Below are positions 1-64,000 of a stretch of 64,000 nt of DNA, piece after piece. Origin of the DNA: a virus. The DNA is taken from IMG/VR virus record IMGVR_UViG_3300030104_003796, positions 2,936-66,935 of that record. One strand, written 5' to 3'. Both the position numbers and the translations under genes were made by a program. The number at the start of each line of letters is the position of its first letter. The stretch's first letter is position 1. The notes beneath the pieces were generated by a model that was given only the letters and a program-made list of their open reading frames with translations, did no database searches and was not told the DNA's origin.

Positions 1-1010
1 TGGACCTGCTGGCTCAGACGGGTCTGATGGTTCGGATGGTTCAACAGGACCTACCGGTCCTGCTGGTGGAACAGGACCCACCGGCCCTACCGGCCCAAGT
101 GGTTCAACCGGTCCTGCTGGCGCGGCGGCTGGATTCGGCACACCTACTGCAAGCACAGGACCTATAGGTATTACTGCATCCGGCCCCGATACCGCTAAAG
201 TATTCGCGTTTAGTATTCCGGCGGGTGCGGCAGGACCTACCGGCCCTACAGGACCCACAGGACCCACAGGTCCAACCGGACCTGCTGGTAGTGACGGTTC
301 TGACGGTTCAACCGGACCTGCTGGTCCTACGGGTTCATCCGGTCCTACAGGACCAAGTGGTCCTACAGGTCCTACAGGCCCAACAGGGCCGGAAGGCTTA
401 AAATGGGAAGGCACATGGAATAGTAGTAAGACTTATGCTATTGATGACGCGGTTATCCATAGTGGAACGTCATATATCGCAACGGCAAGTCATACCGACC
501 AAGCCCCACCTAATGCTTCTTATTGGAATGTTTTGGCTTCAAAGGGAGATACAGGAAATACCGGCTCAACAGGACCCACAGGACCTACCGGTCCTACAGG
601 CCCTACAGGTCCTAATGGGCCGACCGGACCTGCCGGTAGCGATGGTTCGGATGGTTCGGATGGTTCCACAGGCCCAACGGGTCCTACCGGACCTACAGGT
701 CCTACCGGACCAACCGGAACGGCGGCTGGCTTTGGAACACCTACCGCTTCCACCGGACCTATTGGCGTTACTGCAAGCGGCCCTGCTACGGCAAAGGTAT
801 TTGCTTTTAGTATTCCTGCTGGCGCGGCTGGCCCAACAGGACCTACCGGCCCAACGGGTCCTACAGGACCCACCGGACCTACAGGACCTGCTGGTTCAGA
901 TGGGTCAGACGGTAGCGATGGTTCAACAGGGCCTACAGGGCCAAGCGGCGGAACAGGACCTACGGGACCAACAGGACCGACAGGACCAAGTGGGGGAACG
1001 GGCGCTATTG
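1..1010 (+). repeat. Coding 9-bp-period collagen repeats with a duplicated [34 protein letters not shown] block
   Basis: ggN ccN acN triplet repeats are directly visible; the duplicated block lies at about 130-240 and 728-835. Confidence 0.9.
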
Positions 1011-2491
1011 GTGGCTTAGATGATGTAATGATGGATGCTACTAATTTCGTTGATGGTATTTTGATTCAAACAAATAGTGATGGTTCAGCGCCAACAACGG
1101 GAACATTAAGTGGCGCAACCGAAAACATTGGTATTGGTAAAGATGTATTAAAGGCATTAACAAGTGCTGATTACAACGTAGTTATTGGGCCTGATGCCGG
1201 AGAAGCAATTACTTCCGGTGGATATAACACATTGATTGGTAGGGAAACAGGGCAATATATTTCCACCACAAGTAATACTGTAGCAATAGGAGATAATGCA
1301 GGTAGGTTTAATACAGGCGGAACTAACACATTTGTTGGGGTAAATGCAGGTAAAAGAGGAACAACAGGCGCGACTACTAATAATACAATGATTGGTAATT
1401 CAGCAGGTGGAAATAACACAGGCGGGAATAACACAGTTGTAGGACACCAAGCACTTACTTTTGGTGCAGGTGGGGCGAACAATGTCGTTATGGGTTATTT
1501 AGCCGCACAAGATTTAACTTCAGATTATAACGTAGCAATAGGTTCAAGTGCGGCATTAAATGTAACATCGGGAACAAGAAATATCAGCATTGGTGCAAAT
1601 AGCATGGATGCTGCTACAACAGAAAGCGATAACATAGCAATTGGTTATGATGCTTTAGGTGGCGCAGTTAGTGGTGGAGAAAAGAATATCGCAATTGGAA
1701 GTTATGCCGGAGATGCAATAACTTCTGCTGATAAATCGGTATTAGTCGGACATCAAGCGGGAAGCACGATAACTGATGGTAGCGATAGTGTAGCAATTGG
1801 GCATCAATCAATGTTATATGGAACAGGACAGCAAAATGTAGTAATTGGTAGTGAAGCAGGTTTAGGTGTAAGTGGTTCTTCAACAGGTCAATACAACGTA
1901 ATAGTAGGAAAAGAAGCGGGGTATGCTTATACTACTGCATCAAGCCTAACTTTACTTGGAAAAGGTGCGGGAGTAGCAATTACCACAGGAAGCAGTAATA
2001 CCGCAGTAGGGAGAAATAGTCTATATGGAACTGTTGATGGTGCTAAAAATATCGGCATAGGATATACTGCCGGAGATAACATCACAAGTGGCGATTTCAA
2101 TGTTGTAATTGGTGATGGTCAAGTTCCAAGTGCAACAGGAGATAGTCAATTAGTAATTGCTTCGGGTAATGGTGGTGTAACGTGGTTAAGCGGAGATGCT
2201 AACGGTTTAGTAGCACATAAAATAAGTGTAGTAGCAGTAACAGGCTCAACAACACTAACAGACGCACAATCCGGCTCGTATGTGTATTGCACAAGTAGCG
2301 GTGCGCCTACCCTACCTGCAACGGCAGAAGTGGGCCAACAATACACTATCATTAACAACACAGGTTCAGATTTAACACCCGGATTGGGAGCAAGCAATAG
2401 CACCGTTCCAAGTAGCCACACCGCCATATCTGACGATAAAGCAAGAACCTATGTTGCAGTTGCCGCGAATACATGGTTCTTCGTGGGGTGA
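2..2491 (+). CDS. Collagen-like fibre/spike protein, 5'-truncated: (GPT)n/(GSD)n triplets, a small carbohydrate-binding-like domain and a C-terminal N-x-x-I-G repeat solenoid
   Basis: The frame of ORF 533..2491 is open from base 2 ([10 protein letters not shown]...). It has Gly-X-Y repeats, the insert [26 protein letters not shown]...PPNASYW (CBM5/12-like pattern) and many N-(V/I)-(A/V)-I-G repeats. Confidence 0.85.
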
Positions 2492-2495
2492 TTAA

Positions 2496-3071
2496 GTGGC
2501 CTCAATTAACTTAGGTGTTGTTGGTTGTATAGCCGCAAGCGCGGCGACCGTATCTGCACCAACAGGCGTTAGTATTGCAGAAGACGCAAGTAGCGGTCAA
2601 AATAATGCGTTTAGAATTGTTGATTCAGGAGAAGATATAATGACCGTTGATTATTCCGATTGGTCGAGCGCAACGAGTGAATCTTTCGGAACACAATATG
2701 AAAAAGAAGTTAGCGCGGGTGATTTAGGAGATTTCAACACTTATGGAGTTATAAATATGGATGTTTATGCTTATTTGAGAGCGACAGGGGCTACATCTTT
2801 TTCATGGAGTGGTGCGGTGTATTCAAACAGTTTTGGTTCGGGTAGTGGTGCGCCAAGCGCGAGTATATCTGGCGCAGGGGGCGCCGGTCAAGACGGAACG
2901 AGTAGCGGTGTTGGTATTAGGCTTATAATAAGTCCGGGTTCGGGCAGGGGCGGCGCAAACAATTGGCCGAGTGCAGGAATGAATGTTATTTACAAATTAA
3001 CAGGAACGGCTACTAATTCAGGCGGTAGCACCGCCGCAGATTTATACTTGAAGTATTCATTCACAAGTTGA
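2496..3071 (+). CDS. Putative virion/fibre-associated protein (Ser/Gly-rich)
   Basis: ORF directly after the fibre gene, preceded by GGTGA; beta-rich composition. Confidence 0.55.
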   Translation: MASINLGVVGCIAASAATVSAPTGVSIAEDASSGQNNAFRIVDSGEDIMTVDYSDWSSATSESFGTQYEKEVSAGDLGDFNTYGVINMDVYAYLRATGATSFSWSGAVYSNSFGSGSGAPSASISGAGGAGQDGTSSGVGIRLIISPGSGRGGANNWPSAGMNVIYKLTGTATNSGGSTAADLYLKYSFTS

Positions 3072-3075
3072 TAAC

Positions 3076-3612
3076 ATGAAAATAGATATTAGTATTCCTG
3101 CTGGCGTATCAGGTGATTTTGAAATAGCACACTATACTAAAGATACAACTGATAATAAATGGCCGTTATATTTGCTTCATACCAATGAGGCTTATGATAA
3201 CTATACTGTATTATTAAAAAAGGGTTGCGATATGCCGATAATGCAGGACTCAGAAGCAGAATATAACGACCACGAATGGCTGTGGAATAACGCAAAAGGA
3301 GATGTGTTAATCGGTGGTTTGGGAATCGGTATGACTCATCATATCTTAATAGAAAATCCAAACATTACATCAATTACCATTATTGAAAAATATCAAGATG
3401 TGATAGATTTAGTATGGGATAACTGCGTTAAAGATGAACGCTTTAATTTAATCCACGCAGACATAAACACATGGGAGATACCTGCTGATAGTCATTGGGA
3501 TATTGGTTGGTTTGATACATGGATTTCAGATGGTGATTGGGGCGAATATAAAACCAACATGAAAGAAAAATATGGTCCTTATATTACAGAAATAAATGGT
3601 TGGTGTTGGTAA
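3076..3612 (+). CDS. Class I SAM-dependent methyltransferase-like protein (spermidine-synthase-like fold)
   Basis: Motif I DVLIGGLGIG, acidic residue after beta2 (ITIIEK), LIHAD and WFD. Confidence 0.75.
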   Translation: MKIDISIPAGVSGDFEIAHYTKDTTDNKWPLYLLHTNEAYDNYTVLLKKGCDMPIMQDSEAEYNDHEWLWNNAKGDVLIGGLGIGMTHHILIENPNITSITIIEKYQDVIDLVWDNCVKDERFNLIHADINTWEIPADSHWDIGWFDTWISDGDWGEYKTNMKEKYGPYITEINGWCW

Positions 3613-3649
3613 AACCCATTAAATATACACCATATTTTCTTAACATATA

Positions 3650-4198
3650 ATGGACCACCCAAATTGGTTACTATACGAAGGAATCCTTAGCGAAGGAGAT
3701 TGCGAGCGTTGGCTTGACTTAGGCAGACAAGCACCCATCCAAGATGCAAAAACCTTTGGCGGGCATGATACCCACCGTAAAACAGACATTAGGTGGCTTC
3801 CTAATGTTGCACCATACGCGGAAATGCACGATTTTTTAATGAAGGTTGCTATGGATGCTAACAAACAATTTAACCTTACGCTTACAGATTTACCGCCCCT
3901 GCAATTTACTGAGTATGCAGACGTAGGCCATAAGTATGATATGCACCATGATGTTGATTTCAACAGGCAAGACGGCAAGCACAGAAAATTAAGTATTGTT
4001 GTGCAATTAACCGACCCCGATGATTACGAAGGCGGAATCTTATCTTTTGCTCACACACAAAATCCCGACCCCGAAGCACTAATTAAGCGCGGTTCTATTA
4101 TATGCTTTCCTTCTTACTTAGAACACGGCGTATCGCCTATTACTTCCGGCTCAAGAACGAGCCTTGTTGGGTGGTTTGAAGGTCCTCGCTGGCGATAA
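3650..4198 (+). CDS. 2OG-Fe(II) oxygenase (prolyl-hydroxylase/PKHD-like)
   Basis: HxD (HHD), RKLSIVVQL, YEGG, distal H (EHGVSPITSG) and RTSLVGW. Confidence 0.9.
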   Translation: MDHPNWLLYEGILSEGDCERWLDLGRQAPIQDAKTFGGHDTHRKTDIRWLPNVAPYAEMHDFLMKVAMDANKQFNLTLTDLPPLQFTEYADVGHKYDMHHDVDFNRQDGKHRKLSIVVQLTDPDDYEGGILSFAHTQNPDPEALIKRGSIICFPSYLEHGVSPITSGSRTSLVGWFEGPRWR

Positions 4199-4227
4199 TT
4201 TAACTATCGGTATTACGACCATAAAAC

Positions 4228-4584
4228 ATGGAAAAAGAGGATAAGCAATTCGTTGCGGTGATTCTTTTTTTAATCTTTTTTTTAAGCAATCATTCTGTTA
4301 GTTTTGACCTTGCGGAATCAAAACACCATACGCTCCCATGCTATACAGTAAAGGGAGAAGTAATAGAAAAAGAAGAAAATAATAATAATTATATTTTGTA
4401 TGTTATCACTGAAATAGATGGTGAAAAACAAGGCTACAGTTTGCACGTTGCAGAAGAAACATATAAGAATCACGATGTAGGAGACACATACGAGCGGATA
4501 ACCTGCGAATTAGCGTATCTAAATGAGATAAAAACCATAATTGATGAATTATTAGACGCAGGTATTATGGAAGTGAATGAGTGA
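4228..4584 (+). CDS. Hypothetical protein with N-terminal membrane anchor
   Basis: Hydrophobic segment FVAVILFLIFFL followed by a small beta domain. Confidence 0.6.
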   Translation: MEKEDKQFVAVILFLIFFLSNHSVSFDLAESKHHTLPCYTVKGEVIEKEENNNNYILYVITEIDGEKQGYSLHVAEETYKNHDVGDTYERITCELAYLNEIKTIIDELLDAGIMEVNE

Positions 4585-4748
4585 AAAGAAAAGGAAAAAT
4601 AGTCTATACCCCACCCGAAAAGTCATGGACTAACATAAACATTGAAGAAACACCTCATGGGTATAAACTTTATCGGGGTAGCGATAACAGACATTTTGCC
4701 GTCATTCCTATTTCCGCAGTAAAACAAATTGTATATGAGAGAGATTAA
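4581..4748 (+). CDS. Small hypothetical protein (55 aa), not in the ORF track
   Basis: GTG start overlaps the previous stop; MKRKGKIVYTPPEKSWTNINIEETPHGYKLYRGSDNRHFAVIPISAVKQIVYERD fills the gap exactly. Confidence 0.6.
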   Translation: MKRKGKIVYTPPEKSWTNINIEETPHGYKLYRGSDNRHFAVIPISAVKQIVYERD

Positions 4749-4749
4749 G

Positions 4750-5127
4750 ATGCAAGAGAATAATACCACAATAATTGAAGATTGTATAGATTGTGTAAGC
4801 GAATCGTCATCCTTATTGGATGATATAGAAGTAGTGCTTGTAGCGATAGCCGCACTTTTGGCTATTGGCGCATGGGCCTACAAAAAGTATCAGATATTGA
4901 ATGCTGACGGTAAGATTACACTTGACGAAGTAATTGATTCTATGGGAGAAGTAAAAGAAAAGGTATCAGAAGCAAAGGCTGAATTGAAAACCATTGAAGA
5001 CACATTGGAATCACGAAATGTTGCTGAATTAAAGGCTATGTTGAAGGAAAAGGGCCTTGCTGTAACCGGCAAAAAGGCCGACCTAATCGCCCGACTTGAA
5101 GCAAGCATGGGTGACGATAGTGAGTGA
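4750..5127 (+). CDS. Membrane protein with EF-hand-like loop and C-terminal SAP domain
   Basis: TM segment VVLVAIAALLAIGAWAY; NADGKITLDE; SAP pattern LESRNVAELKAMLKEKGLAVTGKKADLIARL. Confidence 0.75.
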   Translation: MQENNTTIIEDCIDCVSESSSLLDDIEVVLVAIAALLAIGAWAYKKYQILNADGKITLDEVIDSMGEVKEKVSEAKAELKTIEDTLESRNVAELKAMLKEKGLAVTGKKADLIARLEASMGDDSE

Positions 5128-5362
5128 CGAAGTAATAGATTTAAGACTTGATAACTTAGAAGAAACCGCAAAAAGACATGAAAGACTAATCGAACAATTG
5201 GTTCAGTCTAACATGGATATGAAAACCGGTTTGGCTCAAGTGGCTACTGAATTAGAAGTTACTAACGGTCTTATCGCATCCTATATGTCTAACACACAAA
5301 AGATTACTTTAGCACTTATCGCAATTGTAGCAGGTGCTATGGGTATTTCAACGCAGATGTGA
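5120..5362 (+). CDS. Coiled-coil protein with C-terminal TM helix (XhlA/holin-like architecture)
   Basis: LRLDNLEE coiled coil and terminal ITLALIAIVAGAMGI; GTG start after GGTGA. Confidence 0.5.
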   Translation: MSDEVIDLRLDNLEETAKRHERLIEQLVQSNMDMKTGLAQVATELEVTNGLIASYMSNTQKITLALIAIVAGAMGISTQM

Positions 5363-5366
5363 TAAA

Positions 5367-5534
5367 ATGGACCAAAACCAATGGTACGCATGGTGTCGTA
5401 ATGTGGTTGAAAGGCTCACAAATGTTGAAAAGACACTAACAATCATAAACAAACGACAGAAGCGAATGCTTTATGTGGTATTGATAGGATTTGTGGCGGT
5501 GTTGTGTAATGGCTTATTATTGTTCTATAAGTGA
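5367..5534 (+). CDS. Small coiled-coil plus C-terminal TM protein
   Basis: MDQNQW...ERLTNVEKTL...LYVVLIGFVAVLCNGLLLF. Confidence 0.5.
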   Translation: MDQNQWYAWCRNVVERLTNVEKTLTIINKRQKRMLYVVLIGFVAVLCNGLLLFYK

Positions 5535-6045
5535 TGTTGGCTCTCGATTGGGCTTGAATAGCGGCCAGCGAGATAAGGCTAACACACGATTAACTTCGGC
5601 TATACGCAGGGCTACAATAGACATAGACCAATGCTTTCGTGATTATGGACGTGATGTGCCGTCAAGAGAAATCGCAAGCACTACACTTAGCGGCGCAGTA
5701 GCGGCTGGTGCTAACACTATTACTTTGACTTCTGCGAGCGCATTTTCTTCTGCTGGTAATGGTAACATTGACGGTGATTCTATCTCATGGACCGGCAAAT
5801 CTTCTAACGATTTGACCGGCGTAGCGGGTATTTCATTTGACCACGCAGACGGTGTAACCGTTGAAGAAGGAGAGTTTGCTCATGTGCTTAGAGAAGTATG
5901 CGCTGATTTGGCGGCTTCATATTATTTTGAAGATGAGTCTATGTTTCAAACAGGGGGAACAGAAGGCTCTTTGCGTGGCTCAAGTCTTCGTGATAGAGGC
6001 ACAATGAACCTTCGCCGGTTGGCCCATTTAGGGTCGGTTGATTGA
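5509..6045 (+). CDS. Putative head-tail adaptor/neck protein
   Basis: MAYYCSISDV start, AIRRAT..ID and VCADLAASY patterns resembling gp6/gp15-like adaptors; position ahead of the tail genes. Confidence 0.6.
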   Translation: MAYYCSISDVGSRLGLNSGQRDKANTRLTSAIRRATIDIDQCFRDYGRDVPSREIASTTLSGAVAAGANTITLTSASAFSSAGNGNIDGDSISWTGKSSNDLTGVAGISFDHADGVTVEEGEFAHVLREVCADLAASYYFEDESMFQTGGTEGSLRGSSLRDRGTMNLRRLAHLGSVD

Positions 6046-6724
6046 GGGTGATTTTATGCTAAAAATAGAAGTGCATGAAGATTTCCCCGATGCCTTCGGT
6101 AAAGAAATAAAGAAAATATCTTCTGATATAGCCCGAGAGGTAGTTAATGCTCTAAACAAAGCACTACAGAAAGAAAAAGACAAATACGAAAAGGCTTTGA
6201 AAAGAACAGCAAAACCTCTTATCCGTCAAAAAAGATTTGTAAGAGGCTCTTGGGCTGAATTTTACAAGGTATTAGCCGATGAATTATATGCAGAAAAAAT
6301 GGAAACAACACCCGTTATGTCTATGGTAACTATGACCGGAACAGGCGAAGAAATGTTTAGTGTTAAAACCGGTTTTTTTTCACATAAAGGAAGCGGAGGC
6401 GCGGATATACCAAGCCTATATTTTGGGGGTAAAAAGAGAGGAAAACCAACGACTCCTAAAAATCCCGAATGGGAAGGTGTTTATGTTAAAGCAACCAAAG
6501 GTAACCCTGTTAGCCACACTTTGATACGCGGTGCATCAAGAGGCCGAAGGTCAAATAAATTTACACAAAGTAAAGGTAGTCGAGGAAAATATGTAATACC
6601 AAAGGGTTACCAAAGCCCCGCTTGGAAAAACGATGGAAAAGAAAGGTTTGAAAAATATATCGCTTCTATCGAACAAGCATTCCAAAGAGAATCTAAAAGA
6701 GTATTGTCGGAGATGAATAGATAA
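6038..6724 (+). CDS. Putative neck/tail-completion protein (basic)
   Basis: Position between adaptor and tail terminator; Lys/Arg-rich. Confidence 0.45.
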   Translation: MIEGDFMLKIEVHEDFPDAFGKEIKKISSDIAREVVNALNKALQKEKDKYEKALKRTAKPLIRQKRFVRGSWAEFYKVLADELYAEKMETTPVMSMVTMTGTGEEMFSVKTGFFSHKGSGGADIPSLYFGGKKRGKPTTPKNPEWEGVYVKATKGNPVSHTLIRGASRGRRSNKFTQSKGSRGKYVIPKGYQSPAWKNDGKERFEKYIASIEQAFQRESKRVLSEMNR

Positions 6725-7797
6725 TGGCCGTAGCAACAAAGACTCAGTATTGGAATAGCCGTATGAACGGCACAGACCCCACTTCACTAACCGGTTCGTT
6801 TAATGATGATTGGTCCGGTAGCGGTGGTTCTGCATCGGGCGATTATTGGTTGGCTACATCATCCACTACCTATTCTATCACGCCAGCCGCAGACGATAAT
6901 GATTTAACATTGTTAGCCGTTTTTTCTTTTAGTAATACATCGGATATACCGGCGGCTGGAACGGTGCTTATGGCCCTCGACAACGGAACGAAAAGGGTTG
7001 AAGTAAGGTCTAAAGGCAACGGTGATAAATTAGATTTGGTCGGCGCATCAACAGTAACTACACGCAGTTTAGATATTACAAAACAAGAAAATGACGCAAT
7101 AGATTTAATCCTTAGATTAACTCTTGACTCAAGTGGAAATGGTAAATTATACGCAAGAGAAATGATTTACGATGACGATACTAATACTGTGTTTTATTCG
7201 GTGGTTGGTTCGTCTTCATCAAGTGCTACTGCATCATGGGGCAATACTGACGGAACGGTAAAATGGGCTTCTGTGTATTACAGTAAATTTGGCGCATTTA
7301 CACCGGAAGAATTGATGCCTTCTGATTTTGCACAGGACACGCTATCTCGTATGGGTATAGCCATTGTTAATCAGATTAAAAATAGTAAGCGAATGTATTT
7401 GAAAACGCAGGTTGATGACGATTCTATCGTGTATGGTTATGATGTTTCTATGGTTAGATTAACAAAAATGATGCCGCCTGTTATTCATGTGTTGATAGAA
7501 AACATAGATTCTCCATCATTTGATACATTAGGTGGTTCAAAAGTTAGACAAAATTACGATGTGCGAGTATTAGTTACAACAAGAGGAACGAATTACGAAG
7601 ACGCATACCGTGAAGGAATAAATATACTCGGTGAAGTTTTTGATGAAATTTATACAAATACAGGGGTTTTAGGAACGACAGACAGTATTATTTCTTATAC
7701 ATCTGAATTAGATGTAAAAATAGATGATGACGATACAGTTTGCACCCACCAAATGTTATTTACTTATCAAAGGCTCATAGACATGAGGCATCGTTGA
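6724..7797 (+). CDS. Putative tail terminator with an N-terminal beta-rich extension
   Basis: The C-terminal ~140 aa (PPVIHV...YDVRVLV...EVFDEI) resemble tail terminators; the gene precedes the tube gene. Confidence 0.5.
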   Translation: MAVATKTQYWNSRMNGTDPTSLTGSFNDDWSGSGGSASGDYWLATSSTTYSITPAADDNDLTLLAVFSFSNTSDIPAAGTVLMALDNGTKRVEVRSKGNGDKLDLVGASTVTTRSLDITKQENDAIDLILRLTLDSSGNGKLYAREMIYDDDTNTVFYSVVGSSSSSATASWGNTDGTVKWASVYYSKFGAFTPEELMPSDFAQDTLSRMGIAIVNQIKNSKRMYLKTQVDDDSIVYGYDVSMVRLTKMMPPVIHVLIENIDSPSFDTLGGSKVRQNYDVRVLVTTRGTNYEDAYREGINILGEVFDEIYTNTGVLGTTDSIISYTSELDVKIDDDDTVCTHQMLFTYQRLIDMRHR

Positions 7798-7849
7798 TAA
7801 CCTTTAAATGACGCATGATTCGTGCGTCTATACAATAATAGGTGATAAT

Positions 7850-8863
7850 ATGGCTGATGACTTTCTAAATCGTTATGTCGGAATAGTAAAAGAATCTTCC
7901 TATGGAACAGACCCTACATCGGGTTATCTCTATGGGGAAGTGGATGAAGAATCTCTCGGACACAAGTTCGACTTGATGGTTCGTGAAGACATGAGTAAGC
8001 CGATTTCCTCAAAAGCAGTAACCGGTAAGGAATACAGCGAAGGAGATATTAACCTTGCTATGCAAGTGGATGACTTCGTAGCGACCTGTCTTTTGGGCTT
8101 TTTCCCAACCGATAGCGTATCGGGTAGCGGTCCATACACACATACATTACTTGAACCGTCTTCTGCTTCTGATGAATACCCTTCTTATACTATCAAGGTT
8201 GGTCGTGAGCAAAAGCAACACACCTTCACCGGTATGTGTGCTAACACACTAAATGTCGCCGCAAATGTAGGCGAGTATGTTATGATGAGCGTTGGTTTTT
8301 ACGGTAAGGGAGAATCTGCCGTAGCCGCTCTCGCTACACCTACTTATGATGGTGCGGCTCTTGACGCACTTTACTTCGCAAACGGCGAAGTCAAGTTTGG
8401 AAGCGGTAGCGCAGTAGCAACCGTTAAGTCATTTTCTTTTGATATTAACCTAAACCAAGACCCCGACAACGCTTACGCTCTCGGTGGCGCAGGACCACAA
8501 AGAAAGATACCTAAGCAACGCAGGGAGATTACAGGAACAATCGAGTTTAACCAAGTCCTATACACCGCTACTGATGGTGAACCAACATACAGCACACTAA
8601 TTGCGGCTGATGGTGATGTGGATAACCCAAGCGGCGCAGATGCGGCTATGACTCTTGTATTAAAGGATGAGGGCGGCACAGAAAGCATAACCTTTGATTT
8701 CAAAAAGGTTTTCTTTGAAGCACCGGAAGCATCAGTAAGTGGTCGAGATACAAACACAATGACCGTCAATTTTAGAGGACTATACGATTCAACAAGCGGC
8801 GGTGCGGCTAAGGCTATGACTTGTGTTCTAACAGGAAACAGTCTGCAATCCGGCGCATACTGA
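7850..8863 (+). CDS. Major tail tube protein
   Basis: RYVGIVKESSYGT, YTHT, PSYTIKVG, REITGTIEF; ATG at 7850 follows GGTGA. Confidence 0.8.
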   Translation: MADDFLNRYVGIVKESSYGTDPTSGYLYGEVDEESLGHKFDLMVREDMSKPISSKAVTGKEYSEGDINLAMQVDDFVATCLLGFFPTDSVSGSGPYTHTLLEPSSASDEYPSYTIKVGREQKQHTFTGMCANTLNVAANVGEYVMMSVGFYGKGESAVAALATPTYDGAALDALYFANGEVKFGSGSAVATVKSFSFDINLNQDPDNAYALGGAGPQRKIPKQRREITGTIEFNQVLYTATDGEPTYSTLIAADGDVDNPSGADAAMTLVLKDEGGTESITFDFKKVFFEAPEASVSGRDTNTMTVNFRGLYDSTSGGAAKAMTCVLTGNSLQSGAY

Positions 8864-8873
8864 TGGTGGTTAA

Positions 8874-9065
8874 ATGAGTCATACAATTGCTGACCCGACA
8901 AAAATGACGGTCCATGAGATTAAGACTACTATGGAGTCTGCAAACACAGACCTACAGACTTTCTTAAGAACCCTCGCGGCAAGTGATGATGTAGTAAGCA
9001 TCAATTATATGCAAAACAAAAATTCAAATCGTATCGTTATCAATGTAACATACGAAGACCAATGA
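8874..9065 (+). CDS. Small hypothetical protein in the tail module
   Basis: Compact ORF after the tube gene with a purine-rich leader. Confidence 0.55.
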   Translation: MSHTIADPTKMTVHEIKTTMESANTDLQTFLRTLAASDDVVSINYMQNKNSNRIVINVTYEDQ

Positions 9066-9076
9066 TGGTGAGATAA

Positions 9077-9250
9077 ATGACTGAAAGATATGAAGACGAA
9101 CACGGCGTTTGGGAAAAGAGAGTTATCGAAGGCCGAGTCAAAGATGTTTTGGTTGAACCAAAAGTAGTGAAAAAGGCGGCTAAGAAAGCCGCACCAAAGA
9201 AAAAGAAAGCGAAGGTGAGTGAAAGTGCCGGTTCTGCAAAAGGAAATTGA
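9077..9250 (+). CDS. Small basic protein (57 aa) with Lys/Ala-rich tail, not in the ORF track
   Basis: GGTGAG leader; MTERYEDEHGVWEKRVIEGRVKDVLVEPKVVKKAAKKAAPKKKKAKVSESAGSAKGN. Confidence 0.6.
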   Translation: MTERYEDEHGVWEKRVIEGRVKDVLVEPKVVKKAAKKAAPKKKKAKVSESAGSAKGN

Positions 9251-9578
9251 ATTGAACGACGAAAGAAAAATACTTGTGCGCCAAGCATCGGGTATTGAAA
9301 AGATTAGGCTTGAGAGTAAGCAAGCAAAAGTGCTAAGAAAATTTAGGCACTTTGGCGAACCTACCTCATGGTCCGAAGAACAACAAATGGAGTTTTCGGA
9401 TGCCCTCGATGAAGAAGGATGCGGGATAGCCGACCAAATAGATGCGTGGCTTCCTAACTGTATTCTATCAGAAGATATTACAATCAATGACCTAAACACA
9501 GAAGAATTACTGCGTGTTTTAACCTTTGTTAGAGGCGACGAAACCATAGCACCGGAAGGTGCGCCCCCTTTGGAGTAG
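9219..9578 (+). CDS. Tail assembly chaperone (gpG-like)
   Basis: Lies between tube and tape measure genes and ends in the slippery heptamer C CCT TTG. Confidence 0.75.
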   Translation: MKVPVLQKEIELNDERKILVRQASGIEKIRLESKQAKVLRKFRHFGEPTSWSEEQQMEFSDALDEEGCGIADQIDAWLPNCILSEDITINDLNTEELLRVLTFVRGDETIAPEGAPPLE

Positions 9579-9621
9579 TGGCCCACGCCGCCCCGACTTT
9601 GTGTATGGCGTTTAAGGGCCA
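9566..9621 (+). promoter_or_regulatory. Programmed -1 ribosomal frameshift signal
   Basis: In-frame X XXY YYZ heptamer CCCTTTG (9566-9572), 6-nt spacer, then stem-loop TGGCCC-ACGCC...GGCGT-TTAA-GGGCCA (9579-9621). Confidence 0.75.
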
Positions 9622-9892
9622 AACGGCCTCAGATTTTTTTTGGAGATACCAAGAAGAAGGCGGTATGCAAAGCCTCAATTTAGACTTACTCGTAGCGGCT
9701 GAAATGAGCGAGAGAATAAACGAAGCATCAGAAAGCGCAAAAGGTTCTGCGGCGGCTAAGAAAGCCGTAGCAAGGCGCGACCGTAGGAGAGAGCAACGCA
9801 AACGCATAAATAACAACCGTGATTTATTTCAAATGATGAGCGATAGCGGTGTTCCGATTCAAGCCGCAGATAGTGAGAGCGTGGGTGAATGA
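9578..9892 (+). CDS. Tail assembly chaperone -1 frame extension (gpT-like)
   Basis: The -1 frame is open from the slippery site (CCC TTT GGA GTA GTG GCC...) up to the tape measure start. Confidence 0.7.
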   Translation: MAHAAPTLCMAFKGQTASDFFWRYQEEGGMQSLNLDLLVAAEMSERINEASESAKGSAAAKKAVARRDRRREQRKRINNNRDLFQMMSDSGVPIQAADSESVGE

Positions 9893-12825
9893 TAGAACCG
9901 GTCCTTTTCTTTTCTCCAATTTGGGTTATCGCTACTGCGGCAGTAGCCATGATTGTTCTTCGTGGTGGTGTATCTCGGTTATTCTTTAACCTTGTAGGAA
10001 CATTCCAAGCCAGCAGACTTATTCACGATGCGGAAGCCGCATCCATAGCACTTCAAGGTCTTTTTGTTGATGCCCTTTCCGGTGTGTTAGAAAGCGCACA
10101 AGAATTAAATCAACAAATCGTTGAAATCGAACAAGCGGTTATCCCTATTGCGAGAGAAGTCGAGATTGCGACCATTGAATTTGAGAAATTCTTTGATACT
10201 ACCGTTATTACCACAAATCAATTAGACAAAATGGCCCGAAGCGTTAAGGCTATTGGTGCTGAATTTGGTTTCGTAGGTGATGAAGCATTAGCCGCAGGTG
10301 GTAGGGCGGCGCAATTGCAGGCTCTTTACGGTCCGGGTGTTGTCGAGCCACTAACAAGGGGTGGTTTGGCTCTCGGATTCGTTGGTGATATGGGCGGTGC
10401 AGATGCACAACAGGCTTTAATTTCTCTAATGCAACAGAATGCTCTTGTAACAGGAGATTTAACACAGGCTCAATTCTCTCTCTTATCCTCATACGAACAA
10501 AGAGATGTGGTTACTGCATCTGTAGCCGACACACTAAACAAACTAAACAGCGTTGAAGATAGGTCGGCGGCTCGTATGCCGGAAATCATTGAAGCCATGA
10601 ATCATTTTGGTGGTGTAGCAAGATTAGCCGGAGAAGACATAGGGTTTATGGCCGCTATGACGGCGACATTGATTGAGCGTGGTATTCGCGCGGAAACTGC
10701 GGGAACGGCTCTTAGATTTACTTACGCAAGAGTCGGTGGTGATATTAACGGCGCAGGTCAAGCGTTAAGAGATTTAGGCGTGGCGACACACGACGCAAAC
10801 GGCGAATTAAGACCAATGCAACAGGTTCTCAATGATTTAGCACCGGCATTTAGTCAAATGAACGACCAACAACAACAGGCTCTCGCTCAGACTATGGCTG
10901 GTAACAGACATTATGCTCGTTTGCTTCTTTTGATGCAAGACCTTGAAAGAGCAAATATGCTTTTCAATGAGGCTCAACAACAAACCGGAAAAGTAATGGA
11001 AGAAAACGGAGAGGCCGCAGGTTATCTTGCTGACCTATTCGCAGATACCGCTTTCCAAATAGAACAGACAGAAGCAAGGATTACAAACTTACAAGCCGCA
11101 ATCGGTGAGCGATTATTACCGGCGCAGTTAGCCGCTCTTGAAGCACAAGAGGATATGCTTATCGCCATAGAGGGTATCATAGGTGCATTTGAAGGAACGG
11201 CAATAGGTGGATTCTTAGAACAATTATACGAAGCAAGACTTGTGATAATGAATATCTATGCGCCGTTCTTCCAATTATACCTAAATATCTATGCCGCTTC
11301 AATTGCGCTATCCGGTTTCAGACAGGTTATGAGGGCTATTAACGGAGAGCAGATAGCGTTTATTATGGGGCAACAAACAAACAACGCAGTTACTCTCGCT
11401 CAGGAAGATTTGAGAGCAAAAAAATTAACGATAAATAATTTAAAGCAACAGTCTTCTGCGAAGTTAGCGCAAATAAACGCAAGAACAAGTGTGTTAAGAA
11501 ATAAATTATTAGATAATAGATTAAAGAAAAATGGTGTTGAAGTAAAACAAAAACAATTAGTCTTACTAATAGACCGACAAACCGCTTTAGTAGCATTGAA
11601 AAAAGAAAAAGGACAAAAATCAATGGTTAAATTAACTGCGATAAATAAAGAAATTAAAAATCTTGAAAAAGAAATAGAGAAGCAAATACTCAATACAAAG
11701 AATGCAGAAGCCGGAACAATGAAAAAAATAACCGCTTTAGAAAAAGAGCATTTAACATTGGTTGATTTGATAGCCCACCACACTAAAGATTTAGTTTTAT
11801 TACAAGAAAAACTCACCGCCGAAATAGAGCAAATGAATGCCGAGTTAAAAGAACAAGGCGCAATCTTAACCGGAAACCAACACGCTTTGACCGGTGCGGT
11901 ATCGGGCGCGATGGCCTTTAGTGGTGTGGCTATGATTATGTCTATGATATTGATGGTTGTTGGAGAAAACATAAATAAAATACTCCCTAAACAATTAGAA
12001 TTTGCGAACAACGCAGAAATTATGATGGTCGCTATGGTATTCTTAGCGGCTTCCTTTGCACCGATGATAGGTCAAATGATAACAACTATTGGTTTATTAA
12101 CCGTAAAAGCAGGTATGACTTTGTTTAACATTGTTAGAAATGTTTATCTCGCCGCTTCTAATTTTATGGTAGCGGTAAGTGAGGGTGGCCTTGTAACCTC
12201 GCTTAAGGCTTCTATTTTTGCTATGGGCGCAAAATTGAAGGCTATGGTGTCGGCGACGTGGGCGGCGGCGACGTTGGCCATTTCTAATATAGGGTTGGCG
12301 GCGAGTGAAGGTATAGCGGCGGGGGGTGCAACGGCATTAGCGGCGGCATTACAGGCTGTATTTTTAACAATAGTTGGTATTCTTGGTTTAACAGGTATAG
12401 GTCTTGCTCTTGTTGCGTTAGCGGCGGTGGCGATAGTGGCGGCAAAAAAATTATTGCCTTTTAATTTAGAGATGCAAGATACTATGACTAACATGGAAGA
12501 TTTCGCAGATATAGATGTGCCTACTTTCGATACAGGGTGGATGGATACTTATACTGATGGATTAAATCAAGCGAATGATGCACAAGAAAAATTCAACAAC
12601 AGTCGAGAAGAAATGTTCTTTGGATTCAAAGCAGGTAATGTGCAGGGCGCATTAGTAAAGCAGATTCGACAACAAGGCGTTGAAACATTCATAGCCAACA
12701 CAGAAGTTATACAGACTAATAATTTTAACGGTATGACTACAAAAGAGATGGCTAACATCGTTCTTGATGCGATAGAGAGTGAAGCGGGCGCAAGAGGCAT
12801 AAACCTCTCCGGTGTGAGTGTGTGA
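9889..12825 (+). CDS. Tail tape measure protein
   Basis: TP901-like core (GIRAETAGTALR, LRDLGVATHDANGELRPMQQVLNDL), coiled coils and hydrophobic segments. Confidence 0.9.
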   Translation: MIEPVLFFSPIWVIATAAVAMIVLRGGVSRLFFNLVGTFQASRLIHDAEAASIALQGLFVDALSGVLESAQELNQQIVEIEQAVIPIAREVEIATIEFEKFFDTTVITTNQLDKMARSVKAIGAEFGFVGDEALAAGGRAAQLQALYGPGVVEPLTRGGLALGFVGDMGGADAQQALISLMQQNALVTGDLTQAQFSLLSSYEQRDVVTASVADTLNKLNSVEDRSAARMPEIIEAMNHFGGVARLAGEDIGFMAAMTATLIERGIRAETAGTALRFTYARVGGDINGAGQALRDLGVATHDANGELRPMQQVLNDLAPAFSQMNDQQQQALAQTMAGNRHYARLLLLMQDLERANMLFNEAQQQTGKVMEENGEAAGYLADLFADTAFQIEQTEARITNLQAAIGERLLPAQLAALEAQEDMLIAIEGIIGAFEGTAIGGFLEQLYEARLVIMNIYAPFFQLYLNIYAASIALSGFRQVMRAINGEQIAFIMGQQTNNAVTLAQEDLRAKKLTINNLKQQSSAKLAQINARTSVLRNKLLDNRLKKNGVEVKQKQLVLLIDRQTALVALKKEKGQKSMVKLTAINKEIKNLEKEIEKQILNTKNAEAGTMKKITALEKEHLTLVDLIAHHTKDLVLLQEKLTAEIEQMNAELKEQGAILTGNQHALTGAVSGAMAFSGVAMIMSMILMVVGENINKILPKQLEFANNAEIMMVAMVFLAASFAPMIGQMITTIGLLTVKAGMTLFNIVRNVYLAASNFMVAVSEGGLVTSLKASIFAMGAKLKAMVSATWAAATLAISNIGLAASEGIAAGGATALAAALQAVFLTIVGILGLTGIGLALVALAAVAIVAAKKLLPFNLEMQDTMTNMEDFADIDVPTFDTGWMDTYTDGLNQANDAQEKFNNSREEMFFGFKAGNVQGALVKQIRQQGVETFIANTEVIQTNNFNGMTTKEMANIVLDAIESEAGARGINLSGVSV

Positions 12826-12829
12826 TGGT

Positions 12830-15800
12830 ATGGTAAGAACGGTCAATAGTAAATATGGTGCTTGGTTAGCAACCTATTACGATGACTTCGCAAGTGCGAG
12901 AGCCATAGCCAATGACGACAATTCACCTTCTGCTACCGCCTCATACGACAAAGATAAAACACACTATGGAAATCCGATGAACGGCGAGGCTATTCTCAAC
13001 CCCCGCTACCGTTGGTCTAACAACGAAATGAATAAAAATAATGGTTATAATACTGCTCTAATTGGTTCAAGCGATGAAACCAAAGAATTGTCTAATCGCG
13101 GAACATTTGAATGGTTATCTCTTGATACGACACGGCAGAAAGCCAGCGAATACGAAGGGAGAGCGCAATTACAATATCCCGATGGGAATGTCGGTAACAA
13201 ATGGCGATTCGATGCGAGCGGTAGTGATGCTTACCTTCTTTTTTCTAACGGGCATGATTCTTTAGGAAAATACATCGTTCCTCTTGGTGGGGATGACTCA
13301 ACCTTTGGTCGAGCCACTATGAATAACTACAATGTAGCAAACCACGATACAAATAAAAACGCGGGTGTGCATACTCAGACGGCAGGGTTTGTTCAGCGAG
13401 CGCATCTTGCTGGCGTTTGGATGGGAGAAACAACAGAATACGCACACAAAGATGGCGGCACAGTCGAAAGCCCACGAAACGTATTCCAGCCCGTTAAATC
13501 ACCATCGGGGCAACCATTTCTTGTAGTGCAATCATTTCACGCCAGCGATTCATCAAAGGCTTCAACCATTCCTTCTATTGCTTATGACGGTTCGTTGAAT
13601 AGCGTTGGTGATGACGATGTATTTACAGTTAGATTTGCGGTCCGAGCATATAGCGGGGCTACATCAAACGAAGGTAAATTAACACCTACTGCTACAGTTA
13701 AATTTGGATATACAGGTAGTGGTGCAGGAACAGACCTTGAAGATGGAATAAGTGGTGCGCCTAAAGTAGCATGGGAGATTGACCTTTCTTCTTACAACAC
13801 ACACCCGTTCAAATATGGTGATAGCACCACAGAAACAGACGAAGTAACGCATTGGATTGACCTTGATTTTGTCCTTGATTACACCAACAGTAAATTTAAG
13901 GTTTATCAAGATGGAACAGAAGTAACTTCAACAAACTCTCTCGGTGGTTCTTATTCATCCGGCTACGCTTTGACGAGCGCAACGGCGGCTGATATGTATG
14001 GTTGGGAAATGGAAGTCAAACCCGCATCATCACAAACAAATGTAAATTGTGTATTGATGCTTGACCGAGCCGCTATGTATAGACCGCTCACAGACCACCC
14101 CGACGGTAGGGAATTACCCCCTTTAGAACAAATGAAAATGATACAACCGGTAAATGGTTTTTCATCTTTGTCTGTAAAATTATCAGATGAACCCGCGCCG
14201 GAAGGTGGGGCGAATGTTGGAGTTAATACCGATGACTACGCACACCATTTAATATCTCTTTTTAATCGCTCGGCTATATCAGATATTTACCTATTATTAT
14301 TTACAAATCCCACAAGAGGATTTACAAACGAAACGCATACGATAGATAGACCAACATGGATGGGTGTTGTTGAAGATATGAAAATCCAACAAGAAACCAA
14401 AGATAGAAGAATCGAGTTAAAGGCAAGGGATATGACTTCTTTACTTGATAGACAAATCCCATTATGGGAAGTAGGACAAAAGGGATTGAATGAAGACGAA
14501 TCACAAACGCCTTATTGGTTATATGACGCACAAGGCATGAGAAGTATAATGAATCTCGGCGCAACCCCATTAAAAACATTAGATAATTCAGTAGGGTTTG
14601 ACGTTGATGACGATTATAAAGAATTGAAAAATCAAAGATTACAATTAAACTCGGCTCACCCTATCCAAATGTATAATAACGAAAACACAGATTACGGACC
14701 TAATGATATAGAAACTGAATATGAAGGTGCAGGTATTTTAGGATTCGGACAAGAATGGAGTAATGCAGTATCTCCGACTTCTATGACTAAAATACTTTTC
14801 AACGGAACAGTATCGTTTTCATCGGGAGATACATTTAAGATAACAGATTCCACAAATCATAATGGACCAACAATAGGTAATGCTACGGTTCAATCCTTTG
14901 GTTCGGGAACAGAAAACGGTAATTCATTTGTAACTATTGATACTCCAAATTATGTTTCTGAATCCCCTAAAATTTTATACGCCGGTCAAGGTAAATTTGT
15001 TAGAATAACAAGAACAATTCCGGGTTTCTTTACACATGATTATCAAGATGAAATAACTTCTTACCCCACAGCAAACGACCCTCTAAGTGAAAACTTAGTA
15101 ATAGCGTTTGACGCAGACCCACAATTGCTACCAAATGATACAATTTATATTTCTAATTATGATTTATCAACAAGCGGCACTAAAGCAAGCAGACAGATAA
15201 CACCACAAGCGTTGGCCGGTTTGCACAAAATAAAAAAGGTTACTAAAATTTGGAATTATTATTCGACATACTCAACCCAAGCATACATTTGGGTTGCTGA
15301 TACCTTTACAAAATATACAGATGTTGGGGCTGAATTTGGAACATATACAAGCAACACAGGATTAAAAAGCGGAGATGATAGAGGCTCTTTTTCAACGGAC
15401 AGGGGTATAACAAATACTATACCTACTGCACAAGATAAAAATTTAGACAATAAAGCGGTTCACGCTGTTTGGATGCGAGATTTACCTAAGTCTTTATGGT
15501 TTCAATATCATTTTGGGGATATACAAAAAGGCCCTACCGCTACCGCAAACTTAGGTGCTACTGCTTCATTCGGAACAGACGAAATACAAGTTAATTTCAC
15601 ATCAGACCAATTCAACGCCATACCGGATTCCGGCATAGGTGAGATAGACGACAAAGGTAGGTTAGAAAAAAATAGAATACGCGATAAATTTATCTATCGA
15701 GCAAAGGTAAATGATAGCGGCACTTATTGGTTGGTGGGTGTATCTTATTTATCTAAACCACACGCTACAACATATTCCGAAGTAGGGGTATCTTTAGCAA

Positions 15801-18800
15801 CACAAGTCCATATATGCAACATAAGTAATGATTACAAACACATTTGGTTGCTTTGGTCTGATATGAGAAACAATGGTAAGGCAGATGCAGACGGCGCATA
15901 TAGAAAAGAAGATTTTGGCCTTATTTATCCTACGAACGATAACTACGAAGTAAGTATGTTTTACACCGACCAAGATACTAACGCAGACGGAAAGCCCGAT
16001 AGATTTACGGAATTAAAATTAGGAGAAGAAATAGACCTTTGGAATATCAATTCAAATAATGACCCTTCAACAAACGGCGCATTTTCAAAGCCAGCAGATT
16101 ACGCAAACAAAGTAAGTATATCTTCTCTTAGCGATAATAGCGGTAAATTAAGAATTGCTACTTCTAATACCGGCTCAATAACTACTAATGATTATATTCA
16201 TCTAATTAACACCGGAAGCCACGATGGGTTACACAAGGTAACGAATGTATCTTCTAACACACATTTTGATGTTGATACTGATTTTATTTCCACAACAATA
16301 AATACCAAAGGTGGGTTTTATGCGCCAACAACGGGAAGCGACCAAGACTTATCACAGTATCAAGATTGGGAAGACAAAGGCGGCTCTTTCTTAACCATTG
16401 ATTGTTCTAAATTTTTCAACATGAATACTTTGGCTAATAGTGGTAAAACCGGACAATTTGCCGGTGGTAAAACAGACTTAGGGGATTTTATAGCGACCAT
16501 AAAAGGTTACCCAACACTTATAGATAATTATTGGGCGGAGATAACTTCAAACCCCGAAAATACAAATAGTCCTTACGCTTCTCACCGCAATAAAGACTTT
16601 TTAATAAACGAACCAAAAGTAATTAACAACGATATAGAGAAAGGAGATTTCTTCATAAAATTAGATAGCACACAAGGGTTTGATGAAAAAGGCGGATATG
16701 GTATTTTATTAGGCGTTAATAATGATTCCACGACCAACCAAACTACAACAAAAAGATACCTAAATTACAACCACTTATTAAATACAGAAGTTAGCGGAAC
16801 ATTAACTGCTAAATCTGCAAGCACTACAACATATACATTAACTGATTCTTCACAAACATTTCAAACAAAAGGTGTAAAGGCAGGTATGTTAATCGAAAAC
16901 ACTACTACCTCTTTAACAAATTATACACAAACTATATTAGGTGTAACATACACTATGAAAAGATTGTTTAGAATTAAATCTGTTGATAGCGAAACACAAT
17001 TAACAGTCCAATTGATGTATTACCTATCTTCTGAATTTGGCCCTGCTGGAACAAGCGCATTGGCCATAGGTCTTCACGATTTATCAAGCGTAAGAAACTT
17101 AACTGCGGGAGAACAGGCGTTATGGGGTAGCACAAATAACTATTCTATACCTATTCAATTATCCAACGTATCAACATTTGATGTGCCGGAAGATTATGCT
17201 TTGGATACTTCCGAGTTAGTAAATAAAGTAGCCGAAGCATATTTCAATTTAACCGAAGCCGACCATCATATAACAACATCTTTTTCAACATCTGCTTTTG
17301 ATACGATACAAATACATACGAGTTTATCACCGTTATTTTTGCTTAGATTGATGATGGATATTGACGGATTCGTGCGCTCACCTAACATGGGTTCTTTTTG
17401 GGATAGCGACAAATTCCGTTTGCTTTGGAATGCTGGTCTCATGCAGACATGGATGCCGCAAACGAGGTTACCTGTTGTGTTCGACATTAACAATGTGCCT
17501 ATTACCACAAACATGACTACATACAACGACAAGACAAGCAACGATTCATACGGTTCAATCGTTGATAGCAGGGGTAAAGCACTATGGGAAACAATAAGGC
17601 GTATAAAAGAAGGTTCGGGCGTTGGATATACTAATGGTTTAGCGACTACATTTTCTTATTTAGTCGGTAAAGACGGCAGAATAGAATACAGACCTAAATA
17701 CAATTCCGGCCACGACTTATCGAGAGATAACATACAAATAAATAGTCTTAAGACAAATATAGCAGGTCGAATATCTCATGTTAGATTGTATTATAGGAAC
17801 GGTCAATCGTTTGTTGATTTTCCCGAAGCGGCACTTACTGATACAACAAGATGGAAGATATTAGAATATCCCGAAGTGAACGGTGATTTAGAAGCCTTAT
17901 CATTAGCAAAGAAGGAATACAATTCATTGAAGGAATCGAGATTGTCTGTTAAGGCATCTCCTATGCGTGATACAAGCACAGACGACATAATGCTTACACA
18001 CGGTAGGTATGGCTACATAGCAGACCCATACAGGGCTATACAGGGCTACAATAACGCCATAGCCGGTGGTTCGTCATGGACTTCCTTTGCGGCTGGTGGT
18101 GCGCCCTTCACAGGTATGTCTAACGCCCTAAACGGCAATCTAAAGACTTCAACAGACATATACAACAGATACGGCAATTCTGCGTCTGCCGGTAGTAGTA
18201 GCACAATAAATTATGATGATAATTATTATTTCTATGGTGCTAACTCATTGGCTCATGCGGTGCAAATAGTCCATGTGCCTTCTAAGTGTCCTTTAGTTAG
18301 CGGCACGACAGGAGAGGAATTGAGAGTAGCGGTCCATCTTTCGGGCGGCACAACAATTGACGATGCACAATTCACAATCGGGCTTTACGATTACAGTTAT
18401 TCAACAAGCAGTAGCGCAAAAGGTGGCGGTGCGCCGACAATGGTTGCGAGTCTTGCTACTAACGGCTATGAGAAGGCTGATGCGGTCCAAAGCGGATTCT
18501 ATGAAATCAAAGTGCCGGACAGTTATGATGCAGACGGAATACTAAATGATGGTTCTATTGTTGTCTCATTCAACGCCGACTATTGCAGGGCTTTGTTGCG
18601 CCACAGATGCGGCGACCCAACCCACGCTAACATTCTAAAGAATGCTCACGATATTACAGGCATAACTTCGTTTGGTTCTCCATACAACACAAATAGCATA
18701 TTTCCTATTGGTATGAGAAAATTCACAGAAATGTCTTCATTTGCAGACGACAGAACGGAATGGTATGCACCAAGAGTCCATATCACTTATGATTATAATT

Positions 18801-19825
18801 ATGTTCCAGCAACCTTTGTAAAATATACGGATGCGGGTTTGGGGCTTAACAATGAAACAATGGTTATACGCCGCATAGATTGGTCGGTCAAAGGAAGAAA
18901 TATAGAAGAAGTTAATTTAGAATTAGAACGTGATGAATCATTATCAGCCGGTGGTATTACATCATATCTTTTCCCGACTTTCCCCGCTAATTCAAAAATA
19001 CCAAGAAACACTATGCCGGAAGCGTCTTCTTCCGGTCAAGACGGCGTGGTCGTTGTAAAGTCTATGCGAGAACCAATAGGTGAAATGGGCGATGATAACG
19101 ATGCGAACCCTACCGGTGGTGGGAATGCAGGAAGTGGTAATAGAGGCGCAGGAAACGGTGTCGTGTATTCACCAACAGTTAGCGTCAATCAATTTAACCC
19201 TAATTTCATTTCAAGAGTAAAGGGCCGTATGGCTATGGATGGGGATAAATTCGCACCTCAAGGTGAATTTGGTATCTTAGGTGGTGCAAGGCCAAGTGTA
19301 GCGGCATCCTCGATGCGTTCAATCGGCGGTTTAGAATACTTTATTCCAACAGAAGGTGCGGCAAGCAAAACGCCGGAAGGTATAAGTTTATCAGCCGGTA
19401 ATTTTTCTGTTGATACATCTTCAAGCGTGTTATCAGAAATAAAAGGAGTATTTACTGTTGCTTCGGATGTAATCACAGATGAGATAGGCTTACAAGTAAA
19501 ATTAAGTCATGGGGCATTAAGTAAATACAGTAAAACCGCTACTTTGTATGCCGAGATAAAATGTGTTGAAACAGATACTAACATTACAACAGCAATCAGT
19601 ATAAATTCTGGGATTGAAAATAAAACCTATTCAATCATACCAAGTGAAAGCCTGTCCGGTGCTTCGACAAAAGGCAATACATTAGAAATAAAATTGTATA
19701 GAAAGTATGGGGAAGGTGATGACGATTCAAATAGTGCAATTAGGATTAGTGAAGTTATGGTTAATCAAAGAAGGTCTGCTTTCCCATCTGCTAACCAATC
19801 AAAAGATTTTTCTCAATTCTCGTAA
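12830..19825 (+). CDS. Very large tail tip/baseplate-hub protein (~2330 aa)
   Basis: Follows the tape measure gene; S/T/G/N-rich beta composition; hub-like segments (WMGVVEDMKI...ELKARD; VGKDGRIEYRP). Confidence 0.7.
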   Translation: MVRTVNSKYGAWLATYYDDFASARAIANDDNSPSATASYDKDKTHYGNPMNGEAILNPRYRWSNNEMNKNNGYNTALIGSSDETKELSNRGTFEWLSLDTTRQKASEYEGRAQLQYPDGNVGNKWRFDASGSDAYLLFSNGHDSLGKYIVPLGGDDSTFGRATMNNYNVANHDTNKNAGVHTQTAGFVQRAHLAGVWMGETTEYAHKDGGTVESPRNVFQPVKSPSGQPFLVVQSFHASDSSKASTIPSIAYDGSLNSVGDDDVFTVRFAVRAYSGATSNEGKLTPTATVKFGYTGSGAGTDLEDGISGAPKVAWEIDLSSYNTHPFKYGDSTTETDEVTHWIDLDFVLDYTNSKFKVYQDGTEVTSTNSLGGSYSSGYALTSATAADMYGWEMEVKPASSQTNVNCVLMLDRAAMYRPLTDHPDGRELPPLEQMKMIQPVNGFSSLSVKLSDEPAPEGGANVGVNTDDYAHHLISLFNRSAISDIYLLLFTNPTRGFTNETHTIDRPTWMGVVEDMKIQQETKDRRIELKARDMTSLLDRQIPLWEVGQKGLNEDESQTPYWLYDAQGMRSIMNLGATPLKTLDNSVGFDVDDDYKELKNQRLQLNSAHPIQMYNNENTDYGPNDIETEYEGAGILGFGQEWSNAVSPTSMTKILFNGTVSFSSGDTFKITDSTNHNGPTIGNATVQSFGSGTENGNSFVTIDTPNYVSESPKILYAGQGKFVRITRTIPGFFTHDYQDEITSYPTANDPLSENLVIAFDADPQLLPNDTIYISNYDLSTSGTKASRQITPQALAGLHKIKKVTKIWNYYSTYSTQAYIWVADTFTKYTDVGAEFGTYTSNTGLKSGDDRGSFSTDRGITNTIPTAQDKNLDNKAVHAVWMRDLPKSLWFQYHFGDIQKGPTATANLGATASFGTDEIQVNFTSDQFNAIPDSGIGEIDDKGRLEKNRIRDKFIYRAKVNDSGTYWLVGVSYLSKPHATTYSEVGVSLATQVHICNISNDYKHIWLLWSDMRNNGKADADGAYRKEDFGLIYPTNDNYEVSMFYTDQDTNADGKPDRFTELKLGEEIDLWNINSNNDPSTNGAFSKPADYANKVSISSLSDNSGKLRIATSNTGSITTNDYIHLINTGSHDGLHKVTNVSSNTHFDVDTDFISTTINTKGGFYAPTTGSDQDLSQYQDWEDKGGSFLTIDCSKFFNMNTLANSGKTGQFAGGKTDLGDFIATIKGYPTLIDNYWAEITSNPENTNSPYASHRNKDFLINEPKVINNDIEKGDFFIKLDSTQGFDEKGGYGILLGVNNDSTTNQTTTKRYLNYNHLLNTEVSGTLTAKSASTTTYTLTDSSQTFQTKGVKAGMLIENTTTSLTNYTQTILGVTYTMKRLFRIKSVDSETQLTVQLMYYLSSEFGPAGTSALAIGLHDLSSVRNLTAGEQALWGSTNNYSIPIQLSNVSTFDVPEDYALDTSELVNKVAEAYFNLTEADHHITTSFSTSAFDTIQIHTSLSPLFLLRLMMDIDGFVRSPNMGSFWDSDKFRLLWNAGLMQTWMPQTRLPVVFDINNVPITTNMTTYNDKTSNDSYGSIVDSRGKALWETIRRIKEGSGVGYTNGLATTFSYLVGKDGRIEYRPKYNSGHDLSRDNIQINSLKTNIAGRISHVRLYYRNGQSFVDFPEAALTDTTRWKILEYPEVNGDLEALSLAKKEYNSLKESRLSVKASPMRDTSTDDIMLTHGRYGYIADPYRAIQGYNNAIAGGSSWTSFAAGGAPFTGMSNALNGNLKTSTDIYNRYGNSASAGSSSTINYDDNYYFYGANSLAHAVQIVHVPSKCPLVSGTTGEELRVAVHLSGGTTIDDAQFTIGLYDYSYSTSSSAKGGGAPTMVASLATNGYEKADAVQSGFYEIKVPDSYDADGILNDGSIVVSFNADYCRALLRHRCGDPTHANILKNAHDITGITSFGSPYNTNSIFPIGMRKFTEMSSFADDRTEWYAPRVHITYDYNYVPATFVKYTDAGLGLNNETMVIRRIDWSVKGRNIEEVNLELERDESLSAGGITSYLFPTFPANSKIPRNTMPEASSSGQDGVVVVKSMREPIGEMGDDNDANPTGGGNAGSGNRGAGNGVVYSPTVSVNQFNPNFISRVKGRMAMDGDKFAPQGEFGILGGARPSVAASSMRSIGGLEYFIPTEGAASKTPEGISLSAGNFSVDTSSSVLSEIKGVFTVASDVITDEIGLQVKLSHGALSKYSKTATLYAEIKCVETDTNITTAISINSGIENKTYSIIPSESLSGASTKGNTLEIKLYRKYGEGDDDSNSAIRISEVMVNQRRSAFPSANQSKDFSQFS

Positions 19826-20511
19826 TCTTTTCTAAGGGCAAGTATTTTTCTCGCCATCGTGCGGGTTATCCCGTCTATCTCCATCAATTGCTTCTGTGTA
19901 GTTTTCTTGAGAAGAAGGTTTGGTATCGAACTAAATTTCTTCAAGACGGCTTCTGCCCTCTCCGGCGTGATACCATGTATGTGTGTTAGAGCCGCTACTC
20001 GCGGGTCAAGGGGCTTTCCGGCAACGGGGCGTGGTTGTTTGGCCTTCTTGACTATCTCCATCTGTGTGTGCGACACCGCTAAGAAATCAACAAATTCTTC
20101 CATCGTAGCAAATTCCATATATTTGATTCGTGGGAATCGTTGATAGAAAGTTTGCTTGAATGATAGGATAGTCTTCTTCATCTTAGCGGTTTCGATAGCG
20201 TAATCTCGCTTAGTCATCTTACCTCGCACATAGGGCTTGAGGGTTGTTCCATAGACGACAAGCATAGGCTCGTCAAATTCCTCGTCTAAATCTCTCAATT
20301 GGTCTAAGATTGTCCGTGTCCTTCCCATGCCGAGAATAGAACGGTAAAGGTCATTTATCTCCTTAGCCTCTATACCACGATTACCTATGATGTAATCCGC
20401 CGCACTTAATCTTCTGACTTTGGCCTTGCCGCCTTTAGCATCGGCATCACCTAATTTAGCCATTATTTTATTTATGACGACTTCGTTTTCTCGGTCATCC
20501 ACTACCAACAT
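19813..20511 (-). CDS. ERCC4/XPF (Hef-like) structure-specific nuclease with C-terminal helix-hairpin-helix
   Basis: VDDRE, ADYII, IEAKEINDL nuclease motifs; HhH motifs IHGIT and IDGIT. Confidence 0.85.
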   Translation of the reverse strand: MLVVDDRENEVVINKIMAKLGDADAKGGKAKVRRLSAADYIIGNRGIEAKEINDLYRSILGMGRTRTILDQLRDLDEEFDEPMLVVYGTTLKPYVRGKMTKRDYAIETAKMKKTILSFKQTFYQRFPRIKYMEFATMEEFVDFLAVSHTQMEIVKKAKQPRPVAGKPLDPRVAALTHIHGITPERAEAVLKKFSSIPNLLLKKTTQKQLMEIDGITRTMARKILALRKDYEN

Positions 20512-20544
20512 ACCACTAAAAAATAACGGTGAATATATGAAGGG

Positions 20545-20685
20545 TTAGTCTGAACAACCCTCGCATCTCATCATACTTAATTCTCTATAACAAGCGGGGC
20601 ATATTGGTTTGCCGTGTTGCATCAATACGCCAACCTCTCCGGTCCATCCACAAAAGCAAGTCTTTATCGTTCCTAATATCTGCAT
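20545..20685 (-). CDS. Small Cys-rich (zinc-finger-like) protein, not in the ORF track
   Basis: MQILGTIKTCFCGWTGEVGVLMQHGKPICPACYRELSMMRCEGCSD. Confidence 0.5.
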   Translation of the reverse strand: MQILGTIKTCFCGWTGEVGVLMQHGKPICPACYRELSMMRCEGCSD

Positions 20686-20689
20686 CTTA

Positions 20690-21691
20690 TCATCTCAGTG
20701 TTCCGTCATCGCGCCAGCAAGACCCCATGCACAAACCGTTGGATTGTATTTTGGCGCAAGTGGGGGTGTTGTCGTAGCCAATGACTGATTTAATATGTTT
20801 TCGGCTCACACCCTCGTTGAAATCACGCCAACCTAATTTACTTATGAATGAAAGAATCTCCGTAGTCATCTGCTCTATCTGCTCGGTAGTTAGAGATTCG
20901 GGATTAGCAAACCAACGCAGGTTTTCTGCAAGGTGAGTAGCCAAAAATATGCGTGTAAAATGGCGTGGATTTTCTTCGTGTATAGCGCGTTCTAAACAGG
21001 GGGGTAGGGGTATGTCGCCCGAACCCCCAATGTCGCCCTCAAACGCCGTTAAAACGGGTAAAACAGGCAAAGGATTAGAAGCCGCCCACCTAACAAGACT
21101 GAATGTTCCGTTTGGTTCAGAACCTCTAAAGGGGTCATGCTTAGAAAGAGATGAAATCGGTTGTTTTGGAATAGCATATCCCATCGGGTCTTGTCTAAAT
21201 AATACAGGGTCTATATTTACCGCCCACCTACCCCGCTTTGGATTGTATGTGTCCGGTATGCGTGTAAGTTTAGATGGATTACCCACACCGTCTAAGGTCT
21301 TCAAACCCTTAGAGATTTCTCGTTGGTATCTATCGAGATGTTTTACCATTCCTGTTCCGTGAACAGGTCGGTCAAAGAATTGATAGACATGGAACCCTCG
21401 CCCTGTGGCTACAATTCTAATATCACCTTCAAGACGATTAACTAACACGCCCACATCTGAGCGCACATCGTCAAAGGTAGTGTCGTCTGTAATATCAAAA
21501 TCCCACCACGCTTTATCTATCACTACCGACTCGGTATCAGCCCGCCATGAGCGGCGAGGGTCAGCCTTCTCATAGAAATAGAGAGATGTATAGCAGGATG
21601 ATTTACCATTGACCGAAGAAATATAACGGTTAAAATCACTACGGTTGGTGCAAAGGCTACGCCTAAGACCTATCTCTCGCGGGAACAACAT
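20690..21691 (-). CDS. Archaeo-eukaryotic primase, PriS catalytic domain fused to a PriL-CTD-like Cys domain
   Basis: WWDFD, TGRGFHVY, LTRIPDTYN; C-terminal LPPC...RHFTRIFL...PTCAKIQSNGLCMGSC. Confidence 0.85.
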   Translation of the reverse strand: MLFPREIGLRRSLCTNRSDFNRYISSVNGKSSCYTSLYFYEKADPRRSWRADTESVVIDKAWWDFDITDDTTFDDVRSDVGVLVNRLEGDIRIVATGRGFHVYQFFDRPVHGTGMVKHLDRYQREISKGLKTLDGVGNPSKLTRIPDTYNPKRGRWAVNIDPVLFRQDPMGYAIPKQPISSLSKHDPFRGSEPNGTFSLVRWAASNPLPVLPVLTAFEGDIGGSGDIPLPPCLERAIHEENPRHFTRIFLATHLAENLRWFANPESLTTEQIEQMTTEILSFISKLGWRDFNEGVSRKHIKSVIGYDNTPTCAKIQSNGLCMGSCWRDDGTLR

Positions 21692-21699
21692 ATCACCAC

Positions 21700-21855
21700 C
21701 TATGCTTCTTGTTCGTGGCCGCATTCACAAGTGATAAGCAGTATTTGTTCGGGTATCGAACCTTCTTCTCCGGTAACGCGATACACAACGCGCTCATCAA
21801 CCCATACACCCGCATCTTCACAACCAGCACATACAGTTATTCTTTCATCATCCAT
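21700..21855 (-). CDS. Small zinc-ribbon protein
   Basis: CAGC...CECGH motifs; likely start at MDDER. Confidence 0.5.
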   Translation of the reverse strand: MDDERITVCAGCEDAGVWVDERVVYRVTGEEGSIPEQILLITCECGHEQEA

Positions 21856-22699
21856 TGTTTTCATCTCCAAATAATTTATCCCCAAATAGCATTTCTTCTT
21901 CGCACGATAGGTGGAAATCGCACCATGTCGTGCAGAAGTAATCATTCCATTTCATAGTATAGTCTTCACTAAGGAGTTTTTCAATTGTAGTAGCAAGTGA
22001 TTTCTCAAACGCATTAACTGTCCTTGAAGACACTTGTTCCATAATAGCAACGCCATATTCAGAACCCAACCACACAGTCTTACCACGCTTGTTAATCTCA
22101 TCAAGAAGTTTATCTGACGCATATATGTCCGGCACGATGTAGTCCGGTGTAATGTAAAGGAAATGAGTTATTTCCTCGTTCTTGTATTCGGGGTGCAGGG
22201 ATAGAACCCTTCGATAGAAGGCTAACTCCTTTCGTGTCCTACCGAGTTTGCCTGTGTTCATGTTGCCTGTCTTCAATTCAACGAGAATCAAACCACCATC
22301 GGGATGCCGAAGCACACCGTCAATAATAGCAACCCACATAATATTTTGCCCGTTATATTCTTCTGCGATTTCGTGCTTGACTTCACATTCAACCACTTCT
22401 AATCCGCCTAATTCGTTGGCGATAGCATGGAGTAATTCGGACATAGCCATAACGCCGTTGTCTTCATCGTAGCCTAATTCTGCGGCCTTGTTCCATAGTG
22501 CTTCGACACCATCAGTTAGTCCTTCTTCCATGACCGTGTGGATATGTGTTCCTCTAATCATTTCATCAGTCGGCGGTATGCTCGGCAATTCCGCACAGTA
22601 TCGCCAATAAAACTGACGCGGGCATTTTACATAGGTCATGTATGATGACTTAGCCACCCGTAGGTATGGCGCAGTATGCGGAATATAACTCGACTCCAT
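21848..22699 (-). CDS. PD-(D/E)XK exonuclease, Cas4/AddB-like with Fe-S-type Cys staple
   Basis: KCPRQFY, GTHIH, IIDG...VELKTG and C-terminal CTTWCDFHLSC. Confidence 0.85.
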   Translation of the reverse strand: MESSYIPHTAPYLRVAKSSYMTYVKCPRQFYWRYCAELPSIPPTDEMIRGTHIHTVMEEGLTDGVEALWNKAAELGYDEDNGVMAMSELLHAIANELGGLEVVECEVKHEIAEEYNGQNIMWVAIIDGVLRHPDGGLILVELKTGNMNTGKLGRTRKELAFYRRVLSLHPEYKNEEITHFLYITPDYIVPDIYASDKLLDEINKRGKTVWLGSEYGVAIMEQVSSRTVNAFEKSLATTIEKLLSEDYTMKWNDYFCTTWCDFHLSCEEEMLFGDKLFGDENNG

Positions 22700-22721
22700 A
22701 AATTTCTCTCCCTTCTTTGGT

Positions 22722-23663
22722 TTATAACCATTCCGTTATCCGCTTTTGGGGAACCAATGTATCTGATTCTGTTATTTCATAATCACCCCAATGTGCTATT
22801 CGATGACGGGCTATTTCTAAATAATCCTCATCTAATTCAATACCCACGAAGTTAAACCCTTCAAGACAAGCGGCTATGCCTGTCGTGCCGCTACCCATGA
22901 ACGGGTCAAGGACTATGCCTTCGGGCGGCGTGATTAGGCGACATAGATACCTCATCAAATCAATGGGCTTTACTGTCGGGTGATTGTTCCTTTGTTCTCT
23001 TGTTCTGTTTTCGGGGTTGCGGTTATTGTTTCTCAGCCCTTCATCTGTTTGCATACCGTAGGTCGAGTTTTTATTTAATTTAAGGGGTAAATTATCGCAC
23101 CCTGCATTTCTCTCATTTTGGTTAGCCTTGATACAGTAAAAATAACGAGATTGTTCCAACCCACCTGCCGCTTCTTCATCAAAGATTACATTAGCGGGCC
23201 AACGGCTTTCTTCTTCTATTCTGCAACCATCTATATTCATAGCCCCTGTTCCGTATTCATCCATGTTATCAAGCACTTTACCTATCAATGGTTTGCGAGC
23301 AAGACAAATAGGTTCATTGGCGGGTTTTAATTGCGTTCCCCAACCACCACCCACATTGAGCGACTTAGGGAATCCTTCGCCGTAAATCCATTGGATTTGG
23401 TCGCGTATCTCAAACCCTGCGTCTTCGATATTTACTACGACTCGGTGATAGGTTCGTGTGCCGGAGAAAGCCAACAAATGACCACCATGCTTTAACACAC
23501 GCAGACATTCTCGCCATATCTCAACAGACGGCACATCGTAATCCCATTTGGATTGCATGAAAAGTAATCCGTATGGTGGGTCGCAGACGATAGAATCAAT
23601 GGAGTTATCATCCATCTCCTTGAGGACACGAAGACAATTACCCAATCTCAAATCTATATCCAT
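22722..23663 (-). CDS. DNA N6-adenine/N4-cytosine methyltransferase (beta class)
   Basis: DPPY precedes HPTVKP and VLDPFMGSGTTG. Confidence 0.92.
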   Translation of the reverse strand: MDIDLRLGNCLRVLKEMDDNSIDSIVCDPPYGLLFMQSKWDYDVPSVEIWRECLRVLKHGGHLLAFSGTRTYHRVVVNIEDAGFEIRDQIQWIYGEGFPKSLNVGGGWGTQLKPANEPICLARKPLIGKVLDNMDEYGTGAMNIDGCRIEEESRWPANVIFDEEAAGGLEQSRYFYCIKANQNERNAGCDNLPLKLNKNSTYGMQTDEGLRNNNRNPENRTREQRNNHPTVKPIDLMRYLCRLITPPEGIVLDPFMGSGTTGIAACLEGFNFVGIELDEDYLEIARHRIAHWGDYEITESDTLVPQKRITEWL

Positions 23664-25924
23664 GATACCTCACCAACCCCATTCAATGCGTTTTCTAACG
23701 GTTGTTTATTCCAACCCAATACCTCATAATAAGGAGATACCTTATCGAAGATAAATTTCTGAGCAATATATCTTCTGCCTATTTCGGCTACACCCTGTAA
23801 ATCATCGGGGTCATCGAATGCTATGTATTTACCCGACTTATCTAAAGCAACGGAAAAGAAAGAACCCTTACGATAATTCTTGCCTATGGTTTCGTTAGCC
23901 CACTTAGCGGCGGCAGACGAGCCGGATAGCACCTTGTATTGGTGCAAGTCGCGCTCAAGTTTTCCTTTCATACACAGGTTCTCAATCGGTTCTTCGCCAT
24001 CCAATACATCTTCAATTAGAGTCTGTAAATTGCCGGACACATACCCTTCTTCTGCACCACCCAATACTTGAAGAACAGTCGTCATTGACTCCTTCATTAT
24101 TTCCGGCATCCTTGATTGTTTCAATTCAATACCCTTAACATAAAGTTTAGGTTCGTCAAGCCATTTACCGTTCTCCCACGATACATTACCTGCATAACGG
24201 TTCTTAGCCATGAGAACCATACGGTCGCAGTATCTTTCAAATTCGACCTCTATTGGGTGCATCATTTCGTTTATCTCGCGTATCTTCGGCGAGGGGTCTG
24301 AATCGTTTTCAAAGGGAACAAAACTTTGGCCCCGCACAAAAATACTGTCTGTGTGTCCGTAAATAGTTTCTAAGCCCTGTTTTTCTGCAACCTTTCTTAA
24401 TTTGTATAGCGTCTGTCTTGATGTAAATGTGATAGCCGCCGCCACTTCGGGGTGATACATTCCATACTTAGAATCACCACACACACCATACATAGAGGCC
24501 ACTAAAGATTTACAGGCAAATTGCATACAATCCCAACGGAAATAATTTTGCGGGTCATCCTTCATCAATTGCTTGAATTTATTGCGAAGATTAGTCATGT
24601 AATCCATCTGTCTAATTAAAAGCCCCTTATCTTTTCTTGAGAATTTCGTTCCGTTGCCGCAATCAACGCCGTTCTCATCGAGAGAATCCCACGATATATT
24701 GTGCATCGAAGCATTACTGTGATACATGGCCTTCACATCGAGAATACCAACGCCTTCATACAGACCAGCATTTACTTCCATTACATCTGCACCCTCATAA
24801 TCCACCTTCTCAAATTGCGGGCTTGTTGGTATTCTCCTGTCGAACAGGGGGTCGGCCAGCACTAATGAAGAAAACATCTTCGTGATAAATGGTGTTGAGC
24901 GCATATCGCATTGGACTAAGTGTTGTAATGCCGTGTAATAATCAAGGGCATTTACTTTACGGTCAAGGCGGGGCAAAAGCCTCACATCTTGTCGGCAGTA
25001 ATGCACATAGAGGGGGAAATCGGTATGGTATGTGTCGTGTCCATCGGGCAATTCGACCTTCGCTTCACCTAAGACTTCTTGCGCCACATCACCTAACCCA
25101 TACGAAGGCAATTTACCGTTCTTCAATTCCCACAATTTAGAGAATCCAACCATCAAGTCAATACAATTCACGCCGACAATCGGTTGCGCCCAATCCTTGT
25201 ATGAATAGCGTAGCCGATTCATAGGGGATAGCGAGCGAGCATCAATACCGTTAGCATCTAAACGAGTAATAAATTGCTTAATGTCTGCACCGACAACGAA
25301 CCATCCTGTGATTATGTCGGGGTCTTGCTTTTTCATGTGTTGCACGAAGTCTTTTAGCATACCCGATTCGGAATAGAATAATTTAGCGGGTATTTTATAT
25401 TCATAATCCCCTAATTCATTAGTAAGACCCATACGCCATTCAGTCTGTTGAGTTGGCGGAACAACCGCCCACACATATTCATTTCCGGTGAATGAATCAT
25501 AAACAACAATAACCCTTAATCTTCCTGTGGCCGGACACCACTCGGCATCGAGATACCATTTGCGGTGTTCGTAATTCTTGATAGGAGATTCGCCGTTGTT
25601 TATTCTGTCTGCAAGGACCCGATTAACAAAAGGTATGTTTGCTTCCCATGTATGGTCGAACATATTTCTAATAACCCGTATATCTTTCGGATGATACACA
25701 GATACTTTGCTTAGTGCTTCGCCGTAAAGACCCATAAAACCATCTTCTATGGTTATTACATCAATAGGTTGGTTCGGCACTTTAAAGATAGCCGCATCTT
25801 CCTCTCGCAAAAAGCAATAAGGATAGGCACTTAATTTAGTGGTTATTCTTTTCCCGTCTTCATCCCTGTGCCGCACGACAACATTTCTTCCGTTTATGTT
25901 TTCTATAATCATTGTTTTCCCCAC
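23654..25924 (-). CDS. polB: Family B DNA polymerase with 3'-5' exonuclease
   Basis: Exo motifs YLDAE, DIITGW..D and YCRQD; polymerase motifs DVKAMY, KSLVASMYG, YGHTDS, KNRY, KG. Confidence 0.93.
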   Translation of the reverse strand: MGKTMIIENINGRNVVVRHRDEDGKRITTKLSAYPYCFLREEDAAIFKVPNQPIDVITIEDGFMGLYGEALSKVSVYHPKDIRVIRNMFDHTWEANIPFVNRVLADRINNGESPIKNYEHRKWYLDAEWCPATGRLRVIVVYDSFTGNEYVWAVVPPTQQTEWRMGLTNELGDYEYKIPAKLFYSESGMLKDFVQHMKKQDPDIITGWFVVGADIKQFITRLDANGIDARSLSPMNRLRYSYKDWAQPIVGVNCIDLMVGFSKLWELKNGKLPSYGLGDVAQEVLGEAKVELPDGHDTYHTDFPLYVHYCRQDVRLLPRLDRKVNALDYYTALQHLVQCDMRSTPFITKMFSSLVLADPLFDRRIPTSPQFEKVDYEGADVMEVNAGLYEGVGILDVKAMYHSNASMHNISWDSLDENGVDCGNGTKFSRKDKGLLIRQMDYMTNLRNKFKQLMKDDPQNYFRWDCMQFACKSLVASMYGVCGDSKYGMYHPEVAAAITFTSRQTLYKLRKVAEKQGLETIYGHTDSIFVRGQSFVPFENDSDPSPKIREINEMMHPIEVEFERYCDRMVLMAKNRYAGNVSWENGKWLDEPKLYVKGIELKQSRMPEIMKESMTTVLQVLGGAEEGYVSGNLQTLIEDVLDGEEPIENLCMKGKLERDLHQYKVLSGSSAAAKWANETIGKNYRKGSFFSVALDKSGKYIAFDDPDDLQGVAEIGRRYIAQKFIFDKVSPYYEVLGWNKQPLENALNGVGEVSWI

Positions 25925-26244
25925 CGACCGCGAGGGCGGGTGGGTATGCCGTGTTTCTTAAGCCACTTGTATATCGTCATAGGAGATAAGCCAAACATAT
26001 TTCCTATGGCTGAACAAGGCAAACCTTCGACTACATACTTCTCATGTAGCCAATCCTTGTCCTTATACATCGGGTCTTGTTCTCGCTTAACGACAACCAA
26101 CTTCGCCCTGTATTCGTATTCTGTATCGGGGTCAATCCATGTGATTTCATCCGAACCAATGTCTTTAATTTCAACATGAAGTCGGAGTATTGTCTTATCA
26201 GACAAATTAACATTCTCCGCTAACTTAGTAATTTTAACGGACAT
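25909..26244 (-). CDS. Helix-turn-helix protein
   Basis: WLHEKYVVEGLPCSAIGNMFGLSPMTIYKWLKKHGIPTR. Confidence 0.75.
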   Translation of the reverse strand: MSVKITKLAENVNLSDKTILRLHVEIKDIGSDEITWIDPDTEYEYRAKLVVVKREQDPMYKDKDWLHEKYVVEGLPCSAIGNMFGLSPMTIYKWLKKHGIPTRPRGRWGKQ

Positions 26245-27103
26245 ATTTTATTTCCCCCAAATTAGCGGCTTGATAGATTAACTCATGTGTGGGTGTAGTA
26301 ATCACCACAGGGTAGCCCATATCCGCTTCTGTGAAGTCAAATACCGATACCCCAATCTCACCGTCTATGTGCTTCAAGACATTCTCAAGACCACCATTAA
26401 CAGTAGTCTGTGTATTATAGAATCCCGAATACTCATAGACTAAAGATTCTGTCTGTCCTTTCAATTCGTTGCCGACCTGCACATAAAATCCATCATCTTC
26501 CTTAAATTTTAATGTGTAATTATTTAACTTCTGTCCGTTGATACCATCACATCTCAATGCTTCATAGAGAATATTGGCGGAGATTTTAACATGATAAATA
26601 GGCGTTAAAATTTCACCGTCATTCTTAGTGTAAGTGGGGCAAGGATATTCTAAATCACTATTTGTGTGAATAAATTTACCCGCTATCCTTTTGGACTTCT
26701 CGTTCCATTCCTTCATCAAGTCCGGTGAATGCGGGAATGCTAAAGCATTTTCAGACATCGCTAAAGTAGTCTGTTTGCCGCCCGACTTGATACGAAGTTT
26801 CCCGTCTGTGTATGTTAGATTAACAGGCGTGTTGTGCATAGACAATACGCCCAACAAATCGTTGATGTTAGGCACAGGGATTTGCCCCTCTCCGTGTATT
26901 TCTTCTGCGTATTCCCTAAAGGTGGAAACAGAAGTAACACCATCCTTGACTAATGAGCAGGTGTATATTGTGTCTTCCGGCACAGATGATATTTCAATCA
27001 TACAACCATAGACTTGTTCCATACTCTTACCCGCAACGGTTTGTGGGCGTTGAGTCTTCTTGAGAAGACGGATTAAATTATTACGGTCTATTTTAATCTG
27101 CAT
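26234..27103 (-). CDS. Putative PCNA-like sliding clamp
   Basis: Size and alternating alpha/beta pattern; located next to PolB and RFC. Divergent, so the call rests largely on context. Confidence 0.55.
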   Translation of the reverse strand: MQIKIDRNNLIRLLKKTQRPQTVAGKSMEQVYGCMIEISSVPEDTIYTCSLVKDGVTSVSTFREYAEEIHGEGQIPVPNINDLLGVLSMHNTPVNLTYTDGKLRIKSGGKQTTLAMSENALAFPHSPDLMKEWNEKSKRIAGKFIHTNSDLEYPCPTYTKNDGEILTPIYHVKISANILYEALRCDGINGQKLNNYTLKFKEDDGFYVQVGNELKGQTESLVYEYSGFYNTQTTVNGGLENVLKHIDGEIGVSVFDFTEADMGYPVVITTPTHELIYQAANLGEIKYVR

Positions 27104-27281
27104 CTTCTATCATCTCCGTTAGTCTTTGGCTTATGCCCGATGTGGTAAATATAGTGCCGGACTTCATGTGAATATCGTATCTCACAGAAGAACCAACGCT
27201 TCGGGTAGTGATAGCCGCTACTTCGGCATAAGCAATCATGCTCAAACCACTATCAGTAGCACAAACGAAATAATCAGCCAT
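27093..27281 (-). CDS. Small hypothetical protein
   Basis: MADYFVC... start after GGTGA, translationally coupled to its neighbours. Confidence 0.5.
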   Translation of the reverse strand: MADYFVCATDSGLSMIAYAEVAAITTRSVGSSVRYDIHMKSGTIFTTSGISQRLTEMIEDAD

Positions 27282-27285
27282 GTAA

Positions 27286-28233
27286 TCACCACGCAAACGG
27301 ATAGCCCTTCCATTCAACCTTACCGTCATTAACAGATAAGATAGTGTGTGTTGAGCCTACATACTCCATGTTCTGACCCTTCATTTCCTCGACTGTTCCC
27401 TTGACGACCCATTGGCCTTCTGCAAGTTTCTTATCACCCTTGACTCCGGCGGCAGGGTCGGCTTTCTTCATGTATCGAGTCAAGAAAATTTGCTGACTAA
27501 AATATCTCATTGTTCCTTTATCCCATTCCGGTCTTTCACCAACGGTCATTAGAACCTTCTTGCCTGTGCCGTCATCCATATATTCTTGAATTTTCTTTAG
27601 ATGGAATGTAAAGAATGCCTTAGCGACAGGCAGACTGTGGATTCGGCTAATCGTATCTCGGAACAGTTTGTTTCGGACTCGCCATTCGGCTTGATTGAAT
27701 TTCTCTCCGTCTTCCACATTTACAGGATTCTTAGAGCGGTTCATCAGCCAATCAGTCATAGCGTGTTCGCACCACTTTAGATATGTTGAGCCGCCATCAA
27801 GGATTACTGCATCGTAATCATCGGGGTTGGCTTTCATATCGTCAGCGAGAATGTTGATGTAAAAATTCAATTTGTCGAGAAGCGCAGTATAATTTACTGT
27901 GTTATCCTCATTGAAGATTGAATCATCGGTTTCATCGTGCAAAGGAATACAGATTATATTTTCATTGTCGGGATATACATGGTCTATTGTCGCCTTAGCG
28001 GAATTGTCTATATCAAAAATAACAACCTTCTTATTTGTATCACAGAAGGATAATGCTGAACCCGTCTTAACGGTGTTCTCCGCACCAACGAGAGCCATCC
28101 TCACAGGCACAGATTGAGAGCGCACATTAGCGAACCTTTGGCGGTAGTAGTCCTCGCCATAGATAGGCTTCGCAGAACCCGTATCAGACTTAGCAGGAGC
28201 GGCGGTTGAGGCCGCTTGACCCCAACCGCTCAC
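27286..28233 (-). CDS. RecA-superfamily/AAA_24 (Sak4-like) ATPase
   Basis: Walker A-like GAENTVKT, IFDIDN, Walker B-like VILDG; adjacent to an SSB-like gene. Confidence 0.65.
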   Translation of the reverse strand: MSGWGQAASTAAPAKSDTGSAKPIYGEDYYRQRFANVRSQSVPVRMALVGAENTVKTGSALSFCDTNKKVVIFDIDNSAKATIDHVYPDNENIICIPLHDETDDSIFNEDNTVNYTALLDKLNFYINILADDMKANPDDYDAVILDGGSTYLKWCEHAMTDWLMNRSKNPVNVEDGEKFNQAEWRVRNKLFRDTISRIHSLPVAKAFFTFHLKKIQEYMDDGTGKKVLMTVGERPEWDKGTMRYFSQQIFLTRYMKKADPAAGVKGDKKLAEGQWVVKGTVEEMKGQNMEYVGSTHTILSVNDGKVEWKGYPFAW

Positions 28234-29411
28234 GCATCCCACCCCTCGCCTTCAACATCGGGTGATGCAACGATAGGTGCTATCTTGTCGAAAGCCCACC
28301 AACCATTGACGCTCATGCGGTCATCACCCTCGCGGGTTCGCCATACCTGTCCGGTCAATAGAACCTTAGTGCCGACCGCGAAATCAACCAAATGAGATTG
28401 TGAGGCCGGAACATACACATCGAGCGGTTCAGCCATAGACATAATATCGGGGTCTGAACAGACCATGATAAATCCGCCGTTATCTCGCGGGTCAATGTGG
28501 ATTATTTCTGCGACTACGCCACAGATTCTATCCCACCAACCATCTTTGCCGTAGTAATTATCGTAGTATTCTCCGAGATTAGTTAAAGCAGGTAGGAAAT
28601 CATCAGGCAAAAATTCCTGCATCAATTCTAATGGTGGGGAAGAAAACATAGAGGTTAAGTTTTCATCTTCTGTAAATTCCGACACCCTCGTTAGATAACC
28701 TGTCGCGCCATCTCTTGATGGGCGCACACCGATTGTTCCTGTGGTAAAGGTCGGGAATTGCATATCGGCTGAATTACTGCTACCCTTGATTAGGATAGGC
28801 GACCATTCGCCATTAGAGCCTTGAGGGCGACCAAAGAATAGTGAAGTGCGCTCTCGCTCATCGTGTGGTCGAGCCGCCCCATACTTGAAATTCTTATCGC
28901 CGGATGGGAACGTAGGGTTATTTGAATCCCACACAATGTAATAGTGTGTGCTTTCATCTAACTTCTGTGTAGTTCTCGGCAGGTCTGATACTTCGGATTC
29001 GGATGCACCGAAGAAATCCTCACGCGCATATCGAGTAAAAGAACCATCGTGGTTATCCTCAAAGATAACAATAGAACCATTCTCAATCAAAGTATTCTTT
29101 ACTTCATCAGTCGCATTAGCCAATTGGCCCTGCATCTTGTTGTATAGAATCTTACCCCATTCCTTAGCCTTTGGAACATGAACGAACATTCCTTCGTATA
29201 AGGTCGCACCGCTTCTTCGCAGTTTGGCTTGTTCATTGGCTATTTGGCGGGCGGCAACACGGAGAGCAAGCACCGATGCTTCCTCTCCCGTTTTACCTGC
29301 ATTAAGCCAAGCCGCGCTTTGTGCTTCAAACACTTCTTCGGCCTTCTCTCTAAGTGTGTCGGGCGACACACCAACAGTCTTCGCTACTTTCTCTAACATA
29401 TCTTCGGTCAT
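28230..29411 (-). CDS. Putative RPA-like OB-fold ssDNA-binding protein
   Basis: Helical N-terminus, C-terminal OB-like strands (DFAVGTKVLLTG...SVNGWW), acidic tail EGEGWDA; replication context. Confidence 0.6.
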   Translation of the reverse strand: MTEDMLEKVAKTVGVSPDTLREKAEEVFEAQSAAWLNAGKTGEEASVLALRVAARQIANEQAKLRRSGATLYEGMFVHVPKAKEWGKILYNKMQGQLANATDEVKNTLIENGSIVIFEDNHDGSFTRYAREDFFGASESEVSDLPRTTQKLDESTHYYIVWDSNNPTFPSGDKNFKYGAARPHDERERTSLFFGRPQGSNGEWSPILIKGSSNSADMQFPTFTTGTIGVRPSRDGATGYLTRVSEFTEDENLTSMFSSPPLELMQEFLPDDFLPALTNLGEYYDNYYGKDGWWDRICGVVAEIIHIDPRDNGGFIMVCSDPDIMSMAEPLDVYVPASQSHLVDFAVGTKVLLTGQVWRTREGDDRMSVNGWWAFDKIAPIVASPDVEGEGWDA

Positions 29412-30391
29412 ATCATTACACCCTGTTTGGTTATCCTTTCCGCATTTTCTCCGGTATATAACTGTGTTGTGTTGCAACACATTACTACAAAGTTATGCTT
29501 AACAATGTCTTCATCAACACCGATAAGCAAATCTCGTTCCGACTGAACCGCCGCCTCAATGACTCTCATTTTGGCCGCAGGTTTAGCGTTGCTATCCACC
29601 GCATAAGAAAATATGGAATTTATTGTTTTTCGTATTGGCCTGTCGCCAATATAGGTCATAGCCTTCTCGTAGTCGCCTTCGGCTACACAGGACTTGAGAA
29701 AAGAATTAGCGTCTATTTCTTGTGGCGCGAGCGACAATAGGAATCGCTCACCATCCTTTTCATCAAGACCAGCAAACGCTTGTAGTGCGTTTATCGAATT
29801 GCGTAAGTCGCCCTTGTGTGCTTTGGCGATTGTATTCAAAGGTCGGTAGTCTTTCAACGCTACCCCTTCATTCGCCGCAATATGGGCTAATCTATTGACT
29901 ACTTCATCTTCGGGTATCGGCTCAAACCTAAGTGTCCTACATCGTGATTGTAGCCAGCGAGATACCTTAGACAAATCATTACAGGTCAGAATAAAATAAC
30001 CTTGAGCGTTTTCTATAACACCCTTTAGTGCCGACTGTGCGGCAGGAGTTAATTGGTCTGCTTCGTCAAGCAAATAGATTTGGCGATAATTACCATTCCT
30101 ACTCATAGGGAGTAATTCATTCTCCACGAAGTCAATACCCCGCTCATGCTTTGTTGAGGCATTGTATGAGAATAATTGCATACCCAATTTCTCGGCTATG
30201 ATTCTCGCCAATGTGGTTTTACCGACTCCCGCTTCGGGAGAATAGAACAAGTAGTGTTGCATTGTATATTTCGGTTTAGTCGAATTATAGTCGTCATCTA
30301 AAAGTGAATCAAATTCACTCAATAACTGATGTTGCCCCACCATATCTTGTAATCTTTGCGGCCTATATTTTTGCGACCATACTTCGGTCAT
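29408..30391 (-). CDS. rfcS: Replication factor C small subunit (clamp loader)
   Basis: WSQKYRP, GVGKTT, NAS..RGID, LLDEAD.LT..AQ.AL, LQSRC, GDLR. Confidence 0.93.
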   Translation of the reverse strand: MTEVWSQKYRPQRLQDMVGQHQLLSEFDSLLDDDYNSTKPKYTMQHYLFYSPEAGVGKTTLARIIAEKLGMQLFSYNASTKHERGIDFVENELLPMSRNGNYRQIYLLDEADQLTPAAQSALKGVIENAQGYFILTCNDLSKVSRWLQSRCRTLRFEPIPEDEVVNRLAHIAANEGVALKDYRPLNTIAKAHKGDLRNSINALQAFAGLDEKDGERFLLSLAPQEIDANSFLKSCVAEGDYEKAMTYIGDRPIRKTINSIFSYAVDSNAKPAAKMRVIEAAVQSERDLLIGVDEDIVKHNFVVMCCNTTQLYTGENAERITKQGVMI

Positions 30392-30403
30392 TCCAAACCC
30401 CCC

Positions 30404-30757
30404 TCATAATTCTCCCCCGATTTTCTTTTCCATTAAGATAACTTCTAATGCAGAATAAATATTCGTTATTTCTTTACTCAGAACACTATCTGAATGGAAT
30501 CTGTGTAGCATCATAGCCAAAGATAGCATCATGCCTTGAATGTAATCGCCCGATAAATCGTCAATGACCGCAGTAATGTCTGCTTCAAATTCGGGGTCAT
30601 CCGAGTCAGGGTCAATCTTATGTTTGATTGCCTCCATAACAACCGTCAAGTAAAGGCGGTTATCATCGGTCAAAATCTGTCCGGCTTTACCCGTCAGTTT
30701 AGCCCCATAGGTTGCACTGTTTAACATACCCATGAAATACCCCCATTCATCGCGCAC
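30404..30757 (-). CDS. Hypothetical protein
   Basis: ORF with a TATA-like sequence about 25 nt upstream. Confidence 0.55.
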   Translation of the reverse strand: MRDEWGYFMGMLNSATYGAKLTGKAGQILTDDNRLYLTVVMEAIKHKIDPDSDDPEFEADITAVIDDLSGDYIQGMMLSLAMMLHRFHSDSVLSKEITNIYSALEVILMEKKIGGEL

Positions 30758-30830
30758 GACATTACATTACCCGCACCGATAATTAAGGATTCGGGCGTAA
30801 TGCTGAAAGGAAAATAATCTCTATAAATAA

Positions 30831-31091
30831 TCATTCGACATATCTCCATTCGGTCGGGCTTGTGTTAGGCACTTTCTCCATATTCTTGTTTCGTGCCGCA
30901 TGGTTGCTTAATTGATGCACAGTAAAGTCCAATCTCCTACACGGTTTGTATTTATCCTTGCGTATATCATTGAATTCCCATGATGTGTATAATGTGTTAG
31001 TGCGAACATTTTGTAGTATTCCTCTAAGAGTCTTGGGTCCTTTAACGCTTAGATATTGAACAATCGCTCGCATCTGAATATCGTTCCTCAT
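30831..31091 (-). CDS. Putative winged-helix protein
   Basis: AIVQYLSVKGPKTLRGIL...QLSNHA...W pattern. Confidence 0.45.
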   Translation of the reverse strand: MRNDIQMRAIVQYLSVKGPKTLRGILQNVRTNTLYTSWEFNDIRKDKYKPCRRLDFTVHQLSNHAARNKNMEKVPNTSPTEWRYVE

Positions 31092-31161
31092 TGTTCCACC
31101 TTCTTACAAGAATACATCGAACAATAGCCGATTGATTGATTGCACTTAGGGCAAATCGGAA

Positions 31162-31365
31162 TCATTGTTTCATCTCCTTTACAAATGCCTTCTCTCGGTC
31201 TGCAATTGTGCGAGGCAACGATTCAAACCACTTCTTGACTCTCGCCTCATTCCAATTACCGTTATTATCTGCAAATTTAGACTTCATTAAATTATACCGT
31301 TTCTTTATTCTATCTAAAGCGTATTTATCTCTCGCAGGTTGTCTGCTATTCCAACTACTTCCCAT
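31162..31365 (-). CDS. Hypothetical basic protein
   Basis: ORF in a tightly packed - strand run. Confidence 0.5.
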   Translation of the reverse strand: MGSSWNSRQPARDKYALDRIKKRYNLMKSKFADNNGNWNEARVKKWFESLPRTIADREKAFVKEMKQ

Positions 31366-31366
31366 T

Positions 31367-31651
31367 TTATTTAATCCCCCTTTGTCTTTCTATATGCCTA
31401 ACTCGTTCTATATCTTTTTCATAACATGAGTCGCATATATTTGATACATTACAAAAGTCTTCAAACATCTTCCAATCGCCGCAGGATTCGCATTCGACAC
31501 AATCGCATTCCTCAATACCAAATTCCTTTAAATCTTGGTGCGGCATAGCCTTGTCGCATACAGGGCATACATCGTGGTCGAAAACCCTTGAGGGCAATTC
31601 GTCCTCATCAATACATGGGTCTGAACCATACCATACATCTTCGCTTCTCAT
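31367..31651 (-). CDS. Cys-rich zinc-finger-like protein
   Basis: CPVC, CDC, CESC, CDSC. Confidence 0.55.
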   Translation of the reverse strand: MRSEDVWYGSDPCIDEDELPSRVFDHDVCPVCDKAMPHQDLKEFGIEECDCVECESCGDWKMFEDFCNVSNICDSCYEKDIERVRHIERQRGIK

Positions 31652-31857
31652 AGTGCCGACCTCAAATATAATGGCTTCTTCTCCGGTATATCAATCTGTG
31701 CTTTAACACGCTTCGCTGGCGATACTATCCTCCCTTCGGAAAAACATACAGGACATTTCTCCCATGTCTGATATACTTCATCAGACACATAGCCATACTG
31801 TGTATCATCTCCGCATATTCGCTTGAATGTCGTTCCGTCTATGATGTGTTGCCTCAT
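31648..31857 (-). CDS. Small zinc-binding protein
   Basis: H...CG...CPVC; ATGA overlap with its neighbour. Confidence 0.5.
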   Translation of the reverse strand: MRQHIIDGTTFKRICGDDTQYGYVSDEVYQTWEKCPVCFSEGRIVSPAKRVKAQIDIPEKKPLYLRSAL

Positions 31858-32084
31858 TCAACCCTCTCCTTGTAGTCGGGGTGTTGTTCCGGCAATCGGT
31901 GTAGTCTGCGCTCACATAGATTGTTAATCAAGTTAGCCGCCGATTCAAAACCTTTCTCAAATCGTTCCTTAGCCACCTTATCTCCAACAGGACATAAACG
32001 ATGGCGTAGTGGTTCAATATCCACCGTATCTAAAAGATGGTTAAATATTTCATACTCAACATGGGGTATCGTCTTCGCTCTCAT
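31854..32084 (-). CDS. Hypothetical protein, first gene after a repeated promoter
   Basis: ATG lies 20 nt downstream of the 26-bp promoter motif. Confidence 0.6.
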   Translation of the reverse strand: MRAKTIPHVEYEIFNHLLDTVDIEPLRHRLCPVGDKVAKERFEKGFESAANLINNLCERRLHRLPEQHPDYKERVE

Positions 32085-32104
32085 ATATTTACATCATACC
32101 CAAA

Positions 32105-32130
32105 GTATTTAACCTTTTTTATCGTGAGTT
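32105..32130 (-). promoter_or_regulatory. Repeated promoter, copy 1 (AACTCACGATAAAAAAGGTTAAATAC)
   Basis: One of five 26-bp copies with an A-tract (BRE position) and TATA box. Confidence 0.8.
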
Positions 32131-32538
32131 TTACATTTCCGGTTCACGATAACAATGTAGGCACATATCGGGGGAATACGGCGGAAATACACGCAATTTA
32201 CCACATGAACACTTCTGAGCCGCCGCTCGTTGCTTAGGAGTCATCACAGTCGGACTTCTTGTATAGGTTAAGTCCTCTTTCTCACGCACAAGGTATCGGT
32301 CAATATCATAGACAAGATGTTTAGCCGACACACCAACGGCATTCTCGACCTTCTCCGTTCCAACAACAATAACCTGTGTATTTTTTCTCAAGATAGACGA
32401 GAGAGAATGTGGGGATGGTATGTTCCTAACGGATTTGTGTTTAGCCAAAAGTTTAGCCATGCGCTCTTTCGTGCTTTCGCCATGTTCCCACAACAAATCA
32501 ACAACAATTCGGCGTATGCGCCGATTGTTCGCGCTCAT
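32131..32538 (-). CDS. Winged-helix protein with C-terminal zinc ribbon
   Basis: IVVDLLWEHGEST...SLSSILRK; CSC...CLHC. Confidence 0.55.
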   Translation of the reverse strand: MSANNRRIRRIVVDLLWEHGESTKERMAKLLAKHKSVRNIPSPHSLSSILRKNTQVIVVGTEKVENAVGVSAKHLVYDIDRYLVREKEDLTYTRSPTVMTPKQRAAAQKCSCGKLRVFPPYSPDMCLHCYREPEM

Positions 32539-32564
32539 AACATTTAAGAATCAATGATGGTTAT

Positions 32565-32750
32565 TTAATCACTTCCCAAATCGAACCACATCATACCCTC
32601 AAGTGTAGCATCTGAATCCACATTAGAGGGTGATTTAAGATTTACAATGTATTTAGGCGCACCAAAAATAAGCACTATAAATAATTGAAGGATTGGTCCT
32701 AATAATGGGATTAGAAGTAAAATAAAACAGGTTGTTAGACTCATAGCCAC
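32565..32750 (-). CDS. Small membrane protein
   Basis: Long hydrophobic N-terminus. Confidence 0.45.
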   Translation of the reverse strand: MAMSLTTCFILLLIPLLGPILQLFIVLIFGAPKYIVNLKSPSNVDSDATLEGMMWFDLGSD

Positions 32751-33400
32751 TTATGCACCCTCTCCTTCCGCTTTTTAATCACGGTTGGTATGTCTTTATT
32801 AACGGCTCTAACTTGATTGGCTACGGTAGGTTGATTTTGGATAATCAAATCCCAATACAAATCATCCGACCTAAACGGCTTTGGTGTCTTATCAACCTTC
32901 TTTTTTCTCTTAGGCCACTTCATCCTACCGTTGGTAGGTTCAACACCATAAGAAAGAATAGCCTTTGTCTTTTTATCATCGAGGACTAAATTAGTAGCGG
33001 CAACAAGACGATGCAATCGAATATCCTTGTTATTCTCCTTTAGGAAAGAAAAAATAAGGGGTATAGGAACATCAGCAATCTGATGTAGCACCCGTCTTCT
33101 ATCAGTCCAGCCGAATAACCATTCTATTCTGCGAGAATAATTGTCGTTGTTTTTCTTTAGGCTCGGATGGATTGCTATTCTCTCATCGTGATTCTTAGAT
33201 AACTTAGGGTATTTGTCTGTGATTACCACTAATCGGTGTGAGATAATAGGCAACCATTCGTTAGCCTTCTTTTCGGTGAAATTATCTGCGTGTAAAATAA
33301 AGGTTATATTTGGAGTCGTTGGTAATGTGTCTATCTCACCATACATCTCAATACAGTTTTCCGTTCTGAATGGTTCGGGGTCAGAAGAAAAAATAATCAT
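32741..33400 (-). CDS. Hypothetical protein
   Basis: 219-aa ORF coupled to its neighbours; no motif recognised. Confidence 0.6.
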   Translation of the reverse strand: MIIFSSDPEPFRTENCIEMYGEIDTLPTTPNITFILHADNFTEKKANEWLPIISHRLVVITDKYPKLSKNHDERIAIHPSLKKNNDNYSRRIEWLFGWTDRRRVLHQIADVPIPLIFSFLKENNKDIRLHRLVAATNLVLDDKKTKAILSYGVEPTNGRMKWPKRKKKVDKTPKPFRSDDLYWDLIIQNQPTVANQVRAVNKDIPTVIKKRKERVHKWL

Positions 33401-33524
33401 TAGATAACCTCAAACACCTTAAGGATAACCAAAACAGAAAGAAAAAGATTAACAACACTTATTCCTGTTCTGTAAAACGCCATCGTTCCCATGTGGCCGT
33501 TAGCCCATTCCTCATCTCCCACCA

Positions 33525-33782
33525 TTATTCATCCCTCATAAACGGGTCATTGACTAAGATGTAATCCTTGAGCCTATCCATTTGTTTTCGGTTAATGTTC
33601 CACGCTTCACACACGGAAACATCAGTTAGTTTGTAGCCACCCACATACCATCTAACGCCATCAGATTGTATGACGGCGAGAAGCCCATCATCCTTCATGG
33701 CTTGGATTAACTTAGGCCATTCGTGTTCGTAAATCGGCCTCGCCCATAGGCTTCTGCGAGAACCACTACGCCATGTCTTCAT
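33525..33782 (-). CDS. Hypothetical protein
   Basis: ATGA overlap with the upstream gene. Confidence 0.55.
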   Translation of the reverse strand: MKTWRSGSRRSLWARPIYEHEWPKLIQAMKDDGLLAVIQSDGVRWYVGGYKLTDVSVCEAWNINRKQMDRLKDYILVNDPFMRDE

Positions 33783-34405
33783 TCAACCACCTTAAATTTA
33801 GCGTCTATTATATTTGGTTCATTTAACAACCGCATTTTATTTTCTATACGGTCTAATAATTCGGGTTGCTCAATCAAAGTATCAACGAGTATTCTATTCA
33901 TCTGATTGAGTCGTGCTTCCGCGAGAAGCAATTGAGAATCAACGCCTATTTCTTTCTTCAATTGACCTACCAATTTCAGACTTGAATTAGCCTGTGCAAT
34001 CAGACGGGCGGCATCGGCTACAAATTCTGATGTGATACCATCACCGCTTGCTTCCTTTTCATCCTCTAACTCATCAAGATAGCCACGAATACGGAATACA
34101 ATGTCTTCTGCGGCATCTAACGTGTTGATAGATTGTCTTCGTGCATCCTCTATGTGTTCGGCCTCAGACGGGTCGTAATCAATATGATTTTCCATGTGTT
34201 CCATGATTGTTCCTTCAGCCCACCCATGCTTCACTTCTAAAAAATGAGGGCCTATTTCTTCTGTGTGAATCTGTATCTCGTATTCCTTCCGGTCTTTGTG
34301 TTTGCACATAGGGCAACCACCATCGAGAACCCACCTTAGAACCTCAACGGTGAATGGGTCATCCTCACGCACCATTCGGTCTTCTATCTCTCGTCTTGTT
34401 CTCAT
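33779..34405 (-). CDS. Zinc-finger/HTH plus coiled-coil protein (possible terminase small subunit-like)
   Basis: CPMCKH...HMENH followed by long amphipathic helices and an IIDAKFKVVE tail. Confidence 0.5.
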   Translation of the reverse strand: MRTRREIEDRMVREDDPFTVEVLRWVLDGGCPMCKHKDRKEYEIQIHTEEIGPHFLEVKHGWAEGTIMEHMENHIDYDPSEAEHIEDARRQSINTLDAAEDIVFRIRGYLDELEDEKEASGDGITSEFVADAARLIAQANSSLKLVGQLKKEIGVDSQLLLAEARLNQMNRILVDTLIEQPELLDRIENKMRLLNEPNIIDAKFKVVE

Positions 34406-34731
34406 GTATTGAACCCCCTTAATGGGTCATCAGCCCACCACTTATCGTAAGTTTCCTTGTCGCAGGAGAATACATACGGTTCTCTTGAGTTCATTCTTTT
34501 TTTCTTGAAAGCAGGACACCGTAACATTCTCATAGAAACCTGCATATAACTTTGTGCGCTTCTATTTACCCTGTAAAAATTACCAATTTCACCCGACCTT
34601 AAATCGTTCTTGTATCTCATGTTATCATACACAGTAGCGGCAGTAAGTGGTCTGCCTTCTTGCACAAGGTATCGGGCCGCACATTCAAGGGCTTTACTCC
34701 TACTCCATTTTGCCCTTTTGGTTTTACTCAT
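34402..34731 (-). CDS. Putative winged-helix protein
   Basis: AARYLVQEGRPLTAATVYDNM...VSMRM...FKK; likely start MSKTK after GGGGTG. Confidence 0.45.
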   Translation of the reverse strand: MSKTKRAKWSRSKALECAARYLVQEGRPLTAATVYDNMRYKNDLRSGEIGNFYRVNRSAQSYMQVSMRMLRCPAFKKKRMNSREPYVFSCDKETYDKWWADDPLRGFNT

Positions 34732-36055
34732 TATTTTCACCCCACTTCTGAGTCTTAACAGGTTCAGCAGGATTGCCGAATCTGCAAGTAACACCTTTCC
34801 TACCTCGACCTGTTTTTGTTGGCGTGTATTCTGAATACCATGCTCGACCCTCAAGGTTTTCTTCTATCCACACCTTAGCCATTTGGTAGTCGCCATTTGT
34901 AATCATTCTGCTAATCTCCTTGACTAACTGCGACTTTGGTAGGTCTTTCATCCAAAAGGTCGAGCGTATCAATTCAAGGTCTGCATCCATAACCCTACGC
35001 CTCATATCCAACGATTGATTAAGAATAGCCCTTAATTTTTCATCGAGTTTAACAATCAATGGGCCTCCGCCTTCGTAATCTTCCTGCATCATGGCGTAGC
35101 CGATAGCAAGCCTTCGGAATAAGTCTGCCTCAAAAGAGCGAACATCGGGTCGGTCAATCCATTCCGCTAAGTCGTCATCAAAAATAATACCCGTTGGTGG
35201 ATTTGCTACGGCCTGTTCCATGCGTTGCCTAAACCATGTGCGAATTGCTATGGTTCTATTGGCTATGTCTAATCGCATCTCCGGCGAAGTGTTCGCCTGT
35301 CGGTGTTGAGCCTGTTTGAATAACCTTTCTTTTTCGGGAGTCATCTGTATGTCTATGATGAAGAACCTTCGGTCAAGCCCCGAATCTAATTCAAATCGTG
35401 CTGGTTGCGTTCCAGCCCATACTGTGTAGCGTGTAGTGTATCTAACCCAACCTGCTCTCATAGCCTTGTTCACCCTTCCATTGTCGAGAGAAGTAAGTAA
35501 TTGATTCTTCATGTCGAGGCTATGGTCTTTCTTAGCCGCATCAGACATTGATGAAAATTCTTCAAACCCTAAGAAGCCGCCGCACATCTCCCTCGCTAAA
35601 GGTCGGCCCACAATTTCTCCTTCTTCACCAACAGAACCAAACATACCTGCTTCTGTGATAGAGTTAGGCGCAAGCATGGTTCTAAACCCTTCTCCGAAGT
35701 CTGCGTTTTGATAATAAAGAAGCCCTGTTCTTTCTGCTAAGAACAGATTGATTAAAACGGATTTACCCGAACCCTTGTTGCCTCTAATTAGTATATGTAT
35801 GCGCGTGTCCGGTAATTGAGCCATAGGTGTGTAAAAGGGCATATTGGGGTGGCGTAAAGGACAAGCCTCGATTGCGTAATCCCCTTCTTCATAATTTATC
35901 AACGGGCTATCGGGGTCGAAGTCGCATCGGCTACACTTGTTAAGTGCATTGAAAATGTGTGCGCCAATAGAACAGATGAATATGTCTAACTTATCTTCAA
36001 CATCAACATAATGGTTGTCTTGAACGAATTTGTGTAGCGAATCAAATATCTTCAT
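34724..36055 (-). CDS. MCM-like AAA+ helicase (compact)
   Basis: IHILIRGNKGSGKS Walker A, ITEAGMFG, GFEEF Walker B, LDSGLDRRF arginine finger. Confidence 0.75.
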   Translation of the reverse strand: MKIFDSLHKFVQDNHYVDVEDKLDIFICSIGAHIFNALNKCSRCDFDPDSPLINYEEGDYAIEACPLRHPNMPFYTPMAQLPDTRIHILIRGNKGSGKSVLINLFLAERTGLLYYQNADFGEGFRTMLAPNSITEAGMFGSVGEEGEIVGRPLAREMCGGFLGFEEFSSMSDAAKKDHSLDMKNQLLTSLDNGRVNKAMRAGWVRYTTRYTVWAGTQPARFELDSGLDRRFFIIDIQMTPEKERLFKQAQHRQANTSPEMRLDIANRTIAIRTWFRQRMEQAVANPPTGIIFDDDLAEWIDRPDVRSFEADLFRRLAIGYAMMQEDYEGGGPLIVKLDEKLRAILNQSLDMRRRVMDADLELIRSTFWMKDLPKSQLVKEISRMITNGDYQMAKVWIEENLEGRAWYSEYTPTKTGRGRKGVTCRFGNPAEPVKTQKWGENNE

Positions 36056-36785
36056 CGAACATCCCCCCTAAAAATGGCTCATCAATTTTATACTGATTAT
36101 TTAATATATCATACAATTCATCTATTATCAATTGCTCATGCGTCAAGTCGTGAGTATCAGACAAGAAGCGGCAAAGTGTATTCGCCGCCTTACGGTCTAT
36201 TAAAGTGTCGGCTTTGATATTTATTGTGAATAACCCCTCTATATCCGGCAGTATAGCCTTCGCCACCATAGGGATAGACCATGAGAAACCATCAACAGGT
36301 ATCGTGTCTGTGATTAGTCCTTTGTTGGTAGTCATTATCACGCCTTTACGGGCTTCAATAGCCCAATCATAAACATACAAATCCCCTATGCCTAATTTTT
36401 CTGTTTCACCCGCATACGAAAGACAAGTGATGACCTCAACCCCTTTATCTTCTAACAAAGGTAACAACCAATTCATCACCTTGAATAGAACATTAGGCTT
36501 CTGTGTTTGTCCGGTCATCCTTAGAACCCAACAACGCTCATCTAATTCATTGTATGTTTCATACAACAACCAACAAACGGGGATGGGGTCGGGAAAGATA
36601 TTTTCATCATCTATCTCTAAATCAGATGAATAAATTTCAGCGATAGGTTTTTCTATTCCCTCTTTTTTTACAATAGCCATTCCAGCCATGAATGCCGAAT
36701 GACTCGGATGCTCGTTCTCCTGCACGATAATTAGATGCGTGGATTCAGCGAATACATCATTCTTCAACCATACTATTTTCTGCAT
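36042..36785 (-). CDS. PAC2 (proteasome assembly chaperone)-like protein, tentative
   Basis: WLLPLLEDKGVEVITCLSYAG, GFSWSIPMVAK and IDRKAANTLCRFL resemble PAC2 family blocks. Confidence 0.45.
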   Translation of the reverse strand: MQKIVWLKNDVFAESTHLIIVQENEHPSHSAFMAGMAIVKKEGIEKPIAEIYSSDLEIDDENIFPDPIPVCWLLYETYNELDERCWVLRMTGQTQKPNVLFKVMNWLLPLLEDKGVEVITCLSYAGETEKLGIGDLYVYDWAIEARKGVIMTTNKGLITDTIPVDGFSWSIPMVAKAILPDIEGLFTINIKADTLIDRKAANTLCRFLSDTHDLTHEQLIIDELYDILNNQYKIDEPFLGGMFDEDI

Positions 36786-37131
36786 TCAATCTCCCCCTTT
36801 CTTGCACTATTGCATCTTTGAAAAATTTAGGTAAAGTATTACCCGTATTATTTGTTATCATGGCTCTATCGACTATTTCTCTTAGCGACCTTGCTCGCCA
36901 TGTATATGTCGTTGAATTATTACCGGATGTATTCTTGTATTTTATTGCCTCTCCTTTTTCAAAGAGTGGGGAGTGAGATAAAATCAAACCTAAATTTACT
37001 AATCTTGGTAAATGAAACCGCGTATTGTTGTCCTTCAAAAAATCATACACTTCGACTGTTGTTCCACCATTGTTCCGTTTGAGAAATTTATAAGCCTCAT
37101 TCATTACTCGTCTATTCCGCCTTTGCGCCAT
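36757..37131 (-). CDS. Putative winged-helix protein
   Basis: AYKFLKRNNGGTTVEVYDFL...LGLILSHSPLFEK...W. Confidence 0.55.
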   Translation of the reverse strand: MAQRRNRRVMNEAYKFLKRNNGGTTVEVYDFLKDNNTRFHLPRLVNLGLILSHSPLFEKGEAIKYKNTSGNNSTTYTWRARSLREIVDRAMITNNTGNTLPKFFKDAIVQERGRLNAENSMVEE

Positions 37132-37180
37132 ACCTCATCCTTCATTCTCCCCTTCTTAATTGTTTCAATGTGTTGGAAAA

Positions 37181-37330
37181 ATAGAAAAAGAAATAATCGT
37201 GGTACTGCGAGCCTATGCTGTATTTATTTTATTTCTTCAAAGGTATGTAAGATAGGTAAGTATTCCTAACTATCTTTGAAGTAAAAAAAGAATTAACGAA
37301 ACCGCATTACTGCGAGGCATTTATTTTTTC
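37181..37330 (+). repeat. Conserved cis-element copy 1 (TACTGCG boxes around a CTTCAAAG..CTTTGAAG inverted repeat)
   Basis: Colinear with the reverse complement of 53800-53950, including 23/23 identity (37221-37243 vs 53890-53912). Confidence 0.8.
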
Positions 37331-37855
37331 TCGCGGTTCTGCAAAGTGCCGAAATAAATCATGTTCAAATTGGTTTTGCTCCTGAGATGTGCGTACCACA
37401 TCTCTTGACTTGATAGCCCAATCCCGATTCATGCGAAATATTAACGGTTGCTTTTCTGTTGCGATATACCATTCTTCGATTAGGGCTAAGAAATAATTAG
37501 TGATTATTCCTTTTATCTGCTCTTTACTCAGAAGGTTTGGTGGTTTGTATGCCTGTGCCTTCAAGGGTTGAAGGGGCATTCGCATCTGCTTGTCGTCAGA
37601 CCATATCGCCATAAAGCGGCGACCACGCACAAGCATTTGCTTCTTAGTGATTGTAAATTGTATCTGATGAGTCAAAGGATAATCATGCACAAGAATTTTA
37701 ATGCTTGTTTCTTTTGACGCTTGCGAATCGTATTCGACTTCTAATCTATTATCAACGCTCAAAAGCGACTGATTTATTTCTTCACAGATATTTTTTAGGG
37801 TGTAAAAAAACCCTTTATGGTGCATCATAGCATCGTTCCTACGACAATAGAACAT
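37307..37855 (-). CDS. Hypothetical protein
   Basis: 182-aa ORF whose 3' end runs into the conserved element. Confidence 0.55.
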   Translation of the reverse strand: MFYCRRNDAMMHHKGFFYTLKNICEEINQSLLSVDNRLEVEYDSQASKETSIKILVHDYPLTHQIQFTITKKQMLVRGRRFMAIWSDDKQMRMPLQPLKAQAYKPPNLLSKEQIKGIITNYFLALIEEWYIATEKQPLIFRMNRDWAIKSRDVVRTSQEQNQFEHDLFRHFAEPREKINASQ

Positions 37856-37943
37856 AATGCGAGTATAATTAAAGAGATTGTCTGTAAATAATCAACGGTT
37901 GTTTCTTTTTCCCTCTCAAACAATTCTTTAAAAGATTCACGAA

Positions 37944-38561
37944 TCATGCAAGCACCGCCTGTTGCTCAAGGCTGAACCAATCGGGCATAGGTCGCCCCTT
38001 CTTCCACTTAGCGAATGCCTTAGCGTGGTAGTAGCGGCGGTATGCTTGAACCGCATCATCACCGCTTGCGTGGCTATCACCCTTTACTTCGGAACGATAC
38101 ATCATTTTGCCTTTCCCTTGCCCGTATTTTGGATTGAATGTTGGTCTTATCTCCGGTAGGTGATTAGGTCTGAACTTATCGGGCATAGCGAGAGCAAACG
38201 GTGTTAGGTCGCCTTCGGGTATGAGATAGGATAGACCATACAGAATCTCGATACCGTTAGCACAGTAATGCTCTTTGCCGAATCTCTTTGTGTATTCCTC
38301 GCATAGAGCCGCACCGTGATGCGCCGCCCATAGGTAGTTATCTCTCGTCATAGACACCCAAATGGTGCAAGGGTGGTTGTGATAGCCGCCCTTGAGAGGC
38401 GTTCCCTTCTTAGTGAGGGGCATCATGTCGGGTGTAGCACCATGTTTGATAACACTTGAACCTAATTGTTGGTAAAGTTCGACTACCATTTTCGGGATAT
38501 GAATATCGCAATACATCTTAGCCGCCGCTATCGGGTCTTCGTCTAACACAAATATGTTCAT
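37944..38561 (-). CDS. Pyrimidine-dimer DNA glycosylase/endonuclease V-like protein
   Basis: MNIFVLD...CDIHIPKMVVE, HNHPCTIW, EYTKRFGKEH, AYRRYY. Confidence 0.75.
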   Translation of the reverse strand: MNIFVLDEDPIAAAKMYCDIHIPKMVVELYQQLGSSVIKHGATPDMMPLTKKGTPLKGGYHNHPCTIWVSMTRDNYLWAAHHGAALCEEYTKRFGKEHYCANGIEILYGLSYLIPEGDLTPFALAMPDKFRPNHLPEIRPTFNPKYGQGKGKMMYRSEVKGDSHASGDDAVQAYRRYYHAKAFAKWKKGRPMPDWFSLEQQAVLA

Positions 38562-38827
38562 TTCTTATTCACCCACTCATCGAATGCTTTTTTATTAGTC
38601 ATTACATATTGTCGTGCCGCACCAATCCTCGCACCGGATGGGTAGCAGGTATCAACGCCACGCGCACCCCGTAGTATTCCAGCAATTATATTAACACTAT
38701 AATTTACCTGCTTCTTGCTTTTCCTATATCCTATACGGTCTGCAATCTGTCCTGCGAATAGTGGCCCGTTGGCTTCCGCCAACACCTCGCCTACCTCGCG
38801 TCTTAGTAGTATCTTTTGTCTTCCCAT
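38558..38827 (-). CDS. Putative winged-helix protein
   Basis: EVLAEANGPLFAGQIADRI; ATG lies 20 nt after promoter copy 2. Confidence 0.6.
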   Translation of the reverse strand: MGRQKILLRREVGEVLAEANGPLFAGQIADRIGYRKSKKQVNYSVNIIAGILRGARGVDTCYPSGARIGAARQYVMTNKKAFDEWVNKK

Positions 38828-38847
38828 AACTAAACCTCGCATCAATA

Positions 38848-38873
38848 GTATTTAAACTTTTTTATCGTGAGTT
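38848..38873 (-). promoter_or_regulatory. Repeated promoter, copy 2 (AACTCACGATAAAAAAGTTTAAATAC)
   Basis: Same 26-bp motif. Confidence 0.8.
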
Positions 38874-38961
38874 TTGGGTGGGCCGGTTTGTGTTGAGGTA
38901 ATAACACAAGAAGAAGAAGAAATTTACCCTTCGTTTTTTATACCGACTTCACCCCAAAGGG

Positions 38962-41900
38962 TTAGACTAATCCACCTGTTGATTTAAAGGTGGAAATGAA
39001 TTGTGTATCTTCTCCGCTCTTGACGATTAGGACCTGCCCGCCGTTGGCGAGAACCCATCCTGTGTTCATCTTTCGGAGTTTATCGAATCTTTCGTAGTCC
39101 TTCAATGGTAATCCATTCAATGCTCGGAATACCAATTCTTCGGTCATGTGTAAATGCTGGAATAAAACAACGCTTTTATTTTCGTGGCTGACGATAGGCA
39201 GGAATACATCATACATAGCATCGGTCAATGTTAATTTGCCTTCTTTGAATCTATCTATTATACTCATTCCCAAAACCTCTTATTCCAAATTATCTTATAC
39301 ATTCCTTTGTAGCGACCACTTTTCAAAGGGCCAACTCCTTTAACGGGTTTTCCTTCTTCTCTGAACTTAGTTCTTATTGCGTCCATTTCGGCGTATGTTT
39401 TTACGTAGCCAAAATGACGGCCCATAATAACGTCCTCGTCATCTATACCTGTGGTGAATCCCATTGATTTACAAATAGCGATTTCTATCATCGTTCCACC
39501 CTGCCTGTGTATTCTGTTCCGTCTTCCATGATTATTTTAACCGTTAATTTTCTTGGATTTACACCCTTAGCCAATCGGGCTAATTCTTTGTAATTCGGTT
39601 TGAAATAAACCTCGCAATTAGGTTCAAAATTTTTAGTCATTATTCTTCTTCCCCCATCATTTCGTGTGCTATTCGTGCCTTGAATTTCTGTCTGTATAAC
39701 CAACGTCGAGCGGCCTTCTGTCTTCCTGTCGGCACTATTCATCCTCTCCTTTTATACAATCTTCAATTATTGTGGTATTGCTGAAATCTAAAAAGTATGG
39801 GTTGATGTATGAATCCATATTCGCTTTCCACCATGTGAGAGCGATATTGTGCATGAAGGCTTGTTGCATACGTGATTTCGGTTCTGTTCTAACTCTAATC
39901 GTGGTTTTATCCTGCATCCCCCATATCTTCAATCTAAAAGAAAAGAGGGTATTATTTTTTATGAAATCTTCAAGGGACTCAAAGATAGTCAATTGGTCGA
40001 AGTATATGTTTTCCACCAAACCCCATTTCGTGTTGAATAAAAATTGGTATAGACTCTCCATCGCTTCTTCATCTGTCTTATTTTCATAAACCCAAAAGCC
40101 TGTTTCTCTTGTAAAATTAGTTATGCTCATTTTTTTCCATCTCCTTCATGTCTTGTTCCCATTTCTTTCTGATTGCGTGTTCAACCGGACAACGACTCAC
40201 TTTACCACTACCCATTCGCCTTCTTCGTTTATCGCTATCCATTCGCCTTTTTCGTTCTTCTGCAACGGTTGACCTAATGTTCCCCCTGCTATCGCATCCA
40301 ATTGGTCGCGCACGTAGTGTCTTAGCAAATTAGTTAATGTGTGTATATTTGCTATGATTTTAGGGTCGCTAAAATCTTCGACACAATCTCCGGCATCTAT
40401 CACATTGAGCATCATTGAAAATCGCTCTAATGCGTGTTCGTTTTCGTTTATTTCTTTTTCTTCTATCATATTTCATTCTCCTTATTTTTTGGTGTAGTTG
40501 GTGGCTTATGCTTTCGATAACCTCGCCATTCCTCCTACAAATTAACGCTAATAACTCCGGTATATAACCGTGTCTATTCTTCCCCCTCGCAATCACGGCA
40601 GGTACAGGTAATAGTATCACCATACCAATCAGCCCTACGATGTTCTTCGCACATTTTACCGCAATTTTCACAGGTAAAACAACCACAATTACCATAGCAA
40701 TCATCGCATTGTGAGTTGCCGCAATTATCACAATAATAAATATAATACTTATCTAATGTTTGGCCGCAATCACACATAGTAATGTCGTCTGTGTCGTAGG
40801 TGTCTAACCGCATACCCCCTGCTAAGTGCTCAGATACCTCAAGAAAAGGTGGCTCTTGGCCGGAAAATAAAATCCCTAAATTTCTTTGTCCGGCTTCTTC
40901 TTGTTTGGCTGGCGTTAGTATTTCTCTTGGAATGATGGCTACGATTCCTGCGTCAAGATAGATAGTATCTCCCTTGACCCATCCATCCATAGACTGTGCG
41001 CTATTCTTCCACGACCATGAACCATCTCCGCCTGTGTCTGTGTAAATATCTATCGTCTTCGATATGCGAGTCTTTTGTGGGCTGTGTGAGAAAATTTCCC
41101 TTGTCCATGTAATCGTAGGATTGTTGCTAATGATATTCAAATTTTTTAACTCCTGTTCTTTTTGGTTGAGAGCCTCGCAAAATTCATACCACCTTTCGTC
41201 TTCTATCACATAGCATGGGTCACCCACATACCAATCCCATTCTAACTCCCTCATTCGTGAATCACCTCAAGTATCTCAAGGATTTTTCCATTAGTATCGA
41301 ACCGCCCTTTACTTTCGATTTCTGCTTCGCAAAGGTAGGTTATCTCAGCGAGTTTATTTTTTAACTCCTTGATTTCGACATCTTTTATTAGTGCTGTCGT
41401 TGTTATCAATCTCTTTATTTTTTGTCTATCATAATTACTCATTCTTCTCTCTCCTTTTCTGCTCTCCAATTGCGAAGCACCAATGCTGAATCTTTCATAA
41501 CCTGTAAATATTCGTTGGCTTGCCCTGATACTCTTTGTGCCTTCGGCGCACGAACACCTATCCACGAATACATACGCTCGATAAGCGTTAGGTGCGCTTC
41601 TCTTTCGGGGTAGTCATCCATATTCCCGTCTATGGTTCTCACATTAGGTTCGTGTCCTGCAAAGCCGCAGGTCGAACAAACATATAACGGTAGGAAATAT
41701 TGGTGCGACACATACAATGTGCCTTCATCACACTCACAATGGTCGTGTCTTTTGAAATTCGGTGGTGGACTATACTTTCTCATTCACTTTCACCCCTCTT
41801 TTTTTTAGGCAGTATTAAATTCACATATCTAAACCCATATCTGCCCTCAACGAAGGGATTTCCACGAACCCAACGGTTTTCGCCTTCATCCGTTTCAACC

Positions 41901-43065
41901 ATGAAATTAGGTCGCGGCCAAATGCAAGCGGGCAATCCATATCCTTCGGGTTCAAAGAATATCACTTCTTTTTGAACAAGGGTTGAAATCAACGCCCTAA
42001 CCTGCCGCATTGGGAGGCTAAACCAATGCTCGCTCACCCAACAGGAGAAGCCCATCCCATCACTACTATGGTCTGTGTATGCTATATCCTCAAGCAATTG
42101 CATTTCTAACTGTGTAATTTTTACTTTCATTTTTTTTCACTCCTTATTTTTTTTGTTCAATTATTTCCAATATCTTATCCATACCGATTTTCTCGACTCT
42201 ATCTTTGAATCTCAATAATTCTAATGCGGTTTTTTTCGTTTCGATTTCGTGCCGCATATCCTCAATAAACATCCTCAATTTTCCATCAAAGATTCGTAAA
42301 ATATCAAGACTTATTACATCGGTTCGTTCATCCAACCCGCTCACGATATCATCTATCGTGCGGATTTTCTCATCAATCTTATCTGCGATGTTTGTTATTC
42401 TCATATTTTTCACTCCTTATTTTTTTAATCGTAACCCCTATATCCTCTCGATAATTTTCTAATGAAATCGCCGTATTTACTCCCAAATTCTAAACCCATA
42501 AATTCTGATACATCTTTAGGCACTACGCGGCTCAAAGCCAAAACCATTTTTATTTCATCGGCATTTAATTCTGCCTTGTATGGTCGGAATCTCTTGAAGG
42601 TAGGGTATTTCGGTCCTTTGATTCTATGCCCGCAAGAACAAACAATCATTATCAATTCTGCGTTTTTTTCTTCTTCCGCAATATCCGTTAGGTCTTCTCC
42701 ACATTTTTTACAAATTATACTCTCCATTTTTTTCACGCCACCTTTTCGTATTCTAATTCTCCGGTATGAACATTCAATGTGTATAACCATTCAATGTCGC
42801 CGTGAATATCTGTTGTATATTGAAATGGTTTGTATGTTTTTTGAAACCGATTACCCATAATGAAATAGGTTTCTTCTATACTCTCTATTTTTTCTGCAAC
42901 ATAAGCCGCGAATACATCTCCTTTGCGAGTGTCGAATTGTTTTATTTCGCTAATGATAGGCTCAAGCGCAGGTAATACGGATTCGGGGTAGCCATCACAA
43001 TGACGATACATGAATATTCTATAACCGCTATTATTTTCAACGATAACATTACATCGGGTGGACAA
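38962..43065 (-). other. Run of about 11 small, tightly coupled early hypothetical ORFs (e.g. 38962-39264, 39264-39491, 39735-40130, 40197-40469, 40574-41254, 41439-41783, 41780-42130, 42144-42413, 42733-43065)
   Basis: GGAG/GGTGA leaders and ATGA overlaps. 40574-41254 has YVGDPCY plus a Cys-rich tail; 42733-43065 has the MSTR..YRHCDGYP motif common in phage proteins. Confidence 0.65.
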
Positions 43066-43182
43066 TCAATCACCCCTCTTTTTGAATAGGCCGTTGCCGA
43101 TGTGCATATAGTCATCGTTAGGGTAGCCCCATTCGTTTAGGTCAGTCGCAGGTAGGTCTTCTTTCTTGTAGGTCTTAGCCAT
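43066..43182 (-). CDS. Small hypothetical protein (MAKTYKKED...)
   Basis: ATG lies 20 nt after promoter copy 3. Confidence 0.5.
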   Translation of the reverse strand: MAKTYKKEDLPATDLNEWGYPNDDYMHIGNGLFKKRGD

Positions 43183-43202
43183 GTTTAATCCTCCTGTTGA
43201 TA

Positions 43203-43228
43203 GTATATAGTCTTTTTTATCGTGAGTT
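43203..43228 (-). promoter_or_regulatory. Repeated promoter, copy 3 (AACTCACGATAAAAAAGACTATATAC)
   Basis: Same 26-bp motif. Confidence 0.8.
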
Positions 43229-43384
43229 TTATTCTTCCTCACTCCTGCTTCTTTTGCATATCCGGCAATAATTTTCACCGCTTATTTTTGGGTGGTGTAT
43301 CTTACAACTCATAGGGTCTGTTTTTTTAGTCATGTCCGTGTAAAATATATTAGTCTGATTCATAATTTTTACTCTCCGTTTTTT

Positions 43385-43597
43385 TTACTTCCTATTTATT
43401 ATCCCATGATATACCAAACGAGCGTAATTCTCCATCCATGAAGACAGCACATCGCGCGCCTCGCCTTTTTTAAGGCCGAAATCCCTTTGAAGATAAGGTG
43501 CTGCGCCGTACATATTAGTGTCGCCGGATGCCCTCAAATCCTCAAGGTATTGGTAGTATTCTGTCCATTCTTTTTTGTATTTTTTATTTTTAGTCAT
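43385..43597 (-). CDS. Hypothetical protein (YLEDLRASGDTNMYGAAPYL family)
   Basis: AGGAG leader before MTKNK; motif seen in small phage proteins. Confidence 0.6.
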   Translation of the reverse strand: MTKNKKYKKEWTEYYQYLEDLRASGDTNMYGAAPYLQRDFGLKKGEARDVLSSWMENYARLVYHGIINRK

Positions 43598-43643
43598 TAT
43601 TTTTTCTCCTTTTGTGAATGTGATAATAAAAAAATAGTGTTTG

Positions 43644-43775
43644 AAAAAAAGAGGGCGGGGGATTTTACGCTTCCCCCGAAAGCGGAGTATCATTTATTCG
43701 TAGCCGCAACTCAAGCCCAAATTACCCGAAGGCAGGGTGGGCGAGTCTGCGATTGCTCACGATTGGCTGATTCTC
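43644..43775 (-). ncRNA. Candidate structured ncRNA: 91-nt rod plus 3' H-type pseudoknot plus U-tract
   Basis: Hand-folded nested helices capped by C(UUCG)G; pseudoknot CGCUU-U-CGGGGG-AAGCG-UAAAAU-CCCCCG; AAAAATATAA about 27 nt upstream; T7 tract downstream. Confidence 0.6.
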
Positions 43776-43845
43776 AAAGCATACCCCGTTTTTTATTGGG
43801 GTTATATTTTTACGACCTGTGAGATACACGGTCGTTTAATGAAGA

Positions 43846-44865
43846 TTATAGGTGTGCATCAACGAGTCTGCCCCAAGCCTTAGTCATCATCTTATCACCA
43901 ACACCAAAGACCGCGTTTTCTGCGGTTTTTTGTTTGATACTTCCTTCGGAACCAAAGACGGCGTTAGCCTTTTGGAATGAATGATGCGTTACGTGTTCGG
44001 TCAGCGTATTATACGCCGCCCACGCAGTATCAGCCATTCCGCCTGTGGTGTTCGTTGGTGCAGTTTCTAACTCAAGCAATTCGTCAAGTTTGCGGTTGCC
44101 CTGTGCAGATAGACCATAAATATTAGTCGTATCTTTTTTAGTGCGTTCCGCATCAGCCTTACCGAGATAACCTGTGTCGATATAGAATTCTATTCTATCC
44201 GCCATATCCATGTGGACCTCAAGCAAACCGTTGGCTTGCTCGGCCCATTTTTTATTTAGGGTGTTGGTCAATTTCAAAGCCCTGCTAAGGTGCTTGATTT
44301 TGTCGTGCATTCTTGACGAATGACGAATAACCAAATCAGATGGTTTGATGCCCATTTCCCTCATGTTATGAAGGACCGCGCTCGTCTGATTTCTGCAAAA
44401 CAGACGGTTAAGAGTCGGAAGGACTCTAAAGGCTTGTGAGCCATCATAGGCATTCGACAGATAGATTTTAGCGTTGGAGACGTCGTTATCACCAATGGTG
44501 ATATGTTCGGGCAGTGCTAACTGCGCAAAAATTCTCGCGCCGCCATCAGTCTGCCCGACTCTCTCCCACTCCGCTTGACCTGCGCCGACTAATCCATCGG
44601 CAACCGAAAACATTTCTGTTGGTTGGAGGTTGGTATAATTTTTACCAACCGCACCTAACGGTTGCCCTGTGTCGGACCGGAAATTTACGCTATACCTTTC
44701 GGGTAGCAATTCCCCTGTGTCTGGGTGTGGGATTCGCCGCTTCTCAACGGTGAAGTCCAAACCTGCGTTCTTCATTACTTCTTCATTTGTTCGGCCAACG
44801 GCTTCCTGCCCCATCAATAGATGAGCAGGAATCGTCTTACCGATTCTTTGTCTAAAATAATCCAA
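43846..44865 (-). CDS. DUF932-family phage/plasmid protein
   Basis: AGLDFTVEKR, RSDTGQPLGAVGKNY, NAYDGS, RLFCRNQ, IRHS, TAWAAYNTLTE; probable TTG start after GAGGTG. Confidence 0.85.
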   Translation of the reverse strand: MDYFRQRIGKTIPAHLLMGQEAVGRTNEEVMKNAGLDFTVEKRRIPHPDTGELLPERYSVNFRSDTGQPLGAVGKNYTNLQPTEMFSVADGLVGAGQAEWERVGQTDGGARIFAQLALPEHITIGDNDVSNAKIYLSNAYDGSQAFRVLPTLNRLFCRNQTSAVLHNMREMGIKPSDLVIRHSSRMHDKIKHLSRALKLTNTLNKKWAEQANGLLEVHMDMADRIEFYIDTGYLGKADAERTKKDTTNIYGLSAQGNRKLDELLELETAPTNTTGGMADTAWAAYNTLTEHVTHHSFQKANAVFGSEGSIKQKTAENAVFGVGDKMMTKAWGRLVDAHL

Positions 44866-44984
44866 ATTTTTCACCTCTTTTTTTTTCAAACACTCAACCG
44901 CTATCATCGCCCTTGACTTCAAAGGCTCAATAGGTTGGTAGGGAGATTTTTTAGTTCTCCCATAATATATACTAATAACTAATA

Positions 44985-45010
44985 GTATTTAAGGTTTTTT
45001 ATCGTGAGTT
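44985..45010 (-). promoter_or_regulatory. Repeated promoter, copy 4 (AACTCACGATAAAAAACCTTAAATAC)
   Basis: Same 26-bp motif, abutting a TTATGTAAC site. Confidence 0.8.
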
Positions 45011-45034
45011 ATTATGTAACATCTTTTTTTCCGC

Positions 45035-45075
45035 AAAAAAAATCACCGACCCGCTCCCCGAAGGGAACGAGTCGG
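45035..45075 (-). terminator. Hairpin plus oligo-T terminator
   Basis: CCGACUCGUUCCC-UUCG-GGGAGCGGGUCGG followed by a T8 tract on the - strand. Confidence 0.65.
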
Positions 45076-45117
45076 CTTACGTATTTCAGAATCTATTTTT
45101 TCAGTCGTTGTTTTTTT

Positions 45118-45312
45118 TCACTCAACGATTTCAAGAATGCTCGGATGCTTTGCGACTCTCCATACTTCGCCGCTTGCGCTACGGCCATTTATGCCTCTCG
45201 CCTCATGCGTCTTCACCTTGACTGATTTTTGGTTCACTTTGATAACTTCACCTACGGTCTTTTGACCATTGGCTCTCCCAAATCTGACCTTCATTCCAAT
45301 TTTCAAATCCAT
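45118..45312 (-). CDS. Small SH3/KOW-like protein
   Basis: LKIGMKVRF...GEVIKVNQKSVKV...WRV. Confidence 0.6.
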   Translation of the reverse strand: MDLKIGMKVRFGRANGQKTVGEVIKVNQKSVKVKTHEARGINGRSASGEVWRVAKHPSILEIVE

Positions 45313-45356
45313 TCTTTTTTCACCCCCTTTTTTTTTAACGGTTGATTTTTTCTGTT

Positions 45357-45635
45357 TCACTCAATGACTATGTATTCGCCCGATGCGACTTTAGCCCGAA
45401 CATCTTTGATGCTCATTTCGCCCAAAAATCTTAACAGGTATTTATTTGTCGTTGCGCTATACATATTCCAATATGGTTCAAACAAAGTTATTTGGTTTCC
45501 ACCTTTAGGCCCGATTTCGCCGTAATCTCTCACGGCTACTATGGACTCGTACGACTGAAAAATTTTCCGCGCACCCTCACTAATGATGTATTGGTTTTTT
45601 GCTATCGTTCTTACTCTTGATGTAATTCTATTCAT
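45357..45635 (-). CDS. Hypothetical protein
   Basis: FQSYESIVA...YSATTNKYL motif; follows promoter copy 5. Confidence 0.6.
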   Translation of the reverse strand: MNRITSRVRTIAKNQYIISEGARKIFQSYESIVAVRDYGEIGPKGGNQITLFEPYWNMYSATTNKYLLRFLGEMSIKDVRAKVASGEYIVIE

Positions 45636-45663
45636 AATCCTCAATATGAAGTATATAGTCATA

Positions 45664-45689
45664 GTATTTAACTTTTTTTATCGTGAGTT
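45664..45689 (-). promoter_or_regulatory. Repeated promoter, copy 5 (AACTCACGATAAAAAAAGTTAAATAC)
   Basis: Same 26-bp motif, abutting three tandem TTATGTAAC sites with 19-bp period. Confidence 0.8.
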
Positions 45690-45878
45690 ATTATGTAACT
45701 TCTTTTTTATTATGTAACTTCTTTTTTATTATGTAACTTACCTGTGCTACCAAGATAAAAATTATGTAACTTTATATTTTTATCGCAAAAAAAAATAGGG
45801 GGGAGATTTACTCAAACATCTCCTTCAATCTGCGCTCAAATCGCGCCCACATTTTTTCGGTTGATAATTTTTTAGTCA

Positions 45879-46403
45879 TTATTTTTTCTCCTTGCAGTTT
45901 TTACAGATGCCGACTTTCTCGGCGGCGTTCCACATCACGAAGTCGCGCACAGGTGCGCGGGCATTACATGATGAGCAGGAAAGATAGACGGCAATATCAA
46001 TGCCGTTTGTTGGTTGCATCGTGCGCGTGTAGTCGCGCATCTGCGCGGCAATTTTTGCCGCCTGTCTGAGTCGTGCGGCCTCTCTTTTCTCGGCCCTATT
46101 TTTATTGACCCACGCTATGCGCTCGTTGGTGTCGTCTTCTTTTGGTGGGGTGAATGACCTTGACTTCGGACATGATGGGCGGTGCTTGCGAGAAGGACAA
46201 CCACAGGCACGGAGTTTGACTTTACCGCGTCCGCCCATGTGCTGACCTTTTTTTCTCTTGATACCGTGTCGAGGATTTTCGGCGGGTAATTTTTTGCATG
46301 GCTCACACATGACGCGAGAGCGACCCTTGAGATTCTGTTCAAATTCTTTAGAGCATCGGCGGCAGGTGAAATATCTTATCTTTATCTTTTTATTCTGAGG
46401 CAT
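45879..46403 (-). CDS. Basic multi-zinc-finger protein
   Basis: CRRC..CEPC, CGC..H..C, CSSC..CKNC; AGGAG leader. Confidence 0.65.
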   Translation of the reverse strand: MPQNKKIKIRYFTCRRCSKEFEQNLKGRSRVMCEPCKKLPAENPRHGIKRKKGQHMGGRGKVKLRACGCPSRKHRPSCPKSRSFTPPKEDDTNERIAWVNKNRAEKREAARLRQAAKIAAQMRDYTRTMQPTNGIDIAVYLSCSSCNARAPVRDFVMWNAAEKVGICKNCKEKK

Positions 46404-46617
46404 TGTTTTTTCTCCTGTGTTGTTCGCGGGTGTGTGTGTGTCTGTCCATAATATACCATCTTTTTCATAGTATATAATACTATCTTAGTGCGATTCTCCT
46501 TTTATGTAACATTATTATGTAACTTTTTTTCTCTTTTTTTTACACAGAATCAAGATACGAATTATGTAACTTATCTGCTGTGCTGGTCCAAAAAAAAATA
46601 AGGTCAAAAAATTATTT

Positions 46618-47034
46618 TCAATCCTCACGCGGTCGCTCATGAGGCGGGAGAGAAAATTTACAGCGCCTAAATCTGCTTCGGCGAATGGTTTTGCTTCCGG
46701 CTTCGGTTTCCGGCTCTTGTGCTGGTTGGTTTCGGTGGGCTATTCGCTCTCGTAACTCGACGTTACTGATGCGGTAGGGCATCGGATTATCATTGACCGA
46801 ACATTTCCATTGGTATCTCCGCTCATCACAGAAGCAATCAGCGAGGGTGTATCTTGAGCCGCTTCGCGGGCATCGGTAGGGCTTGCGTATTTTTTCCCCG
46901 TTTTCATCCTCAACCATTGGGTTGAATTTTCGGTTGAACCTTCGGATTATTTCGGGGGTTATTTTTCCAGCATGAGGCCCCATTTTTTCAGCATCACCAC
47001 ATAACCTACACCAACGACTTCGGCACATAAACAA
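46618..47034 (-). CDS. Cys/Arg-rich hypothetical protein
   Basis: CRSRWCRLC and CPRS..CFC; start codon uncertain. Confidence 0.45.
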   Translation of the reverse strand: MFMCRSRWCRLCGDAEKMGPHAGKITPEIIRRFNRKFNPMVEDENGEKIRKPYRCPRSGSRYTLADCFCDERRYQWKCSVNDNPMPYRISNVELRERIAHRNQPAQEPETEAGSKTIRRSRFRRCKFSLPPHERPRED

Positions 47035-47918
47035 GCGTTATTTTTTTTATATTTAAGGTCGGCGATTTCCCATTCTCCTTTTATGTAACTCTTTTATGTA
47101 ACTTTAGTTTAATTCAAAAGTTTATGTAACTTTCTTTTGTGATTTAAAAAATTATGTAACCTTCTTTTTTTCTGCCCCCTTTTTTTATGTAACTAAATGT
47201 AACTATAATCGTAATTTATGTAACGTTTTTTTATGTAACTAATTTTATCCGCCTTATTATGTAACTTTTCTTATGTAACTTTTTTCTTATGTAACTTTTA
47301 TTATGTAACGCTACCTACACAAGCACACGCGCGGATTTTTTTTGTTACATAATATGGTTACATAATTTTTTGAGATACACAATATGGTTACATAATTTTT
47401 GATTGGTGTTACATAATATCAGATTGGAGTTACATAAGGTGTTACAATGAGTTACATAATGCCCGAAAAAAAAGTTACATAATACTATTGGGGTTTTAGG
47501 TCCTTTTTTTGGGGTTTTTGGCTATTATGTAACTAACGAAATGGCTGTCTCTCGATTAGGGGGTAAAACGATGATGGGTTTCATTAGTTACATAATCGAA
47601 ATCCGAAAATCGGCTCAATTGTGGTGAACAGGCTCGCAGTATAGCGTTTTCATGTGGTATTTAGGGCGACCTAAACTCCGAAAAACACCCCGAAATTATG
47701 TAACTTTATTTTGGCGCATTATGTAACTCTAAATCGAGATTGCTCAATCGTGCATACTATATACTATGACTTCCTCTCAGAAGCGGGCCGGACTCGCAAA
47801 ATATTATGTAACATTCTTGATTCCACTAAAAAATTATGTAACTTCGCTAAATCATAGAAATTATGTAACATATTATGTAACACGCCGGTTCTTAAGTGGA
47901 GGCTTGTTCGCTCATAAT

Positions 47919-48128
47919 ATGTCGGAAGACAGGGAGAAAACGAAGCAAGAACAACGAAAGCAATCGCTTGTTAATGCGCTAATCATCGTGAAGTTGATTG
48001 GCCCTAATATGCGAAAGACTCAACCGGAGTCATCATGGTCCACAGACCTACGAGATGACCCCGATATTGAGGCGGTAATCACGGCCCACATATCAGAAGA
48101 TGTGAACATGAATTGTGAGGTGTATTGA
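47919..48128 (+). CDS. Hypothetical protein (MSEDREK...), probably leaderless
   Basis: In-frame ATG about 22 nt after CTTAAGT; the upstream part of track ORF 47766 is repeat DNA. Confidence 0.55.
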   Translation: MSEDREKTKQEQRKQSLVNALIIVKLIGPNMRKTQPESSWSTDLRDDPDIEAVITAHISEDVNMNCEVY

Positions 48129-48506
48129 ATGACGTTCCGCATCACTACAAGGGGCGCGGATGCGTCAAAGGATGGTGAGAGATACCGAAAGGAGGTGGAT
48201 GCAAACGATACGAAGACGTCATCATGGCGGCTCGTATTGCGAGATGACGGCAAGCACTTCATGGAATCATGGGTTGAAACATATCATCACCACTCCGGCA
48301 AGTCAAGGACGAGTTATGTAACTATCAGATTATCAGATGAAGAAGTCGCAGACATGGGAGATGCAATCAACGGATTCAATATCCATCATCACCCATTACA
48401 TCAATTAACGGGTGAATACGAGATTCCAACCACGCACCTATATGCTGGCGATGAAATCACAGGCTCACACCAAACCAACGAAGACCTAAAGATTCAGAAT
48501 GACTGA
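48129..48506 (+). CDS. Hypothetical protein
   Basis: GAGGTG leader; followed by a GC hairpin. Confidence 0.65.
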   Translation: MTFRITTRGADASKDGERYRKEVDANDTKTSSWRLVLRDDGKHFMESWVETYHHHSGKSRTSYVTIRLSDEEVADMGDAINGFNIHHHPLHQLTGEYEIPTTHLYAGDEITGSHQTNEDLKIQND

Positions 48507-48519
48507 TTATGTAACTTAA

Positions 48520-48551
48520 TGGGGGGTAGGGCCGCTTCATTCCTGCCCCCC
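48520..48551 (+). terminator. GC-rich hairpin after ORF 48129-48506
   Basis: GGGGGGTAGG-N11-CCTGCCCCCC. Confidence 0.45.
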
Positions 48552-48871
48552 AACCAAGTTATGTAACTTTGTCCTTTTTTGTAACTCCGCTATTATGTAA
48601 CTTCGCTCTTTTTTAAGAAACCAATATTATGTAACATCAGAAACCTGCGAAACTGGCTCAAATTTCAAGGTTGAAAAATTATGTAACTAAGGGAGTATAT
48701 AAGCAACGGACCGAAAAATGGCCTCGCGTTGTGCAAAAAGTCCGTTCAGAAAAATTGCGATTATGTAACGACTCAAGGGGTATAAACGATGCACTGCGAG
48801 CCGGAAATTCGGAAACGGGGCTTATGTAACTAAACTGCCCGATTCATATACTACTATAGGAACGGCGGGCC

Positions 48872-50272
48872 ATGTCGGAAGACATAGGAGAAAATGAAGC
48901 AATAAGAACGATTGCAGCAGACGCGCTTAACGCGCCGTCTGCTGTTGTGGTGTTGGGGGCCTTGCTGCCTACCTTCGTCAAATCCTTAATGGCTCTACCA
49001 GCCATCAAGGTCAAGGAGTTAGGTCAAACCTTACTCAGGAACCACCCCAAAACCACCACAAAGAAGAGCACGGTTGAGGCCATTGTTCAGAACGCCAAAG
49101 ACCGCGTTAATCTAATCCCAATATGGGGTAAGCCGATTGACGTTAAGACGGCTAACAAGTGGGCGGCGAATGGTGTATTCGGTGATAGGGTCGGTGAGGT
49201 TGTAAAAATCCATCATTGGGATTCATCAGACTCAGACGACCGATGGAATGAAGCGGCTCGATTCGTCAAGTCATCAAAGACACTTGACGCACTGTATCAA
49301 ACCCTTGATGCACCGTTGAAGATTGTTAGAACTACAAGGACAGCAATCGAGCGCCGAAGTAATGCGGCGGGAATGTACGACACAACAACCGTTACCACGA
49401 AAGGCGAATCACACGGAACAGGTCAGCAAATGAGGCACGAATACCGGCTACGCTGTATTCACCACCTATGTGCTACCGCCTCCGGTGTTCAATCATTCGT
49501 AAGGGGTGTCGGAATGGGTGCATCCATTGAATTGAATCCACCTATTGAGAGAGGTTCGGAAGACTACAACCGAGCATCAAGAGACGTGATTCATCCACCT
49601 TCGACACTGTATGGTGATGAAGGCGACGTGGTGGTCTATGATACACAAGAAGCGAAGAAAAACTGCAAGTGTCCAACTTGCGGCGGTGCTGTGCTTTGGG
49701 ATTGGAGGCTTGCAGGTTCAGCAAGGTCTAATTCTCAGCCTGTCGGCGGTTGGGGTTCGGTTCTGAAACTGCCTTCAATCAAGATGATTCACAGGACAAA
49801 GGAGGCAGGTTATCAAGTGGTTGAGGAAGGTATCGAATCAAACCGCTTAGTCAATTGTGAGATGAATGACGGGTCGCCGAGAATATCAACCACATTCAAC
49901 CGAATGCTCGGATACCCTGCATACGGTCGATATGGTCAAGGTGAAAATCAGCGAGTAGGATACGAAGCAGACCCCGAAGCATACACGATAGACCACAAGG
50001 GAAGGAGAAAGGGAATCCCAAAGACGGTTCACCTACCAGCGTCAATTCAGCGTAGGGTCATACCAATTCAGACCCCCGCCGGTATGTGCTATATGCTCGG
50101 ATGGGTTGCTGTCCATGATATTGATGGATTGGCTCGCGGCATTGAATCAACCAGCCTCGATTCAGTCGCCTTAATGGTCAACATCATTCGTCATCAATTA
50201 GATGCAGGAAACGAAAAGGCTCAAGCGGGTTCTAACCTGCTTGATGCAATCAGCAATTTGACCGATTACTGA
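48872..50272 (+). CDS. Unknown 466-aa protein with a probable zinc site
   Basis: Long ORF with CIHHLC and CKCPTC; TATA-like TCATATAC about 22-28 nt upstream. Confidence 0.75.
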   Translation: MSEDIGENEAIRTIAADALNAPSAVVVLGALLPTFVKSLMALPAIKVKELGQTLLRNHPKTTTKKSTVEAIVQNAKDRVNLIPIWGKPIDVKTANKWAANGVFGDRVGEVVKIHHWDSSDSDDRWNEAARFVKSSKTLDALYQTLDAPLKIVRTTRTAIERRSNAAGMYDTTTVTTKGESHGTGQQMRHEYRLRCIHHLCATASGVQSFVRGVGMGASIELNPPIERGSEDYNRASRDVIHPPSTLYGDEGDVVVYDTQEAKKNCKCPTCGGAVLWDWRLAGSARSNSQPVGGWGSVLKLPSIKMIHRTKEAGYQVVEEGIESNRLVNCEMNDGSPRISTTFNRMLGYPAYGRYGQGENQRVGYEADPEAYTIDHKGRRKGIPKTVHLPASIQRRVIPIQTPAGMCYMLGWVAVHDIDGLARGIESTSLDSVALMVNIIRHQLDAGNEKAQAGSNLLDAISNLTDY

Positions 50273-50285
50273 TTGCAGAAATTCG

Positions 50286-50317
50286 GGTGGTCGTAGGTTA
50301 GAACCTGCGGCCACCCA
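50286..50317 (+). terminator. Long hairpin after the 466-aa gene
   Basis: GGGTGGTCGTAGGT-TAGA-ACCTGCGGCCACCC with G-U pairs on the + strand. Confidence 0.55.
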
Positions 50318-50542
50318 CCATTCTGATTCGACCTTGATTTGGTGAGCAGTGGTAGCGGTCGCCTTTGCTGTTTCTGATATCGTAGCGTCAAACGTAGCGC
50401 ACGAAACCCCCTCACAGGATGCAAAGCACCACAAGAAGCCCCCGCCTCTTAGGCAACGGCATATCAGCCGCCAAATATTAGAGCGGCACGACGACGTATG
50501 TTGGCTACCCCCACGCGAAATTTTTTACAAAATTTTTAATAA

Positions 50543-50830
50543 TCACTTTGGGTCATCAGTGTTTGAGCCGACTCCCTCATTCCCCTCGTTGGCTCGCCAT
50601 TGAAGTCTTTGGTCTTTACTTCGTGTTTCAAGTGGTAGTTTATTTCGCAGTAGTGCGAATCTAACTGCTTCGGGTCGGAATTTGCCCCAATACTTCGGAA
50701 TGTTTTTACTGATTTCCTCAGAAATTTCACGCGCTATACGCCATTCTTCAAAGTAGCCTTCGTTAAACAATCTCATTATTGCTTCGTTTGCTAACTCTTT
50801 TCTTGTCTTCGGCCCAAATTTCGTTCTCAT
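50543..50830 (-). CDS. Small winged-helix-like protein downstream of the terminase
   Basis: ATGA overlap with terL; WRIAREISEEI...AVRFAL...WR. Confidence 0.5.
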   Translation of the reverse strand: MRTKFGPKTRKELANEAIMRLFNEGYFEEWRIAREISEEISKNIPKYWGKFRPEAVRFALLRNKLPLETRSKDQRLQWRANEGNEGVGSNTDDPK

Positions 50831-52323
50831 CTCTTAATCACCTTTCCGCCTATACCTTTTGCTCCCCGATTTACTTTAGAACCACTACCACCGAGCCATT
50901 CTCCGGCTTCTGCCTTTTTCATAATAACGGGCATTTCAAATCCCTTAGCAGTAAATTGGTCTATTGCGTGTGCAAACGCCATTACACAATCGTTATGTTT
51001 TCCTAAGTCTTCAATAAGACCGTTTTTCCATGCGTGTGTTTCTAATTCGTCAAAGAGGGTGTTCACTTGCATTCGTGTGTTATGGTCGCCGTATGGGAAT
51101 ATAATTAACTCGCGCTCAAACCAAACACGAAGTCTATTGAGTATTCCCTGCTTTAGTGTGCGGTTGCTAACTTTGCTACCTCGATAATCCACATTTGCAT
51201 TTTTCTGTTCAATAAGACTCTTGTATAACTGCTGGAATCCCACATCTTCGGATGCAAAGGCAGGATAACCATATCTCTTATTCCATTCAATAATCATGTC
51301 TGCCTGTCTGTCCGGTGGAAAATCATTACGTCGCCACATATTTACAAAGTGGATAAAGCCCTCTTGGTCTTGCTTAAGGACAATCATAACTGAAAAGTCC
51401 TTTCCTAAACCATGTGCGGGGTCAAACCCAATACTATACTTGCAGTTATCATCTTTTTCTGTTTGAAATATATCATCCATGTTAAGATGTTTTCTAACTA
51501 ACTCTCTCGGATATACTGCGGCTTCGTCATCAATAACCCTGCACAAATACTCCTGCACAAAAGCCAATTCACCCATACCTTCTCGTTGCTCAAGGAGATA
51601 AGCCGCACTTCGATATTCTTCCCAAAGCACTTCGGGTTTTATTTCACCATCACTTGCTCGCCATTCGTCATAGTTAGTGATAGCGGAATACACGGCTGAT
51701 TTCCAAACGGGGTTTTCTAACATTTCCGTGTGGTATAAATCAACCATACTCATTGGTGTTCCCACGCAGTAAAACCACGAATCGGGGCTTAACATAGGGA
51801 TAATTGCTTTCTTATACCATGATTGCAGGGCCTTAGGGTTGGTATCGTCTGAATCAACCAACACATCGTCAAATGCTACACAGGCAGGATGCGCCCCACG
51901 AATCGCAGAACCAACAGATGTAGCACGAATCCATGCACCGTTGGTAAAATGCAATTCTAATTTGTTGCCTTTGGAGGGGCTAATGTATTTTCTTAACTGT
52001 GGGTGCTTCTTTAGGTCGGCTCGTATTTCCTCAAGCCTTTGAGCGGCAGTATCTTTACTCGCTGAGATGAGCCAACAGGTAAAGGGTGAACCATCACCCT
52101 TCTTCTCATAGAGGCATTGGTGCAATAATTTAACACGAAGGGTTGTTGATTTGGAATGGTCGCGTGGTGCAATAATACAGACACGATGAACGGATGCGCC
52201 TTTTCTATCTGAATATAGGTCCATCCATTCTCCGATGTGCTTACCCCATGTGTAGCCGAGCCATTTATAGAAATAGGCAATATCTTTCCTACTTCTTTCC
52301 ATAGAAAAATTAGTATTACTCAT
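50827..52323 (-). CDS. terL: Terminase large subunit
   Basis: PRDHSKST Walker A, IRGAHPACVAFDD Walker B, VGTP, QEYLC, GFDPA and HNDCVMA nuclease motifs. Confidence 0.93.
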   Translation of the reverse strand: MSNTNFSMERSRKDIAYFYKWLGYTWGKHIGEWMDLYSDRKGASVHRVCIIAPRDHSKSTTLRVKLLHQCLYEKKGDGSPFTCWLISASKDTAAQRLEEIRADLKKHPQLRKYISPSKGNKLELHFTNGAWIRATSVGSAIRGAHPACVAFDDVLVDSDDTNPKALQSWYKKAIIPMLSPDSWFYCVGTPMSMVDLYHTEMLENPVWKSAVYSAITNYDEWRASDGEIKPEVLWEEYRSAAYLLEQREGMGELAFVQEYLCRVIDDEAAVYPRELVRKHLNMDDIFQTEKDDNCKYSIGFDPAHGLGKDFSVMIVLKQDQEGFIHFVNMWRRNDFPPDRQADMIIEWNKRYGYPAFASEDVGFQQLYKSLIEQKNANVDYRGSKVSNRTLKQGILNRLRVWFERELIIFPYGDHNTRMQVNTLFDELETHAWKNGLIEDLGKHNDCVMAFAHAIDQFTAKGFEMPVIMKKAEAGEWLGGSGSKVNRGAKGIGGKVIKR

Positions 52324-53725
52324 CCTTTACCACCGGTATGAAGAAGTTACCCACTACACCGAGAGTCTTGTCTATCATGTGACCGCACAGACCTTTACGC
52401 TCCATAACATAACCTGCGCGAGCGTGGTATCTATCATGGCCACTAAGACTCGGTAATTGAATTACGGTAGCACCGTTTGTGTCGGCAATCTTCAAATGAT
52501 GTAAATGTCCGTGAAACCATACATGATTACGGCATTCACCCCATGCCTCTCTTTTTTCGTTAGACATAATAGCAGGTAGTGTGTTTAGTCGAATCTTATC
52601 ACCGTGAGTAAAACCGAGCAGGTTGTCGCCATACTGCACATATTGTCGTGATTGAGGGCTGATTACTACTGATACATCTTCGCATTGTTCGTATGCCGCT
52701 TCAAGATACATCATAAGCATAAGAGAAGTATGCCTGTCGTGATTACCAGCCATGAGGACTACATCAACAGGTGCTACCTTTCTTAGCATATCAATATGCT
52801 GGCGAGCCAAAGAGCAACCCTTCATCAAGATTTCAGCAGGTGTCGCATCGGTATCTTGTGGTGTGCCTTTGGTTGTAGTGCTATTATCGTTATCAACATG
52901 GAACCAATCGCTACCAGCAGTTAGGATTATCTTTTGCGGCAGATGTGGTAATCGAGTTAGTAGTGCTTCGGTGCTTTCTATAAGTCGCTCTTTAGCAATA
53001 TCCATATCGTATTCTTCTCCGACTTCATCCTTCCAGCCGTATTTTCCAAAGTGAAGGTCGGTGGGAGATAATACAAGAGCATATTCGTGTGCCGCCTTAG
53101 TCTTAAGTTTTTTACCCGTTGATTTAATTTTCGGCACAATGGTTTGGAAATCGTCATAGATAGTATGCTTAAACTCTCTCCATGCCGTTGCATCAGCCTC
53201 TAAGTCCTTTTTCAATTGCTTCTGTGCCTTTAGGACTACTTCTTGTCGCTTGATTGTTAGGTAGTCTTGAACAAGTCTTGATGTTTCTTTCAAAGTGATT
53301 TCTTCATCGGTCAAAGGATTCATAGTGTGCTTCCAATTGTATGCGCGTATATAGGCAGACATTGTAATGCTATCCATTTCATATTCAACGCACATTTCAT
53401 CAATGGTTAAACCGCCACCTTCATTAGAATAGGAGCGGCGCATATTCCTATGGTTTTCACCACTAATGACTAATATGTTATCAATATGCGATAAGAAAGT
53501 CAAATAACAGTCTTTACCTTCGTCATAGTATGTGTGTATTGTTTCTTCGGTTGGTTGTTTGTAAGGATTAGCCTTACGATACCTACCGACTTTGATACGC
53601 CAAGAGTCAATAGAACGTCTTGGTTCTAATTCGTTCAGAAATACTGCAAATTCTTTATCATTTGCGAATCCTTTGTTTATGTGTTGGGCGATAAGGTCTT
53701 CTCCACCGTGATAGCGTTTCCCCAT
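52316..53725 (-). CDS. Calcineurin-like metallophosphoesterase with a long N-terminal region
   Basis: DLHFG, GSDWFH, GNHD, HGD, HGHLHH. Confidence 0.88.
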   Translation of the reverse strand: MGKRYHGGEDLIAQHINKGFANDKEFAVFLNELEPRRSIDSWRIKVGRYRKANPYKQPTEETIHTYYDEGKDCYLTFLSHIDNILVISGENHRNMRRSYSNEGGGLTIDEMCVEYEMDSITMSAYIRAYNWKHTMNPLTDEEITLKETSRLVQDYLTIKRQEVVLKAQKQLKKDLEADATAWREFKHTIYDDFQTIVPKIKSTGKKLKTKAAHEYALVLSPTDLHFGKYGWKDEVGEEYDMDIAKERLIESTEALLTRLPHLPQKIILTAGSDWFHVDNDNSTTTKGTPQDTDATPAEILMKGCSLARQHIDMLRKVAPVDVVLMAGNHDRHTSLMLMMYLEAAYEQCEDVSVVISPQSRQYVQYGDNLLGFTHGDKIRLNTLPAIMSNEKREAWGECRNHVWFHGHLHHLKIADTNGATVIQLPSLSGHDRYHARAGYVMERKGLCGHMIDKTLGVVGNFFIPVVKDE

Positions 53726-53799
53726 GAAACTAACGATGTTCGGGTATTTATTAAAGGTTAGGTTATATTACAATTTATTTTAATGATTTAATACCCTAC

Positions 53800-53950
53800 A
53801 AAAAAAATAAACGGCTCGCAGTAAAACGATTACCGTTATTCTTTTTTTTCTTCAAAGAGATAGATGATTCCCCTTACCCCCTATAACTGCCTTTGAAGAA
53901 ATAAAATAAATAACCAATAAATCCGCAGTAAAGCGTTTAATTCTTTCTAA
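53800..53950 (-). repeat. Conserved cis-element copy 2, inverted relative to copy 1
   Basis: See 37181-37330; lies in the divergent intergenic region between the terminase operon and the portal gene. Confidence 0.8.
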
Positions 53951-54014
53951 AAGTCGCAAAAACATAAAAAAAATAAAACCAATGTTTATACGATAGGCAA
54001 CATACCTTGTAAAT

Positions 54015-55409
54015 ATGGCTGATGAGCGAAGGCGTTTCCCCTTCTTCCGGTCTTTCCGAAAGAAAGAGCCGGTGGTAGCGCAAACAAAGAGAATACCAAC
54101 CAACAAATCATTTTCGGTGGCGGCGGGAATACCCGATATTGTCCGTGATACTGAGAAAATAAGAACCGATAGTAATTTTGATAACGAGTTTGACTTGTAT
54201 GATTCGATGTTAAAGTTAGACCCCGAATTGAACGGTGCGGTTCGTGCAGTATCACTAACTGCAAACAATTACGAAATCAATTATTCACGCGGTAAAAACG
54301 GTCGCATCCGAAATGCAATTAGAGAATTAGTCGAAGAAAGCGAATTAGACTTTGACGATTTCCTAATCAATGCTATGCGTGGCCTCATGGTATATGGGAA
54401 CGACATAAATAAAATTGTAGGGCGAGCCGGTGTCGGTATCACAAACCTACAAAGCCTACCCGTAAAGCAAATCACAATCGTTGATGAGCGCGGCGGGCTT
54501 GGTTCTTACTTCGTGGCCGATGAAGATACGCCGATAACAAGAGCCGTGACCTATATGCTACGCGAAACAAAAATGACCGAAGCAGAATTTCCAGCAAACG
54601 AAATCATGCACATACGAATTGATTGTCGAAGTAATTGGTTTGTTGATAACAAAGGCCGTAAAACCTATGGTATATGGGGTGCATCCCGATTTACTTCTCT
54701 AAAGCAAGCAATACGCATGAAGTATAACACGATGAATAACAGGCTATCTCTTGAAGACGCTATGACTAAGCAGTATGTAACAATAGACAAGTCTGCTATC
54801 GAGCATATACAAGACCCTGCCGAGCAACAAGAAAGACTCGTTCATATTATGGATGAAGTTATCTCATTGTTTGAAGGTCTGCGTGGCGACCAAATACCTG
54901 TGTTGCCGCATTATGTTGAATTACACCACGTTAATTTGGAAAACACAATACCTAACAGTAATGAATTTCTCGATGCAGTAAATGGTGATATTGCCGCCGT
55001 TCTTCAAGTGCCGAGAGTGGCCGCAGGTCAAGAGCGCGGTTCAACCTTTGCCGCTACATACAACGCGAACCTATGGGCGGTTGGTGCTATATCCCGTATG
55101 CACCGCATACTTTCAGATGCAGTTATGAATCTCTTTTCACTACACCTTGAATTGTTAGGCGTTGAACACCGCAAGCAGGACCTACCCTCAATTATCTTTG
55201 ACGCTATGGACACCGAAACACCGCTCAACACAATGCAAAGAGTATCGTTAGGGTATCAGTCCGGCATTCTCACATTAAATCAATCCTTAGAAATTCTTAA
55301 CCTACCGAGCGCAGGGCGAAGTGGAGATGAGAGAAAAGAATCATCAGTAGGCACAGGTGAATTACCAAGAGAAAATTCACAACAAGGACCTTCTGATGTT
55401 ATCGAATGA
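54015..55409 (+). CDS. Portal protein
   Basis: 464 aa; LMVYGN, EIMHIR, YGIWGAS, IAAVLQVP, GILTLNQ; first gene of the head module. Confidence 0.85.
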   Translation: MADERRRFPFFRSFRKKEPVVAQTKRIPTNKSFSVAAGIPDIVRDTEKIRTDSNFDNEFDLYDSMLKLDPELNGAVRAVSLTANNYEINYSRGKNGRIRNAIRELVEESELDFDDFLINAMRGLMVYGNDINKIVGRAGVGITNLQSLPVKQITIVDERGGLGSYFVADEDTPITRAVTYMLRETKMTEAEFPANEIMHIRIDCRSNWFVDNKGRKTYGIWGASRFTSLKQAIRMKYNTMNNRLSLEDAMTKQYVTIDKSAIEHIQDPAEQQERLVHIMDEVISLFEGLRGDQIPVLPHYVELHHVNLENTIPNSNEFLDAVNGDIAAVLQVPRVAAGQERGSTFAATYNANLWAVGAISRMHRILSDAVMNLFSLHLELLGVEHRKQDLPSIIFDAMDTETPLNTMQRVSLGYQSGILTLNQSLEILNLPSAGRSGDERKESSVGTGELPRENSQQGPSDVIE

Positions 55410-55500
55410 TGTATTATTACCTTTAATTCCTTTTGTTTGTGGTGTTATTTTGGTAATGATAATTGAAACCTTGATAAATCAACTCAAGGCTTGGAGGCGC

Positions 55501-55920
55501 ATGAGTCGAATGAAAATGGGAAACCCTAACGAGGCTTTAATGCTAACTTTCGGTATGGGCGTAGTCATGGCGTGGGTAGTTATTGCCGCCACCGCATCCT
55601 ACTTTAGTATTGTTGAGCAAAGAGAAATATCCGACAGTCAATTAACAGTTATCGGGCTACTTGGTGGTCCTGCGCTTCTTATTATTACATCAGTCCTTGA
55701 TTTATTCAAGGGCAAAGAAACCGCAAAAATAAATGTATTGCCGGACCAACTATCTTCTGATGTTGCCGCCGCCGATGCTGAAAAGAGTCACACAAGAATG
55801 CTTGAAGAACACAAACTAAAGCACGACTTAGAAATGGAAAAGATGCAGAAGCAACACAGCCTCGACATGGAAGCATACCAAATTACTAACGGTAAGAAGG
55901 GCGCAAAGAAGGGTGAGTGA
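55501..55920 (+). CDS. Two-TM membrane protein with a coiled-coil tail
   Basis: Two hydrophobic helices followed by a charged C-terminus; start uncertain (55390-55513). Confidence 0.6.
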   Translation: MSRMKMGNPNEALMLTFGMGVVMAWVVIAATASYFSIVEQREISDSQLTVIGLLGGPALLIITSVLDLFKGKETAKINVLPDQLSSDVAAADAEKSHTRMLEEHKLKHDLEMEKMQKQHSLDMEAYQITNGKKGAKKGE

Positions 55921-55922
55921 TT

Positions 55923-56228
55923 ATGGCTCTTACAATTAGTCTTGATACCGGAATTGGTGTATCGTTTAATACTGCACACGCAGTAATACGAGAGTTTAGA
56001 ATGGATAAAGAAGTAGCAGAAGATGGTAGCAAAACTTTTACAATAACCTATAATGGTTTAGTTTATGTGGATGCGTCAAAATATACCGCAGGTAAAACAC
56101 CCGTAAGTGGGTTTAATTACCAATTTTCTCTTGATGTAACGGATGAAGCAGACCAAACTAACCTTCTAAGACAATGTTATACACACCTTAAAACTCAAGA
56201 TGGTTTTACAGACGGTGTGGATGCGTGA
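55923..56228 (+). CDS. Hypothetical virion-associated protein
   Basis: MALTISL...CYTHLKTQDGFTDGVDA pattern; GGTGA leader. Confidence 0.6.
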   Translation: MALTISLDTGIGVSFNTAHAVIREFRMDKEVAEDGSKTFTITYNGLVYVDASKYTAGKTPVSGFNYQFSLDVTDEADQTNLLRQCYTHLKTQDGFTDGVDA

Positions 56229-56379
56229 AATGTATGAACACTTCTTATTTCTTACTATCGTTGGATTCATCGCATACTTTTTGGAAAAATTCTTACTCTC
56301 TAAAGGATGGTGAGTAAGTGCGATTTGACGGCCACCCTCTTTGGGTGTCCGTTCTTCGCTTCTTTGGGGTGATTGTTTA

Positions 56380-56718
56380 ATGTGGGAATACCAAGCAGAA
56401 ATCTTACGAGTCGTTGATGGCGACACAGTGGATGTGCGAATTGATTTAGGATTCAAGGTTCATTACAATGTCCGTGTGCGGCTACATGGGATAAACGCTC
56501 CCGAATCTCGCACACGCGATAAAGAAGAAAAGATACGAGGACTTGCGGCTAAAGAAAGGCTTGAGCAATTAGTAGCCGATAAAACAGTAATCTTAAAATC
56601 ACACGGCGTAGGTAAGTTTGGTAGGTGCTTAGGAGAATTGACGGTAGGCTCGACTAATGTAAATGCACAACTTGTTAAAGAAGGCCATGCCGTTAAGTAT
56701 TTCGGTGGTAAGAGGTGA
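56380..56718 (+). CDS. Thermonuclease (SNase-like) nuclease
   Basis: RVVDGDTVD, VRLHGINAPE, GKFGRCLG, NAQLVKEGHA. Confidence 0.9.
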   Translation: MWEYQAEILRVVDGDTVDVRIDLGFKVHYNVRVRLHGINAPESRTRDKEEKIRGLAAKERLEQLVADKTVILKSHGVGKFGRCLGELTVGSTNVNAQLVKEGHAVKYFGGKR

Positions 56719-57530
56719 ATGGGTTGTCTGAATCAGAAGTCGAATCAATTATTGAAACCGTAAATGAGAGAGCGCAAGAAATACGCTCACTTATGATTAC
56801 TCTTGCATCTATTGTCGCCCTTCTAATGCCCGGACTTGAAGCGGTTGGTATTCTTGATTTTACACCTTACGGACAAGGTGATGATGAATGGGTTACTGAC
56901 GATGATTGGGAAATGGGAGATGACTTTACCTGTGGAGATGGCTCGGTTATCCAAGCCTCTCTTGTAAATGACGGTTACAAAAATTGTCGAGATGGTTCGG
57001 ACGAACCCGAATCCGATGATGAGCCGGATGGCGAAGTGATTAAAGGATGCACAGATGATGAAGCCTTAAATTACAATGAACAGGCTATAGAAGATGATGG
57101 GTCTTGTGAATACGAGGAAGAACCCGAAGAAACAGGCGGTTGCACAGACCCCGATGCAACAAACTATGACCCATACGCAGATTATGACGATGGTTCTTGC
57201 GAGTTTAGAGAAGGGCAACCATGCGACCCTGAAATGTATGACGCTTACTTTGAATACAACAACACTACAATTACTTTCCATTGGGATGCAGACCTTATCT
57301 GCGATAACGAACCACACAACCTTACAGTCATTTGGACTATCTATGAAAACGAAACCGGCAATTGGACCGGACTTCAAGATGGATTAACCTATGAAACTTA
57401 TTATCAAGATTGGGATTATGTAAATCTAACTATGCAAGGATTAGTTAGTGGTAAGTATGATATATTCGCTACTTTTGAAATACACGGTGATTATACAAGA
57501 GCCGTTGATTGGTATGCAATAGAAGTTTAA
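56715..57530 (+). CDS. Membrane-anchored acidic protein with an LDL-receptor-A-like module and two GCTD..A.NY...A..DDGSC repeats
   Basis: TM segment LMITLASIVALLM; FTCGDGSVI...NDGYKNCRDGSDE; repeats visible in the translation. Confidence 0.75.
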   Translation: MNGLSESEVESIIETVNERAQEIRSLMITLASIVALLMPGLEAVGILDFTPYGQGDDEWVTDDDWEMGDDFTCGDGSVIQASLVNDGYKNCRDGSDEPESDDEPDGEVIKGCTDDEALNYNEQAIEDDGSCEYEEEPEETGGCTDPDATNYDPYADYDDGSCEFREGQPCDPEMYDAYFEYNNTTITFHWDADLICDNEPHNLTVIWTIYENETGNWTGLQDGLTYETYYQDWDYVNLTMQGLVSGKYDIFATFEIHGDYTRAVDWYAIEV

Positions 57531-57557
57531 TAAATCACTATTTTTAAGCGAAAGCCA

Positions 57558-59426
57558 ATGTCTTGTGGTTGCGGTTGCGGCGGAGAAGTAATCGCCTATG
57601 AAAATTGGGAAGAAATAGATGTTGAAGCGGCAGAATATCAAGGTCGCTCGGTAACTCTAAATAAACCATTCAGAACAAAAGGCGCGAATAAAAAATTCGG
57701 TGTCTATACTAAAAATGAAAAAGGTAATGTCGTTCTTGTAAGATTTGGCGACCCTAACATGGAAATCAAAAGAGATGACCCCGCTAGAAGAAAATCTTTC
57801 CGCTCACGACATAACTGTGATTCTCCCGGCCCAAAATGGAAGGCTCGTTATTGGTCTTGCAGACAATGGCGCGGTGATAAAAAGGTCGAAGCAGAAGACG
57901 GTAGCCCTTGCGGTTGCGGTTGTAATGAAGACGAATCTGTTGAAGCCAAAGACGCTGATGACCCATGCACAGAAGGCTACGAGCAATACGGCATGAAAAC
58001 AAAAAATGGTCGCCGTGTGCCTAACTGTATTCCTATTAAACAAAAAGCGGAAGCAGGGTATGATGTATGCGCTTCTTGCACATCTCAAACCTACTGTGCA
58101 GACCATAAGACTTGTAAAATGGAAAGCAAAGAGGCGGCAGAACCAACTCCAAAAGATGACGAATCACATGAAGATTACATGAGCCGATGTATGGCTATGG
58201 GATATTCGGAAGACGAATGTATGGCCGCACACGAAGGACATGAATTTAAGGTTGAAGGCTACAAGAAAAAGAAAGATGAGTATGCTTCCCAAACCTGCGG
58301 TATCGGCGAAGAATTGATTGACGGCGAATGCCGAAAGGTCGCAGTAACTCTTGAATTAGAAATTGGAGAGGCCGAAGCAATACTTGAGGCCACCACAGGA
58401 AAAACCGTTATTGAAATTAGAGGAATAGCATTCCACGAAGGCATGAATAAAAACAATTGGTCCTTAACAAAAGAGGGCGCACAATTTGTTGCCGAGCAAA
58501 TGGTTAATTCCGATTTAACACTTAACCACCCGAAGGCTACGGCTGGCGGTGGCTTTACGCGCAATATGAAAGGCGACATAGATGAAGCCGTTGTAGGATA
58601 TATTACAGAAGCAACCTTTGAAGAAAGAGAAGAAGGCTACGTTGTTAGATACGCCGCCCATGTTGTAAGAACAGAATTATTTGAAGCATTAGAATCTGGT
58701 CTTTGGTTAAGAGCAGGGTATGGTGTAAGTATTGGTGGGTCGGGTGTACCTGTAAAGGCAGACGATGATGGTTTAGTCTTTGGAAAAGATTTTACCTTTG
58801 ACCATTTGGCTATTGTGCATAAGCCAGCCTATGAAGATGCAAACATAGAAAGCGTAAAAAGAGTCGAAGCACAGACAACTATTAAATATCACCCTGCATC
58901 TGAGGCAAATCAACAATTGGTGAAAGACATGACCGATGAAACTATTGAAGATACAAACGAAATGGAAGCCCTCGCTTCTCAAATCGAAGACTTGAAGGCT
59001 CAAGTCGTTCTTGCTAACAGTCGCGTTGCCGAATTTGAGGCCGCAGATGACGCAAGAGCGGAAGATGACCGACAGGTTCTCGTAACTGAGGCAAGCGAAA
59101 TGGGTATGAAGGGCCACGATGACCTTTCGACTGAAACGCTAAGAGGCTTGATTGCTTCGTGGGCTGAGGCACACCCTACCCCCGAACCTGTTGAGATGAA
59201 ACCTGTTGAGGAAGCCGTTGCTTCTGAAACAGTAGTGGAAGCATCAAAACCAGCCCCTAAGTCGGTAATAGCAAATTACCTAAACGGAACACTAATTGAG
59301 TCCGATGAAGAAATCTATGAGAAGGCATGGAACGCATGGGCTTCTGCATGGAACAACACTCTCGCCCGCAACGAAAAAGATAATATGCGAGCAGGAAAAT
59401 ACTCAGAAATAAAGGAGATGATTTGA
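57558..59426 (+). CDS. Prohead protease-scaffold fusion with a modular Cys-rich N-terminal extension
   Basis: IRGIAFHEGMNKNNW, LNH, GVSIGG, FDHLAIVHKPAY protease core; coiled-coil C-terminus. Confidence 0.85.
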   Translation: MSCGCGCGGEVIAYENWEEIDVEAAEYQGRSVTLNKPFRTKGANKKFGVYTKNEKGNVVLVRFGDPNMEIKRDDPARRKSFRSRHNCDSPGPKWKARYWSCRQWRGDKKVEAEDGSPCGCGCNEDESVEAKDADDPCTEGYEQYGMKTKNGRRVPNCIPIKQKAEAGYDVCASCTSQTYCADHKTCKMESKEAAEPTPKDDESHEDYMSRCMAMGYSEDECMAAHEGHEFKVEGYKKKKDEYASQTCGIGEELIDGECRKVAVTLELEIGEAEAILEATTGKTVIEIRGIAFHEGMNKNNWSLTKEGAQFVAEQMVNSDLTLNHPKATAGGGFTRNMKGDIDEAVVGYITEATFEEREEGYVVRYAAHVVRTELFEALESGLWLRAGYGVSIGGSGVPVKADDDGLVFGKDFTFDHLAIVHKPAYEDANIESVKRVEAQTTIKYHPASEANQQLVKDMTDETIEDTNEMEALASQIEDLKAQVVLANSRVAEFEAADDARAEDDRQVLVTEASEMGMKGHDDLSTETLRGLIASWAEAHPTPEPVEMKPVEEAVASETVVEASKPAPKSVIANYLNGTLIESDEEIYEKAWNAWASAWNNTLARNEKDNMRAGKYSEIKEMI

Positions 59427-59427
59427 A

Positions 59428-59850
59428 ATGGCTTACGGAGAAGGCGCAGACCCACGAAATGCAACATTGAAGGCATCCACCACTGTTAGCGGTGCTGGCT
59501 ACCTTTTGACTAACGACAGCACTAATAACACACTTGACCTAACTGCGGTTAGCGAGGTTTGTATTGGTGTATCTGCTGGCGAATCCAGCCGAGATGCAAA
59601 TCTTGATTACGAAACAACAGGTGCTACAATATCATACTACCCATTGGGCGGAATGCTGATGGTAGCGGCTACCGCTTCACAAACATGGACTACAGGCGCA
59701 ACTGTTTATGCAACTAACGCTGGTCTTGCTACAACTTCAAGCGGTTCTTCCGCAAAGAAACTTGGTCTATATGTAGGAGAGGGTCAAACCACATCTTCTG
59801 CTAACGGTGATTTAATCCCCGTTATGACCGCAGGTGCGGAGATTGCTTGA
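59428..59850 (+). CDS. Putative capsid decoration/cement protein
   Basis: Small beta-rich protein between protease and capsid genes. Confidence 0.6.
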   Translation: MAYGEGADPRNATLKASTTVSGAGYLLTNDSTNNTLDLTAVSEVCIGVSAGESSRDANLDYETTGATISYYPLGGMLMVAATASQTWTTGATVYATNAGLATTSSGSSAKKLGLYVGEGQTTSSANGDLIPVMTAGAEIA

Positions 59851-59866
59851 ATAAGGAGATGATGAA

Positions 59867-60775
59867 ATGGCGCAAAGTTTAGAAGATATATTGAATGTTG
59901 AAGCAGCAGCAGGACCTTTCTCCACCGGAGATTCGGTCCTTGAGCAAACACTAAGAGATTTTATCCAACTACAGTCCACTACTATTGCAGTAGGAACAAA
60001 TGTTGTTGGAACACGCACCGTAGGATGGCTTGAATTCAAGTGGTTCACAGGTGCAACAGGTTCATTCTCCTACCCATTGGATGATAACGCAACCACAGAC
60101 CCAACCAAGATTGGAACAGAAAACTACACCGTTAAGTTAGAGAAAGGACAGGGCCGATGCACTTTCCTTGACTCCGTAAGACTACGCGGTGAGTCCTTTG
60201 AGAACATTGACCGACAACAACTCGGAATTATTCAAGCAAGGGCAGACAAGATAGACAACCATATTCTATCCACACTCTATGCAGGTGCAGGACAGACAAA
60301 GGCCGCAACTTCGACCTTTGGTTCAGCCGCCGCAGACGAGGAACAGGATATCTTAGAGGCTATGGACCTTATCTTTGCTAATGCAAAGGTTAGCGGTGAT
60401 GAACCACTTGCTCTAATCCTACCAGCCGATAAGAGAAGCACTATGATGAACACTCAACTATACGGAAACGTTGTTGAGTCGCTACAATCCCACTTAGGGC
60501 GCGTTGCTAACCTAACAATTTACTACACCCGCGACTACGGAAGCGGAAATGCACTCGGAAACGATGCACTACTACTAATTCCGGGTGCTGAAACTGCTGA
60601 ATTCTTCCAATACAACGGACCGGGATTCATGGAAACTGAATTGACTCGACTACCGGGTGTTGGCTTCGATTGGCTACTAACTTCCTTTATGGGAAGCGTA
60701 GTGCATGAGCATCAAGACGGTGCATCAAGCGGCACTTCAAACAGGATTGTTAAACTAACAGGCGTAAGGGCATAA
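59867..60775 (+). CDS. Major capsid protein (HK97-fold)
   Basis: Canonical position and size; AGGAG leader; ARADKIDNHIL backbone-helix-like segment. Confidence 0.75.
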   Translation: MAQSLEDILNVEAAAGPFSTGDSVLEQTLRDFIQLQSTTIAVGTNVVGTRTVGWLEFKWFTGATGSFSYPLDDNATTDPTKIGTENYTVKLEKGQGRCTFLDSVRLRGESFENIDRQQLGIIQARADKIDNHILSTLYAGAGQTKAATSTFGSAAADEEQDILEAMDLIFANAKVSGDEPLALILPADKRSTMMNTQLYGNVVESLQSHLGRVANLTIYYTRDYGSGNALGNDALLLIPGAETAEFFQYNGPGFMETELTRLPGVGFDWLLTSFMGSVVHEHQDGASSGTSNRIVKLTGVRA

Positions 60776-60790
60776 TCGGGGTGATTGAGG

Positions 60791-61207
60791 ATGCCTCAGA
60801 ACCGTAAAATGCAAAATCTCCTAACCGGAGTAATGCCTAAGAGAACCGACACAGGCGGCACAAGTGGCCTAATCCCTCTTTTGTATGTATTTACAACAGA
60901 TGGTGGGGCTACAGAAAGTGAGTCTGTTGCGGTTGATAGAGCAATCCGTGTTGTTGATGCACACGCAGTATTAAAGGGCGCAGGAACAACAAGCGATACA
61001 TACCAAGTATTCAACGGGTCAAACGCTATTAGTGATGCAGTATCTATTGCATCCGGTGGCGATAAAGACATTATTAGAATCGGCGAGATTGATGACGCAA
61101 GACACGAAGTAGCCGCAGGTGGAACACTCAAGGTAACTGCTACTGATGGTGGCGGCACAGATGTTCCCGCTTTGGTAGTATATGTTCTCGCTTACGCTAT
61201 CGCGTGA
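60791..61207 (+). CDS. Putative minor capsid/decoration protein
   Basis: Beta-rich 138-aa ORF after the capsid gene. Confidence 0.5.
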   Translation: MPQNRKMQNLLTGVMPKRTDTGGTSGLIPLLYVFTTDGGATESESVAVDRAIRVVDAHAVLKGAGTTSDTYQVFNGSNAISDAVSIASGGDKDIIRIGEIDDARHEVAAGGTLKVTATDGGGTDVPALVVYVLAYAIA

Positions 61208-61217
61208 GGTGAAGGAC

Positions 61218-61457
61218 ATGGATTTGCTTAAAGAAATCTGCAAGGAATTGGGGCGCGAATGCCCCGATGAATTACCCGATGTATTGGTAAATGTTAAATC
61301 TGATTTTAAGATTAAACGATGGGTTATCCGCAATTGCGCGGTAGCCGAAGTAAAGACAAAGAGCCGTAAGGCAAAGGAAGTGAAAGTGAATGTCGAAGAA
61401 AAGCCAAAAGAAAGCACCAACGAAAGCGAAGTTAGTATCTCAACTAAAAAAGAATGA
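61218..61457 (+). CDS. Hypothetical protein
   Basis: GAGGTG leader before MDLLKE. Confidence 0.55.
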   Translation: MDLLKEICKELGRECPDELPDVLVNVKSDFKIKRWVIRNCAVAEVKTKSRKAKEVKVNVEEKPKESTNESEVSISTKKE

Positions 61458-61746
61458 GATACCAATTCCCGAATCAGCAAACAAGGCTGATATGGAACAC
61501 CGGCTTAAGCATTGGGTTAGTGGAAAGGGTTTTTTGGTTCGCTTAATGAAATCTTCTCAAGGCAGACCCGACCACCCTGTTAGTCTTTTGACTGATAGAA
61601 AAACAATATATTGGATTCCTAATAGCGACATGGCTAAAAGAATCATAGAATCAAAAATTGTTTTTGTAATGGATAGAACGGAGAAACCTTCATCAGACAC
61701 TACATTTCTTGATGTGCCGTTGGACTACGACATGAGGTTTGCATAA
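61390..61746 (+). CDS. Protein with an N-terminal HeH/SAP-like motif
   Basis: TKAKLVSQLKKNEIPIPESANKADMEHRL. Confidence 0.5.
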   Translation: MSKKSQKKAPTKAKLVSQLKKNEIPIPESANKADMEHRLKHWVSGKGFLVRLMKSSQGRPDHPVSLLTDRKTIYWIPNSDMAKRIIESKIVFVMDRTEKPSSDTTFLDVPLDYDMRFA

Positions 61747-62234
61747 TGGGCTTCGTAATGGGAGATTTGGTAATTGAAGACGGCGACACCCTCTTTAGCA
61801 CACAAATTACAGTAAATACAATCCGCAATCTCCTTAACAGACCGAGAGGACTCAATAGCGGAACAGTTATTGAGTATGTTAATCTTCGTAATTCACAGGT
61901 AACAAAAAAGACACGACAGGCAAATTATGTCGGAGTAACTTCGACAAATGCGCCTTCGACAACAGACATAGAGAATGCTATCAAACTTCTCGTATGTGTT
62001 GATTGTCTTCGTGTCCTCATTGATACTATACCTGCCGTTGTGCCGGAAAAAGAACAAGGAGTATCAGATATTAGATTTAACAAACAATTGGCTTCGTTTG
62101 AAAAGCAAGCGGAAGAAGCATTGAGTTTAATTGAAGAAAAAGGCGGAACGGCATTCTCGGCGAAGAAAACGGCTTCCCGTATAAGTGGAACAACAAGTAG
62201 TCAATTATCCGGTTCGTTGCATCCAACGGACTGA
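61746..62234 (+). CDS. Putative head-tail connector
   Basis: ITVNTIRNLL...IENAIKLLVC helical adaptor-like pattern. Confidence 0.5.
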   Translation: MGFVMGDLVIEDGDTLFSTQITVNTIRNLLNRPRGLNSGTVIEYVNLRNSQVTKKTRQANYVGVTSTNAPSTTDIENAIKLLVCVDCLRVLIDTIPAVVPEKEQGVSDIRFNKQLASFEKQAEEALSLIEEKGGTAFSAKKTASRISGTTSSQLSGSLHPTD

Positions 62235-62244
62235 GGGATAACTA

Positions 62245-63837
62245 ATGGCGACAATTAAATGGGCTGGCGGCACATCAACAGATGCGAGCGTTGCGGCGAA
62301 TTGGGTCGGTGGTGCTTTACCCACTTCTTCTGATGTTGTATCTTTTACAGGTTCAGTATCTAACATTTGTGATATGACTAATTTAAGCGCAGAAACATAT
62401 CAAAAAATAACGGTTGTTAGTGATTACAACTCGACTGTTACATTTTCATCTCAAACAATAACATTAACAGATGGTGTAGGTCTTGAAATAAACAAAGCGG
62501 GTGTTTTTAATTGCGGCTCAAATGTAATTTTTGATTTTACAGGAACGCCAACCGGTAACGCATACAATTCAGATGGCTCGACAACAGGCCAACCACTATA
62601 CACAGTAAAAATAGACAGTAGTAATGATACCAATTTAGATACTTCACCAACAGGTGTATTTATAGATGAAACCGATAGGTCTAATACAACATTTGTTTTC
62701 AAAAATAGTAGTGCGACTTTGAAAATGTATTTGATGGATGGTGTCTATCCTAATGTTAAATTTGAGCCTACTGCCGCTACAACCTTTGATACGAGAAATG
62801 CTTTTGATACATATACCGCATCAGATATAAACACATTATCTAAAATGAACGAATACGGAAAAGTAAATATGTTAAATTTTACAGTTACAGATACAGATAT
62901 TACAGTAAGTGCTGGAAGTAAAAATTACGATGACCTAAATAAAATTTTCAAAATAAAAGGTTCAATTGCTACTATTGGTGCTAACACTTTTGATTGGGGA
63001 TATGCTACTCTTGAATTAGAACCTACCGCAAATTCCACAATACCATGCACCGGTAGCACAACGCATGGTTCGGGTTTTTTCAAAGCGCATTATCATAAAT
63101 TGGTAATAGAAGAATCAACAAGTAATTCTTATTACTATTTGTTAGAAACAGATTTGCGCTTAAATTGTAATGACTTGATAGTTAATGGAAGGCTTTATGG
63201 TAATAGCGATTACAATTCTTCTGCCGATACAACGGCAGAAATACACACAGTAAAAAGCCCTACAATAAATGGTGATTGGAATTTTCAACAAGTATCAGAT
63301 GGTATATACCGAGCAAGAGGAACGCTTGAATTAAGCCCTGTTGCATACGGTGGAACAGGAAGAAGATTTCTTACAACCGATAGTGTTCTTTATGGTCGAG
63401 GTTCAAACGAAGTAGGTTTAACTACTAAAATACTACACCCTATATTTTTTGAAAGGTCGGCGATAGATACAAGCGCGGTTGATTTTAGAAGTCCAACGGC
63501 CACAGGTGCTACTGCATATCCTAACGCATTTCCTATGCCTTATGCTGGTAAAGTAGTAGCGGCGACATTCTTATTTGCTGGTTCCGCAATCACTACCACC
63601 GGAAACACAAATGTTATTAGAATAAGAAAAAATGGTGGAACAAGTGGTAGCGATATAAACGATGTTAGTTTTAATGAAGGTGATTTAACAAACACTAACG
63701 GCACAAATTATTCGCTTGTTGAAACGGGATTAACATTTTCATTTAGTGCGGGAGATGTTTTACAAGTTAAAAGGCAATCCGGTGCTACCGACTTAAACAA
63801 CGGACAAGCAATTCTTTGGGTGAAGTTTGATTATTAG
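62245..63837 (+). CDS. Putative fibre/virion structural protein
   Basis: WAGGTSTD...NWVGGALP..DVV N-terminal motif, PVAYGGTG motif, beta-rich C-terminus. Confidence 0.65.
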   Translation: MATIKWAGGTSTDASVAANWVGGALPTSSDVVSFTGSVSNICDMTNLSAETYQKITVVSDYNSTVTFSSQTITLTDGVGLEINKAGVFNCGSNVIFDFTGTPTGNAYNSDGSTTGQPLYTVKIDSSNDTNLDTSPTGVFIDETDRSNTTFVFKNSSATLKMYLMDGVYPNVKFEPTAATTFDTRNAFDTYTASDINTLSKMNEYGKVNMLNFTVTDTDITVSAGSKNYDDLNKIFKIKGSIATIGANTFDWGYATLELEPTANSTIPCTGSTTHGSGFFKAHYHKLVIEESTSNSYYYLLETDLRLNCNDLIVNGRLYGNSDYNSSADTTAEIHTVKSPTINGDWNFQQVSDGIYRARGTLELSPVAYGGTGRRFLTTDSVLYGRGSNEVGLTTKILHPIFFERSAIDTSAVDFRSPTATGATAYPNAFPMPYAGKVVAATFLFAGSAITTTGNTNVIRIRKNGGTSGSDINDVSFNEGDLTNTNGTNYSLVETGLTFSFSAGDVLQVKRQSGATDLNNGQAILWVKFDY

Positions 63838-63845
63838 GTGATATT

Positions 63846-64000
63846 ATGGAGTGGGATGAATTAAGAGGCGAGCGTGATTCTCGATTACTACAAATGGACC
63901 TTTACCAACTCGCGGTGTTATGGGAAGGTCTTACCGATACACAAAAAACAGAATTACGGAATTATCGGATTGCGTTATTAGATTTACCGCAAAATTACAA
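63846..64000 (+). CDS. Tail-fibre assembly chaperone-like protein, 3'-truncated
   Basis: WDELRGERDSRLL..D...YRIALLDLP pattern. Confidence 0.65.
   Translation, partial: MEWDELRGERDSRLLQMDLYQLAVLWEGLTDTQKTELRNYRIALLDLPQNY

Follow-up and report, generated by a model that had tools for sequence, protein, structure and literature searches.

A conserved folded element downstream of the DUF932 gene in a marine phage lineage, a candidate 3'-end module of an early transcript

The DNA that we analyzed (here called the window) comprises 64,000 of the 66,935 bases of an IMG/VR virus record that is rated complete, and its PHROG matches show the virus to be a tailed marine phage. Tail fiber and tape-measure genes lie on the plus strand at the left of the window, and terminase and portal genes lie at the right (PHROG); all open reading frames (ORFs) from ~47034 down to 19813 lie on the minus strand. 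This long leftward early block contains genes for a DNA polymerase, a clamp loader, and exonucleases, along with many small ORFs without assigned function (PHROG), and it includes a gene of the DUF932 family. The folded element that is our subject sits in the 250-nt gap between the DUF932 gene and a 70-codon ORF and begins 34 nt past the DUF932 stop (Table 1). The minus-strand gene block, together with the PHROG and Pfam matches, agrees with an earlier prediction, made from the sequence of the window (referred to below as the original prediction), which had placed the element in the early region beside DUF932. When 15 neighboring proteins were searched against Pfam, DUF932 was the sole match.

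DUF932 genes are typical of the early or entry regions of phages and plasmids, and to our knowledge the function of the protein is not known. With 10,893 cluster representatives at E ≤ 0.001, the family is very large; certain G, C, N, and H positions do not vary within it, and an HDG motif is nearly invariant. In the window, the DUF932 reading frame is open from 44922, and we placed its start at 44865 on the basis of the ribosome-binding site (RBS) and of homologs that are 339 amino acids long. The AlphaFold2 model of the protein had a pLDDT of 86.7. A sequence search of the PDB gave a best E value of 0.22, Foldseek with the model against the PDB a best E value of 0.019 at a TM score of 0.14, and a wide VIA-align search a best Z score of 5.8, which is under the tool's noise guide. 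No solved fold was matched, and these sequence and structure searches gave no hint of RNA binding by the DUF932 protein. Judged from titles and the openings of abstracts, none of the papers retrieved for DUF932 has an RNA as its subject.

Upstream of DUF932 lies a promoter-like motif with the consensus AACTCACGATAAAAAAnnTTAAATACTAT, which occurs in five minus-strand copies (at 45687, 45008, 43226, 38871, and 32128), and a 9-nt repeat forms an iteron-like array of 42 copies in the early region between 45020 and 48830. The leader between the motif and the DUF932 start opens with a hairpin that has a GGGAGA/UCUCCC stem and a 9-nt A-rich loop. This leader is kept in the four close relatives and differs in L009, the one distant relative described below.

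Table 1. Features of the DUF932 unit and its downstream border (positions are those of the window)
Feature	Position	Strand	Description
Promoter-like motif	44982..45010	-	Upstream of DUF932; putative promoter, judged from sequence
Structured 5' leader of DUF932	44866..44975	-	Fold z score, -2.0
DUF932 gene	43846..44865	-	339 codons from TTG at 44865, plus stop; Pfam PF06067, E = 1.3e-32; PHROG 1221
Small hairpin 1, DUF932 3' UTR	43813..43834	-	Predicted by folding; L009 has a different small hairpin here
A-rich linker and hairpin 2	43783..43812	-	Predicted by folding; ACCCC/GGGGU stem, 10-nt A-rich loop
Bulged rod	43685..43775	-	91 nt, from GAG at 43775 to CUC at 43685; 31 base pairs in 5 helices, with bulges and internal loops
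Rod apex	43708..43748	-	Two helices, UU bulge, 3x3 internal loop, UUCG-capped tip
GC hairpin, candidate H-type pseudoknot	43656..43684	-	S2 of 6 bp, 11-nt loop; loop can pair with the 5' linker (S1)
S1, 5' strand	43684-43680	-
L1	43679	-
S2, 5' strand	43678-43673	-
S1, 3' strand	43672-43668	-
L3	43667-43662	-
S2, 3' strand	43661-43656	-
CCCUC spacer	43655-43651	-	Invariant
U7	43650-43644	-
30-nt block	43614..43643	-	Conserved in all 5 sequences, directly after U7
RBS and 70-codon ORF	43385..43611	-	ATG at 43597; first downstream cargo gene, without a promoter-like motif copy of its own

All of the strings, pairs, and coordinates that had been predicted were found at their places on the minus strand, including an A-rich string at 43811-43802. 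The minimum free energy (MFE) fold of the 141-nt stretch 43780-43640 (-48.2 kcal/mol) consists of the listed rod and a separate GC hairpin and reproduces every listed helix, the sole register alternative being CGCA/UGCG versus GACUC/GAGUU.

To place the element among relatives of the phage, loci around DUF932 relatives were taken from viral and metagenome contigs. Five of the 11 metagenome loci (L004, L005, L006, L007, and L009) carry the element directly after DUF932. L004 is identical to the window and L007 is the same as the viral contig L002, so that five distinct element sequences in three forms are at hand (the window, L005, L006, L002, and L009). L010 and L011, whose DUF932 proteins are 44 to 45% identical, gave no match to the covariance model and lack the element; L008, L012, L013, and L014 end before the site and count neither for nor against it. 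The covariance model, built from the window and L005, found the other three sequences at 118, 116, and 71 bits (E values of 4e-26 to 7e-15) and nothing else in the loci searched. L144 and L145, which were reached through a conserved 80-amino-acid neighboring protein, gave a best E value of 0.74 with filters off. The element is present as a single copy in the window's phage and in a 64.7-kb relative, and its apex sequence likewise occurs once in the window.

Pattern and sequence searches extended this survey. Among viral contigs, the exact 30-nt hairpin pattern had no match, and the exact 28-nt apex pattern occurred in the contig of L002 only. A degenerate apex pattern matched 9 viral stretches and at least 120 genome stretches (viral contigs and one genome per prokaryotic species, respectively); among the 129 matches listed, flanking rod sequence accompanied one, L022, which is the same contig as L002, and the remainder appear to be only chance matches. 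A distant-mode blastn search of GenBank phages matched 178 records, none covering 80% of the query, and the best 20 of the 178 covered 10 to 15% of it, at the A/T-rich RBS end. So far, five sequences of one narrow marine phage lineage, one of them divergent, represent the element.

The divergent sequence, L009, carries most of the comparative evidence. Its DUF932 protein is 52% identical to that of the window, its DUF932 coding DNA is 65 to 71% identical, and its neighboring gene order is rearranged. The window and L009 share 38 of the 41 positions of the rod apex, relative to 9 of 21 and 2 of 7 positions in the basal rod segments. Across the five sequences, 96.2% of the cells of the 37 counted pairs can pair, compared with 34 to 47% when the partners are slid by 1 to 3 columns, and 6 of the 37 pairs are changed on both sides; among 500 column shuffles, a single one attained such values. 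The sequences were aligned to fit the model, and L009 supplies all six double changes, which represent one evolutionary comparison. The 31 pairs of the rod persist in the five sequences; five of the compensatory pairs lie in the basal and middle rod helices of L009 and one lies in S2. The covariation among homologs that the original prediction had proposed as a check exists, in this single divergent sequence, and with the conservation in all five sequences it bears out a real conserved structure on the minus strand. RNAalifold recovers the same rod unaided, and the MFE fold of L009 on its own predicts the same basal helix.

The sequences also differ in the length of the rod. In L002 and L006, the two rod arms carry insertions (11 and 14 nt) that pair together, which adds about ten pairs and gives a long-rod fold of -61 kcal/mol (z score, -4.2); three differences between L002 and L006 within the insertion lie in loops or improve pairing. 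L009 is without one rod helix of 3 to 4 bp. Since the diverged basal helices of L009 still pair, the insertions in L002 and L006 are paired, and L009 does without one helix, the stalk is free in length and sequence provided that pairing holds, whereas the apex is fixed. A protein-coding role for this stretch was rejected, since neither indel length (11 and 14 nt) is divisible by three and the 35-codon, GTG-start ORF that runs across the rod is not conserved.

An apex that is invariant down to its unpaired bases on a variable stalk is the pattern of a displayed recognition module, and as such it favors a stable trans-acting small RNA of ~130 to 170 nt, an explanation that we regard as unlikely but worth serious consideration. 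Such an RNA would have a weak promoter of its own or would be cut from the DUF932 3' UTR by RNase E or another enzyme acting at the A/U-rich linker, and its apex would bind a host or phage factor. In broad terms, this is the RNA of the original prediction, whose suggested roles (decoy or anti-defense RNA, antitoxin mimic, or nuclease-resistant RNA) are conjectural. The hairpin and U-run on the 3' side suit this explanation, as does the conservation of the A-rich linker and hairpin 2 in L009, where the hairpin stem is 4 bp. On the other hand, no significant complementarity was found between the element and other parts of the window (best E value, 0.36), and the element is single copy; the evidence from promoter searches and RNA libraries, given below, also bears on it.

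The strand of the element was assigned from its pairs and its setting. The original prediction had taken its G-U pairs and UUCG loop as favoring the minus strand. All five sequences do keep one G-U pair of the apical stem, but the window fold contains just two G-U pairs on this strand and the UUCG loop is UUAG in L009, so that the argument is weak in that form. Another two G-U pairs are each found in a single sequence, with G-C in the others, more are present in the L002 insertion, and none of the counted pairs has an A.C cell. The G-U pairs without A.C cells, together with the direction of all of the surrounding genes, favor an RNA of the minus strand. On the plus strand, a promoter-like site (43664-43693, 9/12) and a terminator-like hairpin (43783-43802, which is hairpin 2) are present; an RNA of that strand was rejected, the -35/-10 pair being similar in the close relatives and not in L009 (by eye). 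The scan called 6 promoter-like sites in total, relative to 4.3 ± 1.8 in shuffled sequences.

Folding energy was a poor guide to the element. Its fold has a z score of -3.08, with 1 of 200 shuffles as good, and that of its plus strand is -2.63; in all five homologs, the MFE of the opposite strand is equal or lower. In a scan of the minus strand from 19001 to 48500 in 140-nt windows, 38 of 839 scan windows had z scores of -3 or less, among them those around the DUF932 leader (44796-45075), with z scores of -5.3 to -5.9. The element's own scan window had a z score of -2.6 and the ninth lowest MFE of the 839. At z scores of -2.6 to -3.1, the folding energy alone is unremarkable relative to the rest of the strand and not clearly more than chance.

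That the opposite strand folds equally well would be expected of a hairpin or cruciform that acts at the DNA level, as a replication, priming, or recombination signal, and gene content changes right after the conserved 30-nt block, as it would at a conserved junction of mosaic modules. We nevertheless consider a DNA-level signal or module junction highly improbable. The G-U pair common to all five sequences, the additional G-U pairs, and the lack of A.C cells fit a minus-strand RNA; the iteron-like repeat array, of the kind that marks origins, lies elsewhere; and diverged yet pairing bases beside an invariant apex oppose the simple recent recombination of one tract.

Downstream of the rod, the loop of the GC hairpin can pair with the linker on its 5' side, and an H-type pseudoknot is possible. 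In the window, it would have an S1 of 5 bp, an L1 of 1 nt, an S2 of 6 bp, and an L3 of 6 nt (shuffled-loop P = 0.016). L009 would form one with an S1 of 5 bp, all of them G-C, an L1 of 4 nt, an S2 of 6 bp, and an L3 of 4 nt (P = 0.015), from S1 and S2 sequences that both differ from those of the window. In L005, L006, and L002, S1 is reduced to a 3-bp CGC/GCG core (P = 0.33 to 0.37 by run length and 0.04 to 0.09 by duplex energy). All five sequences have loops of sterically plausible length, and in each of them the third loop is rich in A. A comparison of the window with L009 shows one U-A to C-G exchange in S1 (by eye), the three core pairs of which never vary, and S2 has one double change.

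The same hairpin, with the U-run behind it, had been predicted to form a terminator, and we regard it as terminator-like. Its stem is G+C rich and longer than the 5 pairs expected at minimum of an intrinsic terminator (6 bp in the window and L009; 7 bp in L005, L006, and L002), and U7 is present. However, the loop is unusually large (11 nt in the window and 8 to 9 nt in the relatives), and U7 starts 5 nt past the stem, whereas canonical terminators have loops of 3 to 8 nt and a U-tract 0 to 2 nt from the stem; a terminator scanner restricted to loops of ≤8 nt and U-runs within 2 nt of the stem made no minus-strand call here. In L009, an alternative hairpin register puts the stem beside the U-run. 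The structure is therefore non-canonical, and as a terminator it is probably leaky. Other early units of the phage end in a similar manner, for example at 45815-45790 and 45075-45030, where a hairpin is followed by a short C-rich spacer and a U-run. Since two other early units end similarly, the hairpin with its spaced U-run may work as a terminator in the host of this phage.

A discrete RNA of ~130 nt with its own promoter had also been proposed, the A-rich string being read as part of that promoter. The string is present and is conserved in L009, but no -35 element better than 3/6 accompanies it (by eye), and as a promoter it does not convince. The best sigma-70-like match before the rod is 7/12 by eye, as measured against the sigma-70 consensus, which may not be the type used by the host. 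No minus-strand promoter-like site was called by the scan between the DUF932 stop (43846) and the start of the rod (43775), and this interval also lacks the promoter-like motif. By eye, no sigma-70 -35 element was found in the 30-nt block either. These results argue against an independently transcribed RNA, including a trans-acting RNA with its own promoter.

Contigs assembled from RNA libraries also connect the rod to DUF932. Part of the region is contained in six metatranscriptome runs from two studies, and the contigs of four runs were mapped. Assembled contigs show neither the ends, the strand, nor the level of an RNA, and RNA libraries may hold DNA. Record 10 of run X3 (895 nt, of the long-rod type) covers 43680-44517, and record 13 of run X5 (647 nt) covers 43684-43834 and 43966-44328. 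Each connects DUF932 coding sequence with the rod in full and ends just short of the GC hairpin. Their limits at 43680-43684 lie ~30 to 35 nt before U7 and do not place the 3' end of the RNA. On the 5' side, contigs of X2, X3, and X5 reach to 44951-44963, slightly downstream of the motif copy at 45008. The contig cover in the four runs leaves out 43605-43679, and the runs with the same strain (X1 and X2) cover parts of the coding sequence only; such gaps carry no weight as evidence. As a weak hint, the contigs fit a transcript from the 45008 motif to the U-run, short at both ends as assemblies are. They speak against both the discrete RNA of the original prediction and a trans-acting RNA in that they are continuous with the coding sequence, with one depth figure; the lack of a separate high-depth rod contig in the four runs points the same way, albeit weakly, as such libraries usually lose small RNAs.

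The contigs bear as well on a host RNase III-type processing site in the early transcript, where cleavage of the rod would separate messages and leave a protective 3' hairpin. An irregular, 31-bp double-stranded rod between genes of the early block, free to vary in length, is in keeping with such a site; its pairs, interrupted by bulges and internal loops, reach the roughly two turns of double-stranded RNA expected at minimum of an RNase III substrate. Nevertheless, the RNA-library contigs run through the entire rod, and the apex sequence is conserved more strictly than a double-strand-specific nuclease needs. We accordingly judge a processing site to be improbable.

On its far side, the element is followed by genes that differ among the relatives. 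Past the 30-nt block, L005 and L006 carry small ORFs other than the window's 70-codon ORF, and L002 has the homolog of that ORF ~700 nt further on, behind a motif copy of its own. The folded element thus marks the exact border between the conserved DUF932 unit and variable cargo genes. Small ORFs without a motif of their own, one or two in number, precede the next motif copy in the window, L002, and L006 (~420, 680, and 500 nt away, respectively), and their expression probably depends on read-through. L002 and L009 contain, after the 30-nt block, a second conserved structured element of ~135 nt, which is followed by two small ORFs.

These motif-less ORFs raise the idea of a regulated gate, either an attenuator or a signal of the processive-antitermination type, in which a protein or ligand bound at the apex, or else the formed pseudoknot, would set the level of read-through past the hairpin and U7. 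Several observations suit it: the terminator-like hairpin is suboptimal, as expected of a leaky, adjustable stop; in the window, the next gene has a Shine-Dalgarno region with which the CCCUC-U7 tail can pair; and riboswitches, like nut and put sites, place a specific structured RNA directly before a terminator. However, no conserved antiterminator pairing was found, the hairpin changes in L009 where the apex does not (so that the two are not covarying partners), no riboswitch model matched, and the downstream genes differ among the relatives and offer no common regulated function. Overall, we think a regulated gate unlikely.

Searches of RNA families agreed with the original prediction that the element is novel. 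At gathering score, Rfam 15 gave no match in the whole window or in six related loci, and in E-value mode the best score was 20 bits against a threshold of 45 (E values of 0.19 to 0.27). PreQ1-II (RF01054) scored 15.7 bits against a threshold of 47 (E value, 4.5), in an alignment driven by the A/U-rich tail and the Shine-Dalgarno sequence. ARAGORN found no tRNA or tmRNA gene in the window, L002, L005, L006, or L009, in line with the earlier reading that the element is not a tRNA. By these searches, the element belongs to no described RNA family, and a trans-acting RNA, if it were one, would be new.

Our preferred explanation, which we hold tentatively and at somewhat less than even confidence, is that the element serves the DUF932 early transcript as a structured 3'-end and boundary module whose apex is sequence specific. 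The unit would run from the promoter-like motif at ~45008 through the folded leader, DUF932, the two small hairpins, the 91-nt rod, and the GC hairpin to U7, with RNA polymerase transcribing the rod within the DUF932 mRNA. The GC hairpin and U-run would then stop part of transcription and so keep the conserved DUF932 unit apart from the variable small genes that follow. Rod and hairpin, possibly locked by the pseudoknot, could form a barrier to 3'-to-5' exonucleases and so stabilize the DUF932 message or a 3' fragment of it. The invariant apex may be what a specific partner, most likely a protein, recognizes, with the stalk merely displaying it.

A 3'-end module is supported by the arrangement of the early region, where the five motif copies head successive units, with one before DUF932 and none before the rod, and where other units likewise close with a hairpin, a C-rich spacer, and a U-run. 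The element follows DUF932 even in L009, despite the rearranged gene order; the structure appears to be under selection, as judged by its pairing, double changes, and paired insertion; and the RNA-library contigs physically join the coding sequence to the rod (a weak hint). Four points weigh against it. A plain stabilizer or terminator does not need 38 of 41 identical apex positions beside a protein that is 52% identical, the 5-nt spacing of the U-run and the loop of 8 to 11 nt make efficient intrinsic termination doubtful, the covariation comes from a single divergent sequence in an alignment fitted to the model, and the motif-less downstream ORFs imply that read-through is substantial or that these genes are otherwise provided for. 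Since a 3'-end module does not account for the strict conservation of the apex, we keep both the trans-acting RNA and the regulated gate under consideration. A bolder proposal would have the rod, together with the pseudoknot and U-tail, make up a stable RNA of the phage that belongs to an undescribed class and is produced from the DUF932 transcript or from a weak promoter. Its apex, on a stalk of variable length, would capture a specific protein, the RNA acting either as a partner of the DUF932 protein, in a module of gene and RNA, or as a decoy for a host factor early in infection, and its pseudoknot would protect the 3' end; we rate this as quite unlikely.

For the DUF932 module, a folded RNA that travels with the gene and has an apex better conserved than the gene itself would provide a first experimental handle. 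As the border between a conserved unit and variable cargo, the element could also aid the annotation of uncultured marine phages, and the pseudoknot in the hairpin loop, should it prove real, would offer a compact means of modifying the 3' end of a transcript.

Several known systems share parts of this design. Aptamers of the preQ1-II (RF01054) and SAM-II type have two short GC stems, a first loop of 1 to 4 nt, an A-rich third loop, and an adjoining expression signal, as the candidate pseudoknot does, but the element scores far under the preQ1-II threshold, and its S1 is merely 3 bp in three of the five sequences. The nut site (boxB) of phage lambda and the put site of HK022, the latter consisting of two short stem-loops near the promoter, are likewise sequence-specific RNAs of early transcripts just before a terminator-like signal. 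In contrast to these, the element occurs in one copy rather than as a left and right pair, bears no sequence or structural resemblance to them, and is accompanied by no identified N-like protein. The RNase III hairpins of the phage T7 early region are irregular bulged hairpins between early genes with a role in 3'-end protection; relative to them, the rod of the element is longer, its apex is invariant in sequence, it is single copy per genome, and its cleavage is hypothetical. Intrinsic terminators with structured 3' UTRs, including those that give rise to enterobacterial 3'-UTR-derived small RNAs, share with the element the position at the 3' end of a unit, the GC hairpin, the U-run, and upstream stem-loops able to block exonucleases. 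The element differs from them in its 8- to 11-nt loop, its invariant 5-nt CCCUC spacer, the complementarity of the loop to the 5' linker, and the 91- to 118-nt rod with an invariant apex that precedes the hairpin. The combination of a rod, a hairpin whose loop matches its linker, and a spaced U-run is thus unusual in detail and familiar in kind, namely, that of a structured intergenic RNA of a phage early region.

Directly 3' of the conserved folded RNA (element 1) and the 30-nt block that follows its terminal U-run (U7), two of the related loci, L002 and the divergent L009, carry a second conserved structured element, which is absent from the window and from L005 and L006, two other loci with element 1. 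The two copies are 84% identical and share a consensus fold of -43.8 kcal/mol that includes one compensatory pair; searches for Rfam and tRNA matches returned none. The core of the 30-nt block, TATC-N-CATTCAC, is retained in L009, and the block sits exactly where gene content downstream begins to diverge among the relatives.

Features associated with the early region, its relatives and the tape-measure gene (window coordinates unless a locus is named)
Feature	Position	Strand	Description
Second structured element	L002 3858-4000; L009 3752-3885		~135 nt, conserved
30-nt block	43614-43643	-	3' of U7; kept in 5/5 relatives
DUF932 protein	43846-44865	-	
DUF932 5' leader	44866-44975	-	folded
Other early-unit ends	45790-45815, 45030-45075	-	hairpin, short spacer, long U-run
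Promoter-like motif AACTCACGATAAAAAAnnTTAAATACTAT	45687, 45008, 43226, 38871, 32128	-	~29 nt, 5 copies
9-nt word GTTACATAA	45020-48830	34 on -, 8 on +	42 copies
2335-codon ORF	12818-19825	+	immediately 3' of tape-measure gene

The DUF932 family comprises 10,893 cluster representatives (E ≤ 0.001). The positions conserved across the family, among them the motifs HDG and C-x-N and a histidine, suggest a metal or active site. The DUF932 protein gave a confident structure model, which matched none of the solved folds. The 5' leader of the gene is predicted to form a hairpin with an A-rich 9-nt loop and another stem-loop, and the scan windows around it gave the strongest z scores of the early region, the leftward minus-strand gene block (-5.3 to -5.9).

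At the first of the other early-unit ends, a 6-bp stem with a 10-nt loop that contains the stop codon is followed by the spacer CCCCUA and U9, the same layout as that of the element 1 hairpin. The large open reading frame next to the tape-measure gene had no PHROG match at E ≤ 1e-5.

Copies of AACTCACGATAAAAAAnnTTAAATACTAT lie a short way 5' of early and middle genes. The motif is no obvious sigma-70 consensus and could thus be a promoter or activator site specific to the phage. Copies of GTTACATAA occupy the divergent intergenic region, are also found upstream of several early genes and are most crowded at 47080-47740. In this they resemble an operator or iteron array.

Follow-up and report, generated by a model that had tools for sequence, protein, structure and literature searches.

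A block of about 3.8 kb in the genome of an uncultured ocean virus carries 42 exact copies of a 9-bp box, TTATGTAAC. The copies are under purifying selection, the one nearest each gene keeps a set place relative to a TATA-like box, and related viruses have counterparts in the form of arrays of variant boxes. With about even confidence, the boxes are read as putative docking sites for one sequence-specific regulator of promoter-gene-terminator cassettes, and as recombination joints between those cassettes.

The window (the whole stretch of viral DNA analysed, 64,000 nt) contained 42 exact matches to TTATGTAAC on both strands, 34 on the + strand and 8 on the - strand, with 0.85 expected; the maximum count in 100 dinucleotide-preserving shuffles was four. 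All copies fell within 45012-48830, the first starting at 45012 and the last occupying 48822-48830. The whole assembly (66,935 bp), one circular contig whose first 50 bases recur at about 66,836, held the same 42 copies and none extra. A first-pass annotation had reported about 42 sites between these limits and had noticed none elsewhere; the genome-wide count agrees on both points. Near-matches were scarce: ten one-mismatch copies occurred in the window, one inside the array region (48577) and nine outside, where about 21 copies with at most one mismatch were expected by chance.

Forty-one boxes lay outside the eight gene models, although 54% of the region (2073 of 3819 bases) is coding; the exception, at 48314, lies inside gene model 48129-48506. 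Altogether the copies were distributed over ten spacers, and each cluster stood beside a promoter. An A preceded the box in 29 of 42 copies and a T followed it in 28 of 42, leading into T-rich DNA. Box spacing was irregular, from 12 to more than 50 bp with no period (shortest centre-to-centre distances, 12-16 bp), and no helical phase was found among the 42 copies. A CRISPR array, with repeats of 25-40 bp, a constant period and unique spacers, was rejected because the spacing of the 9-bp box is irregular and lacks helical phase, in line with the initial description of irregular, T-rich spacing.

The box is an asymmetric site; 34 of the 42 copies share one orientation, which tracks the genome and not the direction of the genes. 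Genes diverge at about 47.0-47.9 kb and, the terminase operon apart, converge only at 19.8 kb, which is the layout originally proposed. A distance of 1.7 kb separates the array from the end of the terminase operon. The parts of the array, and the two proteins encoded within it and at its edge, were as follows:

45012..45020, + strand: single box, 19 nt upstream of a TATA-like box (44985-44992, - strand) before the DUF932 gene 43846-44922.
45691..45770, + strand: cluster of four boxes, three belonging to a 19-bp tandem unit; its first box is 19 nt upstream of a TATA-like box (45664-45671, - strand) of unit 45118-45662.
45879..46403, - strand: 174-aa basic multi-zinc-ribbon protein, conserved in relatives with and without arrays.
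46502..46570, + strand: cluster of three boxes, 22 nt upstream of a TATA-like box (46470-46479, - strand) that belongs to the Cys-rich gene 45879-46403; the cluster doubles as the left copy of the direct repeat flanking the 46618-47028 unit.
47081..47309, + strand: eleven forward boxes, the first 24 nt upstream of a TATA-like box (47049-47056, - strand) that stands 20 nt before the ATG at 47028.
47310..47343, + strand: 34-bp centre, GCTACCTACACAAGCACACGCGCGGATTTTTTTT, a GC-rich stretch with T8 at its end.
47344..47482, - strand: seven reverse boxes, facing the eleven forward boxes.
47525..47727, both strands (+, -, +, +): four boxes in a conserved spacer that ends at a TATA-like stretch (47753-47765).
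47804..47881, + strand: four boxes, the last 7 nt upstream of a TATA-like box (47889-47897) that stands 21 nt before the ATG at 47919 (69-aa gene, then 48129-48506).
48314..48322, + strand: lone box within a gene model (48129-48506).
48507..48830, + strand: seven boxes, the last 12 nt upstream of a TATA-like box (48843-48851) that stands 20 nt before the ATG at 48872.
48872..50272, + strand: orphan protein of 466 aa that contains Cys residues, at the array edge facing the terminase.

The arrangement of eleven forward and seven reverse copies across a 34-bp centre was as first described. Together with its flanking boxes, the centre can fold as a nested inverted repeat (z = -4.3). Its element CACGCGCGGATTTTTTTT was kept in two relatives (L118 and L120), and a related element occurs at 50504-50526. 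In the same two relatives one or two whole copies of the reverse boxes were missing, and the aligned copies were identical. The spacer holding the four boxes of 47525..47727 also contains a possible 28-codon ORF (47541-47627).

Six archaeal-type TATA-like boxes each had a TTATGTAAC box 7-24 nt upstream, and in four of the six cases a start codon followed the TATA-like box by 20-25 nt. Leftward promoters had the box reversed, with 19-24 nt between it and the TATA box; at rightward promoters the distance was 7-12 nt. The - strand promoters at 44985 and 45664 had a run of six to seven A residues ahead of the TATA box. A TATA-like box preceded each unit of the block, a hairpin with a T-run (45045-45076) followed 45118, and T-runs followed other units, giving small single genes with their own promoter and terminator. 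A stereotyped unit was found in four relatives (L167, L171, L155 and L170), namely direct copies, an inverted pair, 9-14 nt, a TATA-like box, 20-22 nt and an ATG.

TATA-like boxes also stood 19-22 nt before the start codons of several other unit-leading genes. The best full-length matches of the PolB were to haloarchaeal tailed viruses (23-27% identity), the best match of the clamp loader was an RFC small subunit (1.7e-42), and a nuclease with ERCC4 and HhH domains is encoded. On account of these four features, the virus host is probably an archaeon.

Under the docking interpretation, one sequence-specific DNA-binding protein would dock on the boxes in every non-coding spacer of the accessory block, whose small genes are probably early. 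The gene-proximal copy lies just upstream of an archaeal-type TATA promoter, and binding at many neighbouring boxes would switch all cassettes on or off together. Because an identical sequence returns at each cassette boundary, the boxes may in addition serve as joints at which single cassettes, or the block in its entirety, can be acquired, lost or traded among related viruses. Two of the observations against docking concern orientation and number: the opposite box sense and unequal TATA distances are unusual for an activator contacting the initiation complex, and forty to seventy copies are far above the use made of sites by known archaeal regulators.

Selection was measured against three mutually non-independent relatives (L118, L120 and L123). 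Among the aligned positions, 549 of 556 in boxes were identical, compared with 1609 of 1814 in spacers (Fisher p = 3e-17). The remaining box differences were losses of whole copies. A terminase gene search of viral_contigs returned 218 relatives, of which 80 were kept, and 37 loci (window included) reached at least 3 kb past the terminase gene. Seventeen of the 37 loci carried a box specific to the lineage, in 14-68 copies and with a core of the TGTA/TACA type (TGTA or CGTA), eight contained 9-24 copies of a TGGAT-type box, AATCCAAA, and 12 had no array. Relatives thus carry equivalent arrays, the lack of which would have spoken against the first-pass annotation. Its general idea of a nucleoprotein platform is upheld by these arrays and by the purifying selection, while the packaging site and iteron origin that it offered as possible functions fared poorly, as set out below, and its injection-control signal gained no support.

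The accessory block is exchanged as a whole between relatives. On the terminase tree the array label needed at least four changes, and one tight terminase clade comprised L170 (TGTA type), L162 (no array) and L175 (TGGAT type). Relative L121, with 91-92% DNA identity to the window on both sides, had a different block holding 41-50 copies of TATTGTAAC. Its terminase operon was 91% identical in DNA and its large terminase 97% identical in protein. A site recognised by the terminase is therefore unlikely, as the box changes from TTATGTAAC to TATTGTAAC while the terminase operon stays 91% identical; a pac or cos site would be expected to co-vary with its terminase. The array could still be a platform for the packaging or ejection machinery at a genome end, or a set of polar sites protecting the first-entering DNA end like Chi, and its position 1.7 kb from the terminase operon and the shared orientation of 34 copies regardless of gene direction would suit such a signal. 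Relatives of the same terminase clade lack an array altogether, however, and the inverted pairs at a fixed TATA distance would be left unexplained, making a packaging or DNA-entry signal the least probable of the explanations considered.

An iteron-type origin or episome tether, with the repeats as the loading site of an initiator or tethering protein, on the model of EBNA1 at the oriP family of repeats or of initiators at plasmid iterons, was judged very improbable. Many direct and inverted copies surround a central spacer at divergent transcription, and a large orphan protein is encoded beside the array in 17 of 17 TGTA-type loci, versus 0 of 12 array-less loci. However, an iteron origin is a compact cluster with an AT-rich unwinding element and an initiator gene; here ten promoter-side clusters extend over 3.8 kb, and the protein scans gave no initiator family. 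The array is missing from twelve relatives that share the replication genes, GC skew mirrors gene direction and nothing else, and no integrase or partition gene was found among the proteins scanned.

Exchange was visible at the level of cassettes and of single boxes. The unit 46524-47094 was absent in L118 and in the window is flanked by a direct repeat, ATTCTCCTTTTATGTAAC, 4 nt, TTATGTAAC; with the block exchange in L121, this amounts to units gained, lost or swapped at a repeat. Runs X1/X2 showed whole-box indels at 45688 and 46555: one 19-bp unit of the 45691..45770 cluster was missing, and a 26-bp insertion at 46555 carried one extra box. The X1/X2 contig 45661-50040 had about 1.3 times the depth of its flanks, and alternative flanks. 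PeSL (promoter-early stem-loop) elements of T4-type phages are repeats that mark shuffling points between accessory promoter-gene-terminator units, and the boxes might likewise be recombination joints only, that is, homology patches or recombinase sites that shuffle cassettes and have no regulatory binding. The cassette indel between two box pairs, the whole-box indels within one sample, the block exchanged between close relatives and the deeper X1/X2 contig would all follow from such a role. It is nevertheless quite improbable: a stretch of nine bases is too short by itself to support homologous recombination, the accessory block yielded no recombinase gene, and the alternative X1/X2 junctions lay at 26-bp promoter copies (44981 and 45663), not at boxes. 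The fixed TATA distance and the inverted pairs at promoters point to transcription.

As a further point against docking, no viral protein that tracks the box was found in the relatives, and no protein family was specific to TGTA-type arrays among the relatives compared. Of the candidate binders, the Zn-finger ORF 45879-46403 was argued against by its family, which was 94.7% identical between L170, with 59-67 boxes, and L162, which has one copy of the L170 box, outside the accessory-gene block. The small post-terminase protein showed 81% identity across two lineages whose boxes differ and 42% across two that share a box, and the large edge protein was only 34% identical between two same-box lineages. 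The 466-aa protein (48872..50272), by its positional association only, is a candidate binder or early effector. A scan of 54 window proteins, some small ORFs among them, against PHROGs, Pfam or NCBIfam gave no match to repressor, integrase or partition families and none to a regulator family; protein 33779-34405 had no match in the family profile scan. As the docking protein, a regulator encoded by the virus is about as likely as an EarA-kind activator captured from the host.

Outside the viruses, the TTATGTAAC 9-mer was repeated in tandem at six Methanosarcina loci, in combination with five different spacer units; these arrays may be unrelated tandem repeats. The viral array could instead be chiefly a decoy: as viral DNA multiplies, it would draw a DNA-binding protein of the host (for example an EarA-type activator, a defence protein or a chromatin protein) off the host chromosome, with viral gene control secondary. 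The 42-68 exact copies per genome far exceed the needs of promoter control, and the search for a viral binder came up empty. The TACA core is common to lineages with unrelated accessory genes, which fits a conserved host protein family, and from the Methanosarcina arrays, if related, some archaeal protein may read the box. The decoy gains some further ground from the resemblance to EarA boxes, but the fixed place of the gene-nearest copy relative to the TATA box is needless for a pure decoy and near-identical viruses carry different box variants; as the main function, it was considered unlikely. Distinctly unlikely, too, is an exchangeable host-capture module whose boxes would seize an EarA-kind host activator, fire the first viral genes before any viral protein exists and, as the DNA multiplies, drain the activator from host targets such as the motility operon. 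If so, the host lineage open to takeover by a virus would be marked by its box variant, and a virus could change host by swapping the module.

To our knowledge, almost nothing is known of how the uncultured, abundant tailed viruses of marine archaea control their genes. The present clade is a large one, with at least 218 contigs in a single viral collection. With 40-70 copies of one exact box, and close relatives carrying other variants or no array, it provides a natural experiment in which the binder, viral or host, is open to direct testing with synthetic probes. Under the docking interpretation, the boxes mark out the accessory genes as being regulated together, probably in the service of host takeover or anti-defence. 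Were the binder a host protein, the box variant could serve as a sequence-based host clue for an uncultured virus.

Several known systems resemble the array in part. PeSL elements combine a bacterial promoter and a hairpin, one per gene, whereas the array consists of a short protein-type box in multiple copies. The viral regulator F55 of SSV1 binds two tandem 11-bp repeats at four promoters. The intergenic repeats of halovirus HF2 (29 and 58 bp) are the promoters themselves (PMC8707807). Both the F55 operators and the HF2 repeats are, like the array, repeated elements at archaeal virus promoters, but neither is a dense array of one box.

The stoperators of Cluster A mycobacteriophages (L5 gp71-type repressor) are many copies of an asymmetric site in short non-coding gaps, read by a monomeric repressor, with site variants that differ between related phages (PMC6550527, PMC9283540). 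The 42 asymmetric sites, 41 of them non-coding, and the variants in relatives match this pattern. Stoperators, however, are genome-wide, run one way relative to transcription and belong to temperate bacteriophages with a known HTH repressor; the array is confined to 3.8 kb of 66.9 kb and presents opposite orientations to leftward and rightward genes, and neither a cognate HTH repressor nor a temperate integrase or parABS system was found among the 54 scanned window proteins.

Early anti-defence genes of archaeal viruses (SIRV2 and others; Aca8) have virus-specific regulatory sequences. As in the array, the same virus-specific sequence there surrounds the strong BRE/TATA promoter of small single genes of unassigned function, and flanks that differ between viruses are taken as regulator sites (PMC11065993). 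Those elements, from rod-shaped and filamentous viruses of hyperthermophiles, are a single conserved sequence or a single inverted repeat per promoter, whereas the array has 3-14 boxes per spacer.

EarA, whose boxes are upstream activating sites of archaellum operons in Euryarchaeota, binds four TACATA boxes right before an A-rich BRE in Methanococcus maripaludis; in Thermococcales one to three copies of the motif A(C/G)(C/G)TACA(T/C) stand 9 nt ahead of the BRE (PMC5512572, PMC10665913). EarA sites comprise one to four boxes of 6-8 bp at one operon, while the array and its relatives have 42-68 exact boxes of 9-12 bp at about ten viral promoters, mostly in one genome-wide orientation. The match was noted after the fact, and a chance match among many known motifs is not unlikely. 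In both systems, TACA-core boxes stand side by side just upstream of an archaeal BRE/TATA with an A-rich BRE, and the flanking letters vary between host lineages (PMC5512572, PMC10665913). The window box, GTTACATAA, contains TACATA, and the related viruses keep the TACA core.

The quasi-palindromic box TTATGTAAC was present in 42 copies in the window (0.85 expected; maximum of 4 in 100 shuffles). All 42 copies were confined to 45012-48830, 34 on the + strand and eight on the - strand. The whole 66,935-bp contig, whose opening 50 bases reappear close to the other end and which is thus a circular assembly, contained the same 42 copies. The first-pass annotation had described a dense array noticed only in this stretch, with forward and reverse copies facing each other across a 34-bp centre, and the counts and layout agreed with that description.

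Layout around the centre of the array
47081-47309, + strand: 11 forward boxes, facing the reverse boxes
Between 47309 and 47344: 34-bp centre, GC-rich, with T8 at its end
47344-47482, - strand: seven reverse boxes, facing the forward boxes

Boxes with a single mismatch numbered one within the region and nine outside it, which was below chance expectation. Forty-one of the 42 boxes fell outside the eight gene models, in a region that was 54% coding. Minimum centre-to-centre spacing was 12-15 bp in every lineage, which fits side-by-side packing of one protein per box; helical phase was absent. A search of 44000-51000 against Rfam gave no match. Conservation of the central spacer (47483-47700) was above that of its surroundings. 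A possible 28-codon ORF in this spacer (47541-47627, +), which includes the box at 47587, was open in the relative L120 despite many base changes. A single low-depth contig from a relative, in sequencing run X20, tracked the forward boxes to 47295 and continued into the reverse complement of the 34-bp centre; it would fit a centre inverted between the facing boxes.

Searching a viral contig collection with the large terminase identified 218 relatives, of which 80 were fetched and their words counted per locus. Several carried arrays of their own box.

Boxes of arrays in terminase relatives
L118, L120, L123: TTATGTAAC, 39, 32 and 14 copies
L121: TATTGTAAC, 41-50 copies
L155: TTATGTAGT, 62 copies
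L167: TTTTGTAAC, 64 copies
L170: TTTGTAGTA, 59 copies (59-67 across the analysis)
L171 and others: TTTTGTAGTT, 63 copies
L192: TTTTGTAGGG, 46 copies
L187, L190, L194: further box variants, 16-33 copies

A TGTA (TACA) core was common to the window-type box and the boxes of L121, L155, L167, L170, L171, L187, L190, L192, and L194. In a census of 37 loci including the window, each extending 3 kb or more past the terminase gene, 17 contained a TGTA- or CGTA-core box (14-68 copies), eight contained AATCCAAA (9-24 copies), and 12 contained no array. The first-pass annotation would have counted the lack of an equivalent array in relatives against its proposal; such arrays were present in relatives. 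The array is a genuine, non-random feature, and its design is conserved. The second box, AATCCAAA (TTTGGATT), occurred in its 9-24 copies nearly all in one orientation (L124, L132, L141, L142, L145, L148, L151, and L175), and was also present four to six times inside some TGTA-type arrays (L155, L170, and L171). Scanning viral_contigs for stretches with two copies of the box returned at least 117, mostly chance pairs or tandem repeats; among these, tblastn of 18 window proteins gave weak matches (22-31% identity) in four loci, to the polymerase, the clamp loader, and one other protein.

The boxes were placed at promoters. In L167, L171, L155, and L170, nearly every small gene was preceded by a stereotyped unit. 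It opened with several direct copies and two inverted copies separated by 2-4 nt; after a further 9-14 nt came a TATA-like box (TTCATATAG, TTTAAAAGG, TTCTTAAAG, or TTAAATAC), followed after 20-22 nt by the ATG. Promoters in the window were arranged as follows.

Box-associated promoters in the window
Rightward: box 48822, 12 nt, TATA-like box 48843-48851, 20 nt, ATG 48872
Rightward: box 47873, 7 nt, TATA-like box 47889-47897, 21 nt, ATG 47919
Leftward: box in the opposite sense, 19-24 nt, TATA-like boxes 47049, 46470, 45664, and 44985

According to passages of PMC5512572, the usual binding site of archaeal activators is immediately before the BRE; the nearest box, just upstream of the TATA-like box, was at this site. 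Box orientation tracks the genome and not the gene, which a simple activator picture leaves unexplained. A bacterial promoter model was also considered. A sigma-70 scan found nine sites against 12.6 expected, and the distance from box to '-10' was not common across lineages; archaeal TATA promoters were therefore preferred. The long ORF at 47766-48128 (+) probably starts at 47919, with its TATA-like box 21 nt upstream, and the first residues from this start, MSED, are also those of a 466-aa protein (48872-50272, +). A 26-bp promoter occurred in five copies (44985-44992 and 45664-45671 on the - strand, 32105, 38848, and 43203) and directly adjoined a TTATGTAAC box at two of them (boxes 45012 and 45691).

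The virus encoded the tape-measure protein, portal, and large terminase of a tailed virus, together with a family-B DNA polymerase, an RFC-kind clamp loader, a DNA methyltransferase, and DUF932. The terminase had less than 25% identity throughout to phage records, with no cultured relative among them; blastn of the region against phage records and a search of genome_contigs with the large terminase gave no match. The best full-length polymerase matches were to haloarchaeal tailed viruses (23-27% identity), and the clamp loader best matched an archaeal RFC small subunit (1.7e-42). An ERCC4 nuclease with helix-hairpin-helix motifs (19813-20511, -; 232 aa), a short XPF-like form without helicase, was located where two long gene arms converge. 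In genes leading a unit, 19-22 nt separated a TATA-like box from the start codon, and there was no ribosome-binding site. This is the geometry of archaeal leaderless promoters, whose TATA box has its centre 26-27 nt ahead of the start site according to PMC5512572. From the polymerase, clamp loader, ERCC4 nuclease, and promoter geometry we infer an archaeal host. The runs containing this DNA were marine metagenomes; all 20 runs were examined as assembled contigs. The single RNA-library run yielded only short contigs, 90-95% alike, which were not counted as evidence of transcription.

Euryarchaeal promoters offer a resemblance. In Methanococcus, the target of the activator EarA is a set of four TACATA boxes directly before an A-rich BRE (passages of PMC5512572). 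In Thermococcales, A(C/G)(C/G)TACA(T/C) is present as one to three neighbouring copies, placed 9 nt upstream of the BRE (passages of PMC10665913). On its other strand the window box, GTTACATAA, includes TACATA; the boxes of relatives retain TACA with varying flanks, and an A6-7 run precedes the TATA box at two leftward window promoters. The likeness to EarA boxes is an after-the-fact resemblance, and the boxes of the virus exceed EarA boxes in length and, by far, in number.

Copies of the 9-mer were also found in cellular genomes. A three-copy scan of genome_contigs returned 92 stretches. Regular tandem repeats predominated among the top loci by copy number, which came from a wide range of bacteria and from some archaea, and tblastn of the stretches gave no link to the virus and no host assignment. 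Six Methanosarcina loci (L203, L218, L258, L260, L272, and L274), far above their share of the collection among 92 matches, contained tandem arrays of GTTACATAA with five different spacer units; similar arrays occurred in other archaea (L214, L217, and L235). Copy numbers in these archaeal arrays were 3-9, the spacer units varied, and the genes that followed were unrelated; in L272 four copies preceded an Orc1/Cdc6 gene by ~160 bp. The Methanosarcina arrays hint that some archaeal protein reads the 9-mer; they may also be repeats unrelated to the viral box.

Aligning the spacers 47081-47765 and 48507-48871 with L118, L120, and L123 revealed identity at 549 of 556 aligned box sites against 1609 of 1814 spacer sites (Fisher p = 3e-17; the three loci are mutually related, so the comparisons are not independent trials, and the contrast is still large). 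Other box differences in these alignments were losses of whole copies. On these alignments every box copy is under selection. Whole-copy changes were also seen inside a single sample: in contigs from the best-matching runs, a 19-bp unit and its box were missing at 45688, and a 26-bp insertion added a box at 46555.

Three viral proteins were considered as the binder of the boxes. The first-pass annotation had named neighbouring Zn-finger ORFs. The 174-aa basic multi-zinc-ribbon protein (45879-46403) was rejected as specificity determinant because its family is 94.7% identical between L170, with 59-67 boxes, and L162, where the L170 box occurs just once and lies outside the accessory-gene block. 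This family was present in 17 loci, and its profile matched 44 representative clusters among 1.84 billion proteins. The predicted structure (mean pLDDT 77.7, pTM 0.29) comprised zinc ribbons and a long helix, and Foldseek against PDB gave no match at E <= 0.001.

The 466-aa protein, another candidate of that annotation, belongs to a set of large proteins containing Cys that were always encoded where TGTA-type arrays end on the terminase side. Such a protein was found in 17 of 17 loci with a TGTA-type array and 0 of 12 loci without an array, the loci being linked by descent and position; it was in two of the eight TGGAT-type loci (AATCCAAA) and absent from six. Its position by TGTA-type arrays favored the candidate. 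Against it, the edge proteins fell into four or more groups without detectable relation to one another and shared only 34-41% identity between same-box lineages. By hhalign, the 466-aa protein was linked to the 368-468-aa proteins of L187 and L194 (95-96%) and, in the same set, was unrelated to the 289-361-aa family of other lineages. It had no match in Pfam, PHROG, or NCBIfam, its Atlas scores were <=0.77, and its clusters among 5.8 billion proteins numbered only 15, with identities of 82-99% for 14. Its model (mean pLDDT 51.6) was too poor for a fold search.

The 95-aa protein directly after the large terminase (50543-50830, -) was present in 77 of 81 loci, some with an array and some lacking one. 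Visual inspection suggests a small winged-helix (wHTH-like) protein, and it evolves far faster than the terminase (42-87% vs. 83-95% identity). It was rejected as the binder, being 81% identical between different-box lineages and 42% between same-box lineages. Iterated hmmsearch and a small hhalign set identified no protein family specific to array-bearing loci within ~10 kb on either side of the terminase gene. The box core was kept across blocks with unrelated genes, which, with no conserved viral candidate, points to a very fast-evolving viral regulator or a host protein.

The accessory block differed between close relatives. The DNA of L121 matched the window at 91-92% identity on either side of the block (54251-50502 and 43389-42153 of the window); between these flanks, L121 carried a different gene set and the TATTGTAAC array. 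On the terminase tree, the label 'TGTA array' required at least four changes, and one tight clade contained L170 (TGTA type), L162 (no array), and L175 (TGGAT type). A unit with 46618-47028 was missing from L118; in the window a direct repeat, ATTCTCCTTTTATGTAAC-4 nt-TTATGTAAC, bordered this unit on both sides. In runs X1 and X2, word depth of the contig covering 45661-50040 was ~1.3 times that of flanking contigs (43.7 vs. 31-33 and 107 vs. 82), not twofold as for a terminal repeat; a second genotype sharing the block is more likely. Other contigs in these runs departed from the window sequence at 44981, 45663, and 49875, and depth and alternative contigs together are as expected if co-occurring genotypes share the block. 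The loose ends at 44981 and 45663 coincided exactly with two copies of the 26-bp promoter; recombination between such copies may remove or replace the 45118-45662 unit. On sequence comparison, the best reading is that the accessory block moves as a module with boxes as its joints.

Overall, the array is best read as a dense set of docking boxes for one sequence-specific regulator. This predicted regulator would govern a series of promoter-gene-terminator cassettes in a probably archaeal virus, and cassette exchange would take place at the same boxes. No support was found for the origin, packaging-site, or injection-control readings that had been proposed, and that of a sponge for a host DNA-binding protein is a possible, less likely alternative.

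Dense short-box arrays in archaeal tailed viruses were not found described in a literature search of abstracts and main texts, and the words 'repeat', 'promoter', 'TATA', 'motif', and 'intergenic' were absent from the magrovirus paper (PMC5434244). The closest known kinds included EarA-type upstream boxes, the stoperator arrays of Cluster A mycobacteriophages, and the virus-specific regulatory sequences at early genes of Sulfolobales viruses. PeSL cassettes are also among the closest kinds. None of EarA boxes, stoperators, Sulfolobales sequences, and PeSL combines 40-70 exact copies with lineage-specific variants and module exchange.
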